The notes beneath the pieces were generated by a model. The model did no database searches, was not told where the DNA came from, and saw only the letters and a list, made by a program, of their open reading frames with translations. The position numbers were made by a program, and so were the translations under genes. This document shows, one piece after another, positions 1 to 64,000 of a stretch of 64,000 bases of DNA. The number at the start of each line of letters is the position of its first letter. The first letter of the stretch is position 1. Source of the DNA: Candidatus Harrisonbacteria bacterium (GTDB lineage: Bacteria; Patescibacteriota; Minisyncoccia; UBA6257; 02-FULL-45-10c); NCBI GenBank assembly GCA_016214655.1, contig JACROC010000005.1, positions 3,078 through 67,077 on the forward strand, in the 5' to 3' direction.

Positions 1-137
1 TCCCGCATTTTCTTTAACAATTCTTGGATATCCTTGCGGGAATATTTTTTAAAATCAAAATCAGCCACCTTTTTCCTAAGCAGTTTAACGTCTTTTTTGT
101 TATCTATAGTCCAAATTCCATTTAAAGTCATGGTATT

Positions 138-416
138 TTATTTCTTTCTAATATCGGATGCTTTCAGGACTTTCATAAAATACGCTCCTTTGTTGTCTAT
201 ATTTTTCCGTTCGGCGACATTTTTTGCCAGCCGTATCAGTTCGTTGTTATCGTAAATCTTGGAAAGCCGCATGTAAAGCGACTTATGTTCCGGGTCGTTT
301 AAAATTTCTGCCAGGGACAAGCCGGTCATCTGATGCGGCTTGTAAACCCTGGATTTTTTTGAGCGGTCTCTCAGAAGCTCAAGGTATTCGCTTCTTAATT
401 TCCTTATATCCTCCAT
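138..416 (-). CDS. hypothetical small protein (92 aa), charged/helical
   Basis: ORF-track ORF with no recognisable motif. The overlapping plus-strand ORF 34..255 looks like low-complexity junk. Confidence 0.4.
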   Translation of the reverse strand: MEDIRKLRSEYLELLRDRSKKSRVYKPHQMTGLSLAEILNDPEHKSLYMRLSKIYDNNELIRLAKNVAERKNIDNKGAYFMKVLKASDIRKK

Positions 417-437
417 AATTATTATAATAAGTTTAAT

Positions 438-995
438 ATGAAAAAGAGATTATTCATAGCCATTAATCTGCCGGAAGATGTTAAGGATAAAATTGAAAAA
501 GCGGTAGAGGAAATACGATATAAATTTATAAACGACGTCCGTTTTTTGTCCAGGGATAATTGGCATATAACCATAACTTTTTTAGGCGACCAGGACGATA
601 AATCTCTGCCGGCGATTATTCAGAGCATGAAGGGGGCGACATCGGGTTTCCAGCAGCCAATTATTAGATTTGCGGATATTGATTATGGCCCGAAAGGCAA
701 GCCGCCGCGAATGATTTGGTTAAACGGCGCCGCCGAGTCGGCGAAAGATTTAGACGTCTTGAAGAGAAATTTAGACGACGGCTTAGTTGAAAACGGAGTT
801 ATATTTAAAAAAGAGCGACGCCATTTTAATATCCACATCACTCTCGCCAGATTTTCCTTTAGCGAAGATTTGCCGGTTATTAAATCCGATTTTAAAACCA
901 GCTTTCAGGCAAAGTCGCTGGACATGATGGAATCGCGCTTTTTACGTTCTGGCGCCGAGTATAATCTTTTGCAAACTATGGCATTTAAACTATAA
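438..995 (+). CDS. thpR: RNA 2',3'-cyclic phosphodiesterase / 2'-5' RNA ligase (2H phosphoesterase family)
   Basis: Carries the two H-x-T-x motifs (HITITFLG and HITLARF) typical of the LigT/ThpR 2H family. Length about 185 aa fits. Confidence 0.75.
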   Translation: MKKRLFIAINLPEDVKDKIEKAVEEIRYKFINDVRFLSRDNWHITITFLGDQDDKSLPAIIQSMKGATSGFQQPIIRFADIDYGPKGKPPRMIWLNGAAESAKDLDVLKRNLDDGLVENGVIFKKERRHFNIHITLARFSFSEDLPVIKSDFKTSFQAKSLDMMESRFLRSGAEYNLLQTMAFKL

Positions 996-1013
996 TAATC
1001 AGATAAAGCTAAA

Positions 1014-2294
1014 ATGCCCAAAAAGCATTACTTAAAAGAGGTCATTCTCTATACCGGATTGTTTATTGCGTTAGCCGCCGTGGGCGCCAGCTCTTTTTAT
1101 TTCGGGTATCAGCGGGGGGCGGCCAGTCCTCGGAAGGTTACGGTGGAAAATCTTACCAATCTTGAAGGAAAAGAAAATTTAAAAACCGATTTCGGCGTTT
1201 TTTGGGAGGCTTGGGACGTTCTAAAAAAAGAGCATCTCAAAGGGGAGGAAGCAAAGGATAAAGATTTAGTTTACGGGGCTATTAAAGGTTTGGTCAGTTC
1301 GCTTGGCGATCCCCACACGGTATTTTTTCCGCCGGAGGATTCCAAGAAATTTGAAGAAGATGTTTCCGGCAATTTTGGCGGAATCGGAGCGGAAATCGGC
1401 ATCAGGAGCAATCAGCTGGTGGTGATAGCTCCGTTAAAAGGGAATCCGGCGGAAAAAGTCGGATTAAAAGCCGGTGATAAAATTGTCGCGATTGACGGGA
1501 AGGGTACGGAGGGGGTAGATGTGAATGAGGCGGTTAAAAAGATCAGGGGAGAAATCGGCACTGAAGTTACGCTGACGATTTTTAGGGATGGCTGGGAACG
1601 AACCAAGGATTTTAAGATTATGCGGGCAAATATTGAAATACCAACTTTGGAATGGGAGCTGATCCAAAAAGACAGCAAAGAATTGGCACATATTAAGCTT
1701 TTCAGTTTTAATCAAAACGCCCCGGCGGTATTTTATAAGGCGGCGCTGGCGGTTTTACTTGGCAAAGCGGACGGAATAATTTTGGATTTAAGAAATGATC
1801 CGGGAGGATATCTGGAGGTGGCGGTTAATCTTGCCGGCTGGTTTCTGAATCGCGGAGAAGTTATCGTGACGGAAAAATTCCGCCAAGGAGATCCGATTGT
1901 TTTTTATGCTAACGGCAACGGCGCTTTGAGAAATGTGCCCACCGTAATTTTAGTAAATAAAGGATCGGCATCGGCTTCGGAAATTTTGGCCGGGGCTTTG
2001 CGCTCTCAGCTCGGAATTAAATTAGTCGGAGAAAAAACTTTTGGCAAGGGGACTGTCCAGGAATTGAGGCCTTTAAGCGACAATTCTAAAATAAAGCTGA
2101 CTATTGCCAACTGGGTTTTGCCGGACGGCCATATTATAGATGATCAGGGGCTGAAGCCGGATGTTGAAGTGGAAATAAAAGAGGAGGATTTGGAAAAAGC
2201 GGAAAAGAATAAAATTAAAATAGATCCCCAATTAGATAAAGCCGCGGAGGTTCTTTTAGAAGAGATCAAGCAAAAATTATTGGTGCAAAGCTAA
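1014..2294 (+). CDS. ctpA: C-terminal processing peptidase, S41 family (PDZ domain)
   Basis: N-terminal TM segment and PDZ region (GIGAEIG...[13 protein letters not shown]). S41 catalytic motifs are DLRNDPGG and [13 protein letters not shown]. Confidence 0.85.
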
Positions 2295-2563
2295 AGGACG
2301 TTTACAACCGTAGCGTAGCGTTGGGACCCGTCAAAGCGGGTTTTTTTGGCAGACTTAAATTTAACTTTGCCGGTTTTCATGGCAAAAATTGTATCATCGC
2401 CGCCCAGTTTAACATTAAGTCCGGGCAAGTATTTCGTGCCTCTTTGCCTTACGATAATTTGTCCGGTGTCCACCATCTGGCCATCGGATCTTTTAATTCC
2501 GAGCCGCTTGGACTCTGACTCCCTATTATTTTTTGCCGCACCAACCGATTTAGTATGTGCCAC
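2291..2563 (-). CDS. rpmA: 50S ribosomal protein L27
   Basis: Begins (GTG start) [22 protein letters not shown]..., the canonical L27 N-terminus. The 3' end overlaps the ctp stop by 4 nt (convergent). Confidence 0.9.
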
Positions 2564-2570
2564 ACCATTT

Positions 2571-2650
2571 AGCTGTTAGCTGTTAGCTATTAGCTGTTAG
2601 AAATTTTAATTTATCTAAAAGCCAAAAGCTCAAAACCAAAAGCTGTAATT
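2571..2650. repeat. tandem heptamer array (AGCTGTT)x4 plus partially complementary array (CTAAAAGCC-like) directly upstream of the rpmA start
   Basis: Direct reading: agctgttagctgttagctattagctgttag followed by ctaaaagccaaaagctcaaaaccaaaagct. In the mRNA sense this gives (CUAACAG)n directly before the GTG start of rpmA. Confidence 0.8.
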
Positions 2651-2672
2651 TATTAAGAAATTATAGTACCAT

Positions 2673-2834
2673 ATGACCGATATGTCAAATATGTCTAATT
2701 GGGCTGATAAGCTTAAAAAACGCGAAGTTATCTTATTTTTAATCTTATTTTTGATCAGTTCTCTTAGTTTTGGACTAGGTTATTTGTTGGCGAAACAAGA
2801 AGGAGCGGCGCCTATCATTATTGAGAAACAGTGA
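2673..2834 (+). CDS. possible small membrane protein (about 53 aa, MTDMSNMSNWADKLKKREVILFLILFLISSLSFGLGYLLAKQEGAAPIIIEKQ)
   Basis: Unannotated short ORF in a 295-bp gap with one clear TM helix. No obvious SD. Coordinates approximate. Confidence 0.3.
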   Translation: MTDMSNMSNWADKLKKREVILFLILFLISSLSFGLGYLLAKQEGAAPIIIEKQ

Positions 2835-2858
2835 TAGGACTAATAAGTTCTATAGGAC

Positions 2859-3620
2859 CTATAGGTAGCCTGTTTGTTTCAGCCATTTGATATTTTCCCA
2901 CTCCCAAAGTTTTTTCGCTCCCAGAAATGCCTGAAAATCTTCTTTCCAAAACGGAAATTCTTGAAGTTCAGTAATGCCAGTTAAGTCTGACCATTGGTGC
3001 GCGCTTTCCTCGCAGGGTTTGGATTTTCCTCGGCGGATTTTATTTCTTCCGCCTTTGGGACGCATAGTTGCTTTGCATTGGAGGCAAGTCTTTATTTGGT
3101 CAATGCGGAGAATCCAGCGGGTTTCTAAACTCGGCAATTCTGCGAGAAGCGCTTCAATATAGGCGGAGGTTTGCAGATTATAATCCCGGTAAATGGCTTG
3201 AGAGGTTTTAATGTCCAAAACTCCGAATTTGCCGTCAATTAAAGCCAGGGTGTCTATGGTTCCGGCGTAGCGGTGTTCCGGGTGAAAAATCCTTTTTTCC
3301 ACGAACTCTTTGTCAACGTGGATATTTCGTTCATCCAAGAAATTTAAAAAGCCATTGATGGCCGGCGCAATCTCCACGGGTATTTCCGGTTTTTCTCCGA
3401 CCAGAAATTTTTCGGTAACTTCGTGGATTAAAGTCCCTTCTTTGGCGGAATTTTCCGTCATTTCTCTGGCGGCATTATAACTGGCAGCTTCGCCATAGAA
3501 TCGGTAGAGAGCGGGCTTGGATTTAATTTCCACGATTTTAGTTACGCGCGGATACCAATGACCGTCAATTTCATAACCGCATTTTTCTTTAAAATCTTCT
3601 GCGTTTTTAAAGTCGTACAT
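2859..3620 (-). CDS. PD-(D/E)xK nuclease with Cas4/RecB-like Cys cluster (orphan Cas4-like)
   Basis: Has a D..(D/E)xK core (GTIDTLALIDGKFGVLDIKTS). One N-terminal Cys (KCGYE) plus a C-terminal C-x2-C...C cluster (TCLQCK...KPC) resembles a Cas4-type Fe-S ligand set. No CRISPR array or other cas genes in the window. Confidence 0.55.
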   Translation of the reverse strand: MYDFKNAEDFKEKCGYEIDGHWYPRVTKIVEIKSKPALYRFYGEAASYNAAREMTENSAKEGTLIHEVTEKFLVGEKPEIPVEIAPAINGFLNFLDERNIHVDKEFVEKRIFHPEHRYAGTIDTLALIDGKFGVLDIKTSQAIYRDYNLQTSAYIEALLAELPSLETRWILRIDQIKTCLQCKATMRPKGGRNKIRRGKSKPCEESAHQWSDLTGITELQEFPFWKEDFQAFLGAKKLWEWENIKWLKQTGYL

Positions 3621-3731
3621 TGTTTAATTCTAGGCTAAATCCGATTGGCTGTAAAATCTTAACGTATTTGTGGGGCTTATGGGATTTATGAGACAGATGG
3701 GTTCTGTGGTAAAATTATAAGAAATATATTT

Positions 3732-5333
3732 ATGGCAGAAAAAAAACAACCAACAGCTTTAATTATTTTTGACGGTTTTGGCATTACCGTTGAGAAGAGG
3801 GGTAATGCCATTGCCGCGGCCAAAACTCCCAATTTAAATCAAATCAGCCAATATTATCCCGGTACTACTTTGCGGGCTTCCGGCGTTGAGGTCGGTTTAG
3901 CCTGGGGAGAAATGGGCAGTTCGGAAGTCGGCCACGCCAATATGGGCGCGGGATTGGTAGTCTATCAGAACCTGGAAAAAATTAATTTAGCCATCCGTGA
4001 TGGCTCTTTTGCTCAGCTCCCAGCTTGGAAGAGGCTAGCTGATCACGCCGTTAAAAATAACTCCAATATTCATTTAATGGGGCTTCTATCTAACGGCGGC
4101 GTCCATTCCCATATTGAGCACATTCTGGCTATTTTACGCAATATTAAAGATTTGAATTATAAAGGCAAGGTTTTTATCCACGCTTTTACTGACGGCCAGG
4201 ATGTGGCTCCGCAATCTGCTTTGATATTTTTGAGTATCCTAAAGGAAGAAATGAGTAAAATTAAAATCGGCGAGATAGCGACTGTGATGGGGCGATACTA
4301 TGCAATGGATAAAAATGAGGAATGGGAACGTACTCAAAAAGCTTATGACTGCTTAACTGAAGGATCCGGAGTTAAGGCCGCGGATCCGGAACAAGCGATC
4401 CTAGACTCTTATTCTAAAGAAGTAAAAGACGAGCATATAAAGCCGGTCGTTATTGTGGATAAAAAAAATCAGCCGGTTGGCCTGGTTAAAGAAGGCGATG
4501 TTCTGATGTTTTTTAATTTCCGCGCCGATCGGGCGAGGCAGATCACCCGCTCTTTTATATTTGCCGATAAATTTGACAAGTTTCCGGTTAAAAAATTTAA
4601 AAATTTGCTGTTTGTTCCCCTGACGCAATATGGACTGGATTATCCGGTAGAGCCGGCTTTTCCTCTCCAGAATATTAAAAATCCGCTTGCCAAAGTTGTT
4701 TCTGACGCCGGAAAAACTCAATTTCATATCGCGGAAGCGGAAAAATACGCCCACGTAACTTATTTTTTCAATGGCGGTCTGGAAACACCGTTTCCAGGAG
4801 AAGATCGGGGCATTATTCCTTCCAAGAAAGTAAAAGGATTTGATGAAAAGCCGGAGATGAGCGCTCATGAGATTACCGGGCGGGTTATCTCGGAATTAGG
4901 AAAGAATAATTATGATTTGTATGTTATCAATTTTGCTAATGGCGATATTGTCGGCCACACCGGTAATTTTAAGGCCGCGGTTAAAGCGATAGAGGTGCTG
5001 GATGAGTGTATAGGTAAGATTAAAGATGAGGTTTTAAAATTAGGCGGCACGTTGGTGATAACCGGCGATCATGGCAATGTGGAAGAGATGATTAACTTAG
5101 AAACCGGCGAGACTGATAAAGAACATTCCACTAATCCGGTGCCGTTTTGGGTTATCAGCGCGGACATTAAAAAAACCTCGGCTATCGAGGGCGTAACTCA
5201 AGTTGAACCCGGCGGAATCCTGGCTGATATTTCACCGACTATTTTGGAATTGATGGGAATATCAAAGCCGGAAGAGATGACAGGGAGTAGTTTAATAAAC
5301 GTGGTTTCTTATTGTCCGCTGCCTAAGGAGTGA
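3732..5333 (+). CDS. gpmI: 2,3-bisphosphoglycerate-independent phosphoglycerate mutase
   Basis: Colinear iPGM signature (LIIFDGFG, EVGHANMGAG, TGDHGN). An extended -10 (TGGTAAAAT) lies about 25 nt upstream. Confidence 0.9.
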   Translation: MAEKKQPTALIIFDGFGITVEKRGNAIAAAKTPNLNQISQYYPGTTLRASGVEVGLAWGEMGSSEVGHANMGAGLVVYQNLEKINLAIRDGSFAQLPAWKRLADHAVKNNSNIHLMGLLSNGGVHSHIEHILAILRNIKDLNYKGKVFIHAFTDGQDVAPQSALIFLSILKEEMSKIKIGEIATVMGRYYAMDKNEEWERTQKAYDCLTEGSGVKAADPEQAILDSYSKEVKDEHIKPVVIVDKKNQPVGLVKEGDVLMFFNFRADRARQITRSFIFADKFDKFPVKKFKNLLFVPLTQYGLDYPVEPAFPLQNIKNPLAKVVSDAGKTQFHIAEAEKYAHVTYFFNGGLETPFPGEDRGIIPSKKVKGFDEKPEMSAHEITGRVISELGKNNYDLYVINFANGDIVGHTGNFKAAVKAIEVLDECIGKIKDEVLKLGGTLVITGDHGNVEEMINLETGETDKEHSTNPVPFWVISADIKKTSAIEGVTQVEPGGILADISPTILELMGISKPEEMTGSSLINVVSYCPLPKE

Positions 5334-8300
5334 AGCGCATTGGTGCTGGAGGAGGAACTGGCGGCGGAGCAGCGGGGGATTGCGGCGCAGGTGGTTGCGA
5401 CATAGGCGGCTGCGGCGTGGCCGCGGTGCCAGGTTTCATTTTAATATCCAGCGTTGGCAGGCCCGCTTTTTCTAATATCAGTGATTCAGACCGGAATGAC
5501 GCGAAGCCGGCTTTAGAGCAGGTGATATAATATTTACCGGGCGTAAGCAGGAAGTGGAAACGTCCTTGCTCATCGGTAACTTTAGTGGCTAAAAGCCAAT
5601 TTTTTTCTTCGTCAAAAATTCTGACGACCGCCAATGACAGGGGAGAGTTAGTGGCTTCATCAATAATCGTGCCGAATGGTTTGAGTAACCGGAAAGTGAA
5701 GTAGATTTTTAACGAATCTAAAATTATATAAACTATGAGCGTGAAGTAGTTCAGAAAGTTTGGGACAATAGCAAGAGAAACAATGCTGACCAGAGTTCCA
5801 AAAGCCAGCAGATACGGATTTAAAAGTTCGATAAATCTCTTAAGGGCGTTCCATATATTGACTCTCTTAAGATATTCCAGACTGATTTCTCCGATGCTCG
5901 GAGTGATGGAAAGTTCTAAGTTAAGAATTTGATCCGTTGTAGATATGGTAATAGCTTCTGTTTCAAAGGTTTCGTATCCGTTCTTAGAAACTTTAATGTA
6001 ATATTTTCCCGAACCTACTAATGCGCCAAAGCGTCCTTCTAAATCGGTAGTTTGGCTATCCTTTAATTTTTTAAACTCTGATTCATAGATTTGGATAGTT
6101 GCCGCCTGGAGAGGTTTGCCGCTTAATTTATCAATAATTCTTCCCCATGGCTTGCGCCGTTTGAACCGGATTAAGCCGAGTAAATAAAATCTGCTCAAAC
6201 TTAATGTTTGAAGCACTTGGGAAAGATTAATTGCGAAAGTGGCGCTGCCGGCAGTAGCGGTAACAGTTACTGCTCCGGCAGTTGCGGTAGAAACGGTTAT
6301 GGAAACTGGTGTTGCAATATCGTCCACTGTTTTTCGCGTGCCCGGATCTTTCCTTAATATTGCGACGGTTTTCTGAACCTCGCTATTTAATACTTTTAAT
6401 GATTCGGTGAATTTAAAACCCTTGGAGATTATTATATTAACCGTGGAATTTGGCGGAAGATTTTCAGCGTTCCATTTGACATTATATTTTTTCCCGATAG
6501 TTAAAGTTTCTCCGCCATTCGGATATAGGAGTTTAATTGACGGACCGCCGGCAGTTTGGGCGTAAGCAACCAACTGGTTAGCGGTAAAAATTTTTCCGAG
6601 TGATGCCGGTATAAATAAACTGCTAATTTCTCCTTCTGTATTTTGCAAAGCGGCCAAAGAAGCAACTAAGTTGAAAGGCGCATCACTGCTATCCTGAATT
6701 GACGAATCGGCAGAGGAGACCACGGTTATTCTGTAGTCGCTGCCCGGGGTAAGCGCTAAGGTGCCAACTTCGCTGGCCAGAACTCCCTTTGAAGTGCTCC
6801 AGGTATGCCGTCCGGTATTTGGAGCGTCGCTTACGATTATTGCAATCCCAGCAGATCCGGTAGTGATGCCTTTAAATGTTTCCAGGAAGCCAGTTGTTAC
6901 TGCATTTCCGATTTCTGCCGCTTCTGCACCAAGGCGGCGGACAGTTTCCAGGGCTTCAGCTGTGGAAACCCGAGCTTCGGCGGCTTCAATAATAGCGTTT
7001 AAAGAATTCGTTGTGATGGCGGTGATATCCAGTCCGGCGGTTTGCGCCTCAGCTAATTCTATAATGATATTGGTGAAGGCGATGGAGCTGATGTCTGAAA
7101 TATTTACCCCTTGGTCTGCGGCCGCATCTAAAGCGGTAATGATAGTGCTTAATGCTTTTGAATCAAGGGTGCTTACATTAACGCCGGAGGTTTGCGCTGA
7201 ACTAAGACCCTGAATAAATAACGACATAACCTCACTATCAATTGTTGTTAGATTTACGCCGGTACTGGCGGCGATATCTATCGCTTGTATCGTGGCAGCT
7301 AGCACTGCGCTATCAACGGCTGAAATGCCGGCGCGTGTTTCAGCAGCCGCATCCATAGCCAGAATGACCGATGAGATGGTTTGGGTATTAAGTGTAGTTA
7401 CATCAACCCCACTCGTCGAGAGCGTATCTACTGCCTGAATAACCGATGATAAAGCTTCGGTATTAATTGTCGTGACATCTGTTCCTTCGGTCGCCGAGGT
7501 ATTAACTGCCTGAATTACTGAAATAAGAGTTTGGGTATTAATTGCGGAAATATCCACGCCGGCTGTTGAAGCCGCGTCTACTGCTTCCACGACCGCCGCT
7601 AATGATTGGGTATCTATTGAAGCAACATCGGTTCCAGTATTTGCGGCAGTGTTTAGAGTTTCAATTACTGTTACGAGGGTATCGCTATTAAGCGTAGTAA
7701 CATCTGATCCTATGTCGGCGTTGCTATCCACCGCTTGTACAACCGCAGCCAGGGTTGTGGCATCGATTGTTGATACATCCAGCCCGGCCGTTGCGCTAAG
7801 TTCTACCGCCTGAAGAACAGCGCTTAATGTATCGTTGCTAATAGTGCTAGTTTCCGTGCCTTCTGCGGCCGACTGCGCTACGGCTTCGGTAACGGCGGTG
7901 ATAGTTTCTGCGCTTGCCGTAACACCAGTTGTTTCTACTGCCGTGGAGACGCTAGTTTCGGCTGTTGCAGTTTGTTCGGTTGTTGGCGTAGGAGTCGGAG
8001 ATGGCGTCGGTGTCGGTTCTGGACTTGGTGCCGGAGCCGGGGCTGGAGCTGGTGTCGGTTCTGGACTTGGTGCCGGAGCCGGCGTTGGAGCCGGTGCCGG
8101 AGCTGGCGTTGGAGTGGGAGATGTTCCTGCACCCGCGCCCGCTCCACCACCGCCACCACCTCCACCGCCGCCTCCACCAGTAGTGCAAGTGGTTGATTCT
8201 GGAGTAATAGTGTAGGTCAAAGATCCGCCGCTGGATGGCATGGTGATAGTTAGGGTGTTTTTGGTGTCGCTGCAGCTGGTGGTTAGGTAATCTGTTCGTG

Positions 8301-8544
8301 AAGCAGTGAGAACTCTCCGGTTGGCAGAGCTGATGCTAAAGCGCTGGTTCGGCGCCATTATGATGGTAAAACTGTTTTCGTCAAAGGCGATTTCGTCTAA
8401 AAGATTAGAACCACTTTCCACATCTAAAAGAATTCCAGCGACGGAAAGCTGGACTTCTCCGGGAGTTAATTCAAAATCCGCAAGCGCCGTGCCGGATAAT
8501 AAAAGCGATAGCAATAATAATCCCACCCCTGCTTTTTTGACCAT
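5323..8544 (-). CDS. giant secreted/surface repeat protein (1073 aa)
   Basis: Signal peptide, poly-Gly run, long Pro-Thr/Pro-Ala linker, and about 14 tandem ~28-aa repeats (consensus about TxGxDVxTIxxxxLxxVIQAVD). It has two carboxypeptidase-regulatory-like beta-sandwich segments (VTDEQGRFHF..PGKYYI and LEGRFGALVGSGKYYIKV) flanking a hydrophobic TM block, and a Pro-rich C-terminal tail. Confidence 0.85.
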   Translation of the reverse strand: MVKKAGVGLLLLSLLLSGTALADFELTPGEVQLSVAGILLDVESGSNLLDEIAFDENSFTIIMAPNQRFSISSANRRVLTASRTDYLTTSCSDTKNTLTITMPSSGGSLTYTITPESTTCTTGGGGGGGGGGGGAGAGAGTSPTPTPAPAPAPTPAPAPSPEPTPAPAPAPAPSPEPTPTPSPTPTPTTEQTATAETSVSTAVETTGVTASAETITAVTEAVAQSAAEGTETSTISNDTLSAVLQAVELSATAGLDVSTIDATTLAAVVQAVDSNADIGSDVTTLNSDTLVTVIETLNTAANTGTDVASIDTQSLAAVVEAVDAASTAGVDISAINTQTLISVIQAVNTSATEGTDVTTINTEALSSVIQAVDTLSTSGVDVTTLNTQTISSVILAMDAAAETRAGISAVDSAVLAATIQAIDIAASTGVNLTTIDSEVMSLFIQGLSSAQTSGVNVSTLDSKALSTIITALDAAADQGVNISDISSIAFTNIIIELAEAQTAGLDITAITTNSLNAIIEAAEARVSTAEALETVRRLGAEAAEIGNAVTTGFLETFKGITTGSAGIAIIVSDAPNTGRHTWSTSKGVLASEVGTLALTPGSDYRITVVSSADSSIQDSSDAPFNLVASLAALQNTEGEISSLFIPASLGKIFTANQLVAYAQTAGGPSIKLLYPNGGETLTIGKKYNVKWNAENLPPNSTVNIIISKGFKFTESLKVLNSEVQKTVAILRKDPGTRKTVDDIATPVSITVSTATAGAVTVTATAGSATFAINLSQVLQTLSLSRFYLLGLIRFKRRKPWGRIIDKLSGKPLQAATIQIYESEFKKLKDSQTTDLEGRFGALVGSGKYYIKVSKNGYETFETEAITISTTDQILNLELSITPSIGEISLEYLKRVNIWNALKRFIELLNPYLLAFGTLVSIVSLAIVPNFLNYFTLIVYIILDSLKIYFTFRLLKPFGTIIDEATNSPLSLAVVRIFDEEKNWLLATKVTDEQGRFHFLLTPGKYYITCSKAGFASFRSESLILEKAGLPTLDIKMKPGTAATPQPPMSQPPAPQSPAAPPPVPPPAPMRFTP

Positions 8545-8681
8545 AAATCCGTGAATTTTAGTAACAATAGAATTATACCATAACTATATTAAAAATCTTA
8601 CCCCTTCAGCGTGAAACTGTGGATAACTTACATTATATATATACCCACGGTTTTGATATAATTATATTGTAGTTTGTAGGT

Positions 8682-11192
8682 TTGTATCGGATCATGAAAA
8701 AGAAAATAGTGCGTAAAAGACGGGGTACGATATCGCGATTATCACGGAAAAAAACGAAAATCTCGAAGTCACAATCTTTTTTCGGCGGTATCCGTTTAAT
8801 TTCTTTTATTTCTGCGGTTGTGATTGCGACTGTGTACGTAGTTTTTATTGTTTCTGGGGCTGCTAATACGACCATTGGTAATAACATCAGCACCAACGGC
8901 AGTTTAAGCGTTTCCGGCACCACAACTTTTAATGGTGTGTCATACACTTGGCCGTCGGCTGACGGATTAAGCGGGCGAGTCTTGTCCACCAACGGTTCCG
9001 GTGGTTTAAGCTGGTCAGCTGCCTCAAGCCAGTGGACCACTTCCGGAAGTAATATTTATTTTACCGGCGGCAATGCCGGCGTTGGCACAACGACTCCTAA
9101 CTGGCTATTACAGGCGGCTGGCACCAGGCCATTTTTTGCTTTATCTGATATTTCTGCCGGTTCCAATCTGAAACATTGGACTCTTTCATCTCAAGGCGGG
9201 AATTTATACATAGCCACTTCCACCGACGCTTATGCAACCAGTTCTATTTCTGCTTTAATGATTAGTAATGCTGGTAATATCGGTATTAGCGGTGTTGCCA
9301 CCAGTACTGCAAAATTATTTATTACCGATGGCGTTGCTACCGGCTCTCCGGCATACAGCGATCTTGTGCCGCAAGCTCTTTCTTGGCAAGCAGCCGCAGG
9401 AAATGCATACACCGGTATAGAAAATACTGCTTATGGCATAAAAGTAGCCATGTCTAGTTTTAATGATTCAGAGAGCGGTTCTTATGGAGAAATCGGCACT
9501 GCCACCAATCATCCCTTCAGGCTTTTTACGAATACCGCAACAGCTCTTAATATCACCACAAGTCAACTCATTGGTATTGGCACCAGCACTCCTTATGCGC
9601 GTCTGACAGTTTGGGGCGATAACGGAAGCGGGAAGAGTTTTGAAGTCGTTAATAATGCCTCCTCAACTTTGTTTATGGTTAAGGAGGCGGGTAATGTCGG
9701 TATCAGTTCCACTTCTCCATCCCAGACTTTTTCAGTGCAGGGCAATTCGCTATTATCCGGAAATCTTGGTGTTGCCAGTGTTACCGCGACCGGAACATTA
9801 ACTCTTTCCGGAATCTCCGGAACTTCCACAATTGCTTCGGGACAAGGATTTGCTATCGGCACAAGCCAGTTAGTTGTAGTAGGAGCCACCGGAGATATTG
9901 GCATCGGCATAACCAATCCGATTGCAGATTTTCAAGTTATCGGAAAATCTTATTTCGGCACGGAAACTTCGCTTTCAAGCGATCTAACTTCAGCTTTTGG
10001 CACGCCGCGCGTTGTTTCGGTTGGCAACAATAATTCCGCTGACGGTTTTGTAAATATTACAGAAGGGAATAATGCTGTTGGTGCGCGTTTTAGAGGCGCG
10101 AAAACTAGATCTACAGATAATGATGCGGACACCATTGTACAAAGTGGCGATAATCTTTTGGAATTAACTTCTTTTGGAGCTGACGGAGCATCTTATCGTT
10201 CCGCGGCTGAAATTTTAATGGAGGTTGATGGCACGCCGGGAAGCTCTGATATGCCTGGAAGAATAGTTTTTTCTACCACTCCGGACGGATCAGCCACTCT
10301 AAATGAGCGGATGAGAATTACTAATGCCGGTTTAGTGGGAATTGGCACTACCTCGCCATCTGCGGCATTGGCATTGGAAAATTCCGCAGTCAACACCAAA
10401 CCCGCCCTTCTCATTAAAGCCGGAGGAGCGGGGGATGGTAATATAGCCATCTCCGTGGACGCGGATGATACCTGCCGAGACTCCGTTAACGTCGCCACCT
10501 GCGTATTAAACGACTTAGCAGAACTCTTCCCAACTACCGAAGAACTGGAAGGAGGAGATATTGTGATGTTTGATCCAGAGAACCCATTTTATATCAAAAA
10601 AGCCCTAATGACTAATGACTCTATGACTAATAACTTATTAGCCGGCGTCATCTCCACTTCTCCAGCCATAGTATTTGAAGGATCTGGTCTCAAAGCTTTG
10701 GGAGGCAAATACACTTCTACTTTAGATAAGGCTCCTTTAGCCCTCTCCGGACGTATCCCAGTCAAAGTTAACCTGGAAGGAGGGGATATCCAGATCGGAG
10801 ATCCCATTACCATCTCCTCTATACCCGGAGTCGGTAAAAAAGCCACTCAAACAGGCAAGATAATAGGATATGCCCTCGAACCTCTCACCACCCAATCTCA
10901 ATCTTACGAGGTCTCACCTCATAAGATTATGATTTTTGCCAACTTAACTTATTATCAATCTTCGGAGGTTGAACCTCCGGATATTGAGGTATCGTCTTCG
11001 GGAGGTTCAACCTCCAATTTATTGAGCTTGATTATTGATACGGTAAAGAACTGGTTAAATTCTATGCAGGTTACGATTGAGAATGGTAAGTACGCAAGGG
11101 GATTGCGACATGCCTCCAGCAGAAGAAATTGCAATAGACGAACAGTCGCCGCCACCGGAGCAGAATCCAGTCATAAATACAGAAAGCTCTGA
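8682..11192 (+). CDS. membrane-anchored fibre-like repeat protein (836 aa)
   Basis: Basic N-terminus plus one TM helix, then repeated G-N-(V/I)-G-I-(G/S)-T-(T/S)-S-P-xxx-L-x-V motifs (at least 5) typical of phage tail-fibre-like or bacterial fibre proteins. Divergently arranged with the 5323..8544 gene. Confidence 0.85.
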   Translation: MYRIMKKKIVRKRRGTISRLSRKKTKISKSQSFFGGIRLISFISAVVIATVYVVFIVSGAANTTIGNNISTNGSLSVSGTTTFNGVSYTWPSADGLSGRVLSTNGSGGLSWSAASSQWTTSGSNIYFTGGNAGVGTTTPNWLLQAAGTRPFFALSDISAGSNLKHWTLSSQGGNLYIATSTDAYATSSISALMISNAGNIGISGVATSTAKLFITDGVATGSPAYSDLVPQALSWQAAAGNAYTGIENTAYGIKVAMSSFNDSESGSYGEIGTATNHPFRLFTNTATALNITTSQLIGIGTSTPYARLTVWGDNGSGKSFEVVNNASSTLFMVKEAGNVGISSTSPSQTFSVQGNSLLSGNLGVASVTATGTLTLSGISGTSTIASGQGFAIGTSQLVVVGATGDIGIGITNPIADFQVIGKSYFGTETSLSSDLTSAFGTPRVVSVGNNNSADGFVNITEGNNAVGARFRGAKTRSTDNDADTIVQSGDNLLELTSFGADGASYRSAAEILMEVDGTPGSSDMPGRIVFSTTPDGSATLNERMRITNAGLVGIGTTSPSAALALENSAVNTKPALLIKAGGAGDGNIAISVDADDTCRDSVNVATCVLNDLAELFPTTEELEGGDIVMFDPENPFYIKKALMTNDSMTNNLLAGVISTSPAIVFEGSGLKALGGKYTSTLDKAPLALSGRIPVKVNLEGGDIQIGDPITISSIPGVGKKATQTGKIIGYALEPLTTQSQSYEVSPHKIMIFANLTYYQSSEVEPPDIEVSSSGGSTSNLLSLIIDTVKNWLNSMQVTIENGKYARGLRHASSRRNCNRRTVAATGAESSHKYRKL

Positions 11193-11208
11193 ATAAAACT
11201 ATAAATAT

Positions 11209-11240
11209 AAAAAATCTCTCGTTACAGAGAGATTTTTTAT
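11209..11240. terminator. bidirectional rho-independent terminator
   Basis: Perfect 11-bp stem aaaaatctctc-gttaca-gagagatttttt with A/T runs on both sides. Lies between the end of the 8682..11192 gene and the convergent 11353..12057 gene. Confidence 0.65.
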
Positions 11241-11352
11241 AATTTATGTATTTTAGGCTTTTAAACGAATATCAGTTTTCTCAGCTAGTTGAAGAACCCA
11301 TCGTTTAAAGTAAATGAAAAGCCGCTCCGATGAGCCATCGGAGCGGCTTGCT

Positions 11353-12057
11353 CTAGTGAGGCATGATGCACTTGTACTGGATGTCGCCCTTGATCCGGCG
11401 GGGCAGCAGGTCTCGTTTCGGCTTTTCCGTATTGCCGCCTTGCTTGCTTTTCTCGCATGCCAGTCTGGCGCGTGCCAGCGATCTTTGCTGGGAAACACCG
11501 CCGTTGTTCAGCCAGTTATTCACTATCCCGGTGCAGAACTCCAAATCGCCGGTCTCGATCATTTTGCAGTGATCGAAATCGCCGATTTCGTCTGCTTTTT
11601 CTTCGGCTTGTAGCTTCATGTGTTCCTGGAGATACCGTAGGGGATAGTAGGCGTGCAGCGTTTCGTGGCAGCCGACATCGTTCATGGTTGCCTCGAAGTT
11701 TGACTGGTCGTAGTTGAGGTCCAGGATCGAGCGATAATATATTTCTATCACTCGTTTTTCGAACATGCCATTTACCCAGACATCATACTGCACTCCCAGT
11801 ACATTAGCTTCGACGCCTTTCACCTTGGTGTACGGTTTTAAGACTATTTCCGGGTGCGGAGCGTCAACGGGTATGCCGAGACGCAGGCGCACTGCATCTG
11901 AGACGGTTTTCCCAAGGTCCAGATCATAGGTGAATTGAAATGGCTCTTCCACTATGATCTTTCTCCGGTCGGTTGTGTGCCTGATTTGAAGATTGGTGCA
12001 TCCCAGATAGGGAAGCACCAATGCGGCCATCAGCCAGAAGCGTATGTGGGTTTTCAT
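11353..12057 (-). CDS. lipoprotein with HExxH motif (putative zinc metallopeptidase), on a GC-rich islet
   Basis: Lipobox signal peptide (LVLPYLGC) and an HETLH zinc-binding-type motif. Strong SD (AAGGAGGT). Local GC is clearly above the window background. Confidence 0.7.
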   Translation of the reverse strand: MKTHIRFWLMAALVLPYLGCTNLQIRHTTDRRKIIVEEPFQFTYDLDLGKTVSDAVRLRLGIPVDAPHPEIVLKPYTKVKGVEANVLGVQYDVWVNGMFEKRVIEIYYRSILDLNYDQSNFEATMNDVGCHETLHAYYPLRYLQEHMKLQAEEKADEIGDFDHCKMIETGDLEFCTGIVNNWLNNGGVSQQRSLARARLACEKSKQGGNTEKPKRDLLPRRIKGDIQYKCIMPH

Positions 12058-12098
12058 CAGTTTACCTCCTTGCGCTAAATTTTCAAGCTTTCAATTAC

Positions 12099-12127
12099 AT
12101 TATATAGTAATTTTTATCATTTGTCAA
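12099..12127 (-). promoter_or_regulatory. consensus sigma70-type promoter (TTGACA-17-TATAAT) for the 11353..12057 gene
   Basis: Minus-strand reading is TTGACAaatgataaaaattactaTATAAT followed by GCGCAAGGAGGTAAACTG-ATG. Confidence 0.6.
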
Positions 12128-12139
12128 CTTTTTCCGTTC

Positions 12140-12176
12140 GCTATAAAAATTAAAAACCACTAACTTTCGTTAGTGG
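12140..12176 (-). terminator. rho-independent terminator of the small lipoprotein gene
   Basis: Minus strand reads CCACUAAC-gaaa-GUUAGUGG then UUUUUAAUUUUU. The stem includes the stop codon of the 12170..12370 gene. Confidence 0.5.
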
Positions 12177-12370
12177 TGGGATATGGCGCATTTTATTTCT
12201 ATCTTTTCTTTGTTTGTAATCCGATTTTTCTTGATTGCCAGGTTGTCTTTCGTGCCGGATTTTTGAATTGCCGTGCCGGCGTTCAGTTCGGTTTTTCTTG
12301 GGCCTAAAGAGCTGCAACCGACTAGAGTAAATATGCCGAAGGTTGCGACAGTCAGGATTCTGGTTTGCAC
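12170..12370 (-). CDS. small lipoprotein (66 aa)
   Basis: GTG start preceded by GGAGGG. Lipobox signal peptide ILTVATFGIFTLVGCSS. Has its own terminator. Preferred over the overlapping 12150..12530 ORF. Confidence 0.5.
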   Translation of the reverse strand: MQTRILTVATFGIFTLVGCSSLGPRKTELNAGTAIQKSGTKDNLAIKKNRITNKEKIEIKCAISHH

Positions 12371-12562
12371 CGAAGTCCCTCCGTACCCATTTTAAAGGAG
12401 CAGTGATAGAATAACCTAATTTAACTTGTGAGTCAATAAGTATATGTAACTGTAGGGGACTATGAAAAACCTTATTTTTTGTACTAACCAAGTGTCGCAC
12501 AAGGTAGCTTTTGTGACATATACTTAGCACGAAAAAGAGGGCCGCTGTTTAAGACCGTTATA

Positions 12563-12829
12563 TTAAGATATTCTATCCATCATCTGTTTTAAGACGTCAA
12601 CGATAAAATATATCAGTTTAAATACCAATTCGCCGATTTTTGAGAATACTAGTTGTAAATTAATCCCTATATTCTCTAATACCCAACGGCCGATAGCTGA
12701 TGATAAATCTAGGAGTTTTTTGAAGAGTTCTAATAGATCTGCCCCGTTTTGCGGTACATAAGTCGCCATTTGATGGGCGGTTTGTACAAACAGATCAAAA
12801 GCCCTAAAAAACCATTCCATTACCATCAT
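12563..12829 (-). CDS. hypothetical protein (88 aa), last gene of the ftsW-murG-gltX-M23 operon
   Basis: Starts 12 nt after the M23 peptidase stop on the same strand. No recognisable motif. Confidence 0.4.
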   Translation of the reverse strand: MMVMEWFFRAFDLFVQTAHQMATYVPQNGADLLELFKKLLDLSSAIGRWVLENIGINLQLVFSKIGELVFKLIYFIVDVLKQMMDRIS

Positions 12830-12840
12830 TATACCATAGC

Positions 12841-14109
12841 CTAGAGATACTTTCCCGGGTCTAGGTCACCGCCATATGGCATTATTGGCCCGCAGTTAAT
12901 CTTACTTGAGCCAATTCTGAAGGTTTGGCTGGCATATACTGTCAAGTGGAGGTGCGGACCGGTCGCATAGCCAGTATTTCCTACATATCCAATTAATTGG
13001 TCACGTTGAACTTCATCTCCCTTTTGAACCGCCTGTAAAGACAGGTGCGCGTATAGAGTTGTCAAATTATTTGGGTGTTCAATTACAATAAATTTGCCGT
13101 ACGCTGCTTTGTAACAATATTTATCTTGATTCCAAACTTCAAGCACCTTTCCTTTTTCTGATGCATAAACCGGAGTTCCTATTGGAGCTGCAAAATCTAG
13201 TCCGTTGTGCCACTGGCCTTTGTAACCTAAGCGGGCAAAACTGGTTGCTCCATAACCCTGAGAGAGTATTCCTCCTGGGACTGGCATGGCCAGCACGCCT
13301 GGCCGCGGAATTGGCAAGAGACTCGGATCAATTTTAGCTCTTAGTTCCGCTTCCAGTTTTTCTATTTCTGACGCAATGGCTGCCTGCTGTTTTTCCAGAT
13401 CACTGATCAATTTTTGATAATTTTTTTCCTGGTTTTTTGTTCGGACCAGCAGATCTTGCCTATCATTTTTTTCTTCAGCCGTGATTGATTTCCGGTTTTT
13501 TAAGTTTTGATTTTCTAATTCCAGTTTTGATTTTTTATCCCCGGTTAGATCTAATTTATCGGATAGTTCTTCATCTAAAACTTCTAATTGTTGTATTTCG
13601 GTTGCTATCCGGTCATTAAAATCGGCTAAATTTTGTATTTCCGATAAACTGGCGGCAAGGCTTTTATGTTTTAAAAGCATAATCAGCGTATTTTCGCTGT
13701 CTTTTTTCTGCACTGTCCTCAAGATTTCGGCAATGCCAGACCGCTGTGTTCCTATTTTTGAACGGACGCCGCCAATATCGTATTCTAAGGACTGGATTTC
13801 CAGTTTAAGTTTGTCAATGTTGATTTCACTGGAACGGATGCTGAGATCAAGCTGGCGGAGGCGATAGTCAATCTGCTTGATTTCTTTTTGGAGAGATTTG
13901 CCCTTTCCCTCGGTTGCCTCCAGCTCCTTTTGGGTTTGCGCGATTTTCTGATTTACCTCCTGCAGTTCACGGGCTTTGTCGTTAATGGCGTTTTTTAGGT
14001 CCGCGGGGATTTCATTAGCGAATGAATAATGAATCAGGAATGATGAATAAAGGAGGGCTGGTAAAAACCAATAAATAAATTTGCGCATAATTCTTGGTTC
14101 ATAATTCAT
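12841..14109 (-). CDS. coiled-coil M23 family metallopeptidase (EnvC/NlpD-like murein hydrolase activator)
   Basis: N-terminal TM/signal and long coiled coil. C-terminal M23 motifs are HNGLDFAAPIGTPVYA and GYATGPHLHLTVY. Confidence 0.8.
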   Translation of the reverse strand: MNYEPRIMRKFIYWFLPALLYSSFLIHYSFANEIPADLKNAINDKARELQEVNQKIAQTQKELEATEGKGKSLQKEIKQIDYRLRQLDLSIRSSEINIDKLKLEIQSLEYDIGGVRSKIGTQRSGIAEILRTVQKKDSENTLIMLLKHKSLAASLSEIQNLADFNDRIATEIQQLEVLDEELSDKLDLTGDKKSKLELENQNLKNRKSITAEEKNDRQDLLVRTKNQEKNYQKLISDLEKQQAAIASEIEKLEAELRAKIDPSLLPIPRPGVLAMPVPGGILSQGYGATSFARLGYKGQWHNGLDFAAPIGTPVYASEKGKVLEVWNQDKYCYKAAYGKFIVIEHPNNLTTLYAHLSLQAVQKGDEVQRDQLIGYVGNTGYATGPHLHLTVYASQTFRIGSSKINCGPIMPYGGDLDPGKYL

Positions 14110-15518
14110 GATTCCAGCTTCTGGATTGCCATTTCTATTCTTCTAAGCGTTTCTTCTTTTCCGATAAAGCTCATTATTTCAAACGGGCCAGGCGATTTGT
14201 TTTTTCCGGATAAGGCAACGCGCAGAGGCCAGAGAATCTCTCCCCTGCCGTTGGTATTGGCAAGTGGCATGATTTCCGCTTCCAATTCTTTTTGACTGAA
14301 TTCATTAATTAAAAGACTGCGTAATAGTTCTTGAGTTAATTTTAAGTTAGTCAGGGTTTTTTCTGCGGACGATTCTTTCCAGATTAAAAGGTTCTTATCA
14401 TATTCATGTATGTCGAAAGAATCTTTCAGGGTTTGGAAATCTGTTAATTTCTGCATTCGGCTCCTCCCTACTTCTAAAAGTTTAAGGGCGTTATTTTTAT
14501 CAGATATGATTTCCGGTTTATTTTTATAAAAATCGATTAAGGCTCCGTAAAGATCTTTTGTGCTCATATTTTTTATATATTCTCCATTAAGCCAATCAAG
14601 TTTTTGAATATTAAAAATTGCGCCGCTCTTTTGAACTCTCTCAAGACTGAATTCTTTTATCAATTCTGATAACGAGAAAATTTCCCTATCATCCGAGGGA
14701 TGCCAGCCAAGTAAGGCGATGAAATTAATCAGCGCCTCTGGTAAATAACCCAAGTTTTTATATTCAAAAACTCCTGTTGCTCCGTGGCGCTTAGAAAGTT
14801 TAGACCGATCCGGGGCTAAATTCATTGGTAAGTGGGCAAAGGCCGGGATATTCCAGTCAAACATTTTATATAGAAGCATGTGTTTTGGTGTTGACGGCAG
14901 CCATTCCTCAGCTCGAATGACGTGAGTGACACTCATTTCATGATCATCAACTACTGATGCCAGATGATAGGTTGGGTAACCATCGGATTTAATTAATATT
15001 TGATCGTCGAATAGCGATAAATCAAAAATAATCTCGCCGTGTATTAAATCGTTTACGGCAATACTCCCCCCTTTCGGCACTTTCATTCTTATCACGAATT
15101 CTTCGTCAGCGACGTCGTTCTTTTTCAAATTTAACTCCCGGCAATGTCCTTTATAGCGCGGAGGTTTTTTTTCGGCTATTTGCCGTTCGCGATCCGCAGT
15201 TAATTTTTCTTTGCTGCAAACACAAATATAGGCGTGGCCATTATTCAGCAGTTCGTTGGCGGCCTTTTTGTATATTTCCAGTCGTTCTGATTGGATAACT
15301 ACTTTATCGTTATTATCTGGAACTAAACCAAGCCAGTTAAGCGCTGCTATGATATGGCCGACCGATTCCGGAATATAGCGTTCACGATCTGTGTCTTCAA
15401 TCCTTAACAAGAATTTTCCACCGTTATGCCTTGCGAATAAAAAGGCAAACAACGCGGTTCGCGCGCCGCCAACATGCAATTCTCCGGTTGGGCTGGGAGC
15501 AAATCTTGTGACAATCAT
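14106..15518 (-). CDS. gltX: glutamate--tRNA ligase
   Basis: HIGH motif (PSPTGELHVGGART) and KMSKS-type KLSKR. Full-length class I GluRS. Confidence 0.9.
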   Translation of the reverse strand: MIVTRFAPSPTGELHVGGARTALFAFLFARHNGGKFLLRIEDTDRERYIPESVGHIIAALNWLGLVPDNNDKVVIQSERLEIYKKAANELLNNGHAYICVCSKEKLTADRERQIAEKKPPRYKGHCRELNLKKNDVADEEFVIRMKVPKGGSIAVNDLIHGEIIFDLSLFDDQILIKSDGYPTYHLASVVDDHEMSVTHVIRAEEWLPSTPKHMLLYKMFDWNIPAFAHLPMNLAPDRSKLSKRHGATGVFEYKNLGYLPEALINFIALLGWHPSDDREIFSLSELIKEFSLERVQKSGAIFNIQKLDWLNGEYIKNMSTKDLYGALIDFYKNKPEIISDKNNALKLLEVGRSRMQKLTDFQTLKDSFDIHEYDKNLLIWKESSAEKTLTNLKLTQELLRSLLINEFSQKELEAEIMPLANTNGRGEILWPLRVALSGKNKSPGPFEIMSFIGKEETLRRIEMAIQKLES

Positions 15519-15519
15519 T

Positions 15520-16677
15520 TTATGAAATAAAAGTTAATAAATATTTTGCGATAATTGTTGCGGCGTCCGGCCGGTAAAAACTTCTGGCTGCGTCACTCAT
15601 TTTTTGAAGTAGCTCCGGATTTTTAAATAATTTATTTAATTCATCCATGATTAAGTGGCTTAAAAGGTTGGCTTCTTCAATGACGATTGCCGCTCCGATA
15701 TGTGCGTAGTTGTAGGCATTTTCACGCTGGTGATCATTAGCAGATTCCGGCAACGGAATTAAAATGGCCGGTTTTCCAAAGGCGGCTAGCTCAAAGATGG
15801 AGCCGGCGCCCGATCTGGAGATTGCGAAATCGGCAGCTGTCAGCGCGATGCCCATATTATCTTGGAAAAACGGGACAAAATGGTAACGCTTTTTAAGATT
15901 TTCATCCCAGTCTTTGGCTAAAAATTCAAATTCCTTTTTATAGTTGTCATAATTGGTAATGCCTACCTGATGGAGTATTTGGAAGTCTTTAATAAATACT
16001 TCTAAGCTTTCCAAAACAAAGTTATTAAGCCGTTCTGCGCCTTGGGACCCACCGATAATCAAAAGCAGTGGCTGGCTGGAATCAAATCCAAGAAGTTTTT
16101 TTGCTTCGGCCAATGCCTTATCTCCCGCTGGTTCAAGGTCCGCAATTTGCTGGAATAAAAATTCTCGCACCGGGTTCCCGATTACTTCAACATCTTTTTT
16201 CGGGAAGTATTCATCTGTAGATGCGAAGGCCAGAAATATTTTTTTTGCCAATTTACCGGAGATAGAATTGGTTAAGCCGGGAATGGTATCTGATTCGTGA
16301 ATAACAACCGGAATCAGATAAAAACGGCTGACTAAAATTATCGCTAGCGCGCCGGGGCCTCCTTTGGAGAAAACTACGTCCGGCATAAACCAAAATAGTT
16401 TCCAGAGCAGTTGGATTAAACTTAAGAAAAATTTCGGAATATCAATAAGATTAAGCGGAGTCCAGTACCGCCGTAGTTTGCTGGAAATGATTGGAACAAA
16501 ATCAATATCACTGTTTATGATATCTTCAGCATATCCCCTAGCACTGCCGAAATATCGCATATCCAAAGTGATTCCGTATGGTTCAGCCAGGGTTTTTAAT
16601 TCACCAGCAACCGCAATCAGCGGGTAAATATGCCCGCCGGTTCCTCCACCAGCAAGCAGAACTCTCAATTTTTTCAT
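15520..16677 (-). CDS. murG: undecaprenyldiphospho-muramoylpentapeptide beta-N-acetylglucosaminyltransferase
   Basis: N-terminus LLAGGGTGGHIYPLIAVA and the GT28 C-terminal domain. Confidence 0.9.
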   Translation of the reverse strand: MKKLRVLLAGGGTGGHIYPLIAVAGELKTLAEPYGITLDMRYFGSARGYAEDIINSDIDFVPIISSKLRRYWTPLNLIDIPKFFLSLIQLLWKLFWFMPDVVFSKGGPGALAIILVSRFYLIPVVIHESDTIPGLTNSISGKLAKKIFLAFASTDEYFPKKDVEVIGNPVREFLFQQIADLEPAGDKALAEAKKLLGFDSSQPLLLIIGGSQGAERLNNFVLESLEVFIKDFQILHQVGITNYDNYKKEFEFLAKDWDENLKKRYHFVPFFQDNMGIALTAADFAISRSGAGSIFELAAFGKPAILIPLPESANDHQRENAYNYAHIGAAIVIEEANLLSHLIMDELNKLFKNPELLQKMSDAARSFYRPDAATIIAKYLLTFIS

Positions 16678-17786
16678 GTATATTTAGATATATTGATTAT
16701 TATACCCGAAATTGTCATAAAAATAGCTAAGGCCGTGCCACCATAGCTGATATAGGGCAGTGGTACGCCGGTAAGCGGCAGAATCCCGGAAATCGCTCCG
16801 ATGTGGATAAAGGTCTGGATAGCGATTAAAGAACCAAAGCCGATTAGCAATAATTTTCCGAAATCATCCGGTATTTTCTTAGAAAGCAGAAAAATCCTGA
16901 CTGCCAGCACTACAAAAGTAAGTATTAATAAGATTGATCCGATAAACCCTAATTCTTCGGCAATAATCGCAAAAATAGAGTCTTCAATCGGTTGCGGCAA
17001 ATACCGCAGCTTAGTTGTTGATTTTCCAAAACCAACTCCCCATAACCCGCCCGATCCGATAGCGATGAGTGATTGGTTAAGTTGGTAGGAAGAAGTTTGG
17101 GTATTCTGGCTGGGATCCAAAAAACTTTTAATTCTTTCCCATCTGTACGGTGTCAAATAAGATATCACCAGTAAAGCCAAAATTCCTAGAATTATGGTGC
17201 TGATGATGTAAGAAAATTTGGCGCCGCTGGTAAAATAAATTATTAAGGCAGTCATGATTAGAATCGCCGCAACGCTAGTGGATGGCTGGAGGATTAACAG
17301 TAGCGCAACTAATCCAGAAATAATTAAAAACGGCACAAATCCCCCCCAAAAACTTTTTTGCCGGTAAGCTTTGCCGCTTAGCCAGGCAGCGATATAAACA
17401 ATAAAGGTAATTTTTAGAAGTTCCGATGGCTGGAAAGTGAGCGGCCCCAGATTTAGCCAGCGAGCGGCGCCGCCGGAAGTTACTCCGAGCTTGGTGAATA
17501 CTAGTAAAAGCATGGCGATCGAAATAAGCAATAAAAATGGAGCAACGCCTTGGTAGTGCTTGTAATAAAATTTGGAACCGAACCAGATGCCGGCGATACC
17601 TAACGATAAGCCGAATATTATTTGATGCTTAAGGTAAAAGTAACTGTACCCGAATTTTGCCTGACCCAAATCAGAAGAAGCGGAAGCCAGCATAATCAAG
17701 CCGAAAATTACCAGAAAAAAAGTGCAAATAGGAATTACATAATCTGGAGCATGTCCATTACGCGAATTAAGTTGGGAGTATCGCAT
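16674..17786 (-). CDS. ftsW: SEDS-family cell-division protein FtsW/RodA
   Basis: About 10 TM helices and the SEDS signature region (GSGGLWGVGFGKS..LP). Immediately upstream of murG. Confidence 0.8.
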   Translation of the reverse strand: MRYSQLNSRNGHAPDYVIPICTFFLVIFGLIMLASASSDLGQAKFGYSYFYLKHQIIFGLSLGIAGIWFGSKFYYKHYQGVAPFLLLISIAMLLLVFTKLGVTSGGAARWLNLGPLTFQPSELLKITFIVYIAAWLSGKAYRQKSFWGGFVPFLIISGLVALLLILQPSTSVAAILIMTALIIYFTSGAKFSYIISTIILGILALLVISYLTPYRWERIKSFLDPSQNTQTSSYQLNQSLIAIGSGGLWGVGFGKSTTKLRYLPQPIEDSIFAIIAEELGFIGSILLILTFVVLAVRIFLLSKKIPDDFGKLLLIGFGSLIAIQTFIHIGAISGILPLTGVPLPYISYGGTALAIFMTISGIIINISKYT

Positions 17787-17816
17787 TTGGTGAGATGGCT
17801 AAAAGTTAAAAGCTTC

Positions 17817-19304
17817 TTATATTGGCAGTCCGGCCAAGTTATCGGTTATTTTTCCGTCTTGGACGGCTATTTGGCCGTTGACAATCACGTTGACCATTTG
17901 ATTGTCTTTAAACATTGCCAGATCCGCAAACCACCCTTCTTTAACTGTTCCGCGTTTTTCCAGGCCGAAAATCTCGGCAGGAGAACTAGTTATTTTCTGA
18001 ATTGATTTTTCAATTCTGACGCCTTTTTCGGCGGCCATTTTCAGAAATTGAGTGAAGGTATTTAAAGATCGTTCCGGTTTCAGGAGGGCCGGGGAATCTT
18101 TCGGGCTGGCGCTGTTGGAGCCGATCAAAGCGCGGGGATGGAATAAGGCTTCTTTCAAAAGTTCTGAGTTAATATTTTGATGCAGAAATAGCGCCTTCAT
18201 TCTGGTAATCTCCATTATTGCCAGCAAGCCATCACAAATATTCAATCCCCTATTTTCTGAAAATTCTTTTAAGTTTTTTCCTACTATGGAATTATTGTCC
18301 CTGGCCTCCGCGATAATTAGTTTTTTCGGATTTATTTCCGAGTTGCCTAGTTCCTTCAGGATGCGAACGCGATGCCTTTGCTGGCTGATAATAGCCAGCA
18401 TATTTTCCAGTCCGCCATGCTGTGCCCAGGCCGGCAAAAGCGTGTAAATCGGAAGAACGCTGGCGTTAAACGGGTTCATTTCCAGGTATAGATTCGCCTT
18501 ATTTAGGTTAGCATCAATTAAGTCTTTTGCTTCGCGGAATTGGTTTTCCCAGCCGAGTATCGGCCGAAAATGGCTGATAATCACCGATGCCTTGCTTTCT
18601 TTTGCTATTTGAATAGTTTCTTTTACCGATTCGACTAAGCCTCCTCTTTCGTCTCGCAAATGAGTCGCATAAACGCCTTTATATTTTGTCAAGACCGCCA
18701 GTAAATTTTTAATCTCTATATACGGAACATTTTTGGAATGAGAATATCCTAAGCCGGCTGATAAGCCCCTCCCCCCTTCTTTCAAGGAATTGGAAAGCGT
18801 ATTTTTAAATATATCCATTTCCGAATCAGTCAGATCCCGGATTTCTTCCCCGATCAAATCTCGCCGGATAGTGGAGTGGCCGACTAGGGTGGTAAAGTTC
18901 ACGCCCAATCCCAAGCGGCGGAGAACAGATTTGAGTTCGGCGAGAGTCACCCAGCCAACATTGATCTGGTCTGGATCGGCCCATTTCCGGATTGATTTCA
19001 ATGATCCATAAAGCAGCGGAGCTAAAGATGATCCGCATTGGCCGCCGATAATAGTAGTTACGCCCTGAAGCAGAAAATCTTTTTGGGACGGATTGGTGAA
19101 TAAAGTTAAATAGTGGTCGGAGGTTGAGTGGCAATCAATAAATCCCGGCGTAAGCGTAAGGCCCAAGCCATCAATTATTTGTTCGGCTTTCTGGTTCGGA
19201 AAATTACCGATTGCGGAGATGCGATTGTCTTTTATCAAAATATCGCCTTTAAATGAAGGTTGCCCGGTTCCATCGATAATTTGAGTATTTTTGATAAGTA
19301 ACAT
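17817..19304 (-). CDS. amidohydrolase-family protein (D-aminoacylase-like)
   Basis: N-acyl-D-amino-acid deacylase-like architecture (IIDGTG...GFIDCHSTSDH). The usual HxH metal motif is replaced by C-H-S-T-S-D-H. Confidence 0.65.
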   Translation of the reverse strand: MLLIKNTQIIDGTGQPSFKGDILIKDNRISAIGNFPNQKAEQIIDGLGLTLTPGFIDCHSTSDHYLTLFTNPSQKDFLLQGVTTIIGGQCGSSLAPLLYGSLKSIRKWADPDQINVGWVTLAELKSVLRRLGLGVNFTTLVGHSTIRRDLIGEEIRDLTDSEMDIFKNTLSNSLKEGGRGLSAGLGYSHSKNVPYIEIKNLLAVLTKYKGVYATHLRDERGGLVESVKETIQIAKESKASVIISHFRPILGWENQFREAKDLIDANLNKANLYLEMNPFNASVLPIYTLLPAWAQHGGLENMLAIISQQRHRVRILKELGNSEINPKKLIIAEARDNNSIVGKNLKEFSENRGLNICDGLLAIMEITRMKALFLHQNINSELLKEALFHPRALIGSNSASPKDSPALLKPERSLNTFTQFLKMAAEKGVRIEKSIQKITSSPAEIFGLEKRGTVKEGWFADLAMFKDNQMVNVIVNGQIAVQDGKITDNLAGLPI

Positions 19305-19306
19305 AG

Positions 19307-19574
19307 GCGATGTCTAAACTAATATTCTTACTAAATTAAATAATTGATTTTGCATCAAGTTTGAGGCGCGAGGAAGAAATTGTGGGGTTACCCACGTTTC
19401 TGACAAGTAACGAAAAAATTGAACAAAATCAATTATCCCGTCGGGCAAGGCTATTTTATTCAACTCCTTCGTTACTCCTCCTCGCTGTGGTAAAACCACA
19501 AGCTCGTCGTCGCGCCTTGGATTTGGAATAAAATAGCTCTTGTTAATTAGTGATAATATTAGTTTAGACATCGC
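19307..19574. ncRNA. copy B of a 268-nt highly structured intergenic element (candidate novel structured RNA, strand undetermined)
   Basis: Perfect 20-bp terminal inverted repeat (gcgatgtctaaactaatatt / aatattagtttagacatcgc). Internal 13-bp helix (ataattgattttg / caaaatcaattat). Hairpins gtggg-gtta-cccac and tgtggt-aaaa-accaca. Colinear with and homologous to the element at 27036..27303, with compensatory changes in every helix. Confidence 0.5.
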
Positions 19575-21930
19575 TTATTAATGGCTGAGCTGTTTCTCCC
19601 CTAGCTAAGCCGTATTTGGTCCTGGAAAATTCTTTTAATTTATCCCGTACTTGCGAATTTCCTCTTGGTAATGGCAGGGGTTTAAGATTGAACGGTTTAG
19701 AAGTCTGGCCATTAATAAGTAATTTTGCATAGGCATTAAAGTTATCCACGTTGATTAAATCATTTTTAGTGAAAACCGGTTCAAATTGCTTGATTAATTT
19801 TTCCGCATCTTCAGCGCCAACGCGGAATACCAGCATGGAGCCGACATTGCCGAAAACCGCGTCGCGGATTTTTTCTGGTATTTGGGTAATAAATTGATGC
19901 GCGATGGTCAGATTCAGCCGATACTTACGGGCTTCGGATAGAATAACTTCAATTGAACTGGTGGTGAAGTTTTGAAATTCATCAATAAATAGATTGAAAT
20001 CTTTCCGTTCTTCTTGCGGCATATCAACGCGTGAAAGCGCGGACATCAAGAGTTTGCCAACAATAATCATACCCAGTAAATTAGCATTAAGATCGCCAAT
20101 CCGTCCCTTAGCCAGCTTGACTAGCAAGATTTTGCCGGTATCCATAATTTCTCTGAATCTTAATGATGATTTTGGTTGGCTAATAATTGGACGGACGTAA
20201 TCATTGGCAATAAAGTTGTTGAATTTTGAAGTTATATAAGGAGCCATTTCTGAAAGCGCCGCTTCGCCCTTGATCACAGCCACTTCTCTTTCCCAAAAAT
20301 CTTTAACTACTGGATTTTGGCAGCGGGCTAATTTTTTTTCGCGATAATCGGTATCGGTTAATACGCGCGGTATATCCGCAAGAGTCGCCGGTTCATAAGG
20401 CGCATCCTCCATTAAAAGCAAGAGTGAATTTCTCATGTATTGCTGGAATATCGGTCCCATCGCTTCGCCACTATCAGGAAAAAGTTTTAGTAAGATTCCA
20501 AGTATCTCGTCAACGATAAAAGTTTTTTGTTCTGGATGCGTGAAATCATATTCCAACATATTTAAACTTAGGGGTCGTTCTAAATCGCCCGGGTCAAAAA
20601 CAACGACATCGTTTAACCTATTTTCCGGAATAAGGCCCATGACGTTATCAACGTCGTCTCCGTGCGGATCGATTATAGCTACTCCTTTTCCGTTTTGAAT
20701 ATCATTGAGAGCGATGTTCATCATGGCATTAGTTTTACCGGTGCCGGTTTGTCCAATAATGTAGATATGGCGGCGGCGGTCGTCATTGCTGATAAAAACT
20801 GGCTTCCGTTCCCCGCGGAACAAACTTTCTCCCAAGAGCGTTCCTTCTTTTGGCAGATTGGGCGGAGGTGCGGATTCCCGTGTTTTAAGCCACTTGATCT
20901 TCGGAGTTTCGGTGGTTGCGATTGGGAAATGGAATAGGCTGACTAATTCATCCGCCCCGATAATTACTCTTTCTTTTTCTTCATACTGCCTGAAAATATA
21001 TCTGAAAATAAACTCTTTCTGGTTTCTTGGCTTCAGCGCGCGAAAACTGTTTTTAAGCGGTGCCTGGAATTGTTCAAACGAGCCGGCTAAACTATTCAGA
21101 ATCTCCTCAGCCCGGTATTGGCTGGCTGCTGAAGCGACTAAACGGACGTTAACCGCAAAAAGCGGTTTGGCAATTTTTTTCTCCAGCGCTTTTATGGTTT
21201 CTTCTTCTACTATGGGCTTGGCAGCTTCTTTTTCTTCTGGTTTAGTTCCCTTCATTGCTTTTTGGATATCTTTGAAGGAGATCATGTATTTGCTCATGCT
21301 TAAAACCTCATTTAATCGTTCTCCTTTTTTCAGCATATACATGAAACTGGTGATGGCCTTCTTAGCTTTTGATGGGGCGGGTTTTACTACGATTTGCATC
21401 GCCGCTCCTTCTCCAATGGTCTGCATTTTGGAGAGATTGCTGATAATTGGGGCAAAGGTGTCCAGTGCCGCTTCCTCGTAAGTCCGGATTGGCAGAGCAA
21501 AATGTTCTTTTTGCTGGAGATAAACGCCGAGGTTTACGCCTTGATGGTTGAATATATTATAATCTTCTACTTCTTCTACAAAGGCATCGTGCCATAAACC
21601 TTGAATTTGTTTTTTGATAAATTCAATAGAATCTTTTGGTATAGAAACATAAAAATGGATTTCTTCCCCGATATTATGCACTGCAATTTCCAGAGTAAAA
21701 GGTATTTTTAGGCTGGCTAACGCGCTTAAAAGTTGGGCAGTAAGATTGATTTCTTTCAGCGGGTCTTCTTTGGTTTCTGCGGCTATTTTTTTAGGCAATT
21801 GTACCAAGAGAAGCCGCAGCTTCAAAGCTTTAATGAAGTATTTATGGTGTATTTTTTTAGCAATCCAGAAAGCTATAAAACCGGCCGCCGCCACGGCTAA
21901 AATTAGATAACTGATGGACAAAATACTCAT
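19564..21930 (-). CDS. membrane-anchored VirD4/TraG/TraD-like P-loop ATPase (type IV coupling-protein family)
   Basis: N-terminal TM. Walker A is IIGQTGTGKTNAMMN and Walker B is NLFIDEFQNF. Overall layout resembles TraG/TrwB-type conjugation or T4SS ATPases. Confidence 0.65.
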   Translation of the reverse strand: MSILSISYLILAVAAAGFIAFWIAKKIHHKYFIKALKLRLLLVQLPKKIAAETKEDPLKEINLTAQLLSALASLKIPFTLEIAVHNIGEEIHFYVSIPKDSIEFIKKQIQGLWHDAFVEEVEDYNIFNHQGVNLGVYLQQKEHFALPIRTYEEAALDTFAPIISNLSKMQTIGEGAAMQIVVKPAPSKAKKAITSFMYMLKKGERLNEVLSMSKYMISFKDIQKAMKGTKPEEKEAAKPIVEEETIKALEKKIAKPLFAVNVRLVASAASQYRAEEILNSLAGSFEQFQAPLKNSFRALKPRNQKEFIFRYIFRQYEEKERVIIGADELVSLFHFPIATTETPKIKWLKTRESAPPPNLPKEGTLLGESLFRGERKPVFISNDDRRRHIYIIGQTGTGKTNAMMNIALNDIQNGKGVAIIDPHGDDVDNVMGLIPENRLNDVVVFDPGDLERPLSLNMLEYDFTHPEQKTFIVDEILGILLKLFPDSGEAMGPIFQQYMRNSLLLLMEDAPYEPATLADIPRVLTDTDYREKKLARCQNPVVKDFWEREVAVIKGEAALSEMAPYITSKFNNFIANDYVRPIISQPKSSLRFREIMDTGKILLVKLAKGRIGDLNANLLGMIIVGKLLMSALSRVDMPQEERKDFNLFIDEFQNFTTSSIEVILSEARKYRLNLTIAHQFITQIPEKIRDAVFGNVGSMLVFRVGAEDAEKLIKQFEPVFTKNDLINVDNFNAYAKLLINGQTSKPFNLKPLPLPRGNSQVRDKLKEFSRTKYGLARGETAQPLISDV

Positions 21931-21938
21931 AATTTTTT

Positions 21939-22337
21939 TTAAAGCAGATTTCTTGTCTTTAACTCGTCATAAATTTTCCCAGTCAGAGAATCGTGCAGGG
22001 CGTCTAGAATAAAGGGCCCGTACTTTTTTGCCTCCTCTACTGCCGCATCAATTCCTTTGTGGAAGGTAATATCCAGGAGCTCTTCCACCTTTAATTGGAT
22101 TTCCGGGGATTCTTGCTGTAGATATCCTGGTAAAACCGGTGAGGGCTGGGCAGTTGCTGGTGGCACAGCCGGCCCTGTTTGCGGCAAAATCCGCGCGCCT
22201 AGTGCAGATTTCACCAATTCTTTTTCCGGCGTTGCCTGCGGCATTTTTCCTTTTAATTCTTGGATTTCCCTAACTAAACGCTCAATATCTTTTTCCAGCG
22301 CGCCATGCTCAATTTTTGGTTGGAAAGATGGCTCCAT
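21939..22337 (-). CDS. hypothetical protein (132 aa), co-directional upstream partner of the TraG-like ATPase
   Basis: ORF-track ORF with a Pro/Ala-rich central region. No recognisable motif. Confidence 0.45.
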   Translation of the reverse strand: MEPSFQPKIEHGALEKDIERLVREIQELKGKMPQATPEKELVKSALGARILPQTGPAVPPATAQPSPVLPGYLQQESPEIQLKVEELLDITFHKGIDAAVEEAKKYGPFILDALHDSLTGKIYDELKTRNLL

Positions 22338-22352
22338 GTTAAAATAAAGTTA

Positions 22353-23939
22353 ATGTTTAAAAAACTAAAATTATTAGTTATTAGTCATTGGTTACTAGTT
22401 GTTATTATAATTATAGCTTCCTTCTTACGGCTCTACAATTTAACTGAATTGCCTCCAGGCCTTTATCCTGATGAGGCTATGAACGGCAATAATGCAGTAG
22501 AGGCGTGGGAAAACCGGGATTGGAAGGTATTTTATGGGGAAAACTTCGGCCGGGAGGGATTATTTATTAATATTCAGAGCTTATCCGTGGCTGCTTTCGG
22601 TAATCAGCCATGGGTTTTAAGGCTGCCAAGCGTCATTTTTGGGATATTAACGGTATTGGGGCTTTATTTCTTTACCAGAGAACTATTTGTGAATTATGAA
22701 TCAAGAATTAAGAATCATGGAGATGATCCAAAAGCCCATAATTCATTATTCAGTATTTATTATTCAGAAAAAATAGCATTATTAGCTAGTTTTCTGCTAG
22801 CTACGAGTTTTTGGCATATTAATTTTTCTCGTATAGGGTTTCGCGCCATCATGGCGCCCTTCTTTTTAACTTGGACACTGTATTGGCTATTATTAGCTCT
22901 TAGAAAAAAACAGGAAGGTCAATGGTCAGGTGTCAGATGTCAGTTGTTGTCAGCCTCGGCCGGCCTGATATATGGTCTTGGTTTCTATAGTTATATCGCT
23001 TATCGCGCCACCCCTTTTCTTGTGGTTTTTATCTTTTGGCTTTCAATGTTTAGATGCGGATGGAAGAATGTTGTGAGGGTCGGTGCGGCATTTGCCGCAG
23101 CCGCGATTTTGATTGCTTTGCCGCTCGGAATTTATTTTTTACATAACCCGCAAGATTTTTTTGGCCGCACAGCCGGCATTTCAATTTTTGCATCGGGAAC
23201 GCCGATTCGCGATCTAGCTTTTAATATTTTAAAAACTGCCGGAATGTTTAATGTGGTTGGCGATTTTAATTGGCGGCATAATTTTGCTGGCAGGCCGGAG
23301 CTTTTCTTCCCGGTAGGAATAATATTTTTGATAGGACTATTTTTTGCAATACGAGATTTAATTAAAAATGCAAAAATCAAAAATCAAAATGACAGTTCGA
23401 AAATTTTCCATTTTCCATTTTCTATTTTGACTTCTTGGTTAGTTGTCGCTGCTTTGCCGGTCGTGATATCTAATGAAGGTCTCCCCCATGCCCTTCGTTC
23501 TCTTTTGATGGTTCCACCAGTTTTTGTCCTGGCTGCAATTGGCGGATTAAAGGTTTATGATTTTTTAAATAACTTGGTCGGGGATTCTTGGTTAAACAAA
23601 TTAAGCTTTTTGTTTGTGGCTGTCCTATTATTAGAAGCGTACTTGGTTTATTTTATGGCTTGGGGCAGGCATCCGACTGTTAAAACTGCATTTGCATATC
23701 GGGATTATTTAATCGCTCAGCAGCTTAATTATTTACCGAAGGAATTGCCTAAATATATTGTAGTAAGCGATGCAACCGGAGTAATTGAGCGGGATAACCC
23801 AATTTCACTCCAATCCGTTTTATTTTTAACTGATACTTTTACTGATACGAAGCGGCGGGAAAAGAATTTTATATATGTTACTCGAGATCAATTTAATTTA
23901 ATATCTCTTCCGAAAAACAGTCTTATTATAAAATTGTAA
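22353..23939 (+). CDS. GT-C glycosyltransferase of the PMT/ArnT family (GT39/GT83-like)
   Basis: Multi-TM protein with the first-loop acidic motif (YPDEAMNG) typical of ArnT/PMT. The ORF track starts at 22305, but that overlaps the upstream gene, so the ATG at about 22353 (MFKKLKLLV) is more likely. Confidence 0.75.
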   Translation: MFKKLKLLVISHWLLVVIIIIASFLRLYNLTELPPGLYPDEAMNGNNAVEAWENRDWKVFYGENFGREGLFINIQSLSVAAFGNQPWVLRLPSVIFGILTVLGLYFFTRELFVNYESRIKNHGDDPKAHNSLFSIYYSEKIALLASFLLATSFWHINFSRIGFRAIMAPFFLTWTLYWLLLALRKKQEGQWSGVRCQLLSASAGLIYGLGFYSYIAYRATPFLVVFIFWLSMFRCGWKNVVRVGAAFAAAAILIALPLGIYFLHNPQDFFGRTAGISIFASGTPIRDLAFNILKTAGMFNVVGDFNWRHNFAGRPELFFPVGIIFLIGLFFAIRDLIKNAKIKNQNDSSKIFHFPFSILTSWLVVAALPVVISNEGLPHALRSLLMVPPVFVLAAIGGLKVYDFLNNLVGDSWLNKLSFLFVAVLLLEAYLVYFMAWGRHPTVKTAFAYRDYLIAQQLNYLPKELPKYIVVSDATGVIERDNPISLQSVLFLTDTFTDTKRREKNFIYVTRDQFNLISLPKNSLIIKL

Positions 23940-23949
23940 ATCCTGGTAT

Positions 23950-24972
23950 TTAACCATGCCTTATTTCGATAACATCACCATCTGCGACGACGTAATCCTT
24001 TCCTTCTAAGCGTAGCCATCCTCTTTGTTTGGCTTTAGCCCAGCCGTCAGCTTCTAGAAATTTTTGCCAATTTACCGCTTCTGCGCGGATGAATTTGTTC
24101 TCAAAATCGGTATGGATCACACCGGCGGCTTGCGGCGCTTTAGTCCCCCGTTCTATTGTCCAGGCGCGAGTTTCATCTTCTCCAGTCGTAAAAAAACTGA
24201 TTAAATTTAAAATCTCATATGATTTTTTAATTAGGTCGGATAAATTCAGATCTTTTCCTAAATTTACGATTACATAATCAGCGCCAAGGTCTTTTATTTT
24301 TTTCTTTAACTCCCCTGACACATCGTCTGGATCGCCATTTAATAAATAAATCTGCGGTTTAGCGGTGAGTAAATTTAATGTGCGAATTTTCTCATTTTCT
24401 AGCACCCCTGAAAACTCTTTGGTAAATAGCATTTTTCCCTGCTCTAAGGCGGTCTTAGCTTTTTGCAGCATTTCTAAATCCTTTTTGGCTTGTGGTGAGC
24501 TTGTCGAACCAGCCGATCGCGCCTCCCCATCAATTTTTTTGAAGTTTTTTTCTACTGTATCCAGATCTTTAAGCGCAAGCTCGGTATTGATAATTTCCAT
24601 ATCTCTAATTGGATCCACGGTATTTTCTATGTGGATAATTTCATCCGACGGGAAGCAGCGCAGGACTTCCACGATGGCATTAGTTTCCCGGATATGGTTC
24701 AAAAATTGATTGCCAAGTCCTTCACCAGCATTGGCGCCTTTAACTAGTCCGGCAATATCATAAAATTCCACGATGGCCGGGATTTTTTTTGCCGACTTAC
24801 TCATCTCGTTCAGTTTGTCCAACCGTTCATCCGGGACAGTGACAATGCCGATATTCGGATCAATGGTGGCAAACGGATAATTGGCAATCAATACTTCGTT
24901 TTTGGTAATGGCCTTAAATAATGTGGACTTTCCAACATTTGGAAGCCCAACTATGCCCATTGATAGTTTCAT
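23950..24972 (-). CDS. ychF: ribosome-binding ATPase YchF (Obg-family GTPase)
   Basis: G1 motif GIVGLPNVGKSTLF and the YchF-specific NYPFATIDPN. C-terminal TGS domain. Confidence 0.85.
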   Translation of the reverse strand: MKLSMGIVGLPNVGKSTLFKAITKNEVLIANYPFATIDPNIGIVTVPDERLDKLNEMSKSAKKIPAIVEFYDIAGLVKGANAGEGLGNQFLNHIRETNAIVEVLRCFPSDEIIHIENTVDPIRDMEIINTELALKDLDTVEKNFKKIDGEARSAGSTSSPQAKKDLEMLQKAKTALEQGKMLFTKEFSGVLENEKIRTLNLLTAKPQIYLLNGDPDDVSGELKKKIKDLGADYVIVNLGKDLNLSDLIKKSYEILNLISFFTTGEDETRAWTIERGTKAPQAAGVIHTDFENKFIRAEAVNWQKFLEADGWAKAKQRGWLRLEGKDYVVADGDVIEIRHG

Positions 24973-25023
24973 AGATCTTTTATATTATAAATGCGTACTT
25001 TGAAATTTAAAAGGGCTGTGGCA

Positions 25024-26154
25024 ATGAAAAAGCTGGTTTTGACTGGAGGGCCATGCAGCGGTAAGTCCACCGCTATCAGTTTTCTCCGGGAAAAGCTTTC
25101 CGAGCAAGGATTTGAAGTTATTTGCGTTCCGGAGGTGGCGACGATAGTCATCGGCGCCGGGGTCTCTCCTGCTCATTTGTCACTGGAAGATATCCTGATT
25201 TTTCAGGAGAAGATTTTGAAAACTCAGATTCATTTAGAAAATATGTTTGCGGATTTTCTAAAAATGAGAGGCAATGATGATGAAAAGCGAGTGTTGATCT
25301 GTGATCGCGGCTGTATGGATGTGAAGGCTTATGTGTCGTCTAAGCAGCTGCGGATTATTTTTAAAAATAATGATTGGGATAAGACGTCTTTGCGGGATCA
25401 AAGATATGACGCGGTATTCCATTTGATTACCGCCGCTGAAGGTAAGGAAGAATTTTATACTCTGGAAAATAATGCGGCGCGCTCAGAAACTCCTGAACAG
25501 GCTCGCAAGTTAGACCTAAAAATCCGCAAGGCTTGGCTTGGGCATCCTCACCTCCGGGTAGTAGATAACTCTACTGATTTTGACGGCAAACTTAAGAGAT
25601 TATTGCGATCGGTCCAGCAGTCGCTTGGGATTCCTGTGTCCTTGGAGATCGAAAGAAAATTTTTGCTCGCCCCATGGTTTCTTCAAAAAAATATCCCGGT
25701 TCCTTATCAAGAAATAATTATTGAGCAGTGTTATTTGGAAAAGCGCGGCGACGGAATGACAAGACGGATCCGGAAGCGTTGGCAGAAGCATTCTGATTCT
25801 GTGTTTTATCTCACCGAAAAGCGGTCAACTGGGAACGCCAGAGTAAGAGTGGAAACCGAAAAGCATATTACTGCAAAGCAATATCAGGCATTAAAACAAG
25901 AGGCAGACCAAACAAGAGATATTATCGGAAAGCAACGGCTTTGTTTCCTTTGGAAAAATCAATACTTTGAATTGGATGTCTTTTTGGAGCCGGAAAAATT
26001 GCGGGGTCTTTCGGTCTTGGAAATCGAACTAACTGAAGAAAATGATAAAGTGGAATTGCCGGACTTTTTGAAGATTCAGCGCGAAATAACCGAGGATGAA
26101 AGTTTTTCCAATTCCAGCTTGGCAAGAAAAGATTACGATTTTAAATCGGCCTAG
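25024..26154 (+). CDS. P-loop ATPase (NadR/AAA_28-like) fused to a C-terminal CYTH (triphosphate tunnel metalloenzyme) domain
   Basis: Walker A is LTGGPCSGKST. The C-terminal half begins with the CYTH ExExK motif (LEIERKFLL). ORF track starts at 24991; the ATG at about 25024 is preferred. Confidence 0.7.
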   Translation: MKKLVLTGGPCSGKSTAISFLREKLSEQGFEVICVPEVATIVIGAGVSPAHLSLEDILIFQEKILKTQIHLENMFADFLKMRGNDDEKRVLICDRGCMDVKAYVSSKQLRIIFKNNDWDKTSLRDQRYDAVFHLITAAEGKEEFYTLENNAARSETPEQARKLDLKIRKAWLGHPHLRVVDNSTDFDGKLKRLLRSVQQSLGIPVSLEIERKFLLAPWFLQKNIPVPYQEIIIEQCYLEKRGDGMTRRIRKRWQKHSDSVFYLTEKRSTGNARVRVETEKHITAKQYQALKQEADQTRDIIGKQRLCFLWKNQYFELDVFLEPEKLRGLSVLEIELTEENDKVELPDFLKIQREITEDESFSNSSLARKDYDFKSA

Positions 26155-26167
26155 GCCGATTTTTTGT
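26143..26167. terminator. hairpin terminator between convergent genes
   Basis: atcggcc-tag-gccgat followed by tttttt. Confidence 0.55.
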
Positions 26168-26172
26168 TAGCA

Positions 26173-26922
26173 TCATGATTTCTCGGGCAGGAATTCCCAG
26201 AGGGCTTCAAAAATTGATCGCTGAGTTTTGGCAAAGGTTTCGCTTTCTACAATTAGTATTACGTCTTCAAATGACGGCGAGATCAAGGCTACGCGATCGC
26301 CAAAAATAATCGTGGTAAAGGGAATCTTATAAATATGCGGCAGCATTTTGGAAATGCGATTCTCCTGCTTATCTTTAGCGATGATCTCCTTAGCGTATTC
26401 GGAAAAAGCGATCAGCTGCCGGCTTTTAATTCCGAGTTTAAGTTTTTCCTTGATTATTTTACCGGTGATATAACCCTTTTGGACAAAGCTGAGCATTTCG
26501 CGCGGATCTGTCATAATCAGGTATTCCGTAAGGCCGGATTTAAAAATCATCTGCCAGATTCTTTTAAATCCTTCAGCGCCGTTCAGGAAAAGCACGCGCG
26601 GTTTTTTGGCAGTTTTATTGCGAATCGAATTTAGCAATTCTAGGTTTTTGGCAAACTGTTCTACCCTGCTTTTGGTATGTTCTAAGATTTCGGCCGGATC
26701 TTCAGCGACAAAATATGTCCGCTTTTTGGATTTTGCTTCCAGTACTAGTTTCTTTTTCTTGAGCCCATCTAAGAGCGGGTAAAGGCCGGTTCTTTTAAGC
26801 CCGGTTTTTTGCGCAATTTCCTGTACTGTCCCTTCTCCCAAGGCCAGGAGCGCAAGATAAATCTTGGCTTCTTTTATATCCAGTCCGATTTCGACTAGTA
26901 ATTTTAATAATTTCTTATCCAT
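26173..26922 (-). CDS. TrmB-family transcriptional regulator (winged-helix HTH)
   Basis: N-terminal TrmB-type wHTH (LLVEIGLDIKEAKIYLALLALGEGTVQEIAQKTGLKRTGLYPLLDGL) and a C-terminal effector domain. Confidence 0.75.
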   Translation of the reverse strand: MDKKLLKLLVEIGLDIKEAKIYLALLALGEGTVQEIAQKTGLKRTGLYPLLDGLKKKKLVLEAKSKKRTYFVAEDPAEILEHTKSRVEQFAKNLELLNSIRNKTAKKPRVLFLNGAEGFKRIWQMIFKSGLTEYLIMTDPREMLSFVQKGYITGKIIKEKLKLGIKSRQLIAFSEYAKEIIAKDKQENRISKMLPHIYKIPFTTIIFGDRVALISPSFEDVILIVESETFAKTQRSIFEALWEFLPEKS

Positions 26923-27035
26923 ACTTCTAAAGTATAGCAGAAATTACTAAGGGCGTGGCCGTGATTGTTGTCAAAAGTTTAAACAAATTGCCTTGGTTTA
27001 TTCTCTGCATGGATCATCATTATATCAGTATATTA

Positions 27036-33923: not shown

Positions 33924-35750
33924 CAAAAGATTTTGACTTTTTCGAATTTTATCGTATTTTTGTTGGTATCAGCGGCAGCGGTATTTTTATTTAATGTTGC
34001 GGCTGGAGACTCGGCTATTTTTGATGAAACCGCCCATATTGTTGCCGGCTATACATATGTTAAGCATCTGGATTATCGTTTTAATCCTGAGCATCCGCCG
34101 TTAGTGAAAATGCTGGCCGGTTTGCCGCTTTTATTTGAAAATTTTAACTTCCCTACTGACAAAGGCTATTGGGAAGGATTAAATGAGCAGTGGTGGGCTG
34201 GCAATGAATTTTTATATAAATCCGGCAATGACGCGGATAAAATAATTCTTTTAGCCAGAATTGGCCCGATCCTTCTTACGCTCCTTACGATAATTTTTAT
34301 CTATATTTTTGCCAAAGGAATAATCGGGCGCCATTGGGCGTTGTTCCCGGCTTTTTTATTTGCTTTGTCCCCTATTGTTTTAGCTCACGGGCATTATGTT
34401 ACTACTGATATTGGCGCGGCCCTTGGCACACTTTTAACAATTTATTATTTTTTAAAGTTTTTATTTGATCAATCACAAAAGAATTTAATTTCAGCCGGTT
34501 TGGCATTTGGGTTTATGCAGGCGGTAAAGTTTTCCGGCGTGCTTTTGATCCCTTATCTTTTCATATTAGCAGTAATTTTTTGGTTTATTAAGAGAGATCC
34601 ATTTTTGTATAAATATCTTTGGAATACGGTTTTAGTCATGGCAATCGGATATGTTTTTGTGGTTTATCCGCTTTATCTTTTAACTACTTGGAATTATCCA
34701 ATCGAAAAACAAGTTGCCGATACAGAAGCGGTCATCGGCGACTTCCGTATTCAACCTCTGGCAAATTTAAATATCTGGATGGCCGGTAATAAAATTTTGC
34801 GTCCTTTCGGAGAGTATTTGTTGGGGGTGCTGATGGTGCTTCAGCGATCGGCTGGCGGTAATAATGCTTATTTCCTCGGGCAGCTTTCCTCTCATGGCTG
34901 GTGGTATTATTTTCCGCTTGTTTATTTTATGAAAGAATCTTTGCCAACTTTATTTGTTATTTTATCAGCGGGTATTCTAGGGGCGATTCGTTTATTGGCA
35001 GCTTTCGGATATGGTCCGCGAAAGGCCTGGGAGAAATTTAAAGAGTACTTAAGTGTGCAGTTTGCGGAATTTTCCATGATTATCTTTATTATTCTTTACT
35101 GGCTTTCCAGCATTACCAGCCCTCTAAATATCGGGGTCCGCCATATTCTTCCGACTATTCCATTTATTTATATCTTATCAGCCGGAGCATTGCGAAAATG
35201 GTTTTCCTTCCAGCCTACATTGATCAGTATAAATTTAAAAGAGAGATTAAAAAATCTTTCACACACAATTTTTAATTTTTGGGTAAAAGCAGTTATTTTA
35301 AGTGCGTTGGTGATTTGGCTGGCAGTGGAAACTACTCTGGCGGCGCCATATTTTTTGTCTTATTTTAATAATTTTTCCGGATGGCGCGAAAACGGATTTT
35401 ATTACGTGACTGACTCTAATTTTGACTGGGGGCAGGATCTAAAAAGACTTAAAACTTGGACACGAATAAACTTAGAACAAAATGAAAAAATTGCGGTGGA
35501 TTATTTTGGCGGCGGCGACCCGGCATATTATCTTGGCGATCAATTTGTGCCATGGTGGTCGGCTAAAGGCAGCAGTCCTAAAGATGAGGGAATAAATTGG
35601 CTGGCGATTTCTGCAAACGTGCTTCAGGGTGCCTTAGCAACGCCAATTCTTGATTTCCAAAAAAATCCGGCTGACGAATACCGCTGGCTGGAAAACCCAT
35701 ATGGCTTTATTGATCGGGCCGGAACTTCTATATTTATTTACAGACTTTAA
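33921..35750 (+). CDS. GT-C glycosyltransferase of the PMT/ArnT family (second copy)
   Basis: Multi-TM protein with the DETAH / EHPPL loop motif typical of PMT/ArnT enzymes. ORF track starts at 33894 (TTG); the ATG at about 33921 is preferred. Confidence 0.75.
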   Translation: MQKILTFSNFIVFLLVSAAAVFLFNVAAGDSAIFDETAHIVAGYTYVKHLDYRFNPEHPPLVKMLAGLPLLFENFNFPTDKGYWEGLNEQWWAGNEFLYKSGNDADKIILLARIGPILLTLLTIIFIYIFAKGIIGRHWALFPAFLFALSPIVLAHGHYVTTDIGAALGTLLTIYYFLKFLFDQSQKNLISAGLAFGFMQAVKFSGVLLIPYLFILAVIFWFIKRDPFLYKYLWNTVLVMAIGYVFVVYPLYLLTTWNYPIEKQVADTEAVIGDFRIQPLANLNIWMAGNKILRPFGEYLLGVLMVLQRSAGGNNAYFLGQLSSHGWWYYFPLVYFMKESLPTLFVILSAGILGAIRLLAAFGYGPRKAWEKFKEYLSVQFAEFSMIIFIILYWLSSITSPLNIGVRHILPTIPFIYILSAGALRKWFSFQPTLISINLKERLKNLSHTIFNFWVKAVILSALVIWLAVETTLAAPYFLSYFNNFSGWRENGFYYVTDSNFDWGQDLKRLKTWTRINLEQNEKIAVDYFGGGDPAYYLGDQFVPWWSAKGSSPKDEGINWLAISANVLQGALATPILDFQKNPADEYRWLENPYGFIDRAGTSIFIYRL

Positions 35751-35763
35751 TAAAAAAGACCCC

Positions 35764-36168
35764 TTAGGGGTCATAATATAGCGGCTTGCGGTCGGATGTA
35801 TTTCTAAGACAATATTCTACGTACCTTACGCGTTTCCACTTTATTCCTATGGCGGGCCAGTCTTCAACGCGAAACCAATCACCTGTTCTTGCACTGTTTA
35901 CTTTGTCAATTTTTTCATAAAAACGTTCCCCATCAAGATGGTATAAATAAATTCCTTTTTCGTTGCTAGTTAGGAATTTACCACAAATCGGCACTAAATC
36001 ATGTTCATCATTTTCTACGGTAACTAATAAAACCTCTCCTTGTTTAACGAGTGTATTCAGGCTTTTTCGTTCCTGTTTTAGTTGTTTAGTATCACTACCC
36101 AAACTTGCGCAACTGCTTATAGTAAGAGCTAAAAATAAGCTAATTGACACTTTACCCGCGTTTTTCAT
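35764..36168 (-). CDS. lipoprotein (134 aa)
   Basis: Signal peptide with lipobox (LALTISSC). Confidence 0.55.
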   Translation of the reverse strand: MKNAGKVSISLFLALTISSCASLGSDTKQLKQERKSLNTLVKQGEVLLVTVENDEHDLVPICGKFLTSNEKGIYLYHLDGERFYEKIDKVNSARTGDWFRVEDWPAIGIKWKRVRYVEYCLRNTSDRKPLYYDP

Positions 36169-36234
36169 ACCCCGCCGTTATTTATTAAAGAGCGATTGCT
36201 ATATATTAGGACTAATTCATATTCTTGTCAATCA

Positions 36235-36266
36235 TTGACAGAATTACATAATTTATGTTAGTATAT
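36235..36266 (+). promoter_or_regulatory. promoter (TTGACA..TAGTAT) overlapped by the palindrome TTGTCAATcATTGACA
   Basis: cttgtcaatcattgacagaattacataatttatgttagtatatat. The perfect -35 element lies inside an 8+8 inverted repeat, a candidate operator. Confidence 0.5.
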
Positions 36267-36346
36267 ATTCGAGAGAGGATTTGCGTCCTCTCCTGCTATG
36301 CCGAGAGAGGCATAGTAAAACTACGAGAGAGTAGCAAGGAGGGAAC

Positions 36347-36829
36347 ATGAAGTTCGTTAAAAACTTCGTAAGAGTAGAGGCTCTGGCGCTCCAGCGGGCG
36401 CTCGAGCTTCAGAAGGAAACCGACCGCGGCAGTCTCTACCTGGCAAGTTCTGAGCTCCAGAATGAGTTTGGCTGGGCAGTAGATCTGGCCAGCCGCGGAG
36501 AAGATGTTTGCGACCTTGAGGGTAAGGTTGTGGGACATCGAGAACTCTCCCCTGCGCAACTTGGTCTTGCAGGAGAGATCGATGAATTCACGGCCGTTGA
36601 CTTTTCCGGCCGCGGCGATGCATATCTTGAGCGACTATACCTTTTCGCTTTCAACGATCCGAAGATACACAAAAGATCGCTTTTTGTGTTCGTGAAGATC
36701 GTGAGGCAGACAAGAGACAGCGATTGGGAGATTGTAGTGGAATCCGCCTGGAAGGCCAACGATGGCGTGTATTCAAACCAGGACAATCTTATCTACCGAG
36801 ATTTTCGAAAGAAGGAATTGGTTCACTGA
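36347..36829 (+). CDS. acidic hypothetical protein (160 aa) on a GC-rich islet
   Basis: Strong SD (AAGGAGGG). GC is far above the window background. The leader carries three hairpins, each displaying CGAGAGAG. Confidence 0.65.
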   Translation: MKFVKNFVRVEALALQRALELQKETDRGSLYLASSELQNEFGWAVDLASRGEDVCDLEGKVVGHRELSPAQLGLAGEIDEFTAVDFSGRGDAYLERLYLFAFNDPKIHKRSLFVFVKIVRQTRDSDWEIVVESAWKANDGVYSNQDNLIYRDFRKKELVH

Positions 36830-36833
36830 TATC

Positions 36834-36871
36834 AGCCCCAGGAAGGTAAAACTTCCTGGGGCATTTTTTTA
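36834..36871 (+). terminator. strong rho-independent terminator
   Basis: gccccaggaag-gtaaaac-ttcctggggc followed by attttttt. Confidence 0.7.
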
Positions 36872-36874
36872 TTA

Positions 36875-37657
36875 CTACAAATTCTTATAAAAAATCCTAT
36901 TCTCTACTCTTAAGTCTATATATTGTACATTTTTAAGCCCGGTTTTTTCCATAAGCGATTGCAGCGATTCTAAGTTTAAAGTCGGATCAAAACGGATGCT
37001 GAATAATAAATCCGGACCAGAATAAGTTTTTACGTGAATCTCCTGAAGTTCTCTTTTAAAAATTATTTCTTTAATTGGCATTCGGATTCTTTTCAATCCG
37101 TCTACTACCGCAATTAAATTAGGGGCGAATCTTTCTTCAATGATTTTTGTATTTTTTATTGCAGTAGCAGGACTGATATCCTGAACAGTTAAAATTAAAG
37201 ATCCCTCGGTTTGGGGTGCATTTTCAAAAAGTATTCCCTGTTTATCTAACCAGTAGCAATTATTATTTTTATCGCACCAGATTGCAAGCCGTTCACGCTC
37301 TTGGGCGTCAATAATTATAGATTGCCTTAACCAGTCTCTTTTGATTACTGCTTCTGCCAAGGCGGTTTTAGAAAGATCCGGATTATTTACGTCCCACACC
37401 AATAGGTTTTTATCCCCCAGAAAATTTTTAACTCGAGTAGTAAGTATTTGCGGTTCTATCATGCGCAGGATTTCATCAATCCGGTATCCGGATACACCCG
37501 CTACCCTGAATTCTTTAATCTTGAATATGGGAGAATAAACTAACGTATAAATAATTAAAATGAGTATCAGAATCAATATTAAAAATCCGAAATAAATTTT
37601 GATTCGGAAATTTCTGCCCTGCTTATTTATTTGATGTTGGTCGAGATAGCTTTGCAT
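36875..37657 (-). CDS. ftsQ: FtsQ/DivIB-like cell-division protein (TM plus POTRA)
   Basis: Single TM (ILILILILIIYTLVY) then a POTRA-like region (IKEFRVAGVSGYRIDEIL). Weak family similarity. Confidence 0.55.
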   Translation of the reverse strand: MQSYLDQHQINKQGRNFRIKIYFGFLILILILILIIYTLVYSPIFKIKEFRVAGVSGYRIDEILRMIEPQILTTRVKNFLGDKNLLVWDVNNPDLSKTALAEAVIKRDWLRQSIIIDAQERERLAIWCDKNNNCYWLDKQGILFENAPQTEGSLILTVQDISPATAIKNTKIIEERFAPNLIAVVDGLKRIRMPIKEIIFKRELQEIHVKTYSGPDLLFSIRFDPTLNLESLQSLMEKTGLKNVQYIDLRVENRIFYKNL

Positions 37658-37662
37658 TCATT

Positions 37663-37742
37663 ACAGCGTTTAGCGGTTAGCGTTTAGCGGTTAGGGCAAA
37701 AAAATATTTTCCTAAACGCTGTACGCTGTACGCTGTACGCTA
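37663..37742. repeat. heptamer tandem arrays (GCGKTTA)x4 and (CGCTGTA)x3 forming an imperfect hairpin between alr and ftsQ
   Basis: acagcgtttagcggttagcgtttagcggttaggg ... cctaaacgctgtacgctgtacgctgtacgcta. In the mRNA sense (CUAAACG/CUAACCG)n ends 9 nt before the ftsQ AUG. The distal array overlaps the alr stop. Confidence 0.8.
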
Positions 37743-38849
37743 AGTAACCACTCTTTCAATTAACGGATTAATTCTGGTTATCAATTCATAATGTATAGTC
37801 CCCATTTTTTGGGCGACGTCAAAAGCGGAAAGCCCCTCTCCTTTTTGTCGTCCGATAATAGTGGCTTTGTCTCCGACTTTGCAGGAGATATTGCCCGCAT
37901 CAATTACCACCAAATCCATGGAAACTCTGCCTAAAACTTTGGCTTTTTTTCCGTTGATTAATACTTCCCCTACTCCGGAAAGCGTGCGCGGAAAGCCGTG
38001 CCAGTACCCGATTGGCAGTATTGCCATTTTAGTCGGTTTCTGGACTCGTTCCACCAAATCATAACCAACAAAATCCCCAGCTTTCAATTTTTTTATTTCA
38101 CTTATTACCGTGTGCCAAGAAAGAGCCGGCTTAAATTTAAGTTCTGGTCGCTGGATTGTCAGTTCTTTTGACGGCCAGAGTCCGTAAAGCCCAATACCGA
38201 TTCTTACCATGTCTAACTGATATTTTGGATTAACTAACGTTCCGCCGGTTGCGGCAGCATGACACAAGATGTTTTTGAATCCGGATCTTTCTAAAAGATT
38301 CAGGGCTTTTTGGAAACTGGCAAACTGATTCTCGGTGTAGGTCGGGTAATTTATATCTTTGGCGGATGCAAAATGAGTATAAGCGCCAATTAAATTTAAT
38401 CCCCTTTGTTTAATTAATTGGGTTACCGGCCGCAGATCGCTATTATAAAATCCTTGGCGGTGCATACCGCTGTCAATTTTTAAATGGAATGCCGGCTTCC
38501 ATTTGCTGGCGGTTAAAGCCTTTAAGGCGTCCCAATTAGAAACAGTAATAGTCAGACCGTTTTTAGCCGCAGATTCTAGATAAAAAGGCAGTGATGGTCC
38601 AAGCACCAAAATTGGCTTTTTAATGCCATTTTCTCGCAATTTACGGCCCTCCGGCACGCTGTCAACGCAGAAACCATTTATGCCAAGTTGAGTAGCTATT
38701 TTGGAGAATGTTGTAAGTCCATGCCCATAGGCATTAGATTTAACCACTGACCAAAGCTGGGTTTTGGGAGTTAGTAAGGACTTTATCTGCTTTATGTTAT
38801 GGGCTATGGCTTTAGAATTGATCTCTACCCAGGTTTTATATTTTTGCAT
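37740..38849 (-). CDS. alr: alanine racemase
   Basis: PLP-binding motif VVKSNAYGHG and a full-length fold. Confidence 0.85.
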   Translation of the reverse strand: MQKYKTWVEINSKAIAHNIKQIKSLLTPKTQLWSVVKSNAYGHGLTTFSKIATQLGINGFCVDSVPEGRKLRENGIKKPILVLGPSLPFYLESAAKNGLTITVSNWDALKALTASKWKPAFHLKIDSGMHRQGFYNSDLRPVTQLIKQRGLNLIGAYTHFASAKDINYPTYTENQFASFQKALNLLERSGFKNILCHAAATGGTLVNPKYQLDMVRIGIGLYGLWPSKELTIQRPELKFKPALSWHTVISEIKKLKAGDFVGYDLVERVQKPTKMAILPIGYWHGFPRTLSGVGEVLINGKKAKVLGRVSMDLVVIDAGNISCKVGDKATIIGRQKGEGLSAFDVAQKMGTIHYELITRINPLIERVVT

Positions 38850-38937
38850 AATTTTTGCTATTGAAACCAGTATTTTAATACTCTATTATAGATTTAAGTT
38901 CTTTTACTCATCTTATCAAAAAATTGGGAGGTTGAAT

Positions 38938-39456
38938 ATGGTTGATTTGAGAGAAAAATACCGGGAATTAAAGGTGTACATAGAAAGTATGCCACCTTTG
39001 GTGGCTGCCTTCGTGATAATGATTATTGTCACCATACCGCTGGATATATTAAGCGTATATTGGGGCTGGGTTAATAAAGCAGAATTGGAGGCCCTGCGTA
39101 ATTTAATCAGGCAGAGTTCTCTAAAGGAAATAGCTTTTTCAACTCTGGTTTATGCCCCTCTTTTAGAGGAATTTATGTACCGAGGCCCGGTGCGGTTACT
39201 AGTTTTATTTTTTCCGAATGTCACTACTAAAAATCTTATTGCTTGGCTTATAATTTTAGCCCCGACATTCTATTGGGCAATGATTGCTGGTGGAGGTGGG
39301 CATGGCATTCCACTGGATGCGCTGGCAATCGGTATTATCTGCGGATGGGCGGTAGTGGAAACTAAGACGCTTGAATCGGCAATCGCCTTGCATATCTTTT
39401 ATAATGCGCTTAATCTTGTGGGCGTGCTTATCCGTTACCGATTTTTATCTCTTTAA
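38938..39456 (+). CDS. CPBP-family intramembrane glutamic endopeptidase (CAAX protease / Abi-like)
   Basis: EExxxR motif (LLEEFMYRG) plus downstream His-containing TM motifs. Strong SD GGGAGG 6 nt before the ATG at about 38938. ORF track starts at 38764. Confidence 0.7.
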   Translation: MVDLREKYRELKVYIESMPPLVAAFVIMIIVTIPLDILSVYWGWVNKAELEALRNLIRQSSLKEIAFSTLVYAPLLEEFMYRGPVRLLVLFFPNVTTKNLIAWLIILAPTFYWAMIAGGGGHGIPLDALAIGIICGWAVVETKTLESAIALHIFYNALNLVGVLIRYRFLSL

Positions 39457-40722
39457 TACCAAGATAATTTTGCAATACCTTGGGGACTAATACAGTCCCC
39501 TTTTCTGTTTGATAGTTTTCTATGATAGCGATAAGAATTCTTCCAATGGCAAATGCAGTTGCGTCATTCATGTGCACTAACTCTGTATTGCTATTATTTC
39601 TTTTCACCCGGGTTTTGAGGCGCCGGGATTGATAATCCGTCATAAGATCTGAGGTGTGAGTTTCCCGGTATTTATTTTGGCTAGGCATCCAAGTTTCTAT
39701 ATCTATCTGCCTGGCATCCGGCCCGCCCATATCTCCGGTACAGACAGATACGACCCGATACGGAAGTTTTAGGCTTTGCATAAGATATTCTTGAATGCTG
39801 ACTATAAAATCCTGTTCCGAGCGGGACAGTTCCGGAAGTGTAAATGATTCAAGTTCTATCTTATCAAATTGGTGTACGCGCAGGATTCCGTAGACGTCCT
39901 TTCCATAACTTCCAGCCTCCCGGCGAAATGCCGAAGAAAAACCAACATACCTGATTGGTAATTTATTTTCCGGAATTATTTCATCCATATGCAGCGGTCC
40001 AAGCGTATGTTCAGCGCTGCCGACAAGATAAAGACCTTCTTTTGGAAGATAAAATCTTTCATCTTGTTGTCCCGGATCGAGGCGGGCCATCCGGGTAAAG
40101 GTTTCTGGATTTATCATTACCGGCGGAATTACCGGAATAAATGGCTTATCTGGGAAATCCGGACTGATTTTTTCCGCTACTTTTTTAATAAAATTTTTAT
40201 CAGTCAGCAATGAAAACACATACTGAACAATTGCAAATTCCATGATTGCCAATTGTCCTTTTAGATAATTGAATCGCGAACCGACCACTTTGCTGGCAGT
40301 TTTTGTATCAATTATATCCAGCGCCTCTCCAAGTTCCATGTGGTCTTTTGGTTTAAAATTAAATTTTGGTATTTCTCCCCAGGTCCGGATAACTTGGTTT
40401 TCGTTTTCGTCTTTTCCAATTGGCACGTCTTTAAATGGCAGGTTTGGGATCTGATATAAAATTTCAGTCCGTATTTTTTCTAATTCGTTTAAATTATTTT
40501 CAATTTTCTTTATTTCCTCTTTTAGTTTTTTGGCCTCTTCCACCCTTTTTGCTTCCCCAAGTTTTTTTTGTTCGGCGCGCATTTCGTCAAATTTTTGCGT
40601 CAAAGCGCGCCATTTTCGGTCCACTTCAAGGAATTTATCTACTAGCGCTGGGTCCGCGTTTTTAGCGGCAATTCCCCTTCTTACGGATTCAGGGTATTTG
40701 CGTATGAGATTGATATCTAGCA
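39428..40722 (-). CDS. serS: serine--tRNA ligase
   Basis: N-terminal coiled coil (MLDINLIRKYPE...) and a class II core. ORF track extends to a TTG at 40762; the ATG at about 40722 is preferred. Confidence 0.9.
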
Positions 40723-40779
40723 TAGTTATTAGTTTAGTATAGAATATCTTAAATAAAAACAAAAACCCCCTTCGGGGTA

Positions 40780-41103
40780 TTATTCAAAATATCTAGGATG
40801 CGGCTGAAGATGTTCTGCTGGGATATTCACGAGTTTCCGGTCAAATCTTGGTTCGTGGGTTGCCGGTTCTTGGTCTGAATCAGGTTCAATTCTGACTAGC
40901 GGGCCAACTCCACACCGGTCCTTCATCACGCAAAGGTCCATCGTCCGGTCTATCAGGCTGACTTTTGCTCCTTGCCTGACGGCAAGTATTGTTGCGGGGA
41001 AGTTTAGGTCTTGGGAAAAGAGAATAATCTCTACGTCTTGATTAACTAGCATCAAAAGAAGTCTTGGGATATAAACTACTTCCTTTGGAGCGTCGGCCGT
41101 CAT
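40780..41103 (-). CDS. hypothetical protein, possible NYN/LabA-like C-terminal fragment (107 aa)
   Basis: Strong SD AAGGAGGTG 4 nt before ATG (MTADAPKEVVYIP...). DVEIILFSQD...AVRQGAKV resembles the second half of a NYN domain. Moderately GC-rich. A weak CCCC-UUC-GGGG hairpin plus U-run follows. ORF track starts at 41160. Confidence 0.4.
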   Translation of the reverse strand: MTADAPKEVVYIPRLLLMLVNQDVEIILFSQDLNFPATILAVRQGAKVSLIDRTMDLCVMKDRCGVGPLVRIEPDSDQEPATHEPRFDRKLVNIPAEHLQPHPRYFE

Positions 41104-41308
41104 GCCACCTCCTTGCTGTCTGAAGTTGTCGGAAAAGAAAAAGACTCCTGAATCCATCAATTATATCTCAAAGATCAAAACTAAGACGAGCTTGCCTTAG
41201 TAGTTGATCCTTAGGGATAGAGTCGATAGACCGCAAGAGTCTTTGCCCTTTCCTTTTCAGGATAATAGTTATTTTATAGCATACTTTAATTTATTTTTCA
41301 AGTACCAT

Positions 41309-41337
41309 TGACTTTTTGTATAGTTTAATGTAATATA
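41309..41337 (+). promoter_or_regulatory. sigma70-like promoter TTGACT-17-TAATAT
   Basis: ttgactttttgtatagtttaatgtaatat is followed by the SD GGCGGAGGTGG and the ATG at 41362. Confidence 0.5.
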
Positions 41338-41361
41338 AAGAAAATCTGGCGGAGGTGGAAA

Positions 41362-42006
41362 ATGAGAAAGTTCCTGCCGTTGCTAGCTCTTTTATTATTA
41401 AAAAATGGAAAGATTCCGAATGAAGTTCGGCAATCCCCCGTTGTCTCTCATAATAAGTTCGGAGTGGTTTTTTCCTCAAAGCAGCACGATCCCGATTGGC
41501 TGTGGCAATTTAACGTTGATTATCGGTTTATCAGCCGGACTTTATGGCCGGAATTGCTGAGAATTACGAATACAGATCCGGGGTTGCGGATTCCAATAAT
41601 CAAATTAAGCGAGGAGGAGCCGTTTGAGAATAAAATTTTGATTTTTGGGAGATATATGACTGCACAAAAGGAGATCCGCGTATATTATTTTAACATTTAT
41701 AGTTATATCGGAAGAATGAATTTGGCCAGAAGGCAAAAATTGGATGCTAAAGAGTGTAATGTTCAGCTATACTCCAATATTGCGCATGAACTTTTGCATT
41801 ATATTCTTCATATGAAAGGCATATCTTGGGAAAACCAGAATCATCATCATCTGATGTATGAAAGCGGCATTTCCCGGGGGGCCAATAAGTTCATTACGCT
41901 GTATTTCTATTCATCCGGATTATCTTACGCTACAGATATGAGTTATCTGCGAGAGAAAAACGATGAATATCTCCGCGTTGCAAAACTCAATAAATCCAGC
42001 CCCTAA
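41362..42006 (+). CDS. secreted HExxH-motif protein (putative zinc metallopeptidase)
   Basis: Signal peptide MRKFLPLLALLLL and the motif IAHELLHYILH. Confidence 0.55.
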   Translation: MRKFLPLLALLLLKNGKIPNEVRQSPVVSHNKFGVVFSSKQHDPDWLWQFNVDYRFISRTLWPELLRITNTDPGLRIPIIKLSEEEPFENKILIFGRYMTAQKEIRVYYFNIYSYIGRMNLARRQKLDAKECNVQLYSNIAHELLHYILHMKGISWENQNHHHLMYESGISRGANKFITLYFYSSGLSYATDMSYLREKNDEYLRVAKLNKSSP

Positions 42007-43469
42007 AAAGGCTGGATTATTTTTTTAAGCTTCATTAATGGAAAGGTTTGGCATTCTCTGGCAGTTTTATTGGCTAAAAAGCTGAATACCCGTTCACTCA
42101 TGCCGAAACCGCAAGTTGGCGGCATTCCGTATCCCAATGCCTCAACAAAATCCTCATCTTTCATCTGCGCCTCTTCGTCTCCCGCCTCTCTCAATTTCAT
42201 TTGCTGGTCAAAGCGCTGTTCTTGTTCTATCGGATCGTTAAGTTCGCTATAGCCATTGCCTAATTCAGAACCAGCAATGATAACTTGAAATCTTTGGGTT
42301 AGTTCCGGATTTTTCTCGTCTTTTTTTGCCAGGGGTGAAACTTCCACTGGTGCGCCGACCAGGAAGCCTGGTCCGGGAATTTGCCTGCGGCAATATTTCC
42401 AAAGGTTGTCTATGGCTCTGGTAAGATTAAATCCTTTCCGGTCATATTCTATTTTAAGTTCGTTAAGTTTTTTTTGAATTTCTTCTAGATTGGTGTTTAG
42501 GATATCAACGCCGGTATATTTTTTAACTGTCTCCCGATAATTGTATCTTACCCATTCCCTGTCCAGATCCACTTTAAAATCGCCGATGGTGAATTTAAGG
42601 GTTCCAAACGCTTTCATTGCAATATATTTATATAATTCCTCCACTAATTTCATTCCCATTTCATAATCGGCGTAAGCCCAATAAAATTCCATCTGGGTAT
42701 AATCCTGCAAGTGTTCGGCATCCATGCCTTCGTTTCTGAATTGCCGGCCGATTTCAAAAGTTTTTTCAAATCCAGCTACCATCAGTCTTTTCTGCCATAG
42801 TTCTCCCATGGATATCCGCAAGTAAACATCTATATCCAGAGCGTTGTGATGGGTTATAAATGGCCGGGCATCTGCTCCGCCGGGAGTAGTTTCCAGAACT
42901 GGAGTTTCTACTTCCATAAATCCCCTGTCTGTCAAAAAAGTTCTGGTTGCATTCCAGAATTTTGCTTTTTTTCCCACTAAATCCTTCACTGCCGGATTAA
43001 AAATCATATCTAAATATCTTTTTCTTAATCTTTCTTCTTCGTTATGAAAACCATACCAGGCGGCTGGCAGCGGCCGGATGCTTTTGGTGGCCATTATTAA
43101 TTTTTGAGCATCCACGCTTTTTTCACCCTTTTTGGTTTTAAAAAGAGTTCCCTGAGCAATAACAAAATCACCGATATCAAGATTATCTTTCCAGATTTGA
43201 AAGTCCGGGACTTTTTTCCTAGTTAAGACAGCCTGTATCTTGCCGCTTTCATCTTGGATGTCTAAAAATATTACGCCGCCTTGGATTCTCATGCCCGTTA
43301 TTCTTCCGCCAATGAAAATTGCTTTCTTAAACAGCGATAAAAAGAAAAAGCGACGCAGCACGTCACCGATGTAATCCCTTTTTGCTGCTTTAGCCGGGTA
43401 AGGATTATAGCCGGCTTTTATCAGATTGTCGCGTTTTTTAAGACGTTCTTTAATAAGGTCTTCAAGCAT
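42003..43469 (-). CDS. lysS: lysine--tRNA ligase (class II)
   Basis: N-terminal OB-fold (GGRITGMRIQGGVIFLDIQDESGKIQ), motif 2 FRNEGMD and motif 3 region. Confidence 0.9.
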   Translation of the reverse strand: MLEDLIKERLKKRDNLIKAGYNPYPAKAAKRDYIGDVLRRFFFLSLFKKAIFIGGRITGMRIQGGVIFLDIQDESGKIQAVLTRKKVPDFQIWKDNLDIGDFVIAQGTLFKTKKGEKSVDAQKLIMATKSIRPLPAAWYGFHNEEERLRKRYLDMIFNPAVKDLVGKKAKFWNATRTFLTDRGFMEVETPVLETTPGGADARPFITHHNALDIDVYLRISMGELWQKRLMVAGFEKTFEIGRQFRNEGMDAEHLQDYTQMEFYWAYADYEMGMKLVEELYKYIAMKAFGTLKFTIGDFKVDLDREWVRYNYRETVKKYTGVDILNTNLEEIQKKLNELKIEYDRKGFNLTRAIDNLWKYCRRQIPGPGFLVGAPVEVSPLAKKDEKNPELTQRFQVIIAGSELGNGYSELNDPIEQEQRFDQQMKLREAGDEEAQMKDEDFVEALGYGMPPTCGFGMSERVFSFLANKTARECQTFPLMKLKKIIQPF

Positions 43470-43473
43470 ACGC

Positions 43474-43935
43474 TTACTCTATGGAAATTACAGTGTACTC
43501 CACTTTTCCGCCTGGAGTTGTAACCAAAACTTTATCACCAACTTTTTTATTCAAAAAAGCGCTGCCTAGGGGTGATTCGTTAGAAATTAAGCCCGCCTCC
43601 GGCTTCGCTTCATTAGAACCGACGATAGTAAGTTTTCTTCGTTGCCCGTCTGCTTTTTCCACCTCAACTGTTGAACCAATGGAAACATTAGTTGTGGATT
43701 GTGATTTTTCGATAATTGCTGCACTTTTAATCATATCTTCCAATTCGCCAATCCGAGTTTCTACTTGCGCCTGCTCTTCTCTAGCGGCAATATATTCTGC
43801 GTTTTCCGAAAGATCGCCCAATTCTTTTGCGCGCTTTAATCTTTCTCCGACTTCAATACGCCGCCTACCCTTAAGGTCGGCAAGCTCTGTTTTTAATTCT
43901 TCTAACCGCTCTTTTGTAAAATATTGTTTATCCAT
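43474..43935 (-). CDS. greA: transcription elongation factor GreA
   Basis: N-terminal coiled coil with GDLSENAEY and a C-terminal FKBP-like domain. Confidence 0.9.
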   Translation of the reverse strand: MDKQYFTKERLEELKTELADLKGRRRIEVGERLKRAKELGDLSENAEYIAAREEQAQVETRIGELEDMIKSAAIIEKSQSTTNVSIGSTVEVEKADGQRRKLTIVGSNEAKPEAGLISNESPLGSAFLNKKVGDKVLVTTPGGKVEYTVISIE

Positions 43936-43938
43936 ATT

Positions 43939-44670
43939 TTAATTTAAATTATAAGTTTTCCTCCATAGCCACCAGCGTATTTTAACAGTTTCTGCCAGAA
44001 CTTGCAAATAGGTTTTTAGAGAAACATGCGTACGAGGATCATTTACCCAAAATATCGGCATTTCCTTGATTTTGTATCCTAGGGCTTTTGCAATTGCCAG
44101 AGCTTCAGCGTCAAAACCCCATCGGTCGATTTTTGTAAGATGAAAAATTTTTTCAGCTGTTTCGTCCGAAAAACACTTAAATCCGCATTGGGTATCCCAA
44201 ATTCCCGGAAGAAGCAGTGTCTGGATTATTAGATTTCCAATGTTGCCTAAAGCTCGTTTATAAACTGGTTGTGCCGGAAGGGTTCGTGCGCCTTTTGCGT
44301 CTCTGGAACCGATCACTATTTCATACCCTTCTTTAAAATATGGAATCATTTTATTAAATTCCACAATTGAAGTGGAATTATCTGCGTCCATAAATAATCG
44401 CCAAGTTCCCTTTGCAGCTAGCATGCCTTGCCGCACTACTGCGCCCTTGCCTCTGTTTTCTTTATTATTAATTAGTTTAAGATTTTGGATTAGCGGCATA
44501 AAGCGATTTACGATCTCGGCGGTATCATCGGTTGAGCCATCATCGACTATTAAAATCTCATATGAATACTCCTGCTGTTCCAGGTGTTTATCAATATCAA
44601 TAAGCGTCAGCGGCAAACGCTTGGCTTCATTGTAAGCTGGAATTATAACTGATAAAAATGGTCGCGCCAT
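43939..44670 (-). CDS. GT2 family glycosyltransferase (polyprenyl-phosphate sugar transferase-like)
   Basis: VIIPAYNE and VDDGSTDDT GT2-A signature. Confidence 0.8.
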   Translation of the reverse strand: MARPFLSVIIPAYNEAKRLPLTLIDIDKHLEQQEYSYEILIVDDGSTDDTAEIVNRFMPLIQNLKLINNKENRGKGAVVRQGMLAAKGTWRLFMDADNSTSIVEFNKMIPYFKEGYEIVIGSRDAKGARTLPAQPVYKRALGNIGNLIIQTLLLPGIWDTQCGFKCFSDETAEKIFHLTKIDRWGFDAEALAIAKALGYKIKEMPIFWVNDPRTHVSLKTYLQVLAETVKIRWWLWRKTYNLN

Positions 44671-44689
44671 GGGGTTACATAATAATTAT

Positions 44690-44730
44690 AACAAAAAAAT
44701 AAAGCCCCGTCTCTAAAAGTACGGGGCTTG
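44690..44730 (-). terminator. rho-independent terminator of the small-protein gene
   Basis: Minus strand reads GCCCCGU-acuuuuagagac-GGGGCUUU then AUUUUUUU. Confidence 0.6.
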
Positions 44731-44740
44731 ATTGGGTAGT

Positions 44741-44894
44741 TCATTTATTTCTTCCGACGCTAAACAGGCAGAGAATCATCATGACATATGCGAATGTTGC
44801 CCAGCCGTAATCCTTCTTTGCCAGATTAACAACTACCAGCGCCAGATTAATTCCTGCCAGTATTAGTTGTGTTCGGATACTTGTGATACCCATT
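44741..44894 (-). CDS. unannotated small membrane protein (about 50 aa, MGITSIRTQLILAGINLALVVVNLAKKDYGWATFAYVMMILCLFSVGRNK)
   Basis: Perfect SD AAGGGAGG 7 nt before the ATG. Two hydrophobic helices. Dedicated terminator. Absent from the ORF track (too short). Confidence 0.5.
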
Positions 44895-44948
44895 TAACTA
44901 CCTCCCTTTTTGGTTTTTAAAGAATTAGTTATATAATAGAATATTATT

Positions 44949-45701
44949 TTATTTCGTCAATACTTCTGGTTCCTTTTCAGTAATAACAATAGTATGCTCA
45001 AAATGCGCGGATAAACTTCTATCTCTAGTGGCATAGCTGTCATCGTCGAGTTGCAGAATATATGGGTCTCCGGCACTAACCATTGGCTCCAAAGCAAGCA
45101 CCATGCCCGGTTTTAATCTCATACCGGTATTTTTTTGCCCTTCATTAAATATCGGCGGGTCTTCATGTAATTCTCTCCCTACCCCGTGTCCAGTTAATCC
45201 TTTTATAACTTTAAGGCCATGTTTAGTGACATAGTTATTAATTGCCCAGCCAATATCCCCCAGGGTTTTACCGGCACGGCACTCTTTAATTCCAAGCATA
45301 AGGGCATTTTTGGTAGTCTCAATAAGCTGTTTGGCTTGGGGAGAAATCTTTCCGATTCCTACCGTAAAGGCTCCGTCGGCAATATAACCTTGATAAGTAA
45401 CGCCGAAATCTAATTTTAATAAATCACCAGATTTTAATTTATAGCCGGTCGGAACCCCGTGCACTACTACTTCATTTAATGAGGAGCAAACAGAGGCGGG
45501 AAAGGGCTTTTCTGCTCCATGCGGCTGATAACCGCAAAAAGTCGGCTCTGCGCCGGCTTGTTCGATAAGTTTTTTGGTAAGATTATCGAGTTCTTTCAGG
45601 GAAATTCCTTCTTTAGCTGCTTCTTTAACTTGCTTGGCAACATTCGCTAAGATTTTTCCGGCAATTCGTATTAATTTAATCTCTTCCGGAGTTTTTATCA
45701 T
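44949..45701 (-). CDS. map: type I methionine aminopeptidase
   Basis: Pita-bread fold with metal ligands (D..D..H..E..E pattern) and colinear MetAP-I similarity. Confidence 0.9.
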   Translation of the reverse strand: MIKTPEEIKLIRIAGKILANVAKQVKEAAKEGISLKELDNLTKKLIEQAGAEPTFCGYQPHGAEKPFPASVCSSLNEVVVHGVPTGYKLKSGDLLKLDFGVTYQGYIADGAFTVGIGKISPQAKQLIETTKNALMLGIKECRAGKTLGDIGWAINNYVTKHGLKVIKGLTGHGVGRELHEDPPIFNEGQKNTGMRLKPGMVLALEPMVSAGDPYILQLDDDSYATRDRSLSAHFEHTIVITEKEPEVLTK

Positions 45702-45702
45702 T

Positions 45703-46398
45703 TCATTTTCTTTTTGCGCTTAATTTTTTTAAGATATTATCAAACACCCTGTAAGGCATTGGCCTGCCGCTGATCGAGATAATTTTGTACCTCCTTTTTT
45801 TGAGGCCGGCCAGAATAGGCAAAGTACGTTCTTTATATTCTTTAATTCTGGTTCGAAAAACTTTTGGATTATCTACTGTCCGACGTTTTAATCCTCCGCC
45901 GCACAACGGGCAGGTTTTGTGATGATGCGTTGCGTCGCTATATAAAATAGCGGTTCCACAGATAGAACAAATTTTTCTCTTGGCATTTCTCAATATGGAG
46001 AGCTCCGGCTGTATTTTTAAAAATATCGGGACCATATTTTTTTTGCCGAAATTTTTTTCCAAAACGCTGATTAGGCCCTCATGATTTTTGTCGCCAAAAG
46101 CCTCAAAAACTGTCCGCGGTGAACCGCTGAATACTAAACCAAAACCGGCCTTGGCAATTTCTTTGGATTTTTTGGCGGTGAGTTTTAAAACAAAGGCGGG
46201 ATCTACCAGTGCTCCGGAATCAAATATTTTTCCCGCTTTTCGGATTTCCGGATTTTTCTGTGTTGTCGGATCGTGCACGACTTGCTCCAGATATTTCCCG
46301 GTGTCAAAATGAACCATTCCGAGTTTTCCGGCCAGCAGATTGGCTTGCGTTCCCTTCCCGGATCCCGGCGGTCCGTATAACATGATCACTTTGCGCAT
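45703..46398 (-). CDS. adk: adenylate kinase (long form with zinc-finger LID)
   Basis: P-loop GPPGSGKGTQ and a LID with C-x2-C...C-x2-C. Confidence 0.9.
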   Translation of the reverse strand: MRKVIMLYGPPGSGKGTQANLLAGKLGMVHFDTGKYLEQVVHDPTTQKNPEIRKAGKIFDSGALVDPAFVLKLTAKKSKEIAKAGFGLVFSGSPRTVFEAFGDKNHEGLISVLEKNFGKKNMVPIFLKIQPELSILRNAKRKICSICGTAILYSDATHHHKTCPLCGGGLKRRTVDNPKVFRTRIKEYKERTLPILAGLKKRRYKIISISGRPMPYRVFDNILKKLSAKRK

Positions 46399-46446
46399 GA
46401 AGATATTATAGCATTTAAATCAAAAACGGCTCAATCTGAGCCGTTT

Positions 46447-47709
46447 TTATTCATATTCCCGCAAAACGAGCTGTGAATCAATTTGCCGCATCATTTCGAT
46501 GGCAACGGAAACTACGATGAGAAGCGCTGTGCCGCCAAGGCTTAGAAGCTGAATGCCAGTTAAAATTTGGGTCAAGTTAGGAAGGATAGCAATAACTCCC
46601 AAAAAAAGCGCTCCGAACAAAGTGGTCCGATTAATAATTTTACCCAAGAATTCGCCGGTTGGCTGTCCAGGACGGATTCCTGGCACAAAACCGCCGCTTC
46701 GTTGCAGATTCTTAGAAATTTCCTGCGGATCAAAAGTTACAGCTGTATAGAAGTAAGTGAAGAGCACCACTAAGACAAAATAAAGACCGCTGTAGATAAT
46801 TTGATTAGTAAGGAAACGATTTACTAACTCGTTGAGTCTGATTGATAAGTCTGGCGAAAAAAGAGCTGAAATTTGCGCTAAAAATTGCGGGAAGAGCAGT
46901 AAAGAGATGGCAAAGATAATCGGAATAACCCCGGCTTGGTTGACTTTCAGCGGCAAATAACTAGAAACTCCCCCGTAGACCTTATTGCCCCGCACTCTTT
47001 TGGAATAAGAAATCGGGACTTTTCTTTCGCCCTCATTAATAAATACTACTCCGGCAATAACTATAATGCTTAATATTAGAAATGCGATATAGGTAGGTAT
47101 GAGACTGGAATCATAGTTTAAAAGAATTCCCTGAATGGTACTGGGGAGCCTTCCTACGATACCGGAAAAAATCAGAAGCGAAGTACCATTGCCGATTTTT
47201 TGTTCGGTAATTAAATCTCCGAGCCACATTAAGAATACAGAACCAGTAGTAACCAATACGATATTTCTCACCGTATCAAACGGCGACAACGGTACTAGAA
47301 CTTGCTGGGAAATTAAAAGATTTAAAAAACCATAAGCTTGAAGCGCTGCCAATGGGACAGTCAGATAGTGTGAGAGGCGGTTGAATTTAGCTCTCCCAGC
47401 CTCTCCTTGTTCATAGTAAATCTCTTTCAGTTTCGGGAAAATCATGGTCAAAAGCTGCATAATGATAGAAGCAGTGATGTACGGGCCAACGCCTAACATA
47501 ACTATTGAGAGGTTGGATAAGGCTCCGCCGGAAAAAATGTTAAAAAAACCAAGCAATTGGTTAGAGGTCAAAAAAGTGCTTAGCCGTTCCACATCTACTC
47601 CTGGAATCGGAATAGCGGCAAAAATTCGGAATACCACAAGTAAGCCCGCTACTACCAGGATTTTTTTTCTAAGTTCGGGAATTTGGAATAGGAGCAAGAA
47701 TTTTTGCAT
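46447..47709 (-). CDS. secY: preprotein translocase subunit SecY
   Basis: 10 TM helices and colinear SecY similarity. Confidence 0.9.
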   Translation of the reverse strand: MQKFLLLFQIPELRKKILVVAGLLVVFRIFAAIPIPGVDVERLSTFLTSNQLLGFFNIFSGGALSNLSIVMLGVGPYITASIIMQLLTMIFPKLKEIYYEQGEAGRAKFNRLSHYLTVPLAALQAYGFLNLLISQQVLVPLSPFDTVRNIVLVTTGSVFLMWLGDLITEQKIGNGTSLLIFSGIVGRLPSTIQGILLNYDSSLIPTYIAFLILSIIVIAGVVFINEGERKVPISYSKRVRGNKVYGGVSSYLPLKVNQAGVIPIIFAISLLLFPQFLAQISALFSPDLSIRLNELVNRFLTNQIIYSGLYFVLVVLFTYFYTAVTFDPQEISKNLQRSGGFVPGIRPGQPTGEFLGKIINRTTLFGALFLGVIAILPNLTQILTGIQLLSLGGTALLIVVSVAIEMMRQIDSQLVLREYE

Positions 47710-47712
47710 AAT

Positions 47713-48096
47713 TTATTTGACGGTACCGCCGGCCTTTTCTATCTTTTCTTTGGCGCTTTTGGATACTGCCAATCCTTGGATTGTGACCGCCTTTTTCAGC
47801 TTTCCAGCTCCGAGAATCTTTACGTTGCCAAAATCTTTCCTGGAAAATATATTTTCAGGATTTTTTTGTAAATCGTCCAAATTTAATACATGTGGTCTTT
47901 TATTAAAACTTTTATTTTTGTAACCACGAAGCTTGGGAAGACGAATCAACAAATCTCGGATAGCCGGCCGAATGCGGTGGCCGGATCTGGATTTTTGCCC
48001 CTTAGTTCCCCTTCCGGCGGTCGTGCCTCTTTTGCCCCCACGCGCCACTCTTTGACTCCTCTTATTTTTTTGTTTTGAATTTTCAAATAAATTCAT
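47713..48096 (-). CDS. rplO: 50S ribosomal protein L15
   Basis: Gly/Arg-rich N-terminus RVARGGKRGTTAGRGTKGQKSRSG. Confidence 0.9.
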   Translation of the reverse strand: MNLFENSKQKNKRSQRVARGGKRGTTAGRGTKGQKSRSGHRIRPAIRDLLIRLPKLRGYKNKSFNKRPHVLNLDDLQKNPENIFSRKDFGNVKILGAGKLKKAVTIQGLAVSKSAKEKIEKAGGTVK

Positions 48097-48105
48097 ATTA
48101 ATTTT

Positions 48106-48615
48106 TTACGACTTATGATTCATTTCTGATTTTAACTGGGACAATGCTCTCATGGTAGCCAAAGCATTAGTCAATTTATTTGGCGTCCGGCCAAGGCATT
48201 TGGCAGTAGCATCTTTTATACCCGCTAAAGACAATACTACTCGGACTGCGCCACCAGCTTTTAAACCATGGCCTTTGACGGCCGGACGAATTAATACATC
48301 GGCTGCGCTGAATTTCGCCCTTACTTCATGAGGAATAGTCGTATCTTTCAATGGTATCCGAATCAGATTTTTTTTGGCCTCTCTTTTGGCTTTTTCAATT
48401 GAAAGCTGGACGTCCGAGCCCTTAGCTATTCCGACGCCAACGTTGCCCTTCTCGTCGCCGATTACCAAGGTAGTGCGGAACCTTAATCTTTTGCCGCCAG
48501 CAACTACACGGGCCACTCTACGTAAATCAAGCACCTTTTCTTTGTACTGTTCTTTTTTTTCTTCGGGCCGGAATGGCCTCCCGCTTCTTCTTGGTCTTTT
48601 AGCTGTTGTTTCCAT
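48106..48615 (-). CDS. rpsE: 30S ribosomal protein S5
   Basis: VVAGGKRLRFRTTLVIGDEKGNVGVGIAKG. Only a 9-nt gap to rplO, so there is no room for rpmD (L30). Confidence 0.9.
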   Translation of the reverse strand: METTAKRPRRSGRPFRPEEKKEQYKEKVLDLRRVARVVAGGKRLRFRTTLVIGDEKGNVGVGIAKGSDVQLSIEKAKREAKKNLIRIPLKDTTIPHEVRAKFSAADVLIRPAVKGHGLKAGGAVRVVLSLAGIKDATAKCLGRTPNKLTNALATMRALSQLKSEMNHKS

Positions 48616-48639
48616 AAATTTTTAAAATTAATTTTGTAA

Positions 48640-49050
48640 TTATAACACCAAACCTTTTACCCTAGCGCCCTCTGCGACCGCCCTTATTCTTCCATGATAC
48701 AAATAGGTTCCCTTATTAAAGACCGCCTTTTTAATGCCTAATTTTTGGGCTTGTTCAGCTAGTTTTTCACCGAGTAATTTAGCTTGTTCAGTCTTATTTA
48801 ATTTATCGGATTTTGACAGAGTTTTAGTGGATTCGAAGGCTAAAGTTTTTCCGGTCGCGTCATCTATTAGTTGCGCAGTAGTATAGCGATTACTGCGAAA
48901 TACTGAAAGTCTTGGCTTTTCAGCCGTTCCAAAAATTTTTGCCCGGTTTCTATTTTTTCTTCTTGCCTTTCTTAAATTTTTTAGTTTGACGTTTTTCATA
49001 ATGGGTCCTATTAAACTTATTTTATTTTTATGCCGCGGCGGCTGTAGCAC
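48640..49050 (-). CDS. rplR: 50S ribosomal protein L18
   Basis: FRSNRYTTAQLIDDATGKTLAFEST. The ORF-track GTG start overlaps rplF; an internal ATG (MKNVKL) at about 48998 is an alternative start. Confidence 0.85.
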   Translation of the reverse strand: MLQPPRHKNKISLIGPIMKNVKLKNLRKARRKNRNRAKIFGTAEKPRLSVFRSNRYTTAQLIDDATGKTLAFESTKTLSKSDKLNKTEQAKLLGEKLAEQAQKLGIKKAVFNKGTYLYHGRIRAVAEGARVKGLVL

Positions 49051-49582
49051 CGGCGACTTTTTTACCGGCTTTTAATTTAACCACCTCGCCTTTATAACGA
49101 ATTCCTTTTCCTTGATACGGTTCTGGTTTTTTTATGGTCCGGATTTTGGCGGCGGTTTGTCCAACTAAATTTTTATTCGCCCCGGATATTTTTATAAAAT
49201 TTTTTTCTACGGCTATCTTGATTCCTTCCGGAGTTGGGAATTTAATTGGATGGGTAAATCCAACGTTTAAAATCAAAACACTTCCTTCCATGGTTGCCCG
49301 GTAACCCACTCCTTGAATTTCCAGCTCTTTGATAAATCCAGAATTTACTCCGTTAACGGCATTTTGTGTCAACGCGCGCATAGTTCCCCAATTTGCCCGG
49401 GATTGTTTCTCTTCTCCGGCGGCAGTTACTATAATTTGATTATCTTTTAACTCAATTTGAGTATGTGGTAAAACCGGCAACATTAAAGTTCCTTCTTTTC
49501 CTTTTACTTCCACTAAATTATCTTTTATTTGTACAGTAACTCCCTGAGGAATCACTATTGGTTTTTTTCCTACTTTGCTCAT
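49028..49582 (-). CDS. rplF: 50S ribosomal protein L6
   Basis: MSKVGKKPIVIPQGVTV... with duplicated L6 domains. Confidence 0.9.
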   Translation of the reverse strand: MSKVGKKPIVIPQGVTVQIKDNLVEVKGKEGTLMLPVLPHTQIELKDNQIIVTAAGEEKQSRANWGTMRALTQNAVNGVNSGFIKELEIQGVGYRATMEGSVLILNVGFTHPIKFPTPEGIKIAVEKNFIKISGANKNLVGQTAAKIRTIKKPEPYQGKGIRYKGEVVKLKAGKKVAGATAAAA

Positions 49583-49636
49583 TGTTAGGTGTTGGGTGTT
49601 AGGTGTTAGATAATTTTTCTAAAACCTAAAACCTAA
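49583..49636. repeat. heptamer arrays (GGTGTTA)x3-4 and (CCTAAAA)x2-3 between rpsH and rplF
   Basis: tgttaggtgttgggtgttaggtgttag ... ctaaaacctaaaacctaa. In the mRNA sense (CUAACAC)n ends 1 nt before the rplF AUG. Confidence 0.85.
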
Positions 49637-49641
49637 TTAAA

Positions 49642-50022
49642 CTACCAAATTTCAAATAATAATTGTCCCCCAATTTTTTGCCTTTTCGCTGTTTTGCCGT
49701 CCATGATACCCTTAGAAGTTGAAAGCACTAGCAAGCCATATCCTTGTCTTACTGATTTTAATTCCTGATAGCCAGCATATAATCTTCTGGATGGTTTACT
49801 GAGAATGCGTATGCCTTGAACTACTCCTTTGCCGTCATTGTATTTTAGTTTGATGTCAATTATCCTTTTTGGCATTCTGCCCTTTTTAAAAGCCCCATCT
49901 AAAAATTTATGTGCGACTAAAAGTTCGGCAATAGCGAAATCCATATTGCTATACGGAGATTTAACACTCTCTTTCTTAACTGCCTGGGCATTTTTAATTT
50001 TGGTTAATAGATCGCAATACAT
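49642..50022 (-). CDS. rpsH: 30S ribosomal protein S8
   Basis: Colinear S8 similarity. Confidence 0.9.
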   Translation of the reverse strand: MYCDLLTKIKNAQAVKKESVKSPYSNMDFAIAELLVAHKFLDGAFKKGRMPKRIIDIKLKYNDGKGVVQGIRILSKPSRRLYAGYQELKSVRQGYGLLVLSTSKGIMDGKTAKRQKIGGQLLFEIW

Positions 50023-50046
50023 GATTTTATATAGTAGCTTGTTGAA

Positions 50047-50232
50047 TTACCACGATGATTTTTTTACTCCCGGTATTTCTCCTTTAGTTGCCAATTCACG
50101 GAAGCAGATCCGGCAGAGATCAAAATCTCTTATATATCCCCTTTTTCTTCCGCAACGGAAACATCTCCGGACGGTACGGGTAGAAAATTTTGGTTTCTTT
50201 TTGGATCTTGCTACTACTGATGTTTTAGCCAT
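50047..50232 (-). CDS. rpsZ: 30S ribosomal protein S14, zinc-binding type (61 aa)
   Basis: C-x2-C...C-x2-C ([20 protein letters not shown]). Confidence 0.9.
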
Positions 50233-50248
50233 AATTATAAGTTACTAA

Positions 50249-50788
50249 TTATTTACTAAATGGTATTCCTAATTGTTTATACAAATCCATCGATTTTTCT
50301 CGATCGCGAATTTTAGGCACTAAAGTGATTTCCATTCCAAAATTTACTTTAGTGATATCCAAGCTTACCTCGGGAAAAACCGAATGTTCTTTTAAACCGA
50401 TAGTCAAATTGCCGTTTTTATCCACCGCTTCTTTTTTGATTCCGCGGAAGTCACGCAAGCGTGGCAGGGCAACATTAACCAATTTCTTTAGAAATTCATT
50501 CATTCTTTCTTGCCGCAGAGTAGTTTTTAAGCCAACCACTGTTCCGGTCCTTAATTTAAAACCGGCAATAGATTTTTTAGCTGGCCGGACAGCCGGTTTT
50601 TGTCCGGTGATCGCGCTTAACTCCTTGGTTAATTCAGGTAAAATCTTATCAAAATTCGGCTGGCCCGAAAGACGTCCAGTGCCGACGTTGATTACAATTT
50701 TCTCAAGTTTTTTATTACTTTCATTCATAAGATTGAATTTATAATACAGCTTTACACTTTTTGCAATAACGGATTTTAGCATCACCAT
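50249..50788 (-). CDS. rplE: 50S ribosomal protein L5
   Basis: KLEKIVINVGTG. The N-terminus (LKSV...KFN) aligns with bacterial L5, so the 5' end overlaps the rplX 3' end by about 50 nt in another frame. Confidence 0.85.
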   Translation of the reverse strand: MVMLKSVIAKSVKLYYKFNLMNESNKKLEKIVINVGTGRLSGQPNFDKILPELTKELSAITGQKPAVRPAKKSIAGFKLRTGTVVGLKTTLRQERMNEFLKKLVNVALPRLRDFRGIKKEAVDKNGNLTIGLKEHSVFPEVSLDITKVNFGMEITLVPKIRDREKSMDLYKQLGIPFSK

Positions 50789-51044
50789 CTACTCGATAAC
50801 CAACTCTTGTAGGTTCGCCGCAGGAACGGCAAACCAACATTGTGTTGGAAGCATTTAGCGGACGGGAGATAGTAATCGTTTCTCCTTTTTCGCCTTGTTT
50901 TTTTGGTCGTTGATGTTTTTTAAATACATTTGCGCCCTCAACTAAAATACGGCCGCTCCGCCGGTCAACTTGCAAAATCTTTCCTCTTTTACCCTTATCT
51001 TTGCCCGTTATTATTTGGACATTGTCGCCTTTACGTAATTTCAT
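50739..51044 (-). CDS. rplX: 50S ribosomal protein L24 with C-terminal zinc-ribbon extension
   Basis: KOW motif (KGDNVQIITGKDKGKRG) and a C-terminal CRSC...CKKC. Confidence 0.9.
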   Translation of the reverse strand: MKLRKGDNVQIITGKDKGKRGKILQVDRRSGRILVEGANVFKKHQRPKKQGEKGETITISRPLNASNTMLVCRSCGEPTRVGYRVDGDAKIRYCKKCKAVL

Positions 51045-51053
51045 GATAATTTT

Positions 51054-51422
51054 TTATACTACTTCTTCCGCCATTGTAAATACGGTTTCAAATTTCTTTT
51101 CTTTAATTTCCCGCGGCAGTGGCCCGAAAATGCGGGTTCCTTTTGGTTCCTTTTTCTCATCTATGATAACTACGGCGTTATCATCAAAACGCAAATAAGA
51201 CCCGTCTTTCCGGCGCAGCGCTTTTCTTTGTCTGACTACCACGCATTTTACGATGTCTTTCTTCTTGATAGCTTTTCTTGGTTCTGCAATTTGGACCGAA
51301 GCAATAACAATATCCCCGATTTCCGCATATCTTTTTCGGCTGCCGCCCAAAACTCTAAAACAACGCACGATTTTGGCGCCGCTATTATCCGCTACTTTTA
51401 ATATGGAACGTTCTTGTATCAT
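51054..51422 (-). CDS. rplN: 50S ribosomal protein L14
   Basis: [17 protein letters not shown]. Confidence 0.9.
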
Positions 51423-51513
51423 AGGTTAGGGGTTAGGGGTTAGGGGTTAGGGGTTAGGGGTTAGAAAAATTTATTTATAAAATTCTATACCCTCAACCCT
51501 ATAACCTAAACCC
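51423..51513. repeat. (GGGGTTA)x6 tandem array plus C-rich partially complementary array between rpsQ and rplN
   Basis: ggttaggggttaggggttaggggttaggggttaggggttag ... ccctcaaccctataacctaaaccc. In the mRNA sense (CUAACCC)6 ends 1 nt before the rplN AUG. The G-strand has five or more GGGG tracts and is capable of forming a G-quadruplex. Confidence 0.9.
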
Positions 51514-51766
51514 TTGAAATAACTACCCATCTTTTTTCTTTGCTCATCGGCCTGGTTTCTTGGATGATTACCTGATCTCCGACTTTATATTCATTATTTT
51601 CGTCATGGGCTTTAAATTTTTTGGTAACCTTAAAATACTTTTTATATTTGGGGTGTAATTTTAACGAAGTAATCGCCACAACTACGGTTTTCTTCATTTT
51701 GTCGGAAACTACCGTAGCTTGTAATTTACGTCCGGCTGATACCGGTTTATTGAGTGTCTCGGGCAT
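51506..51766 (-). CDS. rpsQ: 30S ribosomal protein S17
   Basis: Colinear S17 OB-fold similarity. Confidence 0.9.
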
Positions 51767-51770
51767 ATGT

Positions 51771-51977
51771 TTATTGTTTATTTAATTTGGCTTCTTTTAA
51801 AATTGTATTAATAATCGCCACTTTTTCTTTAAATTTCCTGATTTCGCGCACGTTTTTAACTTTGCCGGCAGCCAAATCAGTTTTTAATTGCCATAAAGCA
51901 TCTTTGCTGCTTTGCAGGTCTTTCAATAATTCTCCACTATTCTCGCCTCTTAAACTATTTAAATCGTTTTTACGCAT
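51771..51977 (-). CDS. rpmC: 50S ribosomal protein L29
   Basis: LRKNDLNSL...LKEL. Confidence 0.85.
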
Positions 51978-51983
51978 GATAAT

Positions 51984-52397
51984 TTATTGTTTAACAACAA
52001 TTTTGGTTTTTACCGGAAGTTTGTGGCCGGCTAAACGAAGAGCTTCTTTGGCTATATCCGCAGAAACGCCGTCAACTTCAAATAAGACGCGTCCTGGCCT
52101 TACCGGACAAACAAATTCTTTGACATCTCCTTTCCCTCCGCCCATAGTTACTTCCGGCGGTTTTTGGGTAATCGGTTTGTCGGGGAAAATTCTGATCCAC
52201 ACTTTTCCTTCTCGTTTCATAAAATTGCTGATAGCGCGCCTGGCTGCTTCAATTTGCCTGCCAGTAATCCAAGTTCCGGTTTGCGCTTTTAATCCAAAAT
52301 TGCCGTAAGCTAAAGTGGTGCCACGAGTTTCAATTTTACGATTAATGGAACGGCCTTTCTGCCATTTCCTATGTTTTATTTTCTTTGGTACAAACAT
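51984..52397 (-). CDS. rplP: 50S ribosomal protein L16
   Basis: [16 protein letters not shown]. Confidence 0.9.
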
Positions 52398-52412
52398 AAA
52401 AATTTGAATATT

Positions 52413-53072
52413 TCAGACTTTTTCGCCTTTAAAAATCCATACTTTGACTCCTACAGCTCCATAATTTGCAAAAGCGGTCGCTTCCCCGTAATCAATATCC
52501 GATCGGAGAGTGGTTAATGGCAATCTGCCTCTAGAAAGCCATTCGCGGCGGGCTATTTCGTTGCCGTCCAATCTTCCGGAAAGTTTAATTTTGGATCCTT
52601 GCACGGAGCGATTTTGCATTATTAAATCCAGATATTTCTTCATAGTTCTTCGGAAAGGCATTCTTTTTTCCAAATCCCAGGCGATCTGTTGGGCAATTAC
52701 CGAAGCGGAAATATCATCTCTTTTGATTTCTTCAACGTTCACGCTGATAGGCGTAGATTTTTTATCTTTTTTTCCTTTGTTCAGTTTAGACAGCGCAGTT
52801 TCAATCGCTTTGGTTAATTCTTCAATGCCTTTTCCGCCGCGCCCTATGACTAAGCCCGGTTTGGATGCTTTAATAAAAATCCGGCAATTAGAGCTGTTCC
52901 GCTCAATATCAATTTTATCTATGCCGGCGCTGCCGATTTTCTCCTTAATGACTTTGCGGATAGTTAAATCTTCCTTTAGCAATTGTGGCAGGTCTTTTTT
53001 TACAAACCATCTGGATGACCAGTCTTTAGTGATCCCTAATCTATATGAATTTGGCTGAATTTTGTGTCCCAT
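52413..53072 (-). CDS. rpsC: 30S ribosomal protein S3
   Basis: MGHKIQPNSYRLGITKDW and a KH domain. Confidence 0.9.
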   Translation of the reverse strand: MGHKIQPNSYRLGITKDWSSRWFVKKDLPQLLKEDLTIRKVIKEKIGSAGIDKIDIERNSSNCRIFIKASKPGLVIGRGGKGIEELTKAIETALSKLNKGKKDKKSTPISVNVEEIKRDDISASVIAQQIAWDLEKRMPFRRTMKKYLDLIMQNRSVQGSKIKLSGRLDGNEIARREWLSRGRLPLTTLRSDIDYGEATAFANYGAVGVKVWIFKGEKV

Positions 53073-53089
53073 AATTTTAACTTCAATAT

Positions 53090-53596
53090 CTATACACTCT
53101 TGCGTTGAAATATTTTTTTGAAAAATCCGACTTTTTCTTTCGGCTTTTGTTCGTGTTTTTCGATTTCTAGTTTAGGTTTTGTGACTTTACCAGCTTTTTC
53201 TTTTTTCGGCAATTTGGCCTTTTTAACTTCGGCAATATTAAATCTAGGTGCCTTAGCCTTTTCACGGTCTTCCACGATTAGTAAAACGTGGCTGGTTTTT
53301 TTCTGAATCGGAGTAGCCCTGCCCATGGCTCTGGGTAAAAATCGTTTCATCATTGGTCCTTGATCTACTCGGATACTTTCAATAAATAAATTATCCGTGT
53401 TTAATTTGTAATTATTTTTAGCATTGGCAATCGCGGAACGCAGTAATTGCAAAAGCGGTTTGCCGGAACGCTGTGGCCTAAATAAAAGTTGCGCCTCAGC
53501 TTCATTTACTGACAATCCTTTTAAAGCAGAAGCAACCAAGCGTACTTTTCTGGGAGCAACGTGTAAATGATTCAGTTTTGCGATTACTTTTGTCAT
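53090..53596 (-). CDS. rplV: 50S ribosomal protein L22 with Lys-rich C-terminal extension
   Basis: Colinear L22 core followed by about 50 aa KKEK-rich tail. Confidence 0.9.
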   Translation of the reverse strand: MTKVIAKLNHLHVAPRKVRLVASALKGLSVNEAEAQLLFRPQRSGKPLLQLLRSAIANAKNNYKLNTDNLFIESIRVDQGPMMKRFLPRAMGRATPIQKKTSHVLLIVEDREKAKAPRFNIAEVKKAKLPKKEKAGKVTKPKLEIEKHEQKPKEKVGFFKKIFQRKSV

Positions 53597-53602
53597 ACTT
53601 TT

Positions 53603-53932
53603 TTATTTTTTAGCTGCCGGTGCCGATGGCGCTGAACCTGCTGGCTGAGCCGCAGCCGCTTCCAATTCGCGCTGCATTTTACCGCCGTGCCTAACGAACT
53701 TCCTAGTGGGCGCAAATTCTCCCAAACGATGTCCCACCATCTCTTCCTTTATCAAAACCTCAATAAAATTTTTGCCGTTATGGACGCCAAAAGTAAAGCC
53801 GACCATTTCCGGAGCTATTTCTGAATCGCGTGACCAAGTCTTAATAACCGTATTGTCGCCAATCCGTAATTTAGATATTTTTTTCAATAATTTTGGATCT
53901 ACATGCGGACCCTTTTTTGATGATCTGCTCAT
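53603..53932 (-). CDS. rpsS: 30S ribosomal protein S19 with Ala/Pro-rich C-terminal tail
   Basis: [11 protein letters not shown]...TWSRDSEI...GHRLGEF. Confidence 0.9.
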
Positions 53933-53938
53933 GTTACG

Positions 53939-54763
53939 TTATTTCGGTCTTCGCTGCATAATTAATTTATTTGACCACTTTTTACGGTTCCTGGTTTTTC
54001 TGCCGCCGGTAATATTCCCCCAGATATCTTTCGGGCGCTTAGTGCCTCTTTGGGTTCTTCCTTCACCGCCTCCATACGGATGATCAACCGGATTCATGAC
54101 TTTACCGCGGACAGTCGGCCTGATTCCAAGCCAGCGGGACCGCCCGGCTTTGCCGATTGTTACTAAATTCCAGTCAGGATTTGAAACTTGGCCTAAAGAC
54201 GCATAGCCATCCGCGGGAACCTTGCGTACTTCTCCGGAAGACATTTTTAGAATTGAATATTTTCCCTCTTGTCCGAGAACTTCAGCATAAGATCCGGCGG
54301 ATCTGGCAAGCTGTCCGCCCTTGCCTATTTGCATTTCAATATTATGCGCTTGATAACCAATTGGGATATTTTTAACCATCAACCGATTTCCTATTTTTAA
54401 AGGAGCGGCAGGAGCGGTTAAAACATCATCGCTCACTTTCAGATCTTTCGGCGCAAGTATGTATCTCCTTTCTCCGTCTTTATAAACAACCAAAGCGATA
54501 AAAGCAGTGCGGTAGGGATCGTATTCGATAGTTTCCACTTTTCCGGGAATGTTTAATTTATCTTGTTTAAAATCAACAAGACGGTAGAGCTTTCTGTTTC
54601 CGCTTCCTTGATGCCTAGTGGTAATTCTTCCGTGGTGATTTCTCCCGGCTTTGTCCGACAGTTTTGCAGTTAATGGCTTGTATGGCTCCGTAGCAGTGAC
54701 TGCGCCGTAATCTACGCTGGTCATTTGTCTGCGCGCCGGAGATGTTGGTTTATATTGTTTCAT
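53939..54763 (-). CDS. rplB: 50S ribosomal protein L2
   Basis: Colinear L2 similarity including the GGGEG region. Confidence 0.9.
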   Translation of the reverse strand: MKQYKPTSPARRQMTSVDYGAVTATEPYKPLTAKLSDKAGRNHHGRITTRHQGSGNRKLYRLVDFKQDKLNIPGKVETIEYDPYRTAFIALVVYKDGERRYILAPKDLKVSDDVLTAPAAPLKIGNRLMVKNIPIGYQAHNIEMQIGKGGQLARSAGSYAEVLGQEGKYSILKMSSGEVRKVPADGYASLGQVSNPDWNLVTIGKAGRSRWLGIRPTVRGKVMNPVDHPYGGGEGRTQRGTKRPKDIWGNITGGRKTRNRKKWSNKLIMQRRPK

Positions 54764-54765
54764 AA

Positions 54766-55056
54766 TTATTGCGGCAATACGTCTAATTTCTGCCCTTTTT
54801 GGAGGGTCATAATTATTTTCTTATAGCCAGGCTTAGTGCCAACCGACATCCCCAGCCTTCTTGTTTTATTTTTCGTATTAATAACATTGGTTTTAATAAC
54901 CTTTACTTTATAGATAGCTTCCACCGCTTTTTTAGCTTCAGTAGCACTGGCATTATTATCAACTAAAAATACATATTTGCCACCTCCGCTTAAACTGGTT
55001 GATTTTTCAGTGACGATTGGGTTTTTTATTAAAAATTTATTTGCCATATTAATCAT
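54766..55056 (-). CDS. rplW: 50S ribosomal protein L23
   Basis: Colinear L23 similarity. Confidence 0.85.
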   Translation of the reverse strand: MINMANKFLIKNPIVTEKSTSLSGGGKYVFLVDNNASATEAKKAVEAIYKVKVIKTNVINTKNKTRRLGMSVGTKPGYKKIIMTLQKGQKLDVLPQ

Positions 55057-55669
55057 GGGCTGATAATTCTTTCAGTGCTTTTTGATCTATTAAAATATAT
55101 TTGTGATTTAAAACATCAAAAACATTTAAATTTTCAGCTAATATACAATCCAGATTAGATAAATTCCTGGCCGCGCGGACAACATTTTTATTTTCATTGG
55201 CTACCACTAAAAGCGCGGATTTTCCGCCACTAAGATTCTTAACTGCATTTGCGATGCTCTTGGTCTTTAAATCGGGCAATTCTAATTTATTCAGAATTTT
55301 TAATTCGTCCATAACTAATTTTTTGGATAAAGCGCTGTTTAACGCCAATTGGAGCATTTTTTTATTAGTTTTTTGAGAAAAATCCGTAGTATTTCTTGGT
55401 CCAAATGAGACCCCGCCATGTCGCCATAGAGGTGAACGAATTGAACCGTGTCTAGCTCTGCCAGTTCCTTTTTGACGCCACGGTTTAATGCCGCCCCCGC
55501 TTATCTCGCCCCTGGTTTTGGTATGAGCTACCGGTTGGCGTAAATTAGCCGCGATAGATTTAAAAACCTGGTGGACTAGTGCCGCATTCCATTCTGTAGA
55601 TAAAAAAACCGGCGCTGCCATTTCGCTCGTAACATTACCGTCTTGATTGTATACTTTGATATTTTCCAT
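55049..55669 (-). CDS. rplD: 50S ribosomal protein L4
   Basis: Colinear L4 similarity. Confidence 0.9.
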   Translation of the reverse strand: MENIKVYNQDGNVTSEMAAPVFLSTEWNAALVHQVFKSIAANLRQPVAHTKTRGEISGGGIKPWRQKGTGRARHGSIRSPLWRHGGVSFGPRNTTDFSQKTNKKMLQLALNSALSKKLVMDELKILNKLELPDLKTKSIANAVKNLSGGKSALLVVANENKNVVRAARNLSNLDCILAENLNVFDVLNHKYILIDQKALKELSAHD

Positions 55670-55686
55670 AAGATTTATTGGGCGGC

Positions 55687-56112
55687 CTATTTGCTGATTG
55701 TTATTTTCCCATTAATATTTCCCGGGACAGAGCCTTTAACCATTAATAAAGATTGATCTTTATCCACCATAACTATTTTCAGATTGCGGATAGTTTTTTT
55801 GACTGCCCCCATGTGGCCAGCCATTTTTCTTCCTGGAAGAACACGTTGCGGAGAGGTATTACCAATAGAACCTGGCGCGCGATAACGATTTTTTTGTCCA
55901 TGGGTTTTCGGTCCACCGGCAAAACTCCATCGTTTAACTACGCCTTGGAATCCCCTGCCCTTAACTATGCCGGATATCTTAACTTGATCCCCCTCTTTAA
56001 AGGAATCGAGTTGTGCTCCATCTTGTATCTTTAGAGGCGAAACCGGCACGACTATGTCGCCTTTCCATATCTGGGTCATTTTTAATTTTGTCGCTAAAAT
56101 TTTCATACTCAT
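55687..56112 (-). CDS. rplC: 50S ribosomal protein L3, shortened form (141 aa)
   Basis: N-terminal LKMTQIW block and C-terminal KGRGFQGVVKRWSF...HRAPGSIG block are present. About 60 aa of the central region found in E. coli and B. subtilis L3 is absent. Confidence 0.85.
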   Translation of the reverse strand: MSMKILATKLKMTQIWKGDIVVPVSPLKIQDGAQLDSFKEGDQVKISGIVKGRGFQGVVKRWSFAGGPKTHGQKNRYRAPGSIGNTSPQRVLPGRKMAGHMGAVKKTIRNLKIVMVDKDQSLLMVKGSVPGNINGKITISK

Positions 56113-56186
56113 TAAAAATCACCTCGCAAGATTAGCAAGGTGATTTTTTAAAATGCTTTTAGCTAATCCTTACGATGCGATATAGT

Positions 56187-56513
56187 TTACACCATTTTGA
56201 TTTCTATATCAACACCTGCAGGTAAATTCAAGTTCGAAAGCGATTCGATGATTTTTTGATTTGGATTCAATATATCAATCAGCCGTTTATGAACTCTCAA
56301 CTCAAATTGTTCACGCGAATCTTTGTGAACAAAAGTCGAGCGATTAACGGTGTACTTTCGAATCTCGGTGGGTAAAGGTATGGGGCCAATGATTTCCGCA
56401 TCATGACGTCTTGCGGTATCAATAATTTGTCTGCAAGAATTATCAATCAGCTTATGGTCGTAAGCCTTTATCTTTAACCTCAATTTTTCCTTTTCAATGT
56501 CTTTTTTCGCCAT
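56187..56513 (-). CDS. rpsJ: 30S ribosomal protein S10
   Basis: Colinear S10 similarity. Confidence 0.9.
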
Positions 56514-56582
56514 TCTAATAGCGTTTTATGCGTCTAATTTCATCTTTCAAGTATCTTGACGCCCGATACCTGATGTTTGGAT

Positions 56583-57782
56583 CTATTTATTAATTTTGGT
56601 TACTACTCCGGCGCCTACGGTTTTACCGCCTTCCCGGATGGCAAACCTTTGTTTTTCCTCAAGAGCTACTGGAGCAATCAATTTAACAGAGAGTTTTATC
56701 GTGTCGCCTGGCATAACCATTTCCATTCCTTCCGGTAAGATTACTTCCCCGGTAACGTCAGTGGTGCGGATATAAAATTGCGGTTTGTATCCCTTAAAGA
56801 ACGGAGTATGTCGTCCGCCTTCTTCTTTGCTTAACACATATACTTCAGTTTCAAATTCGGTATGCGGAGTTACTGATCCCGGCTTGGCTAATACTTGACC
56901 GCGTTCTACGTCCTCTTTTTTCAATCCGCGGAGCAATACCCCGACGTTATCACCGGCTCTTCCCTCATCAAGCAATTTATTGAACATTTCGATACCGGTA
57001 ACCACGGTTTTGGTTGTAGGACGAAGACCAATAATTTCAATTTCTTCGTTAAGTTTAACCATACCTCTTTCTACGCGGCCGGTTACTACAGTACCGCGGC
57101 CCTCAATAGAGAAAATATCTTCTATCGGCATTAAGAATGGCTTACTGGTATCGCGGACCGGTTCCGGGATAAATTCGTCTAAAGCCCTAACTAAATCCAA
57201 AATAGGTTTTACAGCTTCATCATCCGCAGATTTGGCTTCTAATGCTTTTAATGCAGATCCCCGAATAACCGGGGTGGTATCACCCGGATATTCATATTTC
57301 TTTAAGAGTTCGCGCACTTCGGATTCAACTAAGTCAACAAGTTCTTTGTCGTCAACCATATCCACTTTATTAAGGAAAACTACAAGGGCCGGCACGCCGA
57401 CCTGGCGGGCAAGTAAAATGTGTTCACGGGTCTGAGGCATTGGGCCGTCAGCTGCGGATACAACTAAAACTGCGCCGTCCATCTGAGCAGCGCCGGTAAT
57501 CATGTTTTTAATATAATCGGCGTGTCCCGGAGCATCTACGTGCGCATAGTGGCGCTTTTCAGATTCATATTCGGAATGGTGAAGCGCGATGGTAATACCA
57601 CGGGCTTTTTCTTCCGGAGCATTATCGATATCGTCAACCTTCTCTTCCTTGGATGCGAGACCTTTTAAGAAAAGGACATGTGTTAAGGCCGCGGTTAAAG
57701 TAGTTTTACCGTGGTCGACGTGTCCAATAGTGCCGACGTTTACGTGCGGCTTTTTCCGTTCAAACTTAGCTTTTTCTGCCAT
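56583..57782 (-). CDS. tuf: elongation factor Tu
   Basis: [18 protein letters not shown] and NKVD G-motifs. Confidence 0.95.
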
Positions 57783-58014
57783 AGCTTTTACATTTTTTGG
57801 CGGATTTTAAGCCATTCCGCCGATTTGTTAATTTTTAATTATTTTAAATTAATTAGCTCTCGACGCGTAATACAAAATAGTATATCTCAAAAGCTCTAAA
57901 ATAGTCAAGGGGGGCTTTCTGTGGATAGTCAAAACCGAATTTTCTGCATTGCATTTGGAGCCAATAATTGATATTTTAAATGAAACGGCTCTTTTAAAAT
58001 CTAAAGGATAATAA

Positions 58015-58647
58015 ATGCCGATTTGGCTGGAGCTGACGCTTGTTTTTACGGCAATTGAATCGCTTATTTGGACATTTGACGGGCTTGGGTTGGTAAAATG
58101 GTTAGCGGCTACTGCACTCTTAGAAATAGTAATTTACAGCTGGCATAAGCGCGGAGATACCTGGAGCTCATTAGGCATTACTTCGATTGATCGGAAAAAA
58201 GATGTATTACTACTGGCTTTTACTTTTTTAATTTTATGGGGAGCAGTAATGCTGGTTGCAGAAATTTGGAATCCCGGCGTGTTCGGAACAATAAATCTGT
58301 TAAATCCGATCCAGCATTTTTTCTGGTATTTGATCTGGGCCTGGTTTCAGCAATTATGTTTTAATGGTTATTTTGTAAATCGTCTGCAGACGGTTTTAAA
58401 AAATAAATTTTGCGCAATGATTGCCGCCGGATTGCTTTTCGGACTGATACATCTTCCGAACCCGGTTCTGGTTGTTGTTACAATCATCGGTGGTATAGTC
58501 AGCGCGTATTTTTATGGGCGAAACCGGAATCTTTGGTATTTAGCGATTGGCCATGCAGCGCTTGCGGTTACAATTCATCATTTTTTGCCGATTGCCTGGC
58601 ATCATCAAATGCGAATTGGGCCAGGATTTTACACTTGGCACCCTTAA
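58015..58647 (+). CDS. divergent CPBP/Abi-like multi-TM protein inserted between tuf and fusA, opposite strand
   Basis: Six or more TM helices with FGLIHL and AIGHAAL CPBP-type motifs. The canonical EE motif is not obvious. Confidence 0.5.
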   Translation: MPIWLELTLVFTAIESLIWTFDGLGLVKWLAATALLEIVIYSWHKRGDTWSSLGITSIDRKKDVLLLAFTFLILWGAVMLVAEIWNPGVFGTINLLNPIQHFFWYLIWAWFQQLCFNGYFVNRLQTVLKNKFCAMIAAGLLFGLIHLPNPVLVVVTIIGGIVSAYFYGRNRNLWYLAIGHAALAVTIHHFLPIAWHHQMRIGPGFYTWHP

Positions 58648-58749
58648 AATGAAGCCTCTTGCAGGCTTCACCCCGCCGACGGCGGGGTTTGTTGCTTGTA
58701 GTCAAATCTATCCCCAACTTTGAGTCGGGGCTTTCTTTGGACAAACAAT

Positions 58750-58783
58750 AAAAAATCCCGTTACTTCAGAACGGGATTTTTTG
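58750..58783. terminator. bidirectional terminator
   Basis: aaaaaatcccgtt-acttcaga-acgggatttttt. Preceded by three more GC hairpins (gaagcct..aggcttc, ccccgcc..ggcgggg, cccc..gggg). Confidence 0.6.
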
Positions 58784-59051
58784 TTTTTTTGCGCGACTCG
58801 CAAAGGAAATCCTCGATAATTTTTTTGGTGTCATTCGGATCCGGATCAGGCACCTTGGGGTTATCATCTCCTCCGTCATTCCATCCGCCGCCGTTATCAT
58901 CAGGCAGCCATAAAGTAAAAAATGTTATCAGAAAAAATATTGCCCAAATTGTCAGAAATACTGAATGGGGTAATTGCCATTTGATGGTTAGGGCGATAAA
59001 TGCCAGCCAGAAGCCATTAATAAGTAATGCCCAGCATAACCGTTTAATCAC
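58761..59051 (-). CDS. small membrane protein (96 aa, 2 TM, Gly/Asp/Pro-rich tail)
   Basis: ORF-track ORF with two clear hydrophobic helices. Confidence 0.45.
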   Translation of the reverse strand: MIKRLCWALLINGFWLAFIALTIKWQLPHSVFLTIWAIFFLITFFTLWLPDDNGGGWNDGGDDNPKVPDPDPNDTKKIIEDFLCESRKKTKNPVLK

Positions 59052-59155
59052 AACCTGACATTTATTTTCTTTTGTTTTAAGAACTGAAATTAAATTAACA
59101 CTTTAGGCAGTACAAAACAAGTAAAAAGTACTTATAAAAAGAGTTTAAAGCAACC

Positions 59156-61258
59156 CTATTTCTTTCCTTCCTTAATCAATTCTGAAATATTATTAGGAAC
59201 TTCTTCGTAGTGGGAAAATTCCATGTTAAAGTTGCCTCTCCCTTGCGTCATAGACCGGAGCTTGGTTGCATAACCGAACATTTCTGAAAGCGGAACTTTG
59301 GAATCAATGACTTTAATGCTGGCCCGATCATTCATAGCTTCGATTTTTCCGCGCTTGGAACTGATATCTCCGGTTGCGTCGCCCATAAATTCAGTTGGAA
59401 TTAGAGTTTGTACTTTCATTATAGGTTCAAGAATCACGGGTTTAGCCCGTTTAGCAGCCTCCTGGAGCGCCATTGAACCGGCAATTTTGAATGCCGCTTC
59501 CGATGAATCAACCTCGTGATACGAACCGTCATATAAAGTAACCTTGATATCATTCAACGGATAGCCAGCGACAACGCCTTTTGCCATAGCTTCAACAACT
59601 CCCTTTTCAACCGGTTTAATAAATTCTTGCGGAATAACGCCGCCCTTAATTTCATCTACAAATTCAAATCCTTTTCCCCTTTCTAGCGGTTCAACGCGAA
59701 GGCGTACATGCCCATACTGACCTCTGCCTCCGGACTGTTTAATATATTTTCCCTCCGCTTCCGCCCCCGTTTTAATCGTTTCGCGATATGCTACTTGCGG
59801 ACGCCCAACATTAGCAAGCACGGTAAATTCCCGCTTCATGCGGTCAACGATAATTTCTAGGTGTAATTCACCCATGCCCCAGATGATCGTTTCTCCAGTT
59901 TCGGCATCGCCGGTAACACGGAAAGTCGGATCCTCATCGCTTAATCGGCGGAGCGCTATGCCCATTTTTTCCTGGTCAGCTTTGGTTTTTGGTTCAATCC
60001 GGAGAGAGATAACTGGTTCTGGGAAAATAATTTTTTCCAGAATAATTGGATTTTCTTCATCACAAAGCGTGTCTCCGGTGGTGGTATTTTTTAGCCCTAC
60101 TATAGCGCCCAAATCTCCGGCATTAATTTCCTCTACTTCTTCTCTTTGATTGGCGTGCATCCGCACCATTCTGCCAATGCGCTCTCTGTCTCCTTTGGTG
60201 GAATTCAAAATATAACTCCCTCTTTTTGCCGTGCCGGAATAAACCCGGAAAAAAGTCAAACTGCCCACGAACGGATCGGCGGCAATTTTGAATGCCAGCG
60301 CTGAAAGATGGGCTTCGTCTTTAGGTTCTCTGGTAAGTTCGGCGCCGCTTTTCGGATCAATGCCCTTAACAGGCGGCACATCTAAAGGAGACGGCAAATA
60401 ATCAACTACTGCGTCCAGCACCAGCTGCACTCCTTTATTTTTCAGCGCAGAACCGCAAACAACCGGAACAATAGTATTGGCAATAGTTGCCTTCCTTAAA
60501 ACTCTTTTTAATGAATCTAAATCCGGCTCCTTGCCCTCCAGGTAGCCAGCCATAACCACATCATCTTGTTCAACAATTTTTTCGATTAATTGATGGCGCC
60601 GCCTTTTAGCCTCTTCGACTAAATTACCGGGAATTTCTCCCTCCACTATTTTTTCACCTTTTTCCCCTTCAAATCTATAAGCTTTCATTTTCAAAAGATC
60701 TATCACGCCTTCAAAATTTCCTTCTAATCCGATTGGAATTTGAATTGGAACCGCATTCGGAGTCAATCTCTCTAAAATAGAATTATAACTTCCATCAAAG
60801 CTGGCACCGGTTCTGTCCAATTTATTGATAAAGCAAAGCCGGGGAACCTTATATTCATCAGCATAGCGCCAATTAGTTTCGGACTGCGGTTCTACACCGG
60901 ATACTCCGTCAAAAACCACTACTGCTCCGTCCAAAACACGGAGCGACCGTTTCACCTCAACCGTAAAATCAATATGTCCCGGAGTGTCGATTAAATTAAT
61001 GCGATGCTCAAGTTGCTTATCACCTTTTTGATAAGTAGGGATCCAGAAGCAAGTGGTGGCGGCAGAAGTAATAGTAATACCGCGTTCTCTTTCCTGTTCC
61101 ATCCAGTCCATAATGGTATCGCCCTCATGCACCTCGCCGATTTTATGGGAAACTCCGGTATAAAAAAGAATCCGTTCAGAAACGGTAGTTTTTCCTGCAT
61201 CTATATGCGCGATGATCCCTATATCGCGGGTTTTTTCTATTGGATATTGTCGAGGCAT
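59156..61258 (-). CDS. fusA: elongation factor G
   Basis: [17 protein letters not shown] and the full five-domain length. Confidence 0.95.
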
Positions 61259-61266
61259 GAAATCTA

Positions 61267-61941
61267 CTATAAATAAGGCTGTAACTCATTAATAATTTCT
61301 ATTACTTCGTTTACTTCTTTCGGAGTAAGCAACCCCGGGCGTTCTTTTCTTGCATTCTGGACTATCTTAGCAATTGTTTGTTGAAGGTGCTGTATATTTT
61401 CTTTTGAGATATTCCAAGCTCCCGGAGTAGCCATACCTTCCACGATATCCTGTAGATTGGAAACATCTGCACGATCTTCTTGATGTTCACACGCTTCATC
61501 TAAAAAATTTTCAGTTATTTCTTTTGATAATCCAGCTTGTGCACATGCGCTTTCCATAGCTTTTATCTCTTTTTCTGTTATTTGAGTTCTTGATGCAACA
61601 GTAATATTTTCCTTAGATTGTTTAATTTTTTTGTTGAAATATTCAATTTTTTCTTCCGGCATTTTTTTAGGCGCCTCGTCATCCGTTAAAAAAAGCTCAG
61701 CGGCCATCAATGGAGCAGTTAATGAATTTGTGCGGTACTTACTGCGTTTGCTGGCTAAAAATTTTTCTCGTGCTGCCGGGTCAGTAGCGCTTCTTTTTAT
61801 TAATTCTTTTTGCTGTTCGTCCGAAAGATATTCGCCCGGTTCATCGGGACGATTTAGGAAAGATTTAAAAATTTTTTTGGCTGCTTCAGAGGCTTTCTCT
61901 GATTCCGGAGGAATTTCGAACTTAGGCATATTTTCGTGCAT
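61267..61941 (-). CDS. hydrophilic hypothetical protein (224 aa) inserted between rpsG and fusA
   Basis: Tight spacing: 3 nt after rpsG and 8 nt before fusA. No TM, no known motif. Confidence 0.55.
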
Positions 61942-61944
61942 AAA

Positions 61945-62412
61945 TTATCTTGCAAAATGAGCAAAAGCCCTGTTGGCCTCTGCCATTTTATGGGTATCTT
62001 GTTTCTTTTTAATAGCTGATCCTTCATTTTTGGAAGCTAGTAATAATTCTTCGGCTAATCTTTGCGCCATTGGCTTTCCGGTTTTTTTCCTGGCCGCGTC
62101 AATAAGCCAGCGGGTTGCCAGCATGAATTTGCGCTCTTGCCTTACTTCTATAGGTACTTGGTAATTTGCTCCGCCAACTCTCCGGGTTTTCACTTCAACC
62201 ATTGGAGAAATATTTTCCATCGCTTTTTCAAAAATTGACAGCGGTTCTTGCCCAGTTTCTTTTTTAAGCTGTTCCATGGCGTCATACATTACTTTGGTAG
62301 CCACTCTTTTTTTGCCATCTTCCATTAAATAATTAATAAAACGGCCAAGCGCTACACTGCCATATTGCATATCCGGTTTATGTTCTCTTTGATAATTACG
62401 CTTTTTTCTCAT
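61945..62412 (-). CDS. rpsG: 30S ribosomal protein S7
   Basis: Colinear S7 similarity. Confidence 0.9.
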
Positions 62413-62825
62413 GTTTTTTTAGGTCTTTTTGCTCCATACTTAGACCTTTGCTGTTTTCTGGCCTCTACCCCGCTGGTATCCAAAATTCCTCTTACGATAT
62501 GATAGCGGACTCCCGGAAGGTCTTTAACGCGGCCGCCGCGGATCATAACTACTGAGTGCTCCTGTAAATTATGGCCTTCTCCGGGTATATAAGCGGTAAC
62601 TTCCATACCATTGGTTAAACGGACGCGGGCTACTTTTCTTAAGGCTGAATTCGGCTTCTTTGGTGTAGTGGTAAAAACTTTAAGACAGACCCCTCTTTTA
62701 AAAGGCGAAGCGGATTTTACCGGACGGTTTTGAAGATAATTAAAATATCGCCCCAGCGCCGGAGATTTAGTTTTAGAAACTTTTGTTTTTCGGCTCCCTT
62801 TCATGAGCTGTCTGATTGTTGGCAT
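62409..62825 (-). CDS. rpsL: 30S ribosomal protein S12
   Basis: MPTIRQL...[11 protein letters not shown]. Confidence 0.95.
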
Positions 62826-62967
62826 ACCCGGTGCTACAACTTTGACTGGCGCTTAAAAAATTAAGCGTTAAATCAATCTTTGCAGTACGTATTAATATAA
62901 AATTACTAATTTTTCTTAATATATCCTCCCGGAGCTTATTTGGTCAAAGTTGTAGCTACCGGGCATG
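62823..62967 (-). repeat. copy C2 of the inverted-repeat-bracketed ~145-bp element; its proximal arm embeds the rpsL start codon
   Basis: catacccggtgctacaactttgac (CAT is the rpsL ATG) ... gtcaaagttgtagctaccgggcatg. Internal hairpin cgcttaa-aaaa-ttaagcg. Shares blocks ATAAGCT and GCAAAG..TTGATT with copy C1. In the gene orientation the distal arm region reads TTGACC-18-TATATT. Confidence 0.7.
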
Positions 62968-63036
62968 ATAAAAAATAGTATATCAGATATAAACATAATG
63001 TGTCAACGAAAATAGGCCTTACGGCCTATTATAAAT

Positions 63037-64000
63037 TTACTTTTGAAGTAACAGTTGATTTGCTACTCTCAATGCTTTTTGAAGCTGAAGATCTTCGGCT
63101 TCAGTCTTTATTCGGGCCGGATTTTTAACCTTGATATCCGGCTTAACGCCAATGCCATGGATTTTAACCTTTTTTGAACCTACGAAATACTCGGAAACTG
63201 TCAGGTGTAATACGCCGCCATTTTGCAGCGGCATCAGGCTTTGTACAACGCCTTTGCCGTAACTCGGTAAACCAATGACTGTGGCGCCAACTTCTGATTG
63301 GAGATAGGCAGAAAGAATCTCTGAAGCGCTGGCGCTATGGCCGTTTTGGAGAACAATCAATTTAAAATTTTTAAATTTACCGGTCATTGCATTTAATGCT
63401 CCTTGAATCATTAATTGCGCGCCGCTTTTTTCGAAATCTCCTTTGCGTCTTTTTTCGTAAACTACTTCATTGCAGCTGTCGGAAAATACGCAGGCTGCGG
63501 CAATAACATAATGGAGTAATCCCCCGGGGTTATTCCGGACATCTATAATTAAAACCTTAACCTTTTCCCTTTCAAAATTTTGTAAGGTGAGGTAAAAATC
63601 TTGCAGAAAGTCTTCGCCGCTGAATTCTATCAATTTAATATAGCCGACCCCGTTGATTTTCTTGGATTCAACCCGTTCAATTTTTATGATTGCTCGTATA
63701 AGTGAAAGGTCTTTTTCTTTATTATTCCGCAAAATTTTCAATTTTATCGGAGTGCCAATTTCGCCCCTGATTAATTCAACTGCCGCCTGGACAGGTAATC
63801 CCTCTAAAGAAGTCCAATTGGAATTATTAGTTGAAGTAGCGATGGCCAAGATGAAATCGCCGGGCCGCAATCCTGCTTTTTCCGCGGGAGTATTTTTTAC
63901 TACTCCGGTAACTTCTATTAATTTATTTTCTTCTTTAGCAGAAAGCACTACGCCGATACCGCCAAATTTTCCTTTAAAAGAATCTTTTTCTTGGTCGTTG
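63037..64000 (-). CDS. second S41 C-terminal processing peptidase, 5'-truncated by the window edge
   Basis: PDZ (GLRPGDFILAI) plus IIDVRNNPGG and [10 protein letters not shown]. The reading frame stays open to 64000 (..FGGIGVVLS..), so the true start lies beyond the window. Confidence 0.8.
   Translation of the reverse strand, partial: NDQEKDSFKGKFGGIGVVLSAKEENKLIEVTGVVKNTPAEKAGLRPGDFILAIATSTNNSNWTSLEGLPVQAAVELIRGEIGTPIKLKILRNNKEKDLSLIRAIIKIERVESKKINGVGYIKLIEFSGEDFLQDFYLTLQNFEREKVKVLIIDVRNNPGGLLHYVIAAACVFSDSCNEVVYEKRRKGDFEKSGAQLMIQGALNAMTGKFKNFKLIVLQNGHSASASEILSAYLQSEVGATVIGLPSYGKGVVQSLMPLQNGGVLHLTVSEYFVGSKKVKIHGIGVKPDIKVKNPARIKTEAEDLQLQKALRVANQLLLQK

Follow-up and report, generated by a model that had tools for sequence, protein, structure and literature searches.

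Patescibacteria (CPR), a group of ultrasmall bacteria, are believed to live attached to other cells, and to our knowledge very little has been established about the way in which their surface proteins are mounted. In Gram-positive bacteria, the tandem stalk repeats Rib, SasG G5-E, and Ebh FIVAR-GA are length-variable and lie between a distal domain and an anchor, and their copy number differs between relatives, as it does in the repeat array described herein. Solenoid repeats often bind ligands, and one natural alpha-solenoid, the 24-residue leucine-rich-repeat variant (LRV) of Azotobacter, has a one-helix-plus-loop unit comparable to that of the array. Sandwich domains of the CarboxypepD_reg, CnaB, and transthyretin (TTR)-like types are usually extracytoplasmic. 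Finally, the PARCEL / DUF285 / TIGR02167 repeats, with units of 25-26 residues, are found in surface proteins of Mollicutes and other microbes (PMC2996958).

The gene examined in this study is an open reading frame of 1073 aa plus stop codon, with an ATG start, at positions 5323..8544 on the minus strand of the window (the whole stretch of DNA that was analyzed, 64,000 nucleotides). Its features and those of a neighboring gene are listed below.

8479..8544, minus strand: signal peptide, aa 1-22, with a KK n-region, a Leu-rich core, and a cleavage site between ALA and D
8182..8478, minus strand: beta-rich domain at the N terminus, aa 23-121, which defines the subfamily and has a conserved Cys pair (C91, C120)
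7978..8178, minus strand: flexible linker in two parts, aa 123-140 (G12 plus (AG)3) and aa 141-189 (PT/PA/PE repeats)
6958..7932, minus strand: tandem array, aa 205-529, made of 13 units with a length of 25 aa each
6325..6957, minus strand: mid region, aa 530-740, a long helix followed by beta-rich segments
6166..6324, minus strand: juxtamembrane segment, aa 741-793, with TM-a (~aa 745-770) and then TM-b (~aa 771-792)
6142..6168, minus strand: basic cluster and motif RFKRRKPWG, aa 793-801, a family hallmark that opens beta-sandwich domain 1
5905..6150, minus strand: CarboxypepD_reg / transthyretin-like beta-sandwich domain 1, aa 799-880
5683..5835, minus strand: helical hairpin of TM2 and TM3, aa 904-954; its short loop reads VPNFLNY
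5434..5679, minus strand: CarboxypepD_reg / transthyretin-like beta-sandwich domain 2, aa 956-1037
5326..5433, minus strand: Pro-rich C-terminal tail, aa 1038-1073 (36 aa)
8682..11192, plus strand: divergently transcribed neighbor of 836 aa, an N-terminal signal-anchor and then a fiber-like protein with GIGTTSP-type motifs

An earlier sequence-only reading had proposed a 1073-aa exported and membrane-anchored surface protein with a signal peptide, poly-Gly and PT/PA linkers, and a Pro-rich tail, and these assignments are borne out. A collinear homolog (P0001; 50% identity over 97% coverage), which does not carry the Pro-rich tail, supports an intact gene. The signal peptide (aa 1-22) is Sec-type, reading MVKKAGVGLLLLSLLLSGTALA followed by D, with an AXA site. 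The two linker segments lie at aa 123-140 and aa 141-189, and the tail at aa 1038-1073.

The 3' end of the gene overlaps a convergent iPGM gene (3732-5333) by 11 nt, an arrangement whose synteny is retained in loci L001 and L002. A GC bump is present at 6-12 kb of the window. Horizontal transfer is unlikely to be its source because the iPGM synteny is kept in both of these loci, and the bump is tentatively attributed to the Ala/Gly/Thr/Pro-rich coding of two genes, the 1073-aa ORF and its divergent neighbor. Antisense ORFs are also present at the gene. Searches with the whole protein were swamped by PT/PA low-complexity matches, and only P0001-P0005 were informative. A scan of genome contigs recovered zero relatives of the protein, and thus the species has no close representative in that collection, while metagenome contigs yielded only two, L002 and L003, both partial. 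GltX relatives, at 39-57% identity, all come from metagenome-assembled genomes, mostly labeled Patescibacteria and in two cases carrying archaeal labels, which supports a Patescibacteria genome as the source of the gene.

The N-terminal domain (aa 23-121) has no match in Pfam or NCBIfam. An HMM of this domain matches P0290, P0322, P0342, P0001, P0167, P0229, P0180, and P0236 with E values from 2.5e-43 to 6e-14. Regular expressions for LPXTG and a lipobox found neither motif in the 1073-aa protein, and Pfam gave no match to an SLH domain. Identities based on sortase (LPXTG), lipoprotein, SLH, PEP-CTERM, or LRR features were rejected, given that motif and Pfam searches lent them no support.

The array downstream from the linker had been described as about 14 tandem repeats of 28 aa. 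The tandem repeat stands, but the period and copy number are revised to 13 units of 25 aa. Identity autocorrelation values are 0.34, 0.33, and 0.30 at lags 25, 50, and 75, and the unit consensus is [VTLI]-[DN]-[VI]-[TS]-[TA]-I-[DSN]-[TS]-[QDE]-[AT]-L-[SA]-[SAT]-[VI]-[IV]-[QE]-A-[VLI]-[DN]-x-A-x-x-x-G. Unit 1 and some distal units are degenerate. Profile-based detection, which had been set beforehand as the test of the repeats, recovers them: An HMM built from 5 units retrieves the remaining units (i-E 7e-5 to 1e-15 for 9 of 12 matched stretches), and 200 composition-preserving shuffles produce no repeat-HMM domain above 10 bits. The region is rich in Ala, Thr, Ser, and Val, and antisense ORFs exist, which could be taken to mean that the repeat is merely compositional bias or that the ORF is an assembly or annotation artifact. 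However, the HMM is register-specific and silent on shuffled sequences, Gly occupies unit position 25 in 19 of 20 units, and a syntenic ortholog carries the same units. This explanation is exceedingly improbable and can be considered effectively refuted.

Units share on average ~35% identity at the protein level and 49% at the nucleotide level. The longest exact nucleotide repeat in the array is 13 nt, and TRF is silent there, detecting only the low-complexity DNA of the linker. A 75-nt register in the DNA is seen in units 4-8 only, at 61-75% identity. With 49% nucleotide identity and no exact repeat beyond 13 nt, the DNA-level divergence that had been proposed for the repeats holds, and the array is simply old and diverged. 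The array has a net charge of -35, contains 3 K/R residues in 325 aa, and lacks Pro. D/N is conserved at unit positions 2, 7, and 19, and most of the variable residues are small, polar ones (S/T/A).

Each unit is predicted to form one amphipathic helix and a short connector. The hydrophobic moment of unit positions 8-24 peaks at 100 degrees, and the top spectral period of the array is 3.57 aa. A full-length AF2 run used a 2-sequence alignment and returned a mean pLDDT of 33.6, so the model is unusable for fold searches, and its secondary structure alone was taken, with caution. DSSP applied to this low-confidence model gives one ~16-residue helix per unit, with a short 3-residue turn ahead of each helix.

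No match to the repeat was found in Pfam, NCBIfam, or natural PDB families, and the LRV model in Pfam does not match the array. Canonical LRRs are likewise not indicated, as there is no LRR-clan Pfam match and the unit consensus does not fit LxxLxLxxNxL spacing. When the repeat and mid region served as the sole query, nothing was returned at E<=1e-3 and even P0001 was missed. This outcome is probably due to saturation of the candidate list by Ala/Thr-rich proteins, and the empty search is therefore weak evidence of absence. A literature search found no description of the 25-aa repeat. PDB sequence matches of the array are confined to designed helical repeat proteins (8cwy, E 1e-6, few gaps over ~300 residues), aside from two AI-designed TIM barrels that match weakly and on account of which a beta-alpha unit stays conceivable. 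The designed helical repeat proteins (5cwb/5cwg; the repeat arms of 8cwy and 8cws) resemble the array in having a helix and a loop per ~25 residues, whereas the array is natural and acidic, with the few K/R residues given above. Common pattern and composition account for these matches to designed proteins, which are convergent rather than a sign of homology.

The array resembles PARCEL / DUF285 repeats in its 25-residue period, predicted amphipathic helix, and similar hydrophobic spacing, as well as in its variable copy number and its presence in a membrane-targeted surface protein. It could accordingly be viewed as a divergent member of this LRR-like class. Beyond the identical period, one register shares the hydrophobic spacing D-[IV]-[ST]-x-[WI]-[DN]-T-x-x-[VL]-x-x-[MV]-x-x-[MA]-[FV]. 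In a profile comparison with PARCEL units taken from PMC2996958, the in-register score is 2.9, as against an average of -17.3 over the 24 remaining shifts, and is reached by only 2% of column permutations. However, the array alone has no DUF285, LRR, or TIGR02167 match even at E<=10, and a PDB profile search yielded neither an LRR nor a DUF285-type structure. The array has none of the hallmark residues (W, M-F, and F-N-Q); their positions hold I/L, A-V, and x-x-G and have negative per-column scores. Unlike PARCEL repeats, the array also lacks palindromic DNA and any sign of mobility: There is no dyad symmetry in the coding DNA, which contains one 21-nt imperfect palindrome in 1.1 kb. Without an HMM match, the hallmark residues, or dyad symmetry, membership in this class is quite improbable and was rejected, although the resemblance is retained.

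The comparison of repeat number among relatives that had been proposed as a check reveals proteins with 0, about 4, and 12 units, versus 13 in the window. P0001 has 12 units, the difference being a single gap of exactly 25 aa. In P0180, inspection indicates about 4 units, only one of which is scored by the repeat HMM, and weakly. In P0167, P0229, and P0236, the linker and mid region are present with no canonical unit, and the same is probably true of L002, which is cut by a contig end. In P0290, P0322, and P0342, the N-terminal domain is joined straight to the anchor, with 0 units. The mid region is conserved in P0001, P0167, P0229, P0180, P0236, and L002, and a half-domain within it (~aa 675-723) weakly resembles the Kre9/KNH-like Ig-like domain (PF10342, E 6e-4, below cut-off). 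Because the same N-terminal domain and anchor occur with 0, about 4, 12, or 13 units, the array is a lineage-specific, length-variable insert, and it is dispensable for the family. Selection to keep the array, as suggested by the sequence-only reading, is unsupported by these relatives and by the level of conservation. Between orthologs, the array is 48% identical, on a par with the mid region (47%), and the N-terminal domain is 38% identical.

By analogy with other variable repeats, for which this is the default reading, the array is probably a stalk or spacer. It has no sequence relation to the Gram-positive stalk repeats Rib, SasG, and Ebh, and its anchor is a polytopic membrane module, not LPXTG/sortase. 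It is also conceivable that the array itself is the functional surface, acting as a solenoid adhesin or cation-binding module that touches a host cell or matrix. The ligand binding common among solenoid repeats, the charge of -35, the conservation of D/N at positions 2, 7, and 19 of the unit, and an ortholog identity level with the mid region and above the N-terminal domain would all fit such a function. Yet close relatives with the same head and anchor have 0 or about 4 units, the variable residues are mostly S/T/A rather than a diversified binding surface, and no homolog has a known ligand. We regard a direct binding role as unlikely, and favor the spacer interpretation.

The C-terminal part of the protein contains two stretches, at ~aa 799-880 and 956-1037, that match PF13620 at 86.3 bits against a gathering cut-off of 32.3. 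This result agrees with the earlier proposal of two carboxypeptidase-regulatory-like domains around a membrane block. The hydrophobic segment between them, which had been put at 40 aa, is indeed present but spans 51 aa and two helices (aa 904-954; Kyte-Doolittle 2.0; AF2 helices 889-926 and 930-953). Ahead of the first sandwich lies TM-a, an Ala/Thr/Gly/Val-rich hydrophobic segment, and then TM-b, for which AF2 predicts a helix at aa 774-792. The basic cluster and PWG motif, with the family consensus rKrrrPWG, follows directly after TM-b.

AF2 modeling of the anchor gives a pLDDT of 84 overall and >90 in both beta-sandwich domains. In Foldseek searches, the sandwiches match the TTR-like domain of carboxypeptidase D (5aq0; target-normalized TM-score 0.86, rmsd 1.5 Å), and matches of the anchor also include pilins and SdrD. 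Both sandwiches thus have the same 7-strand transthyretin-like fold as CarboxypepD_reg (PF13620; carboxypeptidase D, 5aq0, 1qmu). Unlike in carboxypeptidase D, they are interleaved with transmembrane helices and preceded by a basic cluster, and unlike CarboxypepD_reg domains elsewhere, they have no peptidase or TonB-receptor context and may be cytoplasmic. No counterpart of the whole anchor architecture was found in the PDB, no Pfam or NCBIfam model covers the entire module, and a literature search found no description of it.

The topology of this protein had been called unusual, but it is not peculiar to it. At E<=1e-3, a profile of the module matches 12803 cluster representatives, and at the stricter E<=1e-30 it still matches 2671 (50% identity clusters). 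The module is ~290 aa long. Of the 233 full-length matches examined, 95% carry it at the C terminus, and the sequence ahead of it ranges from 0 to 2563 aa. Over its entire length, the anchor aligns with P0002-P0005, at 23-26% identity and with the same element order. The N-terminal regions mounted on it vary widely, with beta-propellers, FN3, and GW-type repeats among them, and at least 82% of long family members (127 of 155, by a crude rule) have signal-peptide-like N termini. By lineage name, six members are patescibacterial (Patescibacteria, Paceibacterota, Nomurabacteria) and two are given merely as 'bacterium'; in NCBI, members are annotated as 'carboxypeptidase-like regulatory domain-containing protein' or as 'hypothetical protein'. 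As far as sequence comparison can tell, the C-terminal anchor is a widespread patescibacterial module that is found under unrelated exported N-terminal domains. Relative to the wider family, the subfamily described here has a weaker TM-a/TM-b pair, shorter sandwich-1 inserts, and the loop FAINLSQ in place of NPLSFSE.

Both sandwiches had been assumed to be extracellular. Instead, charge, composition, and natural fusions suggest that they face the cytoplasm. Clusters of K/R occur after TM-b, before TM2, and after TM3, with a mean of 4.2 K+R within the 12 residues after TM-b (208 members). Exported regions contain 4.1% K+R and 2.0% Cys, versus 12.5% and 0.3% in the module, and for each of the 126 members compared, K+R is higher in the module than in the exported region. 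In P0003 and P0220, a signal-peptide-like TM comes after the second sandwich and leads into a surface-type domain, although these fusions could be annotation or assembly artifacts.

The span number of the TM-a/TM-b region is critical to this assignment, since an even number would place the sandwiches outside. In most members, TM-a and TM-b alike show moderate hydrophobicity, and this similarity would fit an even count. In the 1073-aa protein both segments are weak (Kyte-Doolittle 1.35 and 1.11, versus family medians of 1.76 and 1.66), which would permit a simple TM2-TM3 hairpin anchor with everything outside. Therefore, only this hairpin, or else all four hydrophobic segments, could span the membrane, with both sandwiches on its outer face, where they might bind wall polymers or neighboring surface proteins. 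CarboxypepD_reg, CnaB, and TTR-like folds are typical of extracytoplasmic proteins, and the pilin and SdrD matches from Foldseek point the same way. However, in essentially every member this arrangement needs 4-5 K/R right after TM-b to be translocated, along with further K/R that follow TM3. Moreover, the module composition is cytoplasm-like and almost free of Cys in all 126 members compared, and the P0003 and P0220 fusions would have their surface-type domains in the cytoplasm. We consider external sandwiches somewhat unlikely, but less so than a binding role for the array.

Taken as a whole, our reading of a Sec-exported integral-membrane protein with a family-wide anchor, a subfamily head, an insert serving as a spacer rod, and inward-facing sandwiches is modestly favored. 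The first of three layers is the ~290-aa anchor, in the order TM-a/TM-b, RFKRRKPWG, sandwich 1, TM hairpin, and sandwich 2. It would be fixed in the membrane by the TM2-TM3 hairpin and by a single span in the TM-a/TM-b region, thereby placing the sandwiches and the Pro-rich tail on the cytoplasmic face. The second layer is a subfamily-specific distal head, formed by the ~100-aa N-terminal beta domain with its conserved Cys pair. The third is a lineage-specific insert consisting of the Gly/Pro-Thr linker, thirteen 25-residue units, and the ~200-aa mid region. Each unit is predicted to comprise a ~16-residue amphipathic helix, an N-cap, and an 8-9-residue connector ending in Gly, and the repeats may stack as a rigid, strongly acidic, alpha-solenoid-like rod. 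Its length would be ~10-13 nm, a rough estimate that assumes an axial rise of ~1 nm per unit. Rod and linker together would act as a spacer, keeping the head outside the wall or surface layer, and unit number would set the reach.

Among the ORFs of the 64-kb window, only the divergently transcribed neighbor at 8682..11192 on the plus strand is of the fiber-like kind. In L001 and L018-L022, similar genes lie next to module-family genes, and the neighbor may be functionally associated with the 1073-aa protein. No fixed operon was found around module-family genes, and only the frequent adjacency to fiber genes stands out. A bolder and doubtful proposal is that the module is an undescribed, Patescibacteria-wide mount for surface proteins, a polytopic anchor whose cytoplasmic transthyretin-like domains could couple diverse ectodomains (in this protein on an adjustable acidic helical-repeat stalk) to an intracellular partner or to assembly of the tail-fiber-like proteins that are often encoded alongside, and that the unit is a new natural single-helix solenoid repeat.

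A repeat-bearing surface protein on its own is an ordinary kind of object. This one clearly exemplifies an unnamed family of very large size, with thousands of clusters, and the series of 0, about 4, 12, and 13 units offers a natural test of the importance of stalk length. The frequent adjacency to tail-fiber-like genes provides a concrete partner hypothesis. If the sandwiches are cytoplasmic, then the module does more than anchor passively and could connect the surface with the inside of the cell.

The surface protein is encoded by an ATG-initiated ORF (window 5323..8544, minus strand), and its 1073-aa product can be divided into the segments listed here. Both CarboxypepD_reg domains are backed by Pfam (86.3 bits versus a cut-off of 32.3). 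LPXTG, a lipobox and an SLH domain were each looked for in this protein, and none was found.

Layout of the surface protein
aa 1-22, signal peptide (KK, Leu-rich core, ALA|D)
aa 23-121, N-terminal domain, beta-rich, two Cys
aa 123-140, Gly stretch, G12 + (AG)3
aa 141-189, PT/PA/PE linker
aa 190-204, Thr/Glu/Ala-rich lead-in before the array
aa 205-529 (window 6958-7932), repeat array, 13 tandem 25-aa units
aa 530-740, mid region
aa 741-792, TM-a and TM-b, two segments of moderate hydrophobicity
aa 793-801, basic motif RFKRRKPWG
aa 799-880, CarboxypepD_reg domain 1
aa 904-954, hydrophobic hairpin of two helices (TM2-TM3)
aa 956-1037, CarboxypepD_reg domain 2
aa 1038-1073, Pro-rich tail

The sequence-only reading, which had described about 14 units of 28 aa, was largely right in what it observed and only partly right in its interpretation, but its period and copy number were wrong: autocorrelation and HMM analysis give 13 units of 25 aa. 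Identity autocorrelation peaks at lags of 25, 50 and 75 (0.34, 0.33 and 0.30), and an HMM made from five units recovers the other units in register. Profile-based detection, which had been suggested as a check, thus finds the repeat, and 0 of 200 composition-preserving shuffles of the sequence gave any domain above 10 bits. An artefact is extremely improbable. Mean identity between units is 35% for protein and 49% for nucleotides, identical residues share a codon in just 37.5% of cases, and exact nucleotide repeats in the array are no longer than 13 nt. Because TRF makes no call in the array when run on the DNA, and a gapless DNA search confines a 75-nt register to units 4-8 (61-75% identity), the earlier observation of DNA-level divergence is correct.

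The unit consensus is hydrophobic at positions 1, 3, 6, 11, 14, 15 and 18 and carries D/N at 2, 7 and 19, and position 25 is Gly in 19 of 20 units. Pro is absent from the array, K/R account for only three of its 325 residues, and the net charge is -35. Its strongest spectral period is 3.57 aa, and the hydrophobic moment of unit positions 8-24 is maximal at 100 degrees. DSSP assigns each unit one helix of ~16 residues after a 3-residue turn, in a full-length model of low confidence. Matches in the PDB are confined to designed helical repeat proteins and, weakly, two AI-designed TIM barrels. The designed repeat proteins 8cwy and 8cws (E about 1e-6) and, more weakly, 5cwb and 5cwg align unit for unit with the natural array; with 8cwy, few gaps occur over ~300 residues, each unit being one helix plus loop. 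This sequence match is read as convergent, in support of a helical solenoid rather than of common descent.

At E<=10 the array still draws no match from Pfam or NCBIfam. Membership in the PARCEL/DUF285 repeats, which have a 25-residue period (PMC2996958), was considered, since the array shares this period and, in one register, the hydrophobic spacing, at a score reached by only 2% of column permutations. However, every other defining test failed, and this assignment is improbable.

P0001, the only full-length homolog found (50% identity, 97% coverage), lies on a contig syntenic with the window (iPGM, S41 peptidase and LigT nearby) and has exactly one 25-aa unit fewer in its array. Terminal units of the two proteins are positionally orthologous, whereas central ones are more alike among themselves. 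Identity is highest in the anchor (64-69%), followed by the repeats (48%), the mid region (47%) and the N-terminal domain (38%). In the window, the gene and iPGM are convergent with an 11-nt overlap (5323-5333), whereas on the orthologous contig L001 genes for an enolase and a short pyruvate-kinase-like protein separate them (4492-6533). An HMM of the N-terminal domain delimits a subfamily with a graded series of architectures.

Architectures in the subfamily
P0290, P0322, P0342: about 445 aa, N-terminal domain fused straight to the anchor
P0167, P0229, P0236, probably L002 (ends at contig edge): poly-Gly/Pro linker and mid region added, 0 canonical units
P0180: about 4 units by inspection (the HMM scores only one, weakly)
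P0001: 12 units
Window protein: 13 units

From this series, the array is judged a lineage-specific insert of variable length, flanked by a head and an anchor that are both conserved. In the best-supported reading, the distal N-terminal domain would be kept off the membrane by the flexible linker together with an acidic, rigid rod of helical repeats, whose number differs among relatives, and a family-wide polytopic module would fix the protein there. A back-of-envelope estimate (13 units, assumed axial stacking of ~1 nm) gives a rod of about 10-13 nm. It is doubtful that the array itself is the binding surface.

A profile of the anchor module (A1, the C-terminal 290 aa of six proteins) searched against 1.84 billion cluster representatives matched 12803 at E<=1e-3, of which 2671 reach E<=1e-30; a few of the top matches are multi-CarboxypepD_reg giants. 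Among proteins examined, 233 match end to end, and in 95% the module lies at the very C-terminus, after 0-2563 aa. N-termini resembling signal peptides occur in no fewer than 127 of the 155 long members. Several of the short entries in the database are wrong gene calls: P0277 (359 aa) and P0351 (363 aa) are truncated versions of ORFs with a signal peptide and Pro-rich linker (L018 6462-7991 and L019 7144-9092), and in L019 the linker is interrupted by an assembly gap (N run). Throughout the family, assemblies and gene calls seem to fail systematically at low-complexity linkers. By lineage name, six members are patescibacterial (Patescibacteria, Paceibacterota or Nomurabacteria) and two are just "bacterium"; relatives of the window GltX (39-57% identity) are all metagenome-assembled, mostly with Patescibacteria labels and two archaeal ones.

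An AF2 model of aa 705-1045 (110-sequence alignment, mean pLDDT 84.3) shows helices at 712-732, 734-758, 774-792, 889-926 and 930-953, along with two beta-sandwiches. With Foldseek, single sandwiches match known structures (e.g., the carboxypeptidase D TTR-like domain 5aq0, TM-score 0.86 normalized to target), but the whole module has no PDB match (TM-score normalized to query <=0.23). No NCBIfam or Pfam model spans the module, and literature searches found no paper on it.

Charge, composition and fusions suggest that both sandwiches are probably cytoplasmic. In 234 aligned modules, K/R clusters lie directly after TM-b, before TM2 and after TM3, and the loop joining TM2 to TM3 is short and bears no charge. 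The 12 residues that follow TM-b hold 4.2 K+R on average across 208 members. K+R make up 12.5% of the module versus 4.1% of exported N-terminal regions (module higher in 126 of 126 members), and Cys 0.3% versus 2.0%. In P0003 and P0220, sandwich 2 precedes a signal-peptide-like hydrophobic segment and a surface-type domain, an order that fits only with sandwich 2 inside the cell. These look like natural fusions and, if genuine, are helpful for topology. In P0003 (L022 10001-12406) and P0220, the linker after sandwich 2 is Pro-rich or basic and the TM lacks a start Met; the final domain of P0003 resembles a separate gene just downstream of the L018 module gene (8005-8877). CarboxypepD_reg-type sandwiches are normally extracytoplasmic, and the similar, moderate hydrophobicity of TM-a and TM-b (median Kyte-Doolittle 1.76 and 1.66; weak in the window protein, 1.35 and 1.11) suggests an even span number. 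Nevertheless, the K/R clusters, composition and fusions disfavor an extracellular placement, which is possible but the less probable arrangement.

The divergent neighbor (window 8682-11192, plus strand) is N-terminally anchored and fiber-like, with four GIGTTSP-type motifs; the window contains no other ORF of this kind. No Pfam family matches it, and its C-terminal domain recurs in the L019 protein, where 116 aa align at 44% identity.

Homologous or similar fiber-like genes <=2 kb from module genes
L001 1-1314
L018 9563-15991
L019 966-7178
L020 2763-9164
L021 6381-9992
L022 13891-19242

Of roughly 10 independent loci, 6-7 have a fiber-like GIGT(T/S)xP gene within this distance; at the listed loci and in the window, every GIGT-motif ORF found lies this close to the module gene. 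On the P0305 contig the distance is 3.3 kb, and no fiber gene was found in L023-L025. Several fiber proteins carry a Peptidase_S74 chaperone domain and an SDxRxK motif. This adjacency suggests a functional link, short of proof.

At two unrelated loci (L024 7336-10011 and the P0305 contig), the module gene has three successive unannotated genes (about 290-340 aa) immediately upstream, which may be a conserved cassette. GC content is 0.465-0.469 in window 6001-12000, which overlaps two Ala/Gly/Thr/Pro-rich surface-protein genes, versus about 0.40-0.42 elsewhere; synteny in L001 and L002 speaks against recent transfer. A 788-aa ORF (19564-21930, minus strand) weakly matches T4SS-DNA_transf, DUF87 and TrwB (type IV secretion coupling protein/HerA-like ATPase families) and may be tied to the patescibacterial T4SS of bioRxiv 10.1101/2025.01.22.634366. 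Across the 64-kb window, searches for tRNA, tmRNA and Rfam families gave no hit at threshold.

A repeat-stalked surface protein is a familiar sort of object. The anchor module, widespread and uncharacterized, with its possible inward-facing domains, is more interesting than the repeat.

Follow-up and report, generated by a model that had tools for sequence, protein, structure and literature searches.

The window, by which we mean the whole 64-kb stretch of Candidatus Harrisonbacteria DNA analysed here, carries on its minus strand two adjacent genes for proteins with lipoprotein-type N-termini (Table 1). The larger of these encodes a product with an HExxH motif and will be referred to as the HExxH gene; the smaller encodes a short protein with a Lys-rich linker. 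Related loci in other genomes are designated by L numbers.

Table 1. Coordinates of the two genes, their expression signals and the motifs of the larger product
Feature	Position	Strand	Remarks
Candidate promoter of small gene, TTGACT-17-TATTCT	12408..12436	(-)	9/12 match; weak evidence
Shine-Dalgarno (SD) of small gene, GGAGGG	12377..12382	(-)	
Small lipoprotein CDS	12170..12370	(-)	66 aa, GTG start; NCBI HZB99_01565; conserved upstream partner of the HExxH gene
Terminator-like hairpin and T-run	12156..12177	(-)	End of small gene; separates the two transcription units
Promoter of HExxH gene, TTGACA-17-TATAAT	12099..12127	(-)	12/12 match; kept in each of the six family members whose upstream DNA is available
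SD of HExxH gene, AAGGAGGT	12064..12071	(-)	6 nt before ATG; longest SD match in the window, 8 nt
HExxH lipoprotein CDS	11353..12057	(-)	234 aa; NCBI HZB99_01560, annotated hypothetical protein; GC3-rich outlier under purifying selection
Signal peptide MKTHIRFWLMAALVLPYLG and Cys20	11998..12057	(-)	Lipobox-type Cys; G-C pair kept in all full-length members
HETLH, residues 131-135	11653..11667	(-)	Invariant in 7/7 members; inside a long predicted helix
Second block FDHCKMIETGDL, residues 161-172	11542..11577	(-)	Invariant except position 167 (I/V)
C-terminal tail motif DIQYKCIMPH	11356..11385	(-)	Follows a disordered basic linker; motif type common to the small lipoprotein
Intrinsic-terminator-like hairpin	11319..11349	(-)	14 bp, perfect; directly after the HExxH stop codon

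With a GC content of 0.515 and a GC3 of 0.643, the HExxH ORF is the strongest compositional outlier among the 61 window genes. GC3 across 62 window ORFs averages 0.40 (sd 0.06), and the runner-up reaches 0.559. When synonymous codons were resampled from the window's own usage, the amino-acid sequence being kept, 5000 draws gave a null of 0.400 ± 0.030 with a maximum of 0.511, against which the gene lies at z=7.9. Measured in segments of 300 nt, GC is 0.53-0.54 at 11300-11700 and about 0.37-0.40 on either side. The earlier note on this DNA had described an islet GC-richer than its low-GC background and had proposed windowed GC and codon usage as the check; both bear the description out. At two-fold Y-ending codons, C/(C+T) is 0.70 in the HExxH gene, 0.44 in the EF-Tu gene and 0.11-0.51 in the genes outside the two GC-rich units; a value of about 0.7 is shared by both genes of the pair, while the GC3 of the small gene deviates weakly (0.51, z=2.2). 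Comparison with the L047 allele (88% identical) gives a dN/dS of 0.08, from which it follows that the minus frame is the coding frame. An antisense ORF as the source of the GC bias was rejected on this ground. The HExxH ORF is thus a real, constrained gene.

Perfect matches to TTGACA-17-TATAAT occur twice in the 64 kb, where 0.03 are expected, and one of these is the promoter of the HExxH gene. No SD-like match, the threshold being 5 nt or more, was found in 55 of the 61 window genes. The earlier note was therefore right to speak of an E. coli-like promoter, a textbook SD, and native genes that mostly lack one. The promoter is conserved together with a leader motif, AGCTTGAAAATT, in 6/6 family members with upstream DNA, and a strong SD is present in four of these six. 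In L044 the promoter, leader and strong SD are all present although the GC3 of the gene (0.32) equals that of its neighbours. Since the signals recur in this way, including at a locus with host-like GC, they are native to the module. Hairpins equivalent to the terminator of the HExxH gene follow the orthologues in L001 and L047. The anti-SD has been reported missing in a subgroup of Parcubacteria (PMC9297842). An Rfam scan of the 64-kb window was empty and returned no rRNA.

The small lipoprotein has a canonical lipobox (LVGC; CGC and SGC at this site in its orthologues), a K-rich linker and the C-terminal sequence KIEIKCAISHH. It had been placed downstream of the HExxH gene; on the coding strand it actually lies upstream, and the terminator ascribed to it is indeed its own, a hairpin with T-run. 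The order small lipoprotein, terminator, promoter, HExxH gene is found in the window, L007 and L044, the layout of the terminator between the genes is the same in L007, L044 and L006, and in L006 the 3′-end of the matching small gene is visible upstream. At the C-terminus of either protein a flexible, basic linker leads into a motif of the type [I/K]-x-[I/Y/L]-[K/N]-C-aliphatic, whose Cys is Cys230 in the HExxH protein and Cys61 in the small one. This motif, which was defined post hoc after the sequences had been viewed, occurs within the last 15 residues of six of 730 proxy ORFs, and five of the six are family members. Tail and small gene co-occur in four genomes and are jointly missing in two, L001 and L010, which keep the HExxH gene; there are no discordant cases. 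A profile search with three small lipoproteins returned only themselves, and scans of the small lipoprotein against Pfam, NCBIfam, PADLOC and PHROGs yielded nothing relevant.

The HExxH protein family consists of seven clusters among about 15 billion proteins. Two are named, both from Ca. Harrisonbacteria, and one member is entered in UniRef as "Lipoprotein"; all informative genomic contexts are Harrisonbacteria or close relatives. Neither an exhaustive phmmer search of 1.84 billion representatives nor a profile search of 5.8 billion clusters revealed more distant relatives, and a scan of IMG/VR gave no viral copy of the gene. The HExxH gene occupies the same locus as in the window, after FtsW-MurG-GltX-M23-p88, in L001, L007/L008 and L044, although the flanking housekeeping proteins of these genomes are only 50-67% identical to those of the window. 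In L044 the synteny is two-sided, with genes for a CarboxypepD_reg protein, iPGM, a 253-aa protein and S41 downstream; in L010 the upstream genes differ and iPGM is still nearby. The earlier note had set the presence of orthologues at the same locus in all relatives against acquisition. This holds in part: they are found at the three loci named above, but at least five related ones (L016, L017, L018, L027 and L032) lack the module. The gene can be lost, as the alleles with in-frame stops in L003-5 and L047 indicate.

Between p88 and the next conserved gene there are FemAB and response-regulator-like genes in L001, a 97-aa gene in L007 and big836 in the window. The product of the latter, an 836-aa protein, matches PHROG tail-fibre families (E=2e-26). 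A prophage context was considered and rejected, the 836-aa gene being missing from the otherwise syntenic L044 and housekeeping genes lying on both flanks.

The earlier note had concluded that the islet was acquired horizontally. A recent arrival from outside the lineage, out of a GC-richer donor that uses SDs, bringing its own E. coli-like promoter and SD, would account for the GC3 at z=7.9 and for the presence, in a genome poor in SDs, of both a perfect SD and a perfect match to the sigma70 consensus. The tail-fibre match of the 836-aa neighbour can be counted on the same side, as can the stand-alone promoter-gene-terminator layout with atypical GC, which resembles that of a phage "moron". 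However, no homologue was found outside Harrisonbacteria-like genomes among the roughly 15 billion proteins searched and none in IMG/VR; four genomes whose flanking proteins have diverged to 50-67% identity share one locus; and the same promoter, leader and SD precede the gene where its GC is host-like. The flanks are housekeeping and not prophage genes, the neighbours in general having housekeeping or surface functions, no tRNA was detected in the 64-kb window by a tRNA scan, and no flanking direct or att-like repeats and no integrase, transposase or other mobility gene were found around the islet. Furthermore, synonymous sites between the orthologues are near saturation and yet GC3 is still high, which unameliorated foreign DNA does not explain. 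Import from outside is hence very improbable and already largely refuted. Related uncultured groundwater bacteria have long had the pair at one and the same place in the chromosome, and its GC-rich usage of C-ending codons is a trait of the module in some lineages and not evidence of recent outside import.

The GC3 pattern itself is uneven. It is raised in the HExxH genes of the window (0.64), L001 (0.60) and L007 (0.71), against about 0.40-0.48 in neighbouring genes, and not in those of L044, L010 and L006; in L007 both module genes are raised (0.67 and 0.71) amid seven neighbours at 0.45-0.52. Translational selection was rejected as the full cause, since the ribosomal-protein and EF-Tu genes of the window have a GC3 of 0.30-0.41 and the L044 and L010 genes are unbiased. 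Vertical descent alone leaves the pattern unexplained and needs several losses besides. Replacement within the lineage, by homologous recombination among Harrisonbacteria at the conserved flanks, might fill this gap, the alleles of the window, L001 and L007 then coming from GC-richer relatives and not yet being ameliorated. The compositional boundary follows the module, as the L007 GC3 and the shared C/(C+T) of the window pair illustrate, the module is patchy among relatives, and the gene content beside it varies as described. Between the window and L001 the HExxH protein is 68% identical, close to GltX (67%) and above MurG (58%), M23 (55%) and p88 (33%), and its pS of 0.70 lies below that of the flanking genes (0.77-0.83), though a shared codon bias predicts a lower pS equally well. 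Neither a donor genome nor a contig context rich in GC was found: every family member with context lies in a background of 30-47% GC, while contigs of 50-52% GC are only 0.9-1.4 kb long and consist mostly of the HExxH gene itself. Nor do the GC-rich alleles form one clade, the L007 protein being only 40% identical to those of the window and L001, and the replacement would therefore have had to happen several times independently, in each case from a donor of higher GC. Mobility genes and repeats were not found around the locus. We hold such replacement, including the GC-richer source of these three alleles, to be rather doubtful.

A signal peptide with basic n-region and hydrophobic h-region, which ends in a lipobox-type sequence with an invariant Cys, places both proteins among the predicted lipoproteins. 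The lipobox of the window HExxH protein is atypical, with Tyr at position -3; the sequences seen among the full-length members are LPSLGC, LPFYGC, LPFSGC, LSANGC and FTIGC. Mean column identity in the family alignment is 48%, and the invariant positions comprise H131, E132, L134, H135, A136, Y138, Y142, F161-M166, E168-L172, S193 and C201. The HExxH residues (H131, E132 and H135, invariant in 7/7 members) fall within a predicted helix spanning residues 118-141. A third metal ligand may be supplied by the 161-172 block, where D162, H163 or E168 are candidates and Cys164 is conserved too; when D171 is included, the invariant candidates lie 27-36 residues after H135. An AlphaFold2 model of residues 21-207 has a pLDDT of 84 and a pTM of 0.82. 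In it the HExxH motif is predicted on a long helix following a beta3-alpha-beta3 unit. For the C-terminal tail the prediction is disorder, at a pLDDT of about 30, with no docking onto the core.

The earlier note had proposed a secreted zinc-protease-like lipoprotein. The lipoprotein-type N-terminus and the invariant HExxH agree with this, but no profile or fold match points to a protease. Scans of the HExxH protein against Pfam, NCBIfam and PADLOC gave no relevant match and PHROGs one non-significant match only; Peptidase_M48 did not match even at E<=10, and the single matches of two of the seven family members to Zincin_1 and SprT-like (E~0.15) are at noise level. A sequence-profile search of the PDB returned ribosomal protein L3 (E=0.5), which is spurious, and nothing else relevant. 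Foldseek of the first model against the PDB, and of one model against BFVD, gave no significant match; with the pLDDT-84 model nothing in the PDB fell below E=0.1 (best E 0.12) and no metallopeptidase was among the top 50. A zincin fold is thus not supported, because even the confident model finds no match. The protein probably binds zinc; the label "zinc protease" derives solely from the invariance of the motif in the alignment.

We give an even chance to the interpretation that the locus is a two-gene surface-lipoprotein module, confined to Ca. Harrisonbacteria-like CPR bacteria, held at a fixed site, mainly vertically inherited, and encoding a putative metallopeptidase in the HExxH protein. 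According to this preferred reading, the module would have stayed beside the cell-wall cluster FtsW-MurG-GltX-M23/EnvC-like-p88, descending mainly vertically with loss in some relatives. Each gene would form its own transcription unit with sigma70-type promoter, strong SD and intrinsic terminator. In a genome in which about 90% of the genes lack an SD, such signals may raise expression of the pair to an unusual level or put it under separate control. The 234-aa product would be exported and presumably lipid-anchored at Cys20, with a predicted alpha/beta domain followed by a five-helix bundle whose invariant HExLHAxY and FDHCKMxETGDL blocks may form a zinc site. It could then be a small metallopeptidase that works outside the cytoplasm and belongs to a fold family not described before; its substrates would be peptides of the envelope or the cell surface, whether those of the bacterium itself or those of the host to which such an episymbiont is attached. 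The 66-aa lipoprotein would be its partner, and one may speculate that the tails pair mutually, or bind the metal site through their Cys in a cysteine-switch-like latency. A bolder version, in which a new metallopeptidase family of one CPR lineage is gated by its Cys-bearing C-terminal tail, the 66-aa lipoprotein with its like tail serves as a dedicated inhibitor or activator in trans, and promoter and perfect SD, with C-ending codons in several lineages, make up a high-output cassette in genomes whose translation otherwise starts without an SD, we think improbable.

A confident model with no similarity in sequence or fold to any zincin also suits a protein that is not a peptidase, in which HExxH and DH(C) would make up the metal or ligand site of a metal-scavenging, chaperone or structural lipoprotein and the small lipoprotein would be a co-regulated neighbour. 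Conserved His, Asp, Glu and Cys in a helical bundle would fit non-catalytic metal sites as well, and at a distance of 2.5-4 kb from the non-syntenic copy in L010 there are ABC-3 and ABC_tran genes, of a type associated with metal-uptake transporters. However, the Glu of HExxH is invariant, and a purely structural His2 site would not need it; in zincins this residue is the general base. The predicted succession of beta-sheet, backing helix, HExxH helix and then helices with acidic or His candidates is also the order of the minimal zincins, and the genes around the locus are concerned with peptidoglycan or encode peptidases (M23, FemAB in L001, S41). We regard a non-peptidase as possible, if on the unlikely side.

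The adjacency of the two genes, their joint loss and the envelope anchoring of both products raise the question of an effector and immunity (toxin and inhibitor) pair, with the HExxH protein as a contact-dependent weapon aimed at the envelope of host or neighbour cells and the small lipoprotein protecting the producer. The common tail motif suggests direct interaction, and pseudogenised alleles and a patchy distribution fit genes involved in conflict. Against this, a terminator divides the genes into two transcription units, of which that of the putative immunity gene comes first, and in L001 and L010 the HExxH gene is present and the small one is not, though there the tail is missing also. 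PADLOC gave no match, no secretion or toxin-delivery domain is recognisable, and at 0.08 the dN/dS does not point to an arms race. Such a pair is quite improbable in our estimate.

A life attached to other cells is assumed for CPR bacteria (Patescibacteria), of whose surface proteins little is known. If the preferred reading were confirmed, the HExxH protein would be a metalloenzyme peculiar to one lineage, strongly expressed, anchored in the envelope and provided with a partner of its own. It would then be a concrete candidate for a role in remodelling the envelope or in interaction with a host, and its fold would be one that the PDB lacks. For now the pair is a moderately interesting orphan family of modest practical importance. 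It also offers a caution for genome scanning, since a module that is native and has been resident for long, and not only a recent import, can stand out by a sharp GC3 anomaly together with "E. coli-like" signals, and the small class of SD-led genes in an SD-poor CPR genome bears on start-site choice by reduced ribosomes.

Among known systems, the minimal zincins or minigluzincins (proabylysin, projannalysin; core models of M48/M56) are similar to the HExxH protein in their small size and in having HExxH on a long helix and, as far as the model goes, in a small beta-sheet and backing helix before it and possible third-ligand helices after it. In proabylysin a C-terminal tail reportedly blocks the protein's own cleft as a latency mechanism. 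They differ in that there is no profile or Foldseek similarity and no counterpart of the FDHCKMxETGDL block, and the HExxH protein, unlike them, is exported as a lipoprotein, has an additional alpha/beta domain at the N-terminus and ends in a tail predicted to be disordered and undocked. The cysteine switch of matrix metalloproteinases (PRCGxPD pro-peptide) likewise has a conserved unpaired Cys on a flexible segment outside the core; there it belongs to an N-terminal pro-domain of an enzyme of unrelated fold, whereas here the segment is C-terminal and present on both putative enzyme and small partner, and the comparison is a mechanistic analogy only. LoiP/YggG and BepA of E. coli (M48) combine a lipobox-type signal with HExxH and are localised to the envelope, and the HExxH gene lies by cell-wall genes; its product has no Peptidase_M48 match at E<=10 and is of another size and another predicted fold. 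Phage morons and small genomic islets share the stand-alone promoter-gene-terminator unit with GC unlike that of the neighbours. Unlike morons, the module is not in a prophage, its backbone from FtsW-MurG-GltX-M23 to iPGM being common with L044, and unlike islets it keeps its position across divergent genomes, no donor, mobility genes or att repeats having been found. Finally, the window is congruent with SD-poor bacteria that have a few strong SDs, such as Bacteroidetes, in that about 90% of its genes, those for ribosomal proteins included, are without an SD and a handful have near-perfect ones.

The feature is an orphan, lineage-restricted module of two lipoprotein genes with conserved autonomous expression signals. 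The protein of the larger gene, which carries an HExxH motif, begins with MKTHIRFWLMAALVLPYLG-C, a basic stretch followed by a hydrophobic signal with Gly-Cys at its end. Comparison with an allele of 88% identity from a related genome (L047) gave a dN/dS of 0.08, which indicates that the frame is coding and constrained. Perfect matches to TTGACA-17-TATAAT number two in the whole window, with 0.03 expected from shuffles. The Shine-Dalgarno (SD) match of this gene, at 8 nt, is the longest among the 61 window genes, of which 55 are missing an SD-like match of at least 5 nt at -4 to -21. The earlier note was thus correct in describing a textbook sigma70 promoter and SD among native genes that mostly lack the latter. 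A survey has described a subgroup of Parcubacteria without the 16S anti-SD motif (PMC9297842); no rRNA is found within the 64-kb window.

Features of the module, its neighbours and a second GC-rich locus (window positions unless a relative is named)
Feature	Position	Strand	Remarks
836-aa surface protein	8682-11192	+	Gly/Thr/Ser-rich; convergent with HExxH gene
Terminator of HExxH gene	11349..11319	-	perfect 14-bp hairpin 3′ of stop codon
HExxH CDS	11353..12057	-	234 aa; HETLH = residues 131-135
SD of HExxH gene	12064-12071	-	AAGGAGGT, 6 bases 5′ of ATG
Promoter of HExxH gene	12127..12099	-	TTGACA-17-TATAAT, 12/12 match
Terminator of small gene	12177..12156	-	hairpin and T-run
Small lipoprotein CDS	12170..12370	-	66 aa; GTG start; canonical lipobox FTLVGC; SD GGAGGG
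ATGTCRCAAAAGnTAnnTTGTGCGACA element	12493-12519	-	
Same element in relatives	L001 5474-5500; L018 9662-9688; L022 2214-2240; L032 4933-4959; L044 5504-5530		
p88 gene	12563-12829	-	84-88-aa hydrophobic protein
Third lipobox-type ORF	35764-36168	-	MKNAGKVSISLFLALTISSC...; divergent from adjoining GC-rich unit
ORF of GC-rich unit	36347..36829	+	160 aa; no signal peptide; SD AAGGAGGG

The HExxH protein is NCBI HZB99_01560 (100% identity; a Candidatus Harrisonbacteria MAG). A word-indexed search (5.8 billion clusters), an exhaustive phmmer search (1.84 billion representatives) and a profile search, pooled, recovered only seven clusters; two carry source names, both Ca. Harrisonbacteria, and one member bears the UniRef label "Lipoprotein." No copy was found in a scan of IMG/VR. 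GTDB species representatives were scanned with the M23 neighbour, and 28 loci were retrieved. The gene occupies the same site, 3′ of FtsW-MurG-GltX-M23(EnvC-like)-p88, in three other genomes, L001, L007/L008 and L044/L045, where the protein is 68%, 40% and 50% identical, respectively, to that of the window. Between these genomes and the window the flanking housekeeping proteins show 50-67% identity, from which it follows that the gene has kept its site through deep divergence. The downstream side of L044 is also syntenic (a CarboxypepD_reg protein, iPGM, a 253-aa protein, then S41), the sole difference being the 836-aa surface protein inserted in the window. Five close loci among the 28 (L016, L017, L018, L027 and L032) have no family member downstream, and in L016, L027 and L032 a MurC-like gene is directly 3′ of p88. 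The distribution is therefore patchy, reflecting either several losses or several gains within the lineage. In-frame stops are found in the alleles of two populations: L003-L005, possibly one data set assembled more than once, have TAA (about nt 90-115) where the intact L044 allele has GAA, and in L047 a TAG (about nt 70-75) interrupts the otherwise 88% identical allele. These alleles are probably pseudogenised and circulate beside intact ones.

Alignment of the 130 nt 5′ of six family members reveals a conserved -35 (TTGAC/TTGAT), a spacer of 16-17 nt, the -10 variants TATAAT, TAAAAT, TATAAA and TAAATT, and the leader motif AGCTTGAAAATT with its variants. The SD reads AAGGAGGT in the window, TAAGGAGGT in L044, AAGGGAGGA in L001 and GTGGAGGAG in L007, with weaker versions in L006 and L010. 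In L044, where the GC3 of the HExxH gene (0.32) is the same as that of its neighbours (0.28-0.35), each gene of the module retains its promoter and SD, whereas the neighbours have neither. Since promoter and leader are kept across all six members, and the SD too in L044 with its host-like GC, the "E. coli-like" signals are, on the evidence of these alignments, an inherited trait of the gene family and not the baggage of a foreign donor. Signals and GC together had been read as horizontal acquisition; recent acquisition is unsupported, because the signals are inherited and the gene sits at the same locus in three other genomes.

The GC content of the window is 41.6%, and the HExxH gene (GC 0.515, GC3 0.643) is at the top of its 62 ORFs (mean GC3 0.40, sd 0.06). 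Redrawing synonymous codons 5000 times from the window codon usage, with the amino-acid sequence fixed, gave a GC3 of 0.400 ± 0.030 and a maximum of 0.511 (observed z=7.9), which upholds the earlier claim of a stretch GC-richer than its background. The bias arises chiefly because codons ending in T are avoided: at two-fold sites the HExxH gene has a C/(C+T) of 0.70 and the small gene one of 0.73 (n=15), versus 0.11-0.51 in other window genes (EF-Tu 0.44), the exception being the other GC-rich gene, at 36347, with 0.57. Among relatives, GC3 of the HExxH gene is 0.60 in L001 (about 0.46-0.51 in most neighbours) and 0.71 in L007 (small gene 0.67, neighbours 0.45-0.52), and is not elevated in L044, L010 or L006. 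A single ancient import that has simply not ameliorated was rejected, because synonymous sites are nearly saturated between the window and L001 (pS 0.70 for the HExxH gene, 0.77-0.83 for flanking genes) and L007 is far more distant still. One remaining explanation, that some lineages select for codons ending in C, is compatible with a strongly expressed unit, but GC3 is not high in ribosomal-protein genes; the other is that alleles of GC-richer relatives have repeatedly replaced the resident ones, although a GC-richer donor was not found.

A second stand-alone GC-rich unit is located at 36235-36870 (+), with a promoter-like TTGACA-18-TAGTAT, a leader containing repeated CGAGAGAG hairpin arms, and an 11-bp terminator 3′ of its ORF. 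This ORF has a GC3 of 0.56 (z=4.8) and a G/(A+G) of 0.70 at K/E/Q codons, and was without match in Pfam, NCBIfam, PADLOC and PHROGs. Because the HExxH unit is built in the same way, this genome may contain a small class of GC3-rich monocistrons led by an SD. The adjoining lipobox-type ORF has no Pfam match. Elsewhere, the upstream regions of the ribosomal-cluster ORFs 49028..49582(-) and 51054..51422(-) are made up of short tandem units rich in C and A, AACACCTAACACCCAACACCTAACA and ACCCCTAACCCCTAACCCCTAACCT (49583-49610 and 51423-51450; 25-nt upstream listing).

The small lipoprotein had been placed downstream with its own terminator; the terminator is present, but the gene lies upstream in the direction of transcription. 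The order in the window, L007 and L044 is a 63-71-aa lipoprotein gene, terminator, promoter, then the HExxH gene, and contig L006 opens with the 3′ end of a matching small gene (..KKVIRCELKSR, then stop). The three full small lipoproteins share only 20-27% mutual identity; each has the lipobox, a linker rich in Lys and, at its C-terminus, the motif I-x-I-[K/N]-C. In these genomes the HExxH protein closes with a basic linker predicted to be disordered (pLDDT about 30), after which come DIQYKC, KRYKC or KRLNC and then aliphatic residues. This motif, defined post hoc, falls within the last 15 residues of 6 of 730 segments (de-duplicated, stop-to-stop, no shorter than 100 aa, from the full set of sequences analysed), five of them belonging to the family. 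The tail-less members, L001 and L010, are also without the small gene; tail and small gene are concordantly present in four cases, concordantly absent in two and discordant in none. The shared motif and this concordance suggest, at the sequence level, that the two proteins are linked physically or through regulation. Speculatively, the tails might pair through a disulfide or as strands, or block the metal site in the manner of a cysteine switch.

PHROG searches link the 836-aa protein to tail-fibre families (E=2e-26 and 2e-20); it matches no Pfam model. Homologues of its C-terminal domain are found in L001 and L018, and its N-terminus is common to the LVIVD protein beside the HExxH gene of L010. 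It stops soon after the motif MQVxIENG and the L001 and L018 homologues run more than 100 residues further; this early end may be a truncation or frameshift. In all close relatives p88 follows the EnvC-like M23 gene (29-40% identity; orthologues in L001, L007, L016, L017, L018, L022, L027, L032 and L044). It has no significant match in Pfam or NCBIfam, and is a candidate membrane partner for the M23 protein. Just 3′ of p88 is the single-copy, non-coding ATGTCRCAAAAGnTAnnTTGTGCGACA element, with imperfect 7-nt inverted arms (TGTCGCA/TGCGACA), nearly invariant in at least seven genomes with saturated synonymous sites. It lies 5′ of murC in module-less relatives and 5′ of the small gene in the window and L044. 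Rfam gave no match for this element, a candidate operator or small structured RNA.

The family alignment of the HExxH protein (mean column identity 48%) has 20 invariant columns: H131, E132, L134, H135, A136, Y138, Y142, FDHCKM (161-166), ETGDL (168-172), S193 and C201; C164 and C201 may form a disulfide. The proposal of a zinc-protease-like lipoprotein holds for the HETLH motif and the signal ending in Gly-Cys; membership of the zincin fold drew no support from Foldseek against PDB and BFVD (nothing better than E=0.1, no peptidase among the top matches) or from profile libraries, none of which recognises the protein. It probably acts as a metal-dependent hydrolase in the envelope. Together, the motif with its invariant Glu and the peptidoglycan or peptidase neighbours (M23, FemAB in L001, S41) make a zinc metallopeptidase the most likely specific prediction, with about an even chance of being right. 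Both the fold and the pairing with a partner are new, but do not overturn current understanding. Given residues 21-207 and the family alignment, AlphaFold2 produced a model (pLDDT 84, pTM 0.82) of three strands, a helix, three strands and a five-helix bundle, with HExxH on the first, long helix of the bundle and FDHCKM on the third. Minimal zincins consist, in order, of a sheet, a backing helix, the HExxH helix and downstream helices with acidic or His candidates; as modelled, the HExxH protein would have this same order of elements.

Follow-up and report, generated by a model that had tools for sequence, protein, structure and literature searches.

The window, by which is meant the whole 64-kb stretch of DNA that was analysed, contains two copies of a long structured repeat, one of which (copy B) lies at the junction between the genes of a TraG-like ATPase and an amidohydrolase. 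The genes and features of this junction, together with the other copy (copy A), are the following.

17817–19304, minus strand: amidohydrolase (N-acyl-D-amino-acid deacylase-like), immediately downstream of copy B
19304–19305: left flanking TA, a putative target-site duplication, whose T corresponds, on the minus strand, to the A of the amidohydrolase ATG
19306–19575: copy B from TA to TA, 270 nt, family-forward orientation on the minus strand
19307–19339: left terminal arm, its first 20 nt being the perfect repeat, with 31 pairs to 19543–19574
19314–19571, minus strand: 85-aa ORF entirely within copy B, a non-gene whose open frame is not conserved in 40 relatives
19347–19374: inner part of the outer stem, pairing with 19507–19534
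19375–19401: side hairpin, with a GTGGG-GTTA-CCCAC core at 19382–19395
19402–19480: central stem-loop, with the apex CCC-GTC-GGG at 19437–19445
19484–19503: second side hairpin, GTGGT-AAA-ACCAC
19543–19574: right terminal arm, its last 20 nt (19555–19574) being the perfect repeat, which holds the TraG-like stop codon
19564–21930, minus strand: TraG-like gene (DUF8128 / TrwB-type ATPase), 788 aa, ending inside copy B
19576–19577: right flanking TA, a putative target-site duplication read from the sequence
27036–27304, plus strand: copy A, of a different subfamily, with termini unrelated to those of copy B

Copy B is an imperfect palindrome of about 268 nt (window positions 19307–19574). The perfect 20-bp terminal inverted repeat described in the first-pass annotation was confirmed by reading the sequence directly, GCGATGTCTAAACTAATATT at 19307–19326 being the exact reverse complement of 19555–19574. 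A repeat search of the window delimited two arms of 90 nt (19303–19392 and 19489–19578), and the best boundaries, once the flanking TA dinucleotides at 19304–19305 and 19576–19577 are considered, are 19306–19575. The element folds with about –104 kcal/mol on either strand (z = –11 against 200 dinucleotide shuffles), and none of the 200 shuffles was as stable. The inner part of the outer stem (19347–19374) carries the conserved GAGG...CCTTG and CGAGGA/TCGTCG motifs adjoining the junction, and the central stem-loop holds the most conserved blocks of the family, AGTAACGAA (19406–19414) and TTCGTTACT (19468–19476). The earlier observation that copy B occupies the entire gap between the two genes was also borne out: the distance from the element to the amidohydrolase start codon (19304..19302, minus strand) is 2 nt, and the TraG-like stop codon (19564–19566) falls within the right terminal repeat, giving an overlap of 11 nt.

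Copies A and B are about 60% identical in either orientation and have a four-arm architecture in common. Every helix is preserved between them, with changes on both sides at 30 of the 88 predicted pairs, and both match a covariance model, so that the homology of the two 268-nt repeats proposed in the first-pass annotation stands; the same annotation had doubted that they are recent att duplicates, with which their low identity and unrelated termini agree. In the orientation of the family, copy A runs forward on the plus strand and copy B on the minus strand, the two being 7.5 kb apart and inverted relative to each other. Copy A is preceded by TA on its left (27034–27035), and its right flank reads AG. 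The covariance model, R1, was built from these two copies, and the search of the window with it, a check suggested at the outset, recovered only copies A and B and no third copy, with filters on or off.

The window also carries other repeats. A second, unrelated palindromic family of about 150 nt is present at 33776–33927 and 62819–62956; its terminal inverted repeat, about 28 nt long (CATRCCCGGTGCTACAACTTTGAC ... GTCAAAGTTGTAGCACCGGGTATG), is well conserved and its interior is not, as is usual for MITEs (miniature inverted-repeat transposable elements). Telomere-like tandem runs of the heptamer GGGGTTA occupy intergenic positions at 51415–51471 and, as the complement, at 33468–33515, with degenerate runs at 49583–49636 and 37675–37694. 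A direct repeat of 28–42 nt (TGTTGTCAAAAAGTTAGACA...) occurs at 26966–26993, 27898–27925 and 31540–31567, shortly upstream of gene starts (TrmB, 27960 and 31741), and may represent a shared promoter or operator motif. Finally, a 75-nt periodic repeat at 7199–7844, corresponding to 25-residue repeats, lies in the ORF at 5323–8544 (minus), which encodes a 1073-aa protein with CarboxypepD_reg domains.

The blocks common to copies A and B are ACGAAR, CCCNNNGGG and TTCGTYACTYSTC, and a pattern composed of these three was found at 46 loci in species-representative genomes, nearly all of which were covered by R1 at full length. Altogether, the pattern scan and the covariance model yielded about 45 full-length relatives. 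Among 2.9 million viral contigs there was one pattern match, and it was rejected by R1 as chance, indicating that the pattern rarely matches by chance. The hosts comprise Saccharibacteria and other Patescibacteria, Acidobacteriota, Gemmatimonadota, Elusimicrobiota and a MAG of the gammaproteobacterial Porticoccaceae, with mis-binning being possible for a few MAG labels, such as those of a 2.5-kb 'Gammaproteobacteria' contig (L006) and a 'planctomycete' contig (L018). The acidobacterial hosts include the isolates Terriglobus albidus DSM 26559 and Terriglobus sp. 2YAB30_2, in addition to Terracidiphilus, Holophagae and Thermoanaerobaculia. The G+C content of the elements tracks that of the host flanks (r = 0.89, in hosts of 33–69% G+C), which indicates that they are long-term residents rather than contamination. 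Their length is narrowly distributed, with a median of 270 nt and an interquartile range of 265–273 nt. Copies of about 290–305 nt were observed at L035 (6639–6943), L026 (4141–4441) and L033 (550–839), where an additional hairpin of 20–30 nt lies inside one side arm, showing that the side arms tolerate insertions and the core does not.

All copies of the family are intergenic, and many lie within 0–20 nt of gene ends, sometimes on both sides. The neighbours sampled are housekeeping genes (metG, tatD, yajQ, secA, a histidine kinase, a nucleotidyltransferase), and an all-against-all BLAST of the ORFs of the 46 loci revealed no recurrent neighbour, since the only ORFs that clustered were those overlapping the element. 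Copies were found in all classes of gene orientation, that is, between co-directional genes and between 5 convergent and 6 divergent gene pairs. Besides the two copies in the 64-kb window, several MAGs and isolates carry copies on 2–3 contigs per genome, and near-identical copies on separate contigs of the same genome (L014/L037 and L038/L046) are consistent with recent copying. Two MAGs contain paired copies 3–5 kb apart on one contig, as in the window (L027, 1–139 and 3452–3728; L020, 236–499 and 5279–5510). None of the 46 loci had extra copies of its terminal repeat within the locus, and blastn retrieved no match to the family in plasmid and phage collections. When the 19-nt terminus of copy B was sought in JGI metagenomes, neither a sibling copy nor an autonomous element was found, the one match being a chance occurrence inside a gene. 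No autonomous partner or transposase was thus detected in the window, the 46 loci, the plasmid and phage collections or this metagenome scan; a Pfam scan of 20 large ORFs of the window identified housekeeping functions and no transposase. Literature searches on MITEs of Patescibacteria or Acidobacteria turned up neither an account of MITEs in Patescibacteria nor one of the present family, which spans several phyla and is apparently undescribed.

The window comes from a Candidatus Harrisonbacteria MAG, its amidohydrolase being 100% identical to an NCBI protein under that name. The genes surrounding copy B are arranged in the same manner in three relatives, whose amidohydrolases are about 65% identical to that of the window. 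In these, the order YchF / GT-C / small hypothetical / TraG-like (DUF8128) / amidohydrolase / FtsW / MurG / GltX / M23 peptidase is kept, the spacers between the TraG-like and amidohydrolase genes measure 9, –4 and 24 nt with no element in them, and R1 had no match anywhere in the three loci; the element-free state of this site is known only from relatives at that distance. The TraG-like protein of the window ends in ...YGLARGETAQPLISDV*, while those of the relatives end in ...YGMQRG*, ...YGLKRNV* and ...YGLQR*. Its C-terminus is about 10 codons longer, and the last codons and the stop codon lie inside copy B. In several Patescibacteria, moreover, the DUF8128-bearing 'TraG/VirD4-like' ATPase (19564–21930 in the window; loci L047, L050 and L052) is a conserved neighbour of amidohydrolase / FtsW / MurG. 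Its gene belongs to the core of a cell-envelope cluster and is neither a gene of conjugation nor part of a conjugative island.

The site of insertion could be established at nucleotide level in one filled/empty pair, the only one so resolved. The spacer between tatD and yajQ contains a copy in Terriglobus albidus (L012), in an Acidobacteriaceae MAG (L002) and in a JGI contig (L059), and its empty counterpart (L057, with a TatD 81% identical) has a spacer of 15 nt that aligns base for base with the filled sites. The empty site reads ...gtaaag TAA ACCTCGGAGAAGAAC ATG and the filled sites read ...gtaagc TA|GGGTGTGTCATC...GATGACACACCC|TA G ACCACGGAGAAAAAC ATG, the ends of the element being TA|GGGTGTG...CACACCC|TA. 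This alignment places the element exactly between two TA dinucleotides, within a former CTAG. Moreover, the tatD stop codon TAG is rebuilt in the filled sites from the left TA and the first G of the element. According to a previous report, elements of the IS630 family and Tc1-mariner insert at TA with duplication of TA, and IS630 prefers CTAG (PMC2170065, citing Tenzen et al. 1990, 1991); insertion into CTAG with TA duplication is the hallmark of transposition of the IS630/Tc1-mariner type. The single pair resolved would also be compatible with an IS5-type duplication of 4 bp (CTAG).

Across the family, a count made by hand from the listed ends found TA abutting the terminal repeat at 56 of 82 ends, and an automatic count found TA within an 8-nt window across the boundary at 52 of 76. 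A narrower automatic test gave a weak enrichment (32/82 versus 56/246), its window having missed TA located inside the palindromic extension. Most of the ends without TA are variants of it by one base (CA, TG, AA, TT). In loci whose flanks are not palindromic (L008, L009 and L023), the central TA alone is repeated, a pattern more in line with a duplication of 2 bp than of 4 bp. The size of the elements, which is under about 800 bp, their non-coding state, their terminal inverted repeats and the target duplication seen between filled and empty sites are those by which MITEs are recognised.

The conservation of the family is concentrated in its interior. Among the 267 columns of the alignment, 60 are conserved at 80% or more, 55 of them in the core (model positions 51–215) and 5 in the terminal arms. 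The core of about 165 nt is conserved across phyla, with invariant stem sequences (ACGAAG/CTTCGT, CCC/GGG and AGG/CCT), and the terminal arms differ completely between subfamilies, even between copies A and B. Despite this divergence in sequence, the terminal 25-bp helix is 94.7% paired family-wide, every one of its pairs having been altered on both sides. The side hairpins reach 93% pairing; compensatory changes in them are numerous, including some that separate close relatives. Each of the two is self-complementary and covaries independently, and they are often unlike one another within one copy; what is kept is therefore a four-way shape and not a simple rod. Pairing reached 86.8% overall, compared with 65% in shuffled and about 40% in slid controls, placing covariation far above background. 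The core and the overall length are under constraint, and the family is old and resident in several phyla. Copies in Patescibacteria show a pseudoknot-like alternative pairing between the CGACGAG and CGAGGAG junction motifs, which is not kept in the copies of Acidobacteria. A likeness of some Saccharibacteria termini (GGTTCGAATCC) to the T-arm of tRNA was dropped, since the flanking bases cannot form a T-stem.

At the consensus pairs (n = 87), about 83% of cells are Watson-Crick. The mismatched cells contain G-U and A-C in similar numbers, 216 versus 190 on the forward strand and 219 versus 162 on the reverse strand, and individual paired positions lean towards one or the other in both directions. 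RNA helices tolerate G-U pairs and do not tolerate A-C, so that this near equality on both strands argues against selection acting on one transcribed strand. Likewise, no consistent strand emerged when fold energies and G-U/A-C counts were used to choose the transcribed one. The family nevertheless has a conserved polarity, with its orientation agreeing in 377 of 419 strong pairwise comparisons. Relative to co-directional flanking genes, 15 copies have the same and 7 the opposite orientation, a difference that is not significant in a binomial test. The polarity is independent of the neighbouring genes.

Three other readings of copy B were weighed against this evidence. That the 85-aa ORF (19314–19571, minus) is a real small-protein gene is extremely improbable. 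It is open through the whole element, and copy A has an overlapping ORF in the same alignment register, but most of the 40 oriented copies have every one of the six frames interrupted by 2–9 stop codons, and the peptides predicted from copies A and B resemble each other only where the DNA is conserved. The ORF is therefore an artefact, as had been suspected. A structured non-coding RNA, or a cis-regulatory leader or 3′ structure for the flanking minus-strand genes, could account for the very stable fold, for the massive covariation and for the conserved polarity, and the mild lean of copies towards the orientation of co-directional genes would agree with it. However, the mixture of G-U and A-C just described, the absence of the element from the orthologous junction of relatives, the unrelated neighbours of different copies and the existence of copies between convergent and divergent genes all speak against this reading, which is improbable. 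In agreement, a search of the window and 14 loci against Rfam 15 gave no match at gathering score over the element, only chance matches with E≥0.45. Two matches to the Acido-Lenti-1 RNA (RF01687), just over the gathering score, were seen in the Terriglobus albidus locus L012 at 1111–1155 (–) and 1404–1448 (+) and are unrelated to the element. The leader, 3′ structure or antisense role offered in the first-pass annotation thus found no support, and neither did its suggestion that the copies enclose an acquired block of 8 kb. Two inverted copies 7.5 kb apart may recall att-like or composite-transposon boundaries. Nonetheless, three relatives devoid of any copy have the same genes in unbroken order across site B and on into amidohydrolase / FtsW / MurG / GltX, which disposes of such a block, and copies A and B have neither the identity nor the related termini of paired boundaries, leaving this possibility with hardly any credence.

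Copy B is, with high probability, a MITE insertion, a non-autonomous, non-coding and fully palindromic element of about 270 bp bounded by terminal inverted repeats and a duplicated TA. It would have been moved by cut and paste through a TA-targeting and TA-duplicating transposase acting in trans, probably of the IS630/Tc1-mariner type or, less likely, of a TA-duplicating subgroup of IS5. The element would have inserted at a TA within an operon-like junction with a very short spacer, where the left TA preserved the A of the amidohydrolase ATG and the TraG-like frame became extended by about 10 codons, coming to a stop in the terminal repeat. The right flank of copy A, which lacks TA, is at odds with the MITE reading, and the searches described above yielded neither an autonomous partner nor a sibling copy that would speak for recent mobility of the subfamily of copy B. 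In addition, the independent covariation of the side hairpins, the bias of conservation towards the core (55/60 columns) and the length of about 270 nt maintained across 33–69% G+C lie outside what plain double-stranded cut-and-paste transposition accounts for.

The fold, we infer, is under selection on both strands, and two reasons for this may be considered. The element may act as a DNA cruciform or hairpin, or as a single strand, during transposition, which would be symmetric for both strands. Alternatively, and more speculatively, read-through RNA might collapse into a compact hairpin in either orientation and so keep the upstream stop codon near the downstream start codon; such a requirement would also demand Watson-Crick instead of G-U pairs. 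In copy B, this would put the upstream stop codon (nt 9–11 of the element, read on the minus strand) and the downstream AUG located 2 nt past the element together at the base of a single helix.

Another explanation for these features would be a mobile element other than a classical MITE, one known to its enzyme by structure. In such an element, the four-way-junction core, as ssDNA or as a cruciform, would be the recognition module of a structure-specific recombinase or transposase, which would cleave the long stem at its base, the terminal sequence being free to drift as long as it remains paired. A core conserved across phyla with termini that differ even between copies A and B would be expected from this mechanism, as would a terminal helix that stays 95% Watson-Crick paired with each pair changed on both sides, self-complementary side hairpins that differ within a copy and maintain a cross instead of a rod, a tightly conserved length and pairing that is equally good on both strands. 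On the other hand, termini are shared in most genomes with at least two copies, as expected if a cognate transposase reads them, TA duplication at the exact repeat ends is a classical DDE signature, and no candidate recombinase gene recurs near the copies. Considering these observations, recognition by structure is unlikely. A related and wider proposal is that the family is a previously undescribed, ancient, multi-phylum mobile superfamily in which the interior (conserved four-way core, side hairpins and length of about 270 nt) outweighs the ends and the fold is needed on both strands; we advance it only tentatively, as possible and somewhat doubtful.

If that proposal is true, the fold would be either the substrate of the moving enzyme, as cruciform or ssDNA, or an RNA fold, formed in whichever direction a copy is read through, that allows copies to sit harmlessly in the tight operon junctions of streamlined genomes and sets the upstream stop codon beside the downstream start codon. 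The family explains unannotated 270-nt hairpins in Patescibacteria that would otherwise be tempting to read as RNA genes, small ORFs or island borders, and it represents an active or formerly active transposon family in very streamlined genomes, inserted at the stop and start codons of essential-gene clusters. The reversed conservation, together with a fold kept at 33–69% G+C, provides a test case for whether the foldback of MITEs is a by-product of descent or is selected, be it for transposition or for host tolerance. The covariance model and consensus could also serve for masking or annotation of such elements in metagenome-assembled genomes.

Bacterial MITEs already described, such as Correia, RUP and ERIC, share terminal inverted repeats, 5′-TA-3′ termini, long stem-loop folds and chance ORFs (PMC2229807). 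The Correia/NEMIS elements of Neisseria resemble the present family in being non-coding and intergenic, with terminal repeats of about 25 bp and TA both at their ends and as the duplication; they are often co-transcribed, form a long hairpin, and their transposase is unknown (PMC2229807). However, they measure 107–155 bp, are restricted to a single genus and fold as a simple stem-loop; in sequence they bear no similarity to the present family, which spans several phyla and has about 270 bp and a four-way junction with two covarying side hairpins. RUP of Streptococcus pneumoniae also has a TA target and terminal inverted repeats, and its mobilisation in trans by IS630-Spn1, of the IS630 family, has been proposed (PMC2229807), but it is 107 bp long and its terminal repeats match a known IS, whereas no matching IS was found for the present family. 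ERIC, or IRU (MITEEc1), is likewise an imperfect palindrome over its whole length, intergenic in operons and containing chance ORFs, and its sequence conservation is far above that usual for mobile repeats (PMC2229807). It differs in its length of 127 bp, its simple hairpin, its restriction to one bacterial family (enterobacteria) and its orientation-dependent effects on mRNA.

Similarities also extend to elements of other kinds. Integron attC sites are imperfect palindromes in which structure is conserved over sequence and polarity derives from conserved mismatches, and they act as folded single strands. In contrast to the present family, in which the interior is the conserved part, they measure 57–141 nt, have conserved R/L core sites and lie beside cassettes and an integrase (IntI), with no TA duplication; an attC identity for the family was ruled out by its size of about 270 nt, its housekeeping flanks and the lack of a recurring integrase. 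REP and REPIN sequences, associated with RAYT, are also dispersed intergenic palindromes, but REPs are 20–40 nt and REPINs about 100 nt long, with a GTAG or CGTC tag at one end and no TA duplication (PMC3733652). The termini of the present family, TA-GGG... and TA-GAG..., are unlike these tags, and REP/REPIN was accordingly ruled out on termini, size and the absence of a recurrent gene. Parallels are also offered by the Stowaway MITEs and the Tc1-mariner and IS630-family elements (e.g., ISY100), which use and duplicate a TA target, have cut-and-paste ends exactly at their terminal repeats and can fold back over their whole length (PMC2170065). In those elements, however, the terminal repeats are conserved and the interior is free, an arrangement that is reversed in the family to which copy B belongs.

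What the first reader, a model, noticed from the sequence alone, without database searches (positions are those of the whole stretch)
36225..36870. Second GC-rich islet: acidic 160-aa protein with an operator-like palindrome over its -35 and a leader carrying three CGAGAGAG-displaying hairpins
The palindrome TTGTCAATcATTGACA overlaps a perfect TTGACA. The 5' UTR has three direct repeats of CGAGAGAG(G). One sits in a stem (gagagagga/tcctctc) and two sit in hairpin loops (ctatgcc-GAGAGAG-gcatag, cuac-GAGAGAG-uag). A strong SD and a strong terminator follow. This looks like a tightly regulated, probably foreign, gene with a protein-binding leader (repeated loop motifs) and a repressor operator.
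Basis: seen in the sequence. Interest (0 to 1): 0.6.

Follow-up and report, generated by a model that had tools for sequence, protein, structure and literature searches.

The report
Conserved twin-hairpin leader on orphan gene
A stand-alone gene for an uncharacterised small protein in a Parcubacteria (CPR) genome has an mRNA leader in which two hairpins with near-identical purine loops sit just before the ribosome-binding site; this leader recurs, with compensatory stem changes, in front of every homologue recovered and matches no catalogued RNA family.

Summary

The ORF (36347-36829) is a real gene. dN/dS is 0.14 against an 86%-identical syntenic relative. About 25 homologues exist, all unannotated. 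The AlphaFold model is confident (pLDDT 93) but has no Foldseek match.

Hairpins 2 and 3 belong to a conserved 5'-UTR motif: two stems with G-A-N-N-G-A hexaloops, the second 1-3 nt before the SD. All 12 recovered loci have it. Of the paired cells, 97.5% pair, and all 11 pairs show compensatory changes. A held-out locus scores 38 bits. Rfam 15 has no match.

Hairpin 1, which holds the first CGAGAGAG copy, is lineage-specific and lies at the predicted 5' end. Five homologues instead pair their 5' end (GAUGGGUGG) with the 3' UTR (CCACCCAUC).

The palindrome is two back-to-back TTGACA -35 boxes of divergent promoters. No other locus has it.

The GC3 excess is real (z 2.9) and recurs in 7 of 11 scored loci, with unrelated neighbours each time.

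My best reading is a translational operator or stability leader recognised through its loops, possibly by the gene's own product. The binding partner is unknown.

The parts
36203..36231 (-). Promoter-like site for the divergent lipoprotein gene (35764-36168, - strand): TTGACA (36231-36226), 17 nt, TAATAT (36208-36203). Its -35 box is the left arm of the palindrome.
   Evidence: Both hexamers are identical in L001, where the upstream gene is also a - strand lipoprotein (MGRRFEILASLVLILTLSGC, read).
36226..36240 (.). Palindrome TGTCAAT-c-ATTGACA, made of two back-to-back -35 hexamers.
   Evidence: In L001 only TGTCAA-cta-TTGACA is kept. The 10 other homologue promoters have no palindrome.
36235..36264 (+). 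Promoter of the gene: TTGACA, 18 nt, TG-extended -10 (TGtTAGTAT). The predicted transcription start is about 36270-36272.
   Evidence: The same TTGAC(A/T) ... TGnTAnnAT layout occurs in 11 of the 12 loci; L010, which lies in an operon, has none in the stretch shown. The start site is inferred, not mapped.
36273..36292 (+). Hairpin 1: 8-bp stem GAGAGGAU/GUCCUCUC with loop UUGC, 1-3 nt from the predicted 5' end. It contains the first CGAGAGAG copy (36270-36277). It is lineage-specific and is read as a 5'-terminal protective stem-loop.
   Evidence: In L001 the two stem changes keep pairing (U-G to U-A, G-C to G-U), but the repeat becomes GAAGAGAG. L008, L009 and L057 have a different local hairpin at the same place. 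L002-L005 and L007 have 5'/3'-UTR pairing instead.
36294..36317 (+). Hairpin A of the conserved motif: 7 core pairs (36296-36302 with 36309-36315) plus 2 basal pairs, and hexaloop GAGAGA (36303-36308).
   Evidence: All 7 pairs change on both sides across the 11 aligned loci. The loop is GARAGA in all 11; in L010 it is a 10-nt loop, GAGAAGGAUU.
36321..36334 (+). Hairpin B of the conserved motif: CUAC/GUAG stem with hexaloop GAGAGA (36325-36330), ending 1 nt before the SD.
   Evidence: All 4 pairs covary and 100% of cells pair. The loop is G-A-N-N-G-A in 11 of 12 loci (AAAAGA in L003).
36295..36349 (+). Extent of the covariance-model match (hairpin A, linker, hairpin B, SD, ATG). It is the only significant match in the window (next best 7.9 bits, E 8.9).
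   Evidence: 64.5 bits.
36336..36343 (+). Shine-Dalgarno sequence AAGGAGGG, 3 nt before the ATG.
   Evidence: AGGAG is found 6-7 nt after loop B in every locus.
36347..36829 (+). CDS for a 160-aa protein of an uncharacterised family (NCBI MBI4991901.1, HZB99_01670, Candidatus Harrisonbacteria).
   Evidence: identity and source; dN/dS 0.14; 20 hits, 19 of them family members (one spurious repeat protein); pLDDT 93.4. No Pfam, NCBIfam, PHROG, PADLOC or PDB match.
36835..36870 (+). Intrinsic terminator: 11-bp stem with a T run.
   Evidence: Conserved in L001.

Best explanation
The region is a self-contained single-gene transcription unit (promoter, structured leader, ORF, terminator). It encodes a small, mostly acidic alpha+beta protein of an undescribed family, so far found only in Parcubacteria (CPR) bacteria and unassigned metagenome contigs.

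The mRNA has a family-wide leader design with three parts:
1. A duplex at the predicted 5' end. In this window it is local hairpin 1; in five relatives the 5' end pairs with the 3' UTR just before the terminator.
2. Hairpin A.
3. Hairpin B, which abuts the Shine-Dalgarno sequence.

Both hairpins display a G-A-N-N-G-A hexaloop, usually closed by C-G.

Proposed mechanism (inferred): the two loops are recognition sites for one partner that binds twice or as a dimer. Occupancy of hairpin B, 1-3 nt from the SD, would control 30S access, making this a translational operator. The 5'-terminal duplex would protect the message from 5'-end-dependent decay. The motif is seen only with this gene family, and the gene has no conserved neighbour, so the simplest candidate for the partner is the encoded protein itself (autogenous control).

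The palindrome over the -35 is not part of this. It is two divergent -35 hexamers.
For: Shown:
- Real gene: dN/dS 0.14, dS 0.57, and an in-frame 15-nt indel against L001. About 25 homologues at 26-47% identity. AlphaFold model with pLDDT 93.4 and pTM 0.86.
- Leader under constraint: 5 of 76 transcribed leader positions differ from L001, against 40% difference at synonymous sites.
- All 12 recovered loci show hairpins A and B upstream of AGGAG.
- On a MAFFT alignment of the real sequences, 97.5% of cells pair (71% when shuffled; 21-50% when the structure is slid). All 11 pairs have changes on both sides. Covariation score is 0.888 against 0.316.
- Loop positions 1, 2, 5 and 6 are near-invariant while the stems change completely.
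- Covariance model: training members score 52-70 bits. L010, which was left out of training, scores 38.2 bits (E 1e-8). The 46 chance loci picked by pattern score 22 bits or less. The window has one significant hit.
- 5'/3'-UTR duplexes of -18 to -23 kcal/mol occur in L002-L005 and L007, and are the best of all windows in 4 of those 5 loci. The position after GGGUGG covaries (G-C three times, A-U twice), and G-U wobbles occur on the sense strand only (read).
- No conserved neighbour gene.

Inferred: the transcription start position, the protective role of the 5' duplex, binding of the loops by a partner, and the identity of that partner.
Against: - No experiment and no transcript data are available.
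- The protein is acidic (pI about 5 in 20 of 26 members) and shows no recognisable RNA-binding fold. Foldseek's best E is 0.18 against PDB and 0.19 against BFVD.
- The SD is mostly unpaired in the predicted folds for the window, L001, L004 and L009, so nothing in the RNA alone shows an OFF state.
- The same architecture would also serve constitutive high expression.
- Only 12 loci are available, several from one sequencing project.
Confidence: 0.4

Rival explanations
1. Constitutive expression and stability cassette. The hairpins have no dedicated regulator. The 5' duplex and the hairpins protect the message from RNases and keep the SD from being sequestered. The purine loops (GAAAG or GAGAG, partly complementary to a CUUUC-type 16S 3' tail) would act as ribosome standby or enhancer sites.
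For: - Every signal looks maximised: consensus -35, TG-extended -10, long SD, strong terminator, and a 5'-terminal duplex.
- Whole-mRNA folding z is -5.9 for the window and -5.2 for L004.
- The coding sequences fold better than synonymous-codon shuffles: mean z about -2.0, and at or below -1.97 in 7 of 10, against -0.77 for 16 control genes.
- The SD is largely unpaired in the window fold.
Against: - Insulating hairpins alone would not need loop positions 1, 2, 5 and 6 to stay fixed while the stems turn over.
- Loop B variants GAAUGA, GACAGA and AAAAGA break complementarity to a CUUUC tail.
- The host 16S 3' end is not in the window, so the pairing could not be checked.
Confidence: 0.25
2. Tandem-hairpin riboswitch, with the architecture of guanidine-II (mini-ykkC). 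Two similar hairpins with a conserved loop and a variable linker lie directly upstream of the SD. A small ligand would bridge the loops and change SD accessibility.
For: - Two hairpins with the same conserved loop.
- The linker varies from 5 to 31 nt, and some loci have an extra hairpin in it.
- The position next to the SD is fixed.
- A high-information motif with strong covariation.
Against: - The loops are all purine, so Watson-Crick loop-loop pairing as in guanidine-II is impossible.
- The motif is tied to a single gene family of unknown function, not to transporters or enzymes.
- No alternative SD-sequestering fold is conserved.
- No Rfam hit even at E up to 10.
Confidence: 0.15
3. One reading: a recently acquired foreign gene kept off by a repressor bound to the palindromic operator over the -35.
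For: - A perfect 7+1+7 palindrome overlaps the -35.
- GC and GC3 are about 2.9 sd above the window's genes.
- Homologues sit in unrelated contexts.
Against: - Each arm is a consensus -35 hexamer with a properly spaced -10 on its own strand.
- In L001 only the hexamers are kept and the inner pair of the palindrome is lost.
- The 10 other homologue promoters have no palindrome.
- No regulator gene lies nearby.
- Synteny is conserved on both sides at dS 0.57, so acquisition is not recent.
Confidence: 0.08
4. The inverted repeats that flank the gene in relatives (GATGGGTGG ... CCACCCATC) are DNA-level sites, such as inversion or recombination sites of a mobile cassette, rather than RNA pairing. 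The leader hairpins would be remnants of that element.
For: - 9-12-bp inverted repeats bracket the leader plus ORF in 5 loci.
- The gene is non-syntenic between lineages, and its GC3 is often far above that of its neighbours, for example 0.71 against 0.32-0.35 in L004 and 0.77 against 0.41 in L007.
Against: - The imperfections in the repeats are G-U wobbles on the sense strand (L002, L005), which is tolerated in RNA but is a mismatch in DNA.
- The repeats sit exactly at the predicted 5' end and just before the terminator.
- No recombinase gene is nearby.
- The window and L001 lack the repeats but keep hairpins A and B.
Confidence: 0.05

Closest known systems
Guanidine-II riboswitch (mini-ykkC, Rfam RF01068)
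   Same: Two small hairpins carry the same conserved loop closed by C-G. They are joined by a linker of variable length and lie just upstream of the SD. (Architecture recalled from established knowledge.)
   Different: Its loops are ACGR tetraloops that kiss through C-G pairs. Here the loops are all-purine G-A-N-N-G-A hexaloops. The gene association is different. No Rfam match at E up to 10.
CsrA/RsmA-type leaders and the TwoAYGGAY motif (repeated loop motifs bound by a dimeric protein)
   Same: A short motif is repeated in hairpin loops, with one site next to the SD and variable spacing. This is compatible with a dimer bridging two sites and blocking the ribosome.
   Different: Those sites need GGA in the loop. 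Loop A never has GGA, and loop B has it in only 2 of 12 loci (L002 GAGGGA, L010 GAAGGA). No other instance was found in the window that would suggest a regulon.
Autogenous translational operators (ribosomal-protein leaders, phage MS2 coat protein or T4 RegA operators)
   Same: A hairpin with a conserved loop next to the ribosome-binding site of one specific gene, and the element travels with that gene.
   Different: Binding is not shown. The product is acidic and has no recognisable RNA-binding fold.
B. subtilis hbs mRNA 5'/3'-UTR interaction (PMC5737220) and S. aureus icaR (PMC3868564)
   Same: Long-range pairing between the 5' UTR and a 3'-UTR segment. In hbs it is a 14-bp interaction that modulates RNase Y cleavage. 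In five relatives here, 9-12 bp join the extreme 5' end to the sequence just before the terminator.
   Different: The window itself and L001 lack this pairing (-9.0 and -7.6 kcal/mol) and use a local 5' hairpin. The sequences are unrelated and the function is untested.
5'-terminal stabilising stem-loops (E. coli ompA, B. subtilis aprE and ermC leaders)
   Same: A stable hairpin within a few nucleotides of the 5' end. From established knowledge, this protects against 5'-end-dependent RNase E or RNase J attack.
   Different: The transcription start here is predicted only from the -10 position. The RNases of this CPR host are unknown.

Membership tests
Any Rfam 15 family | Covariance-model score at or above the gathering threshold in the leader | tested here: not met
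   no hit in the whole window; with E up to 10 nothing falls in 36225-36346. The only near-threshold hit is NsiR1 on the terminator (38.1 bits against 39).
Guanidine-II riboswitch (mini-ykkC) | Two hairpins, each with an ACGR tetraloop | tested here: not met
   The loops are 6-nt GARAGA or GANNGA in all loci.
Guanidine-II riboswitch (mini-ykkC) | Tandem similar hairpins with a variable linker, upstream of the SD | tested here: met
   (linker 5-31 nt). This is an architectural resemblance only.
CsrA/RsmA binding leader | GGA in the hairpin loops | tested here: not met
   Loop A has GGA in 0 of 11 hexaloops. Loop B has it in 2 of 12 loci.
Type III toxin-antitoxin (ToxIN-like) | Array of near-identical repeats of about 34-36 nt, then a terminator, then an endoribonuclease toxin gene | tested here: not met
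   The two hairpins have different stems. There is no terminator between the leader and the ORF. PADLOC gives no hit.
Repressor operator at the promoter | Dyad symmetry conserved beyond what the promoter hexamers require | tested here: not met
   In L001 the inner palindrome pair is lost (TGTCAA-cta-TTGACA). The other loci have no palindrome.
Repressor operator at the promoter | Protein binding to the dyad | not testable with these tools
   Needs footprinting or EMSA.
5'/3'-UTR-paired mRNAs (hbs-like) | Stable complementarity between the 5' UTR and the 3' UTR | tested here: not met
   Window -9.0 kcal/mol, against -18 to -23 in L002-L005 and L007. The feature is met in those relatives, not here.
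New motif defined here (twin GANNGA-loop leader, model R1) | Hairpin A and hairpin B with G-A-N-N-G-A loops, the second 6-7 nt before AGGAG, upstream of a member of this protein family | tested here: met
   Window 36295-36349 scores 64.5 bits. Covariation.
Known protein families (Pfam, NCBIfam, PHROGs, PADLOC, PDB) | A significant profile or fold match | tested here: not met

The most novel reading that the evidence does not exclude
The twin GANNGA-loop leader and its 160-aa product form a new, self-contained RNA-protein autoregulatory pair. The protein would bind RNA loops through a fold with no detectable relative. Alternatively, the leader is a new tandem-hairpin riboswitch class. In either case the unit is carried on a single-gene cassette that moves among CPR genomes and protects its mRNA by pairing its two ends.
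Probability: 0.3. Interest if true: 0.75.

Novelty: new member of a known kind. Interest (0 to 1): 0.6.

Why it matters
CPR (Patescibacteria) genomes have almost no characterised post-transcriptional regulation and a large share of orphan genes. This locus gives a compact unit that can be tested: a 55-nt RNA motif with complete covariation support, tied one-to-one to a protein family that has a confident predicted structure but no annotation.

If the protein binds the loops, that would define a new RNA-binding fold and operator. If a ligand binds, it would define a new riboswitch class. If neither binds, it shows how small-genome bacteria build long-lived, highly translated messages, including a natural set of mRNAs whose 5' end pairs with the 3' UTR.

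It also shows that the 'operator' palindrome was a misreading of two divergent promoters.

Tried and rejected
- Rfam, at gathering thresholds and at permissive E-values, gave nothing in the leader.
- The window has no tRNA or tmRNA. L001 also has none. The T-loop-like string upstream in L001 turned out to be the signal peptide of a diverged lipoprotein gene.
- Pfam, PHROGs, PADLOC, NCBIfam, and PDB searched by sequence and by profile gave no match.
- AlphaFold with only 2 sequences was unusable (pLDDT 47.5). With 26 sequences it gave pLDDT 93.4.
- Two protein-pattern scans of viral contigs found no relative.
- A leader DNA pattern scan of 596 Gb of genome contigs gave 36 hits, and a scan of JGI metagenomes gave 10. 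All are chance matches with no family ORF nearby, and all score 22 bits or less with the covariance model.
- A search for other GANNGA-loop hairpins in the window found only weak G-U-rich stems inside genes.
- I looked by eye for a pyrimidine partner of the loops (UCUCUC or UCUUUC) within the mRNAs and found nothing consistent.
- A CUCCU anti-SD-like stretch lies after the 5' hairpin in the window, L001, L008, L009 and L057 and could pair with the SD. It is not the minimum-energy state and is not universal.
- A K-loop or L7Ae-type reading of GA..GA was rejected because only 2 nt lie between the GA pairs.
- Literature searches for GAGAGA or GAAAGA loops returned no paper.
- Cluster look-ups gave no organism names for other family members.

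Full report
**1. Observation.** The sequence at 36225-36870 is as described.

- The palindrome is TGTCAAT-c-ATTGACA at 36226-36240.
- The + strand has TTGACA (36235-36240), an 18-nt spacer, and a TG-extended TAGTAT (36256-36264).
- CGAGAGAG occurs three times (36270, 36302, 36324) and nowhere else in the 64 kb. The count is 3 against 0.8 expected, and 6 of 100 shuffles reach 3.
- By itself this is weak evidence. Some cluster of three identical 8-mers within 70 nt arises in 38 of 300 dinucleotide shuffles of the window.
- The SD is AAGGAGGG at 36336-36343. The ORF is 36347-36829. An 11-bp terminator at 36835-36862 is followed by a T run.
- The GC excess is real. Gene GC is 0.509 against 0.418 +/- 0.032, and GC3 is 0.559 against 0.394 +/- 0.057 (z about 2.9). 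Only the first islet (11353-12057) is higher.
- The protein has pI 5.3.

**2. The gene is real, and belongs to an undescribed family.**

- The product is identical to MBI4991901.1, a hypothetical protein of a Candidatus Harrisonbacteria MAG.
- A relative at about 85% nucleotide identity (L001, a 977-nt Logan contig) is syntenic on both sides. Downstream is ftsQ. Upstream, on the - strand, is a diverged lipoprotein gene.
- Against L001, dN/dS is 0.14 with dS 0.57. 46 of 71 differences fall at third codon positions, and the one indel is in frame.
- An exhaustive phmmer search of 1.84 billion representatives found 20 hits. One is a spurious repeat protein. A profile search added six more members.
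- Family members are 139-217 aa and mostly acidic. None matches Pfam, NCBIfam, PHROGs, PADLOC or PDB.
- With the 26-sequence alignment, AlphaFold gives a confident model (pLDDT 93.4, pTM 0.86). It has an N-terminal helix, a second short helix, and seven beta strands, the last four forming a meander.

**3. The leader is a conserved RNA motif.** I recovered DNA for eleven other family members (L001-L010 and L057).

- All twelve loci have a hairpin A of 5-9 bp. Its loop is GARAGA in eleven loci and a longer GAGAAGGAUU in L010.
- A linker of 5-31 nt follows. It is A-rich and sometimes holds an extra hairpin.
- Hairpin B has 4-6 bp. Its loop is GAGAGA, GAAAGA, GAGGGA, GAAGGA, GAAUGA, GACAGA or AAAAGA.
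- AGGAG then follows 6-7 nt after loop B.
- The stems differ almost completely between loci. Examples are CUAUGCC/GGCAUAG, GCGCC/GGCGC, UCCCCUG/CAGGGGG and CUGGCGCG/CGUGCCGG.
- On a MAFFT alignment of the real sequences (A9), 97.5% of cells pair. The shuffled control gives 71.2% and the slid controls 21-50%.
- All 11 pairs show changes on both sides. The covariation score is 0.888 against 0.316, with 0 of 500 shuffles as high. A position-extracted alignment gives the same result.
- Loop positions 1, 2, 5 and 6 are invariant or nearly so.
- A covariance model built from eleven loci scores them at 52-70 bits. It finds L010, which was left out, at 38.2 bits (E 1e-8). The 46 unrelated loci that had been picked for matching a leader-like pattern score 22 bits or less. 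The window has one significant hit, at 36295-36349.
- Four database proteins (P0012, P0018, P0022, P0023) carry N-terminal extensions such as 'KLRERAKKE'. These are hairpin B plus the SD read as protein from mis-called start codons.
- Within the window lineage, the transcribed leader differs from L001 at 5 of 76 positions, while 40% of synonymous sites differ.
- Rfam 15 has no matching family.

**4. What is not conserved.**

*The first CGAGAGAG copy.* It lies in the 5' arm of hairpin 1.
- In L001 it reads GAAGAGAG. The two changes in the 3' arm keep the pairing (U-G to U-A, G-C to G-U).
- Other loci do not have hairpin 1. L008, L009 and L057 have a different local hairpin at the same place, directly after the predicted transcription start.
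- L002, L003, L004, L005 and L007 begin with GAUGGGUGG (or GGGUGGG). Their 3' UTRs carry CCACCCAUC (or CCCACCC) just before the terminator.
- The resulting 5'/3' duplexes are -18 to -23 kcal/mol and are the best of all windows in 4 of those 5 loci.
- The base pair after GGGUGG covaries (G-C three times, A-U twice). The imperfections are G-U wobbles on the sense strand.
- The window and L001 have no such pairing (-9.0 and -7.6 kcal/mol).
- I therefore read hairpin 1 as the local equivalent of a 5'-terminal protective duplex. This is an inference from position and from established knowledge of 5' stem-loop protection. PMC5737220 gives a characterised 5'/3'-UTR case.

*The palindrome.*
- Each arm is a consensus TTGACA with a correctly spaced -10 on its own strand. 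The - strand has TAATAT at 36208-36203, pointing to the lipoprotein gene at 35764-36168.
- L001 keeps both hexamers and the - strand -10 but loses the inner symmetric pair.
- None of the other ten promoters is palindromic.

**5. Context and composition.**

- The neighbours differ in every lineage. They include ftsQ, gyrB and PHO4, LeuRS, dCMP deaminase, GatA-type amidase, PGK and a GT4 glycosyltransferase. No partner gene is conserved.
- The LeuRS next to L009 is closest to Liptonbacteria (68%) and Harrisonbacteria (58%) among named hits. At least two branches of the family therefore live in Parcubacteria.
- No relative was found in IMG/VR.
- The family gene has higher GC3 than its neighbours in 7 of 11 loci scored. 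Examples are 0.71 against 0.32-0.35, and 0.77 against 0.41.
- Host ribosomal-protein and EF-Tu genes in the window are not GC3-rich, so codon optimisation is an unlikely cause.
- The coding regions fold somewhat better than synonymous-codon shuffles. The mean z is about -2.0, against -0.77 for controls.
- The promoter layout (TTGACT, a T-rich spacer, TGnTAnnAT) is also shared between distant loci. The whole unit may therefore travel together.
- These observations fit a mobile or repeatedly transferred single-gene unit. In the window lineage, however, the gene has been resident since before a dS of 0.57.

**6. Mechanism.**

Shown: a conserved, covarying twin-hairpin leader fixed next to the SD, with loop sequence under selection, plus a 5'-terminal duplex of varying construction.

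Inferred: the identical loops are contacted by one partner. Stems can drift but the loops cannot, the motif is duplicated, and hairpin B abuts the SD. Together these point to control of 30S access. The motif was seen only with this family, and there is no conserved neighbour or second instance in the window. The encoded protein is therefore the simplest candidate partner.

Rough weights:
- Protein-bound translational operator: about 0.4. The acidity of the product and the lack of a known RNA-binding fold count against it.
- Constitutive stability or standby-site design: about 0.25.
- Tandem-hairpin riboswitch with guanidine-II-like architecture: about 0.15.
- A DNA-level inverted-repeat cassette: about 0.05.

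**7. Verdict.** The finding is a new candidate cis-regulatory RNA motif tied to a new protein family in CPR bacteria. It is of a known general kind but belongs to no known family.

Noticed in passing
window 11353-12057 (- strand), with promoter about 12090-12125 and terminator about 11320-11350: This is the 'first GC-rich islet': a solitary 234-aa lipoprotein gene (lipobox LPYLGC). It has the highest GC (0.515) and GC3 (0.643) in the window, a consensus TTGACA/TATAAT promoter, a strong SD and a strong terminator. Its coding region folds much better than synonymous shuffles (z -3.8). It has no GANNGA-loop leader.
   Followed up: partly
window 36822-36870 (+): The terminator scores 38.1 bits against Rfam NsiR1 (gathering score 39; E 8e-6 in an 851-nt search). 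The L001 copy scores 20.2 bits. Most likely this is a terminator look-alike rather than a cyanobacterial sRNA homologue.
   Followed up: partly
L002 317-330 with 916-926; L003 318-328 with 885-895; L004 1266-1278 with 1831-1843; L005 2709-2718 with 3226-3236; L007 73-84 with 645-657 (approximate): The 5' end of the predicted mRNA (GAUGGGUGG) is complementary to the 3' UTR just before the terminator (CCACCCAUC) in five homologue loci. The duplexes are -18 to -23 kcal/mol. One position covaries, and the wobbles are on the sense strand only.
   Followed up: partly
Proteins P0012, P0018, P0022, P0023 (L057 1019-1101): The database gene calls start too far upstream. The extension '..TKLRERAKKEA.M' is the leader's hairpin B plus the SD read as protein.
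   Followed up: yes
L007 1-32: The contig begins with what looks like the 3' end of a tRNA gene (..GGTTCGATTCCACA..), directly upstream of the family gene's promoter. This may be a tRNA-adjacent insertion site. I did not verify it, because the contig end cuts the sequence.
   Followed up: no
window 8027-8096: This is the only other place in the window with three copies of an 8-mer within 70 nt (GGTGCCGGAGC-type). It lies inside the 1073-aa ORF 5323-8544 (- strand) and looks like a coding repeat.
   Followed up: no
window 36287-36295; similar positions in L001, L008, L009, L057: A CUCCU anti-SD-like stretch follows the 5' hairpin in the loci that have a local 5' hairpin. In the window, UCCUCUC could pair with AGGAGGG of the SD (7 bp with one wobble) if hairpin 1 opened. 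A possible alternative fold was not resolved.
   Followed up: partly
L022 6052-6345 (Candidatus Micrarchaeota MAG): A weak tblastn similarity to family member P0024 (29% over 104 aa, E 3e-5 in a small database). It lies far from the chance pattern match that brought the locus in.
   Followed up: no
window 36436-36786 (- strand): A 116-aa antisense ORF lies wholly inside the GC-rich gene. Most likely it is a by-product of the composition and not a gene.
   Followed up: no
window 50249-50788 (- strand): One control gene in the ribosomal-protein cluster also folds much better than its synonymous shuffles (z -3.3).
   Followed up: no
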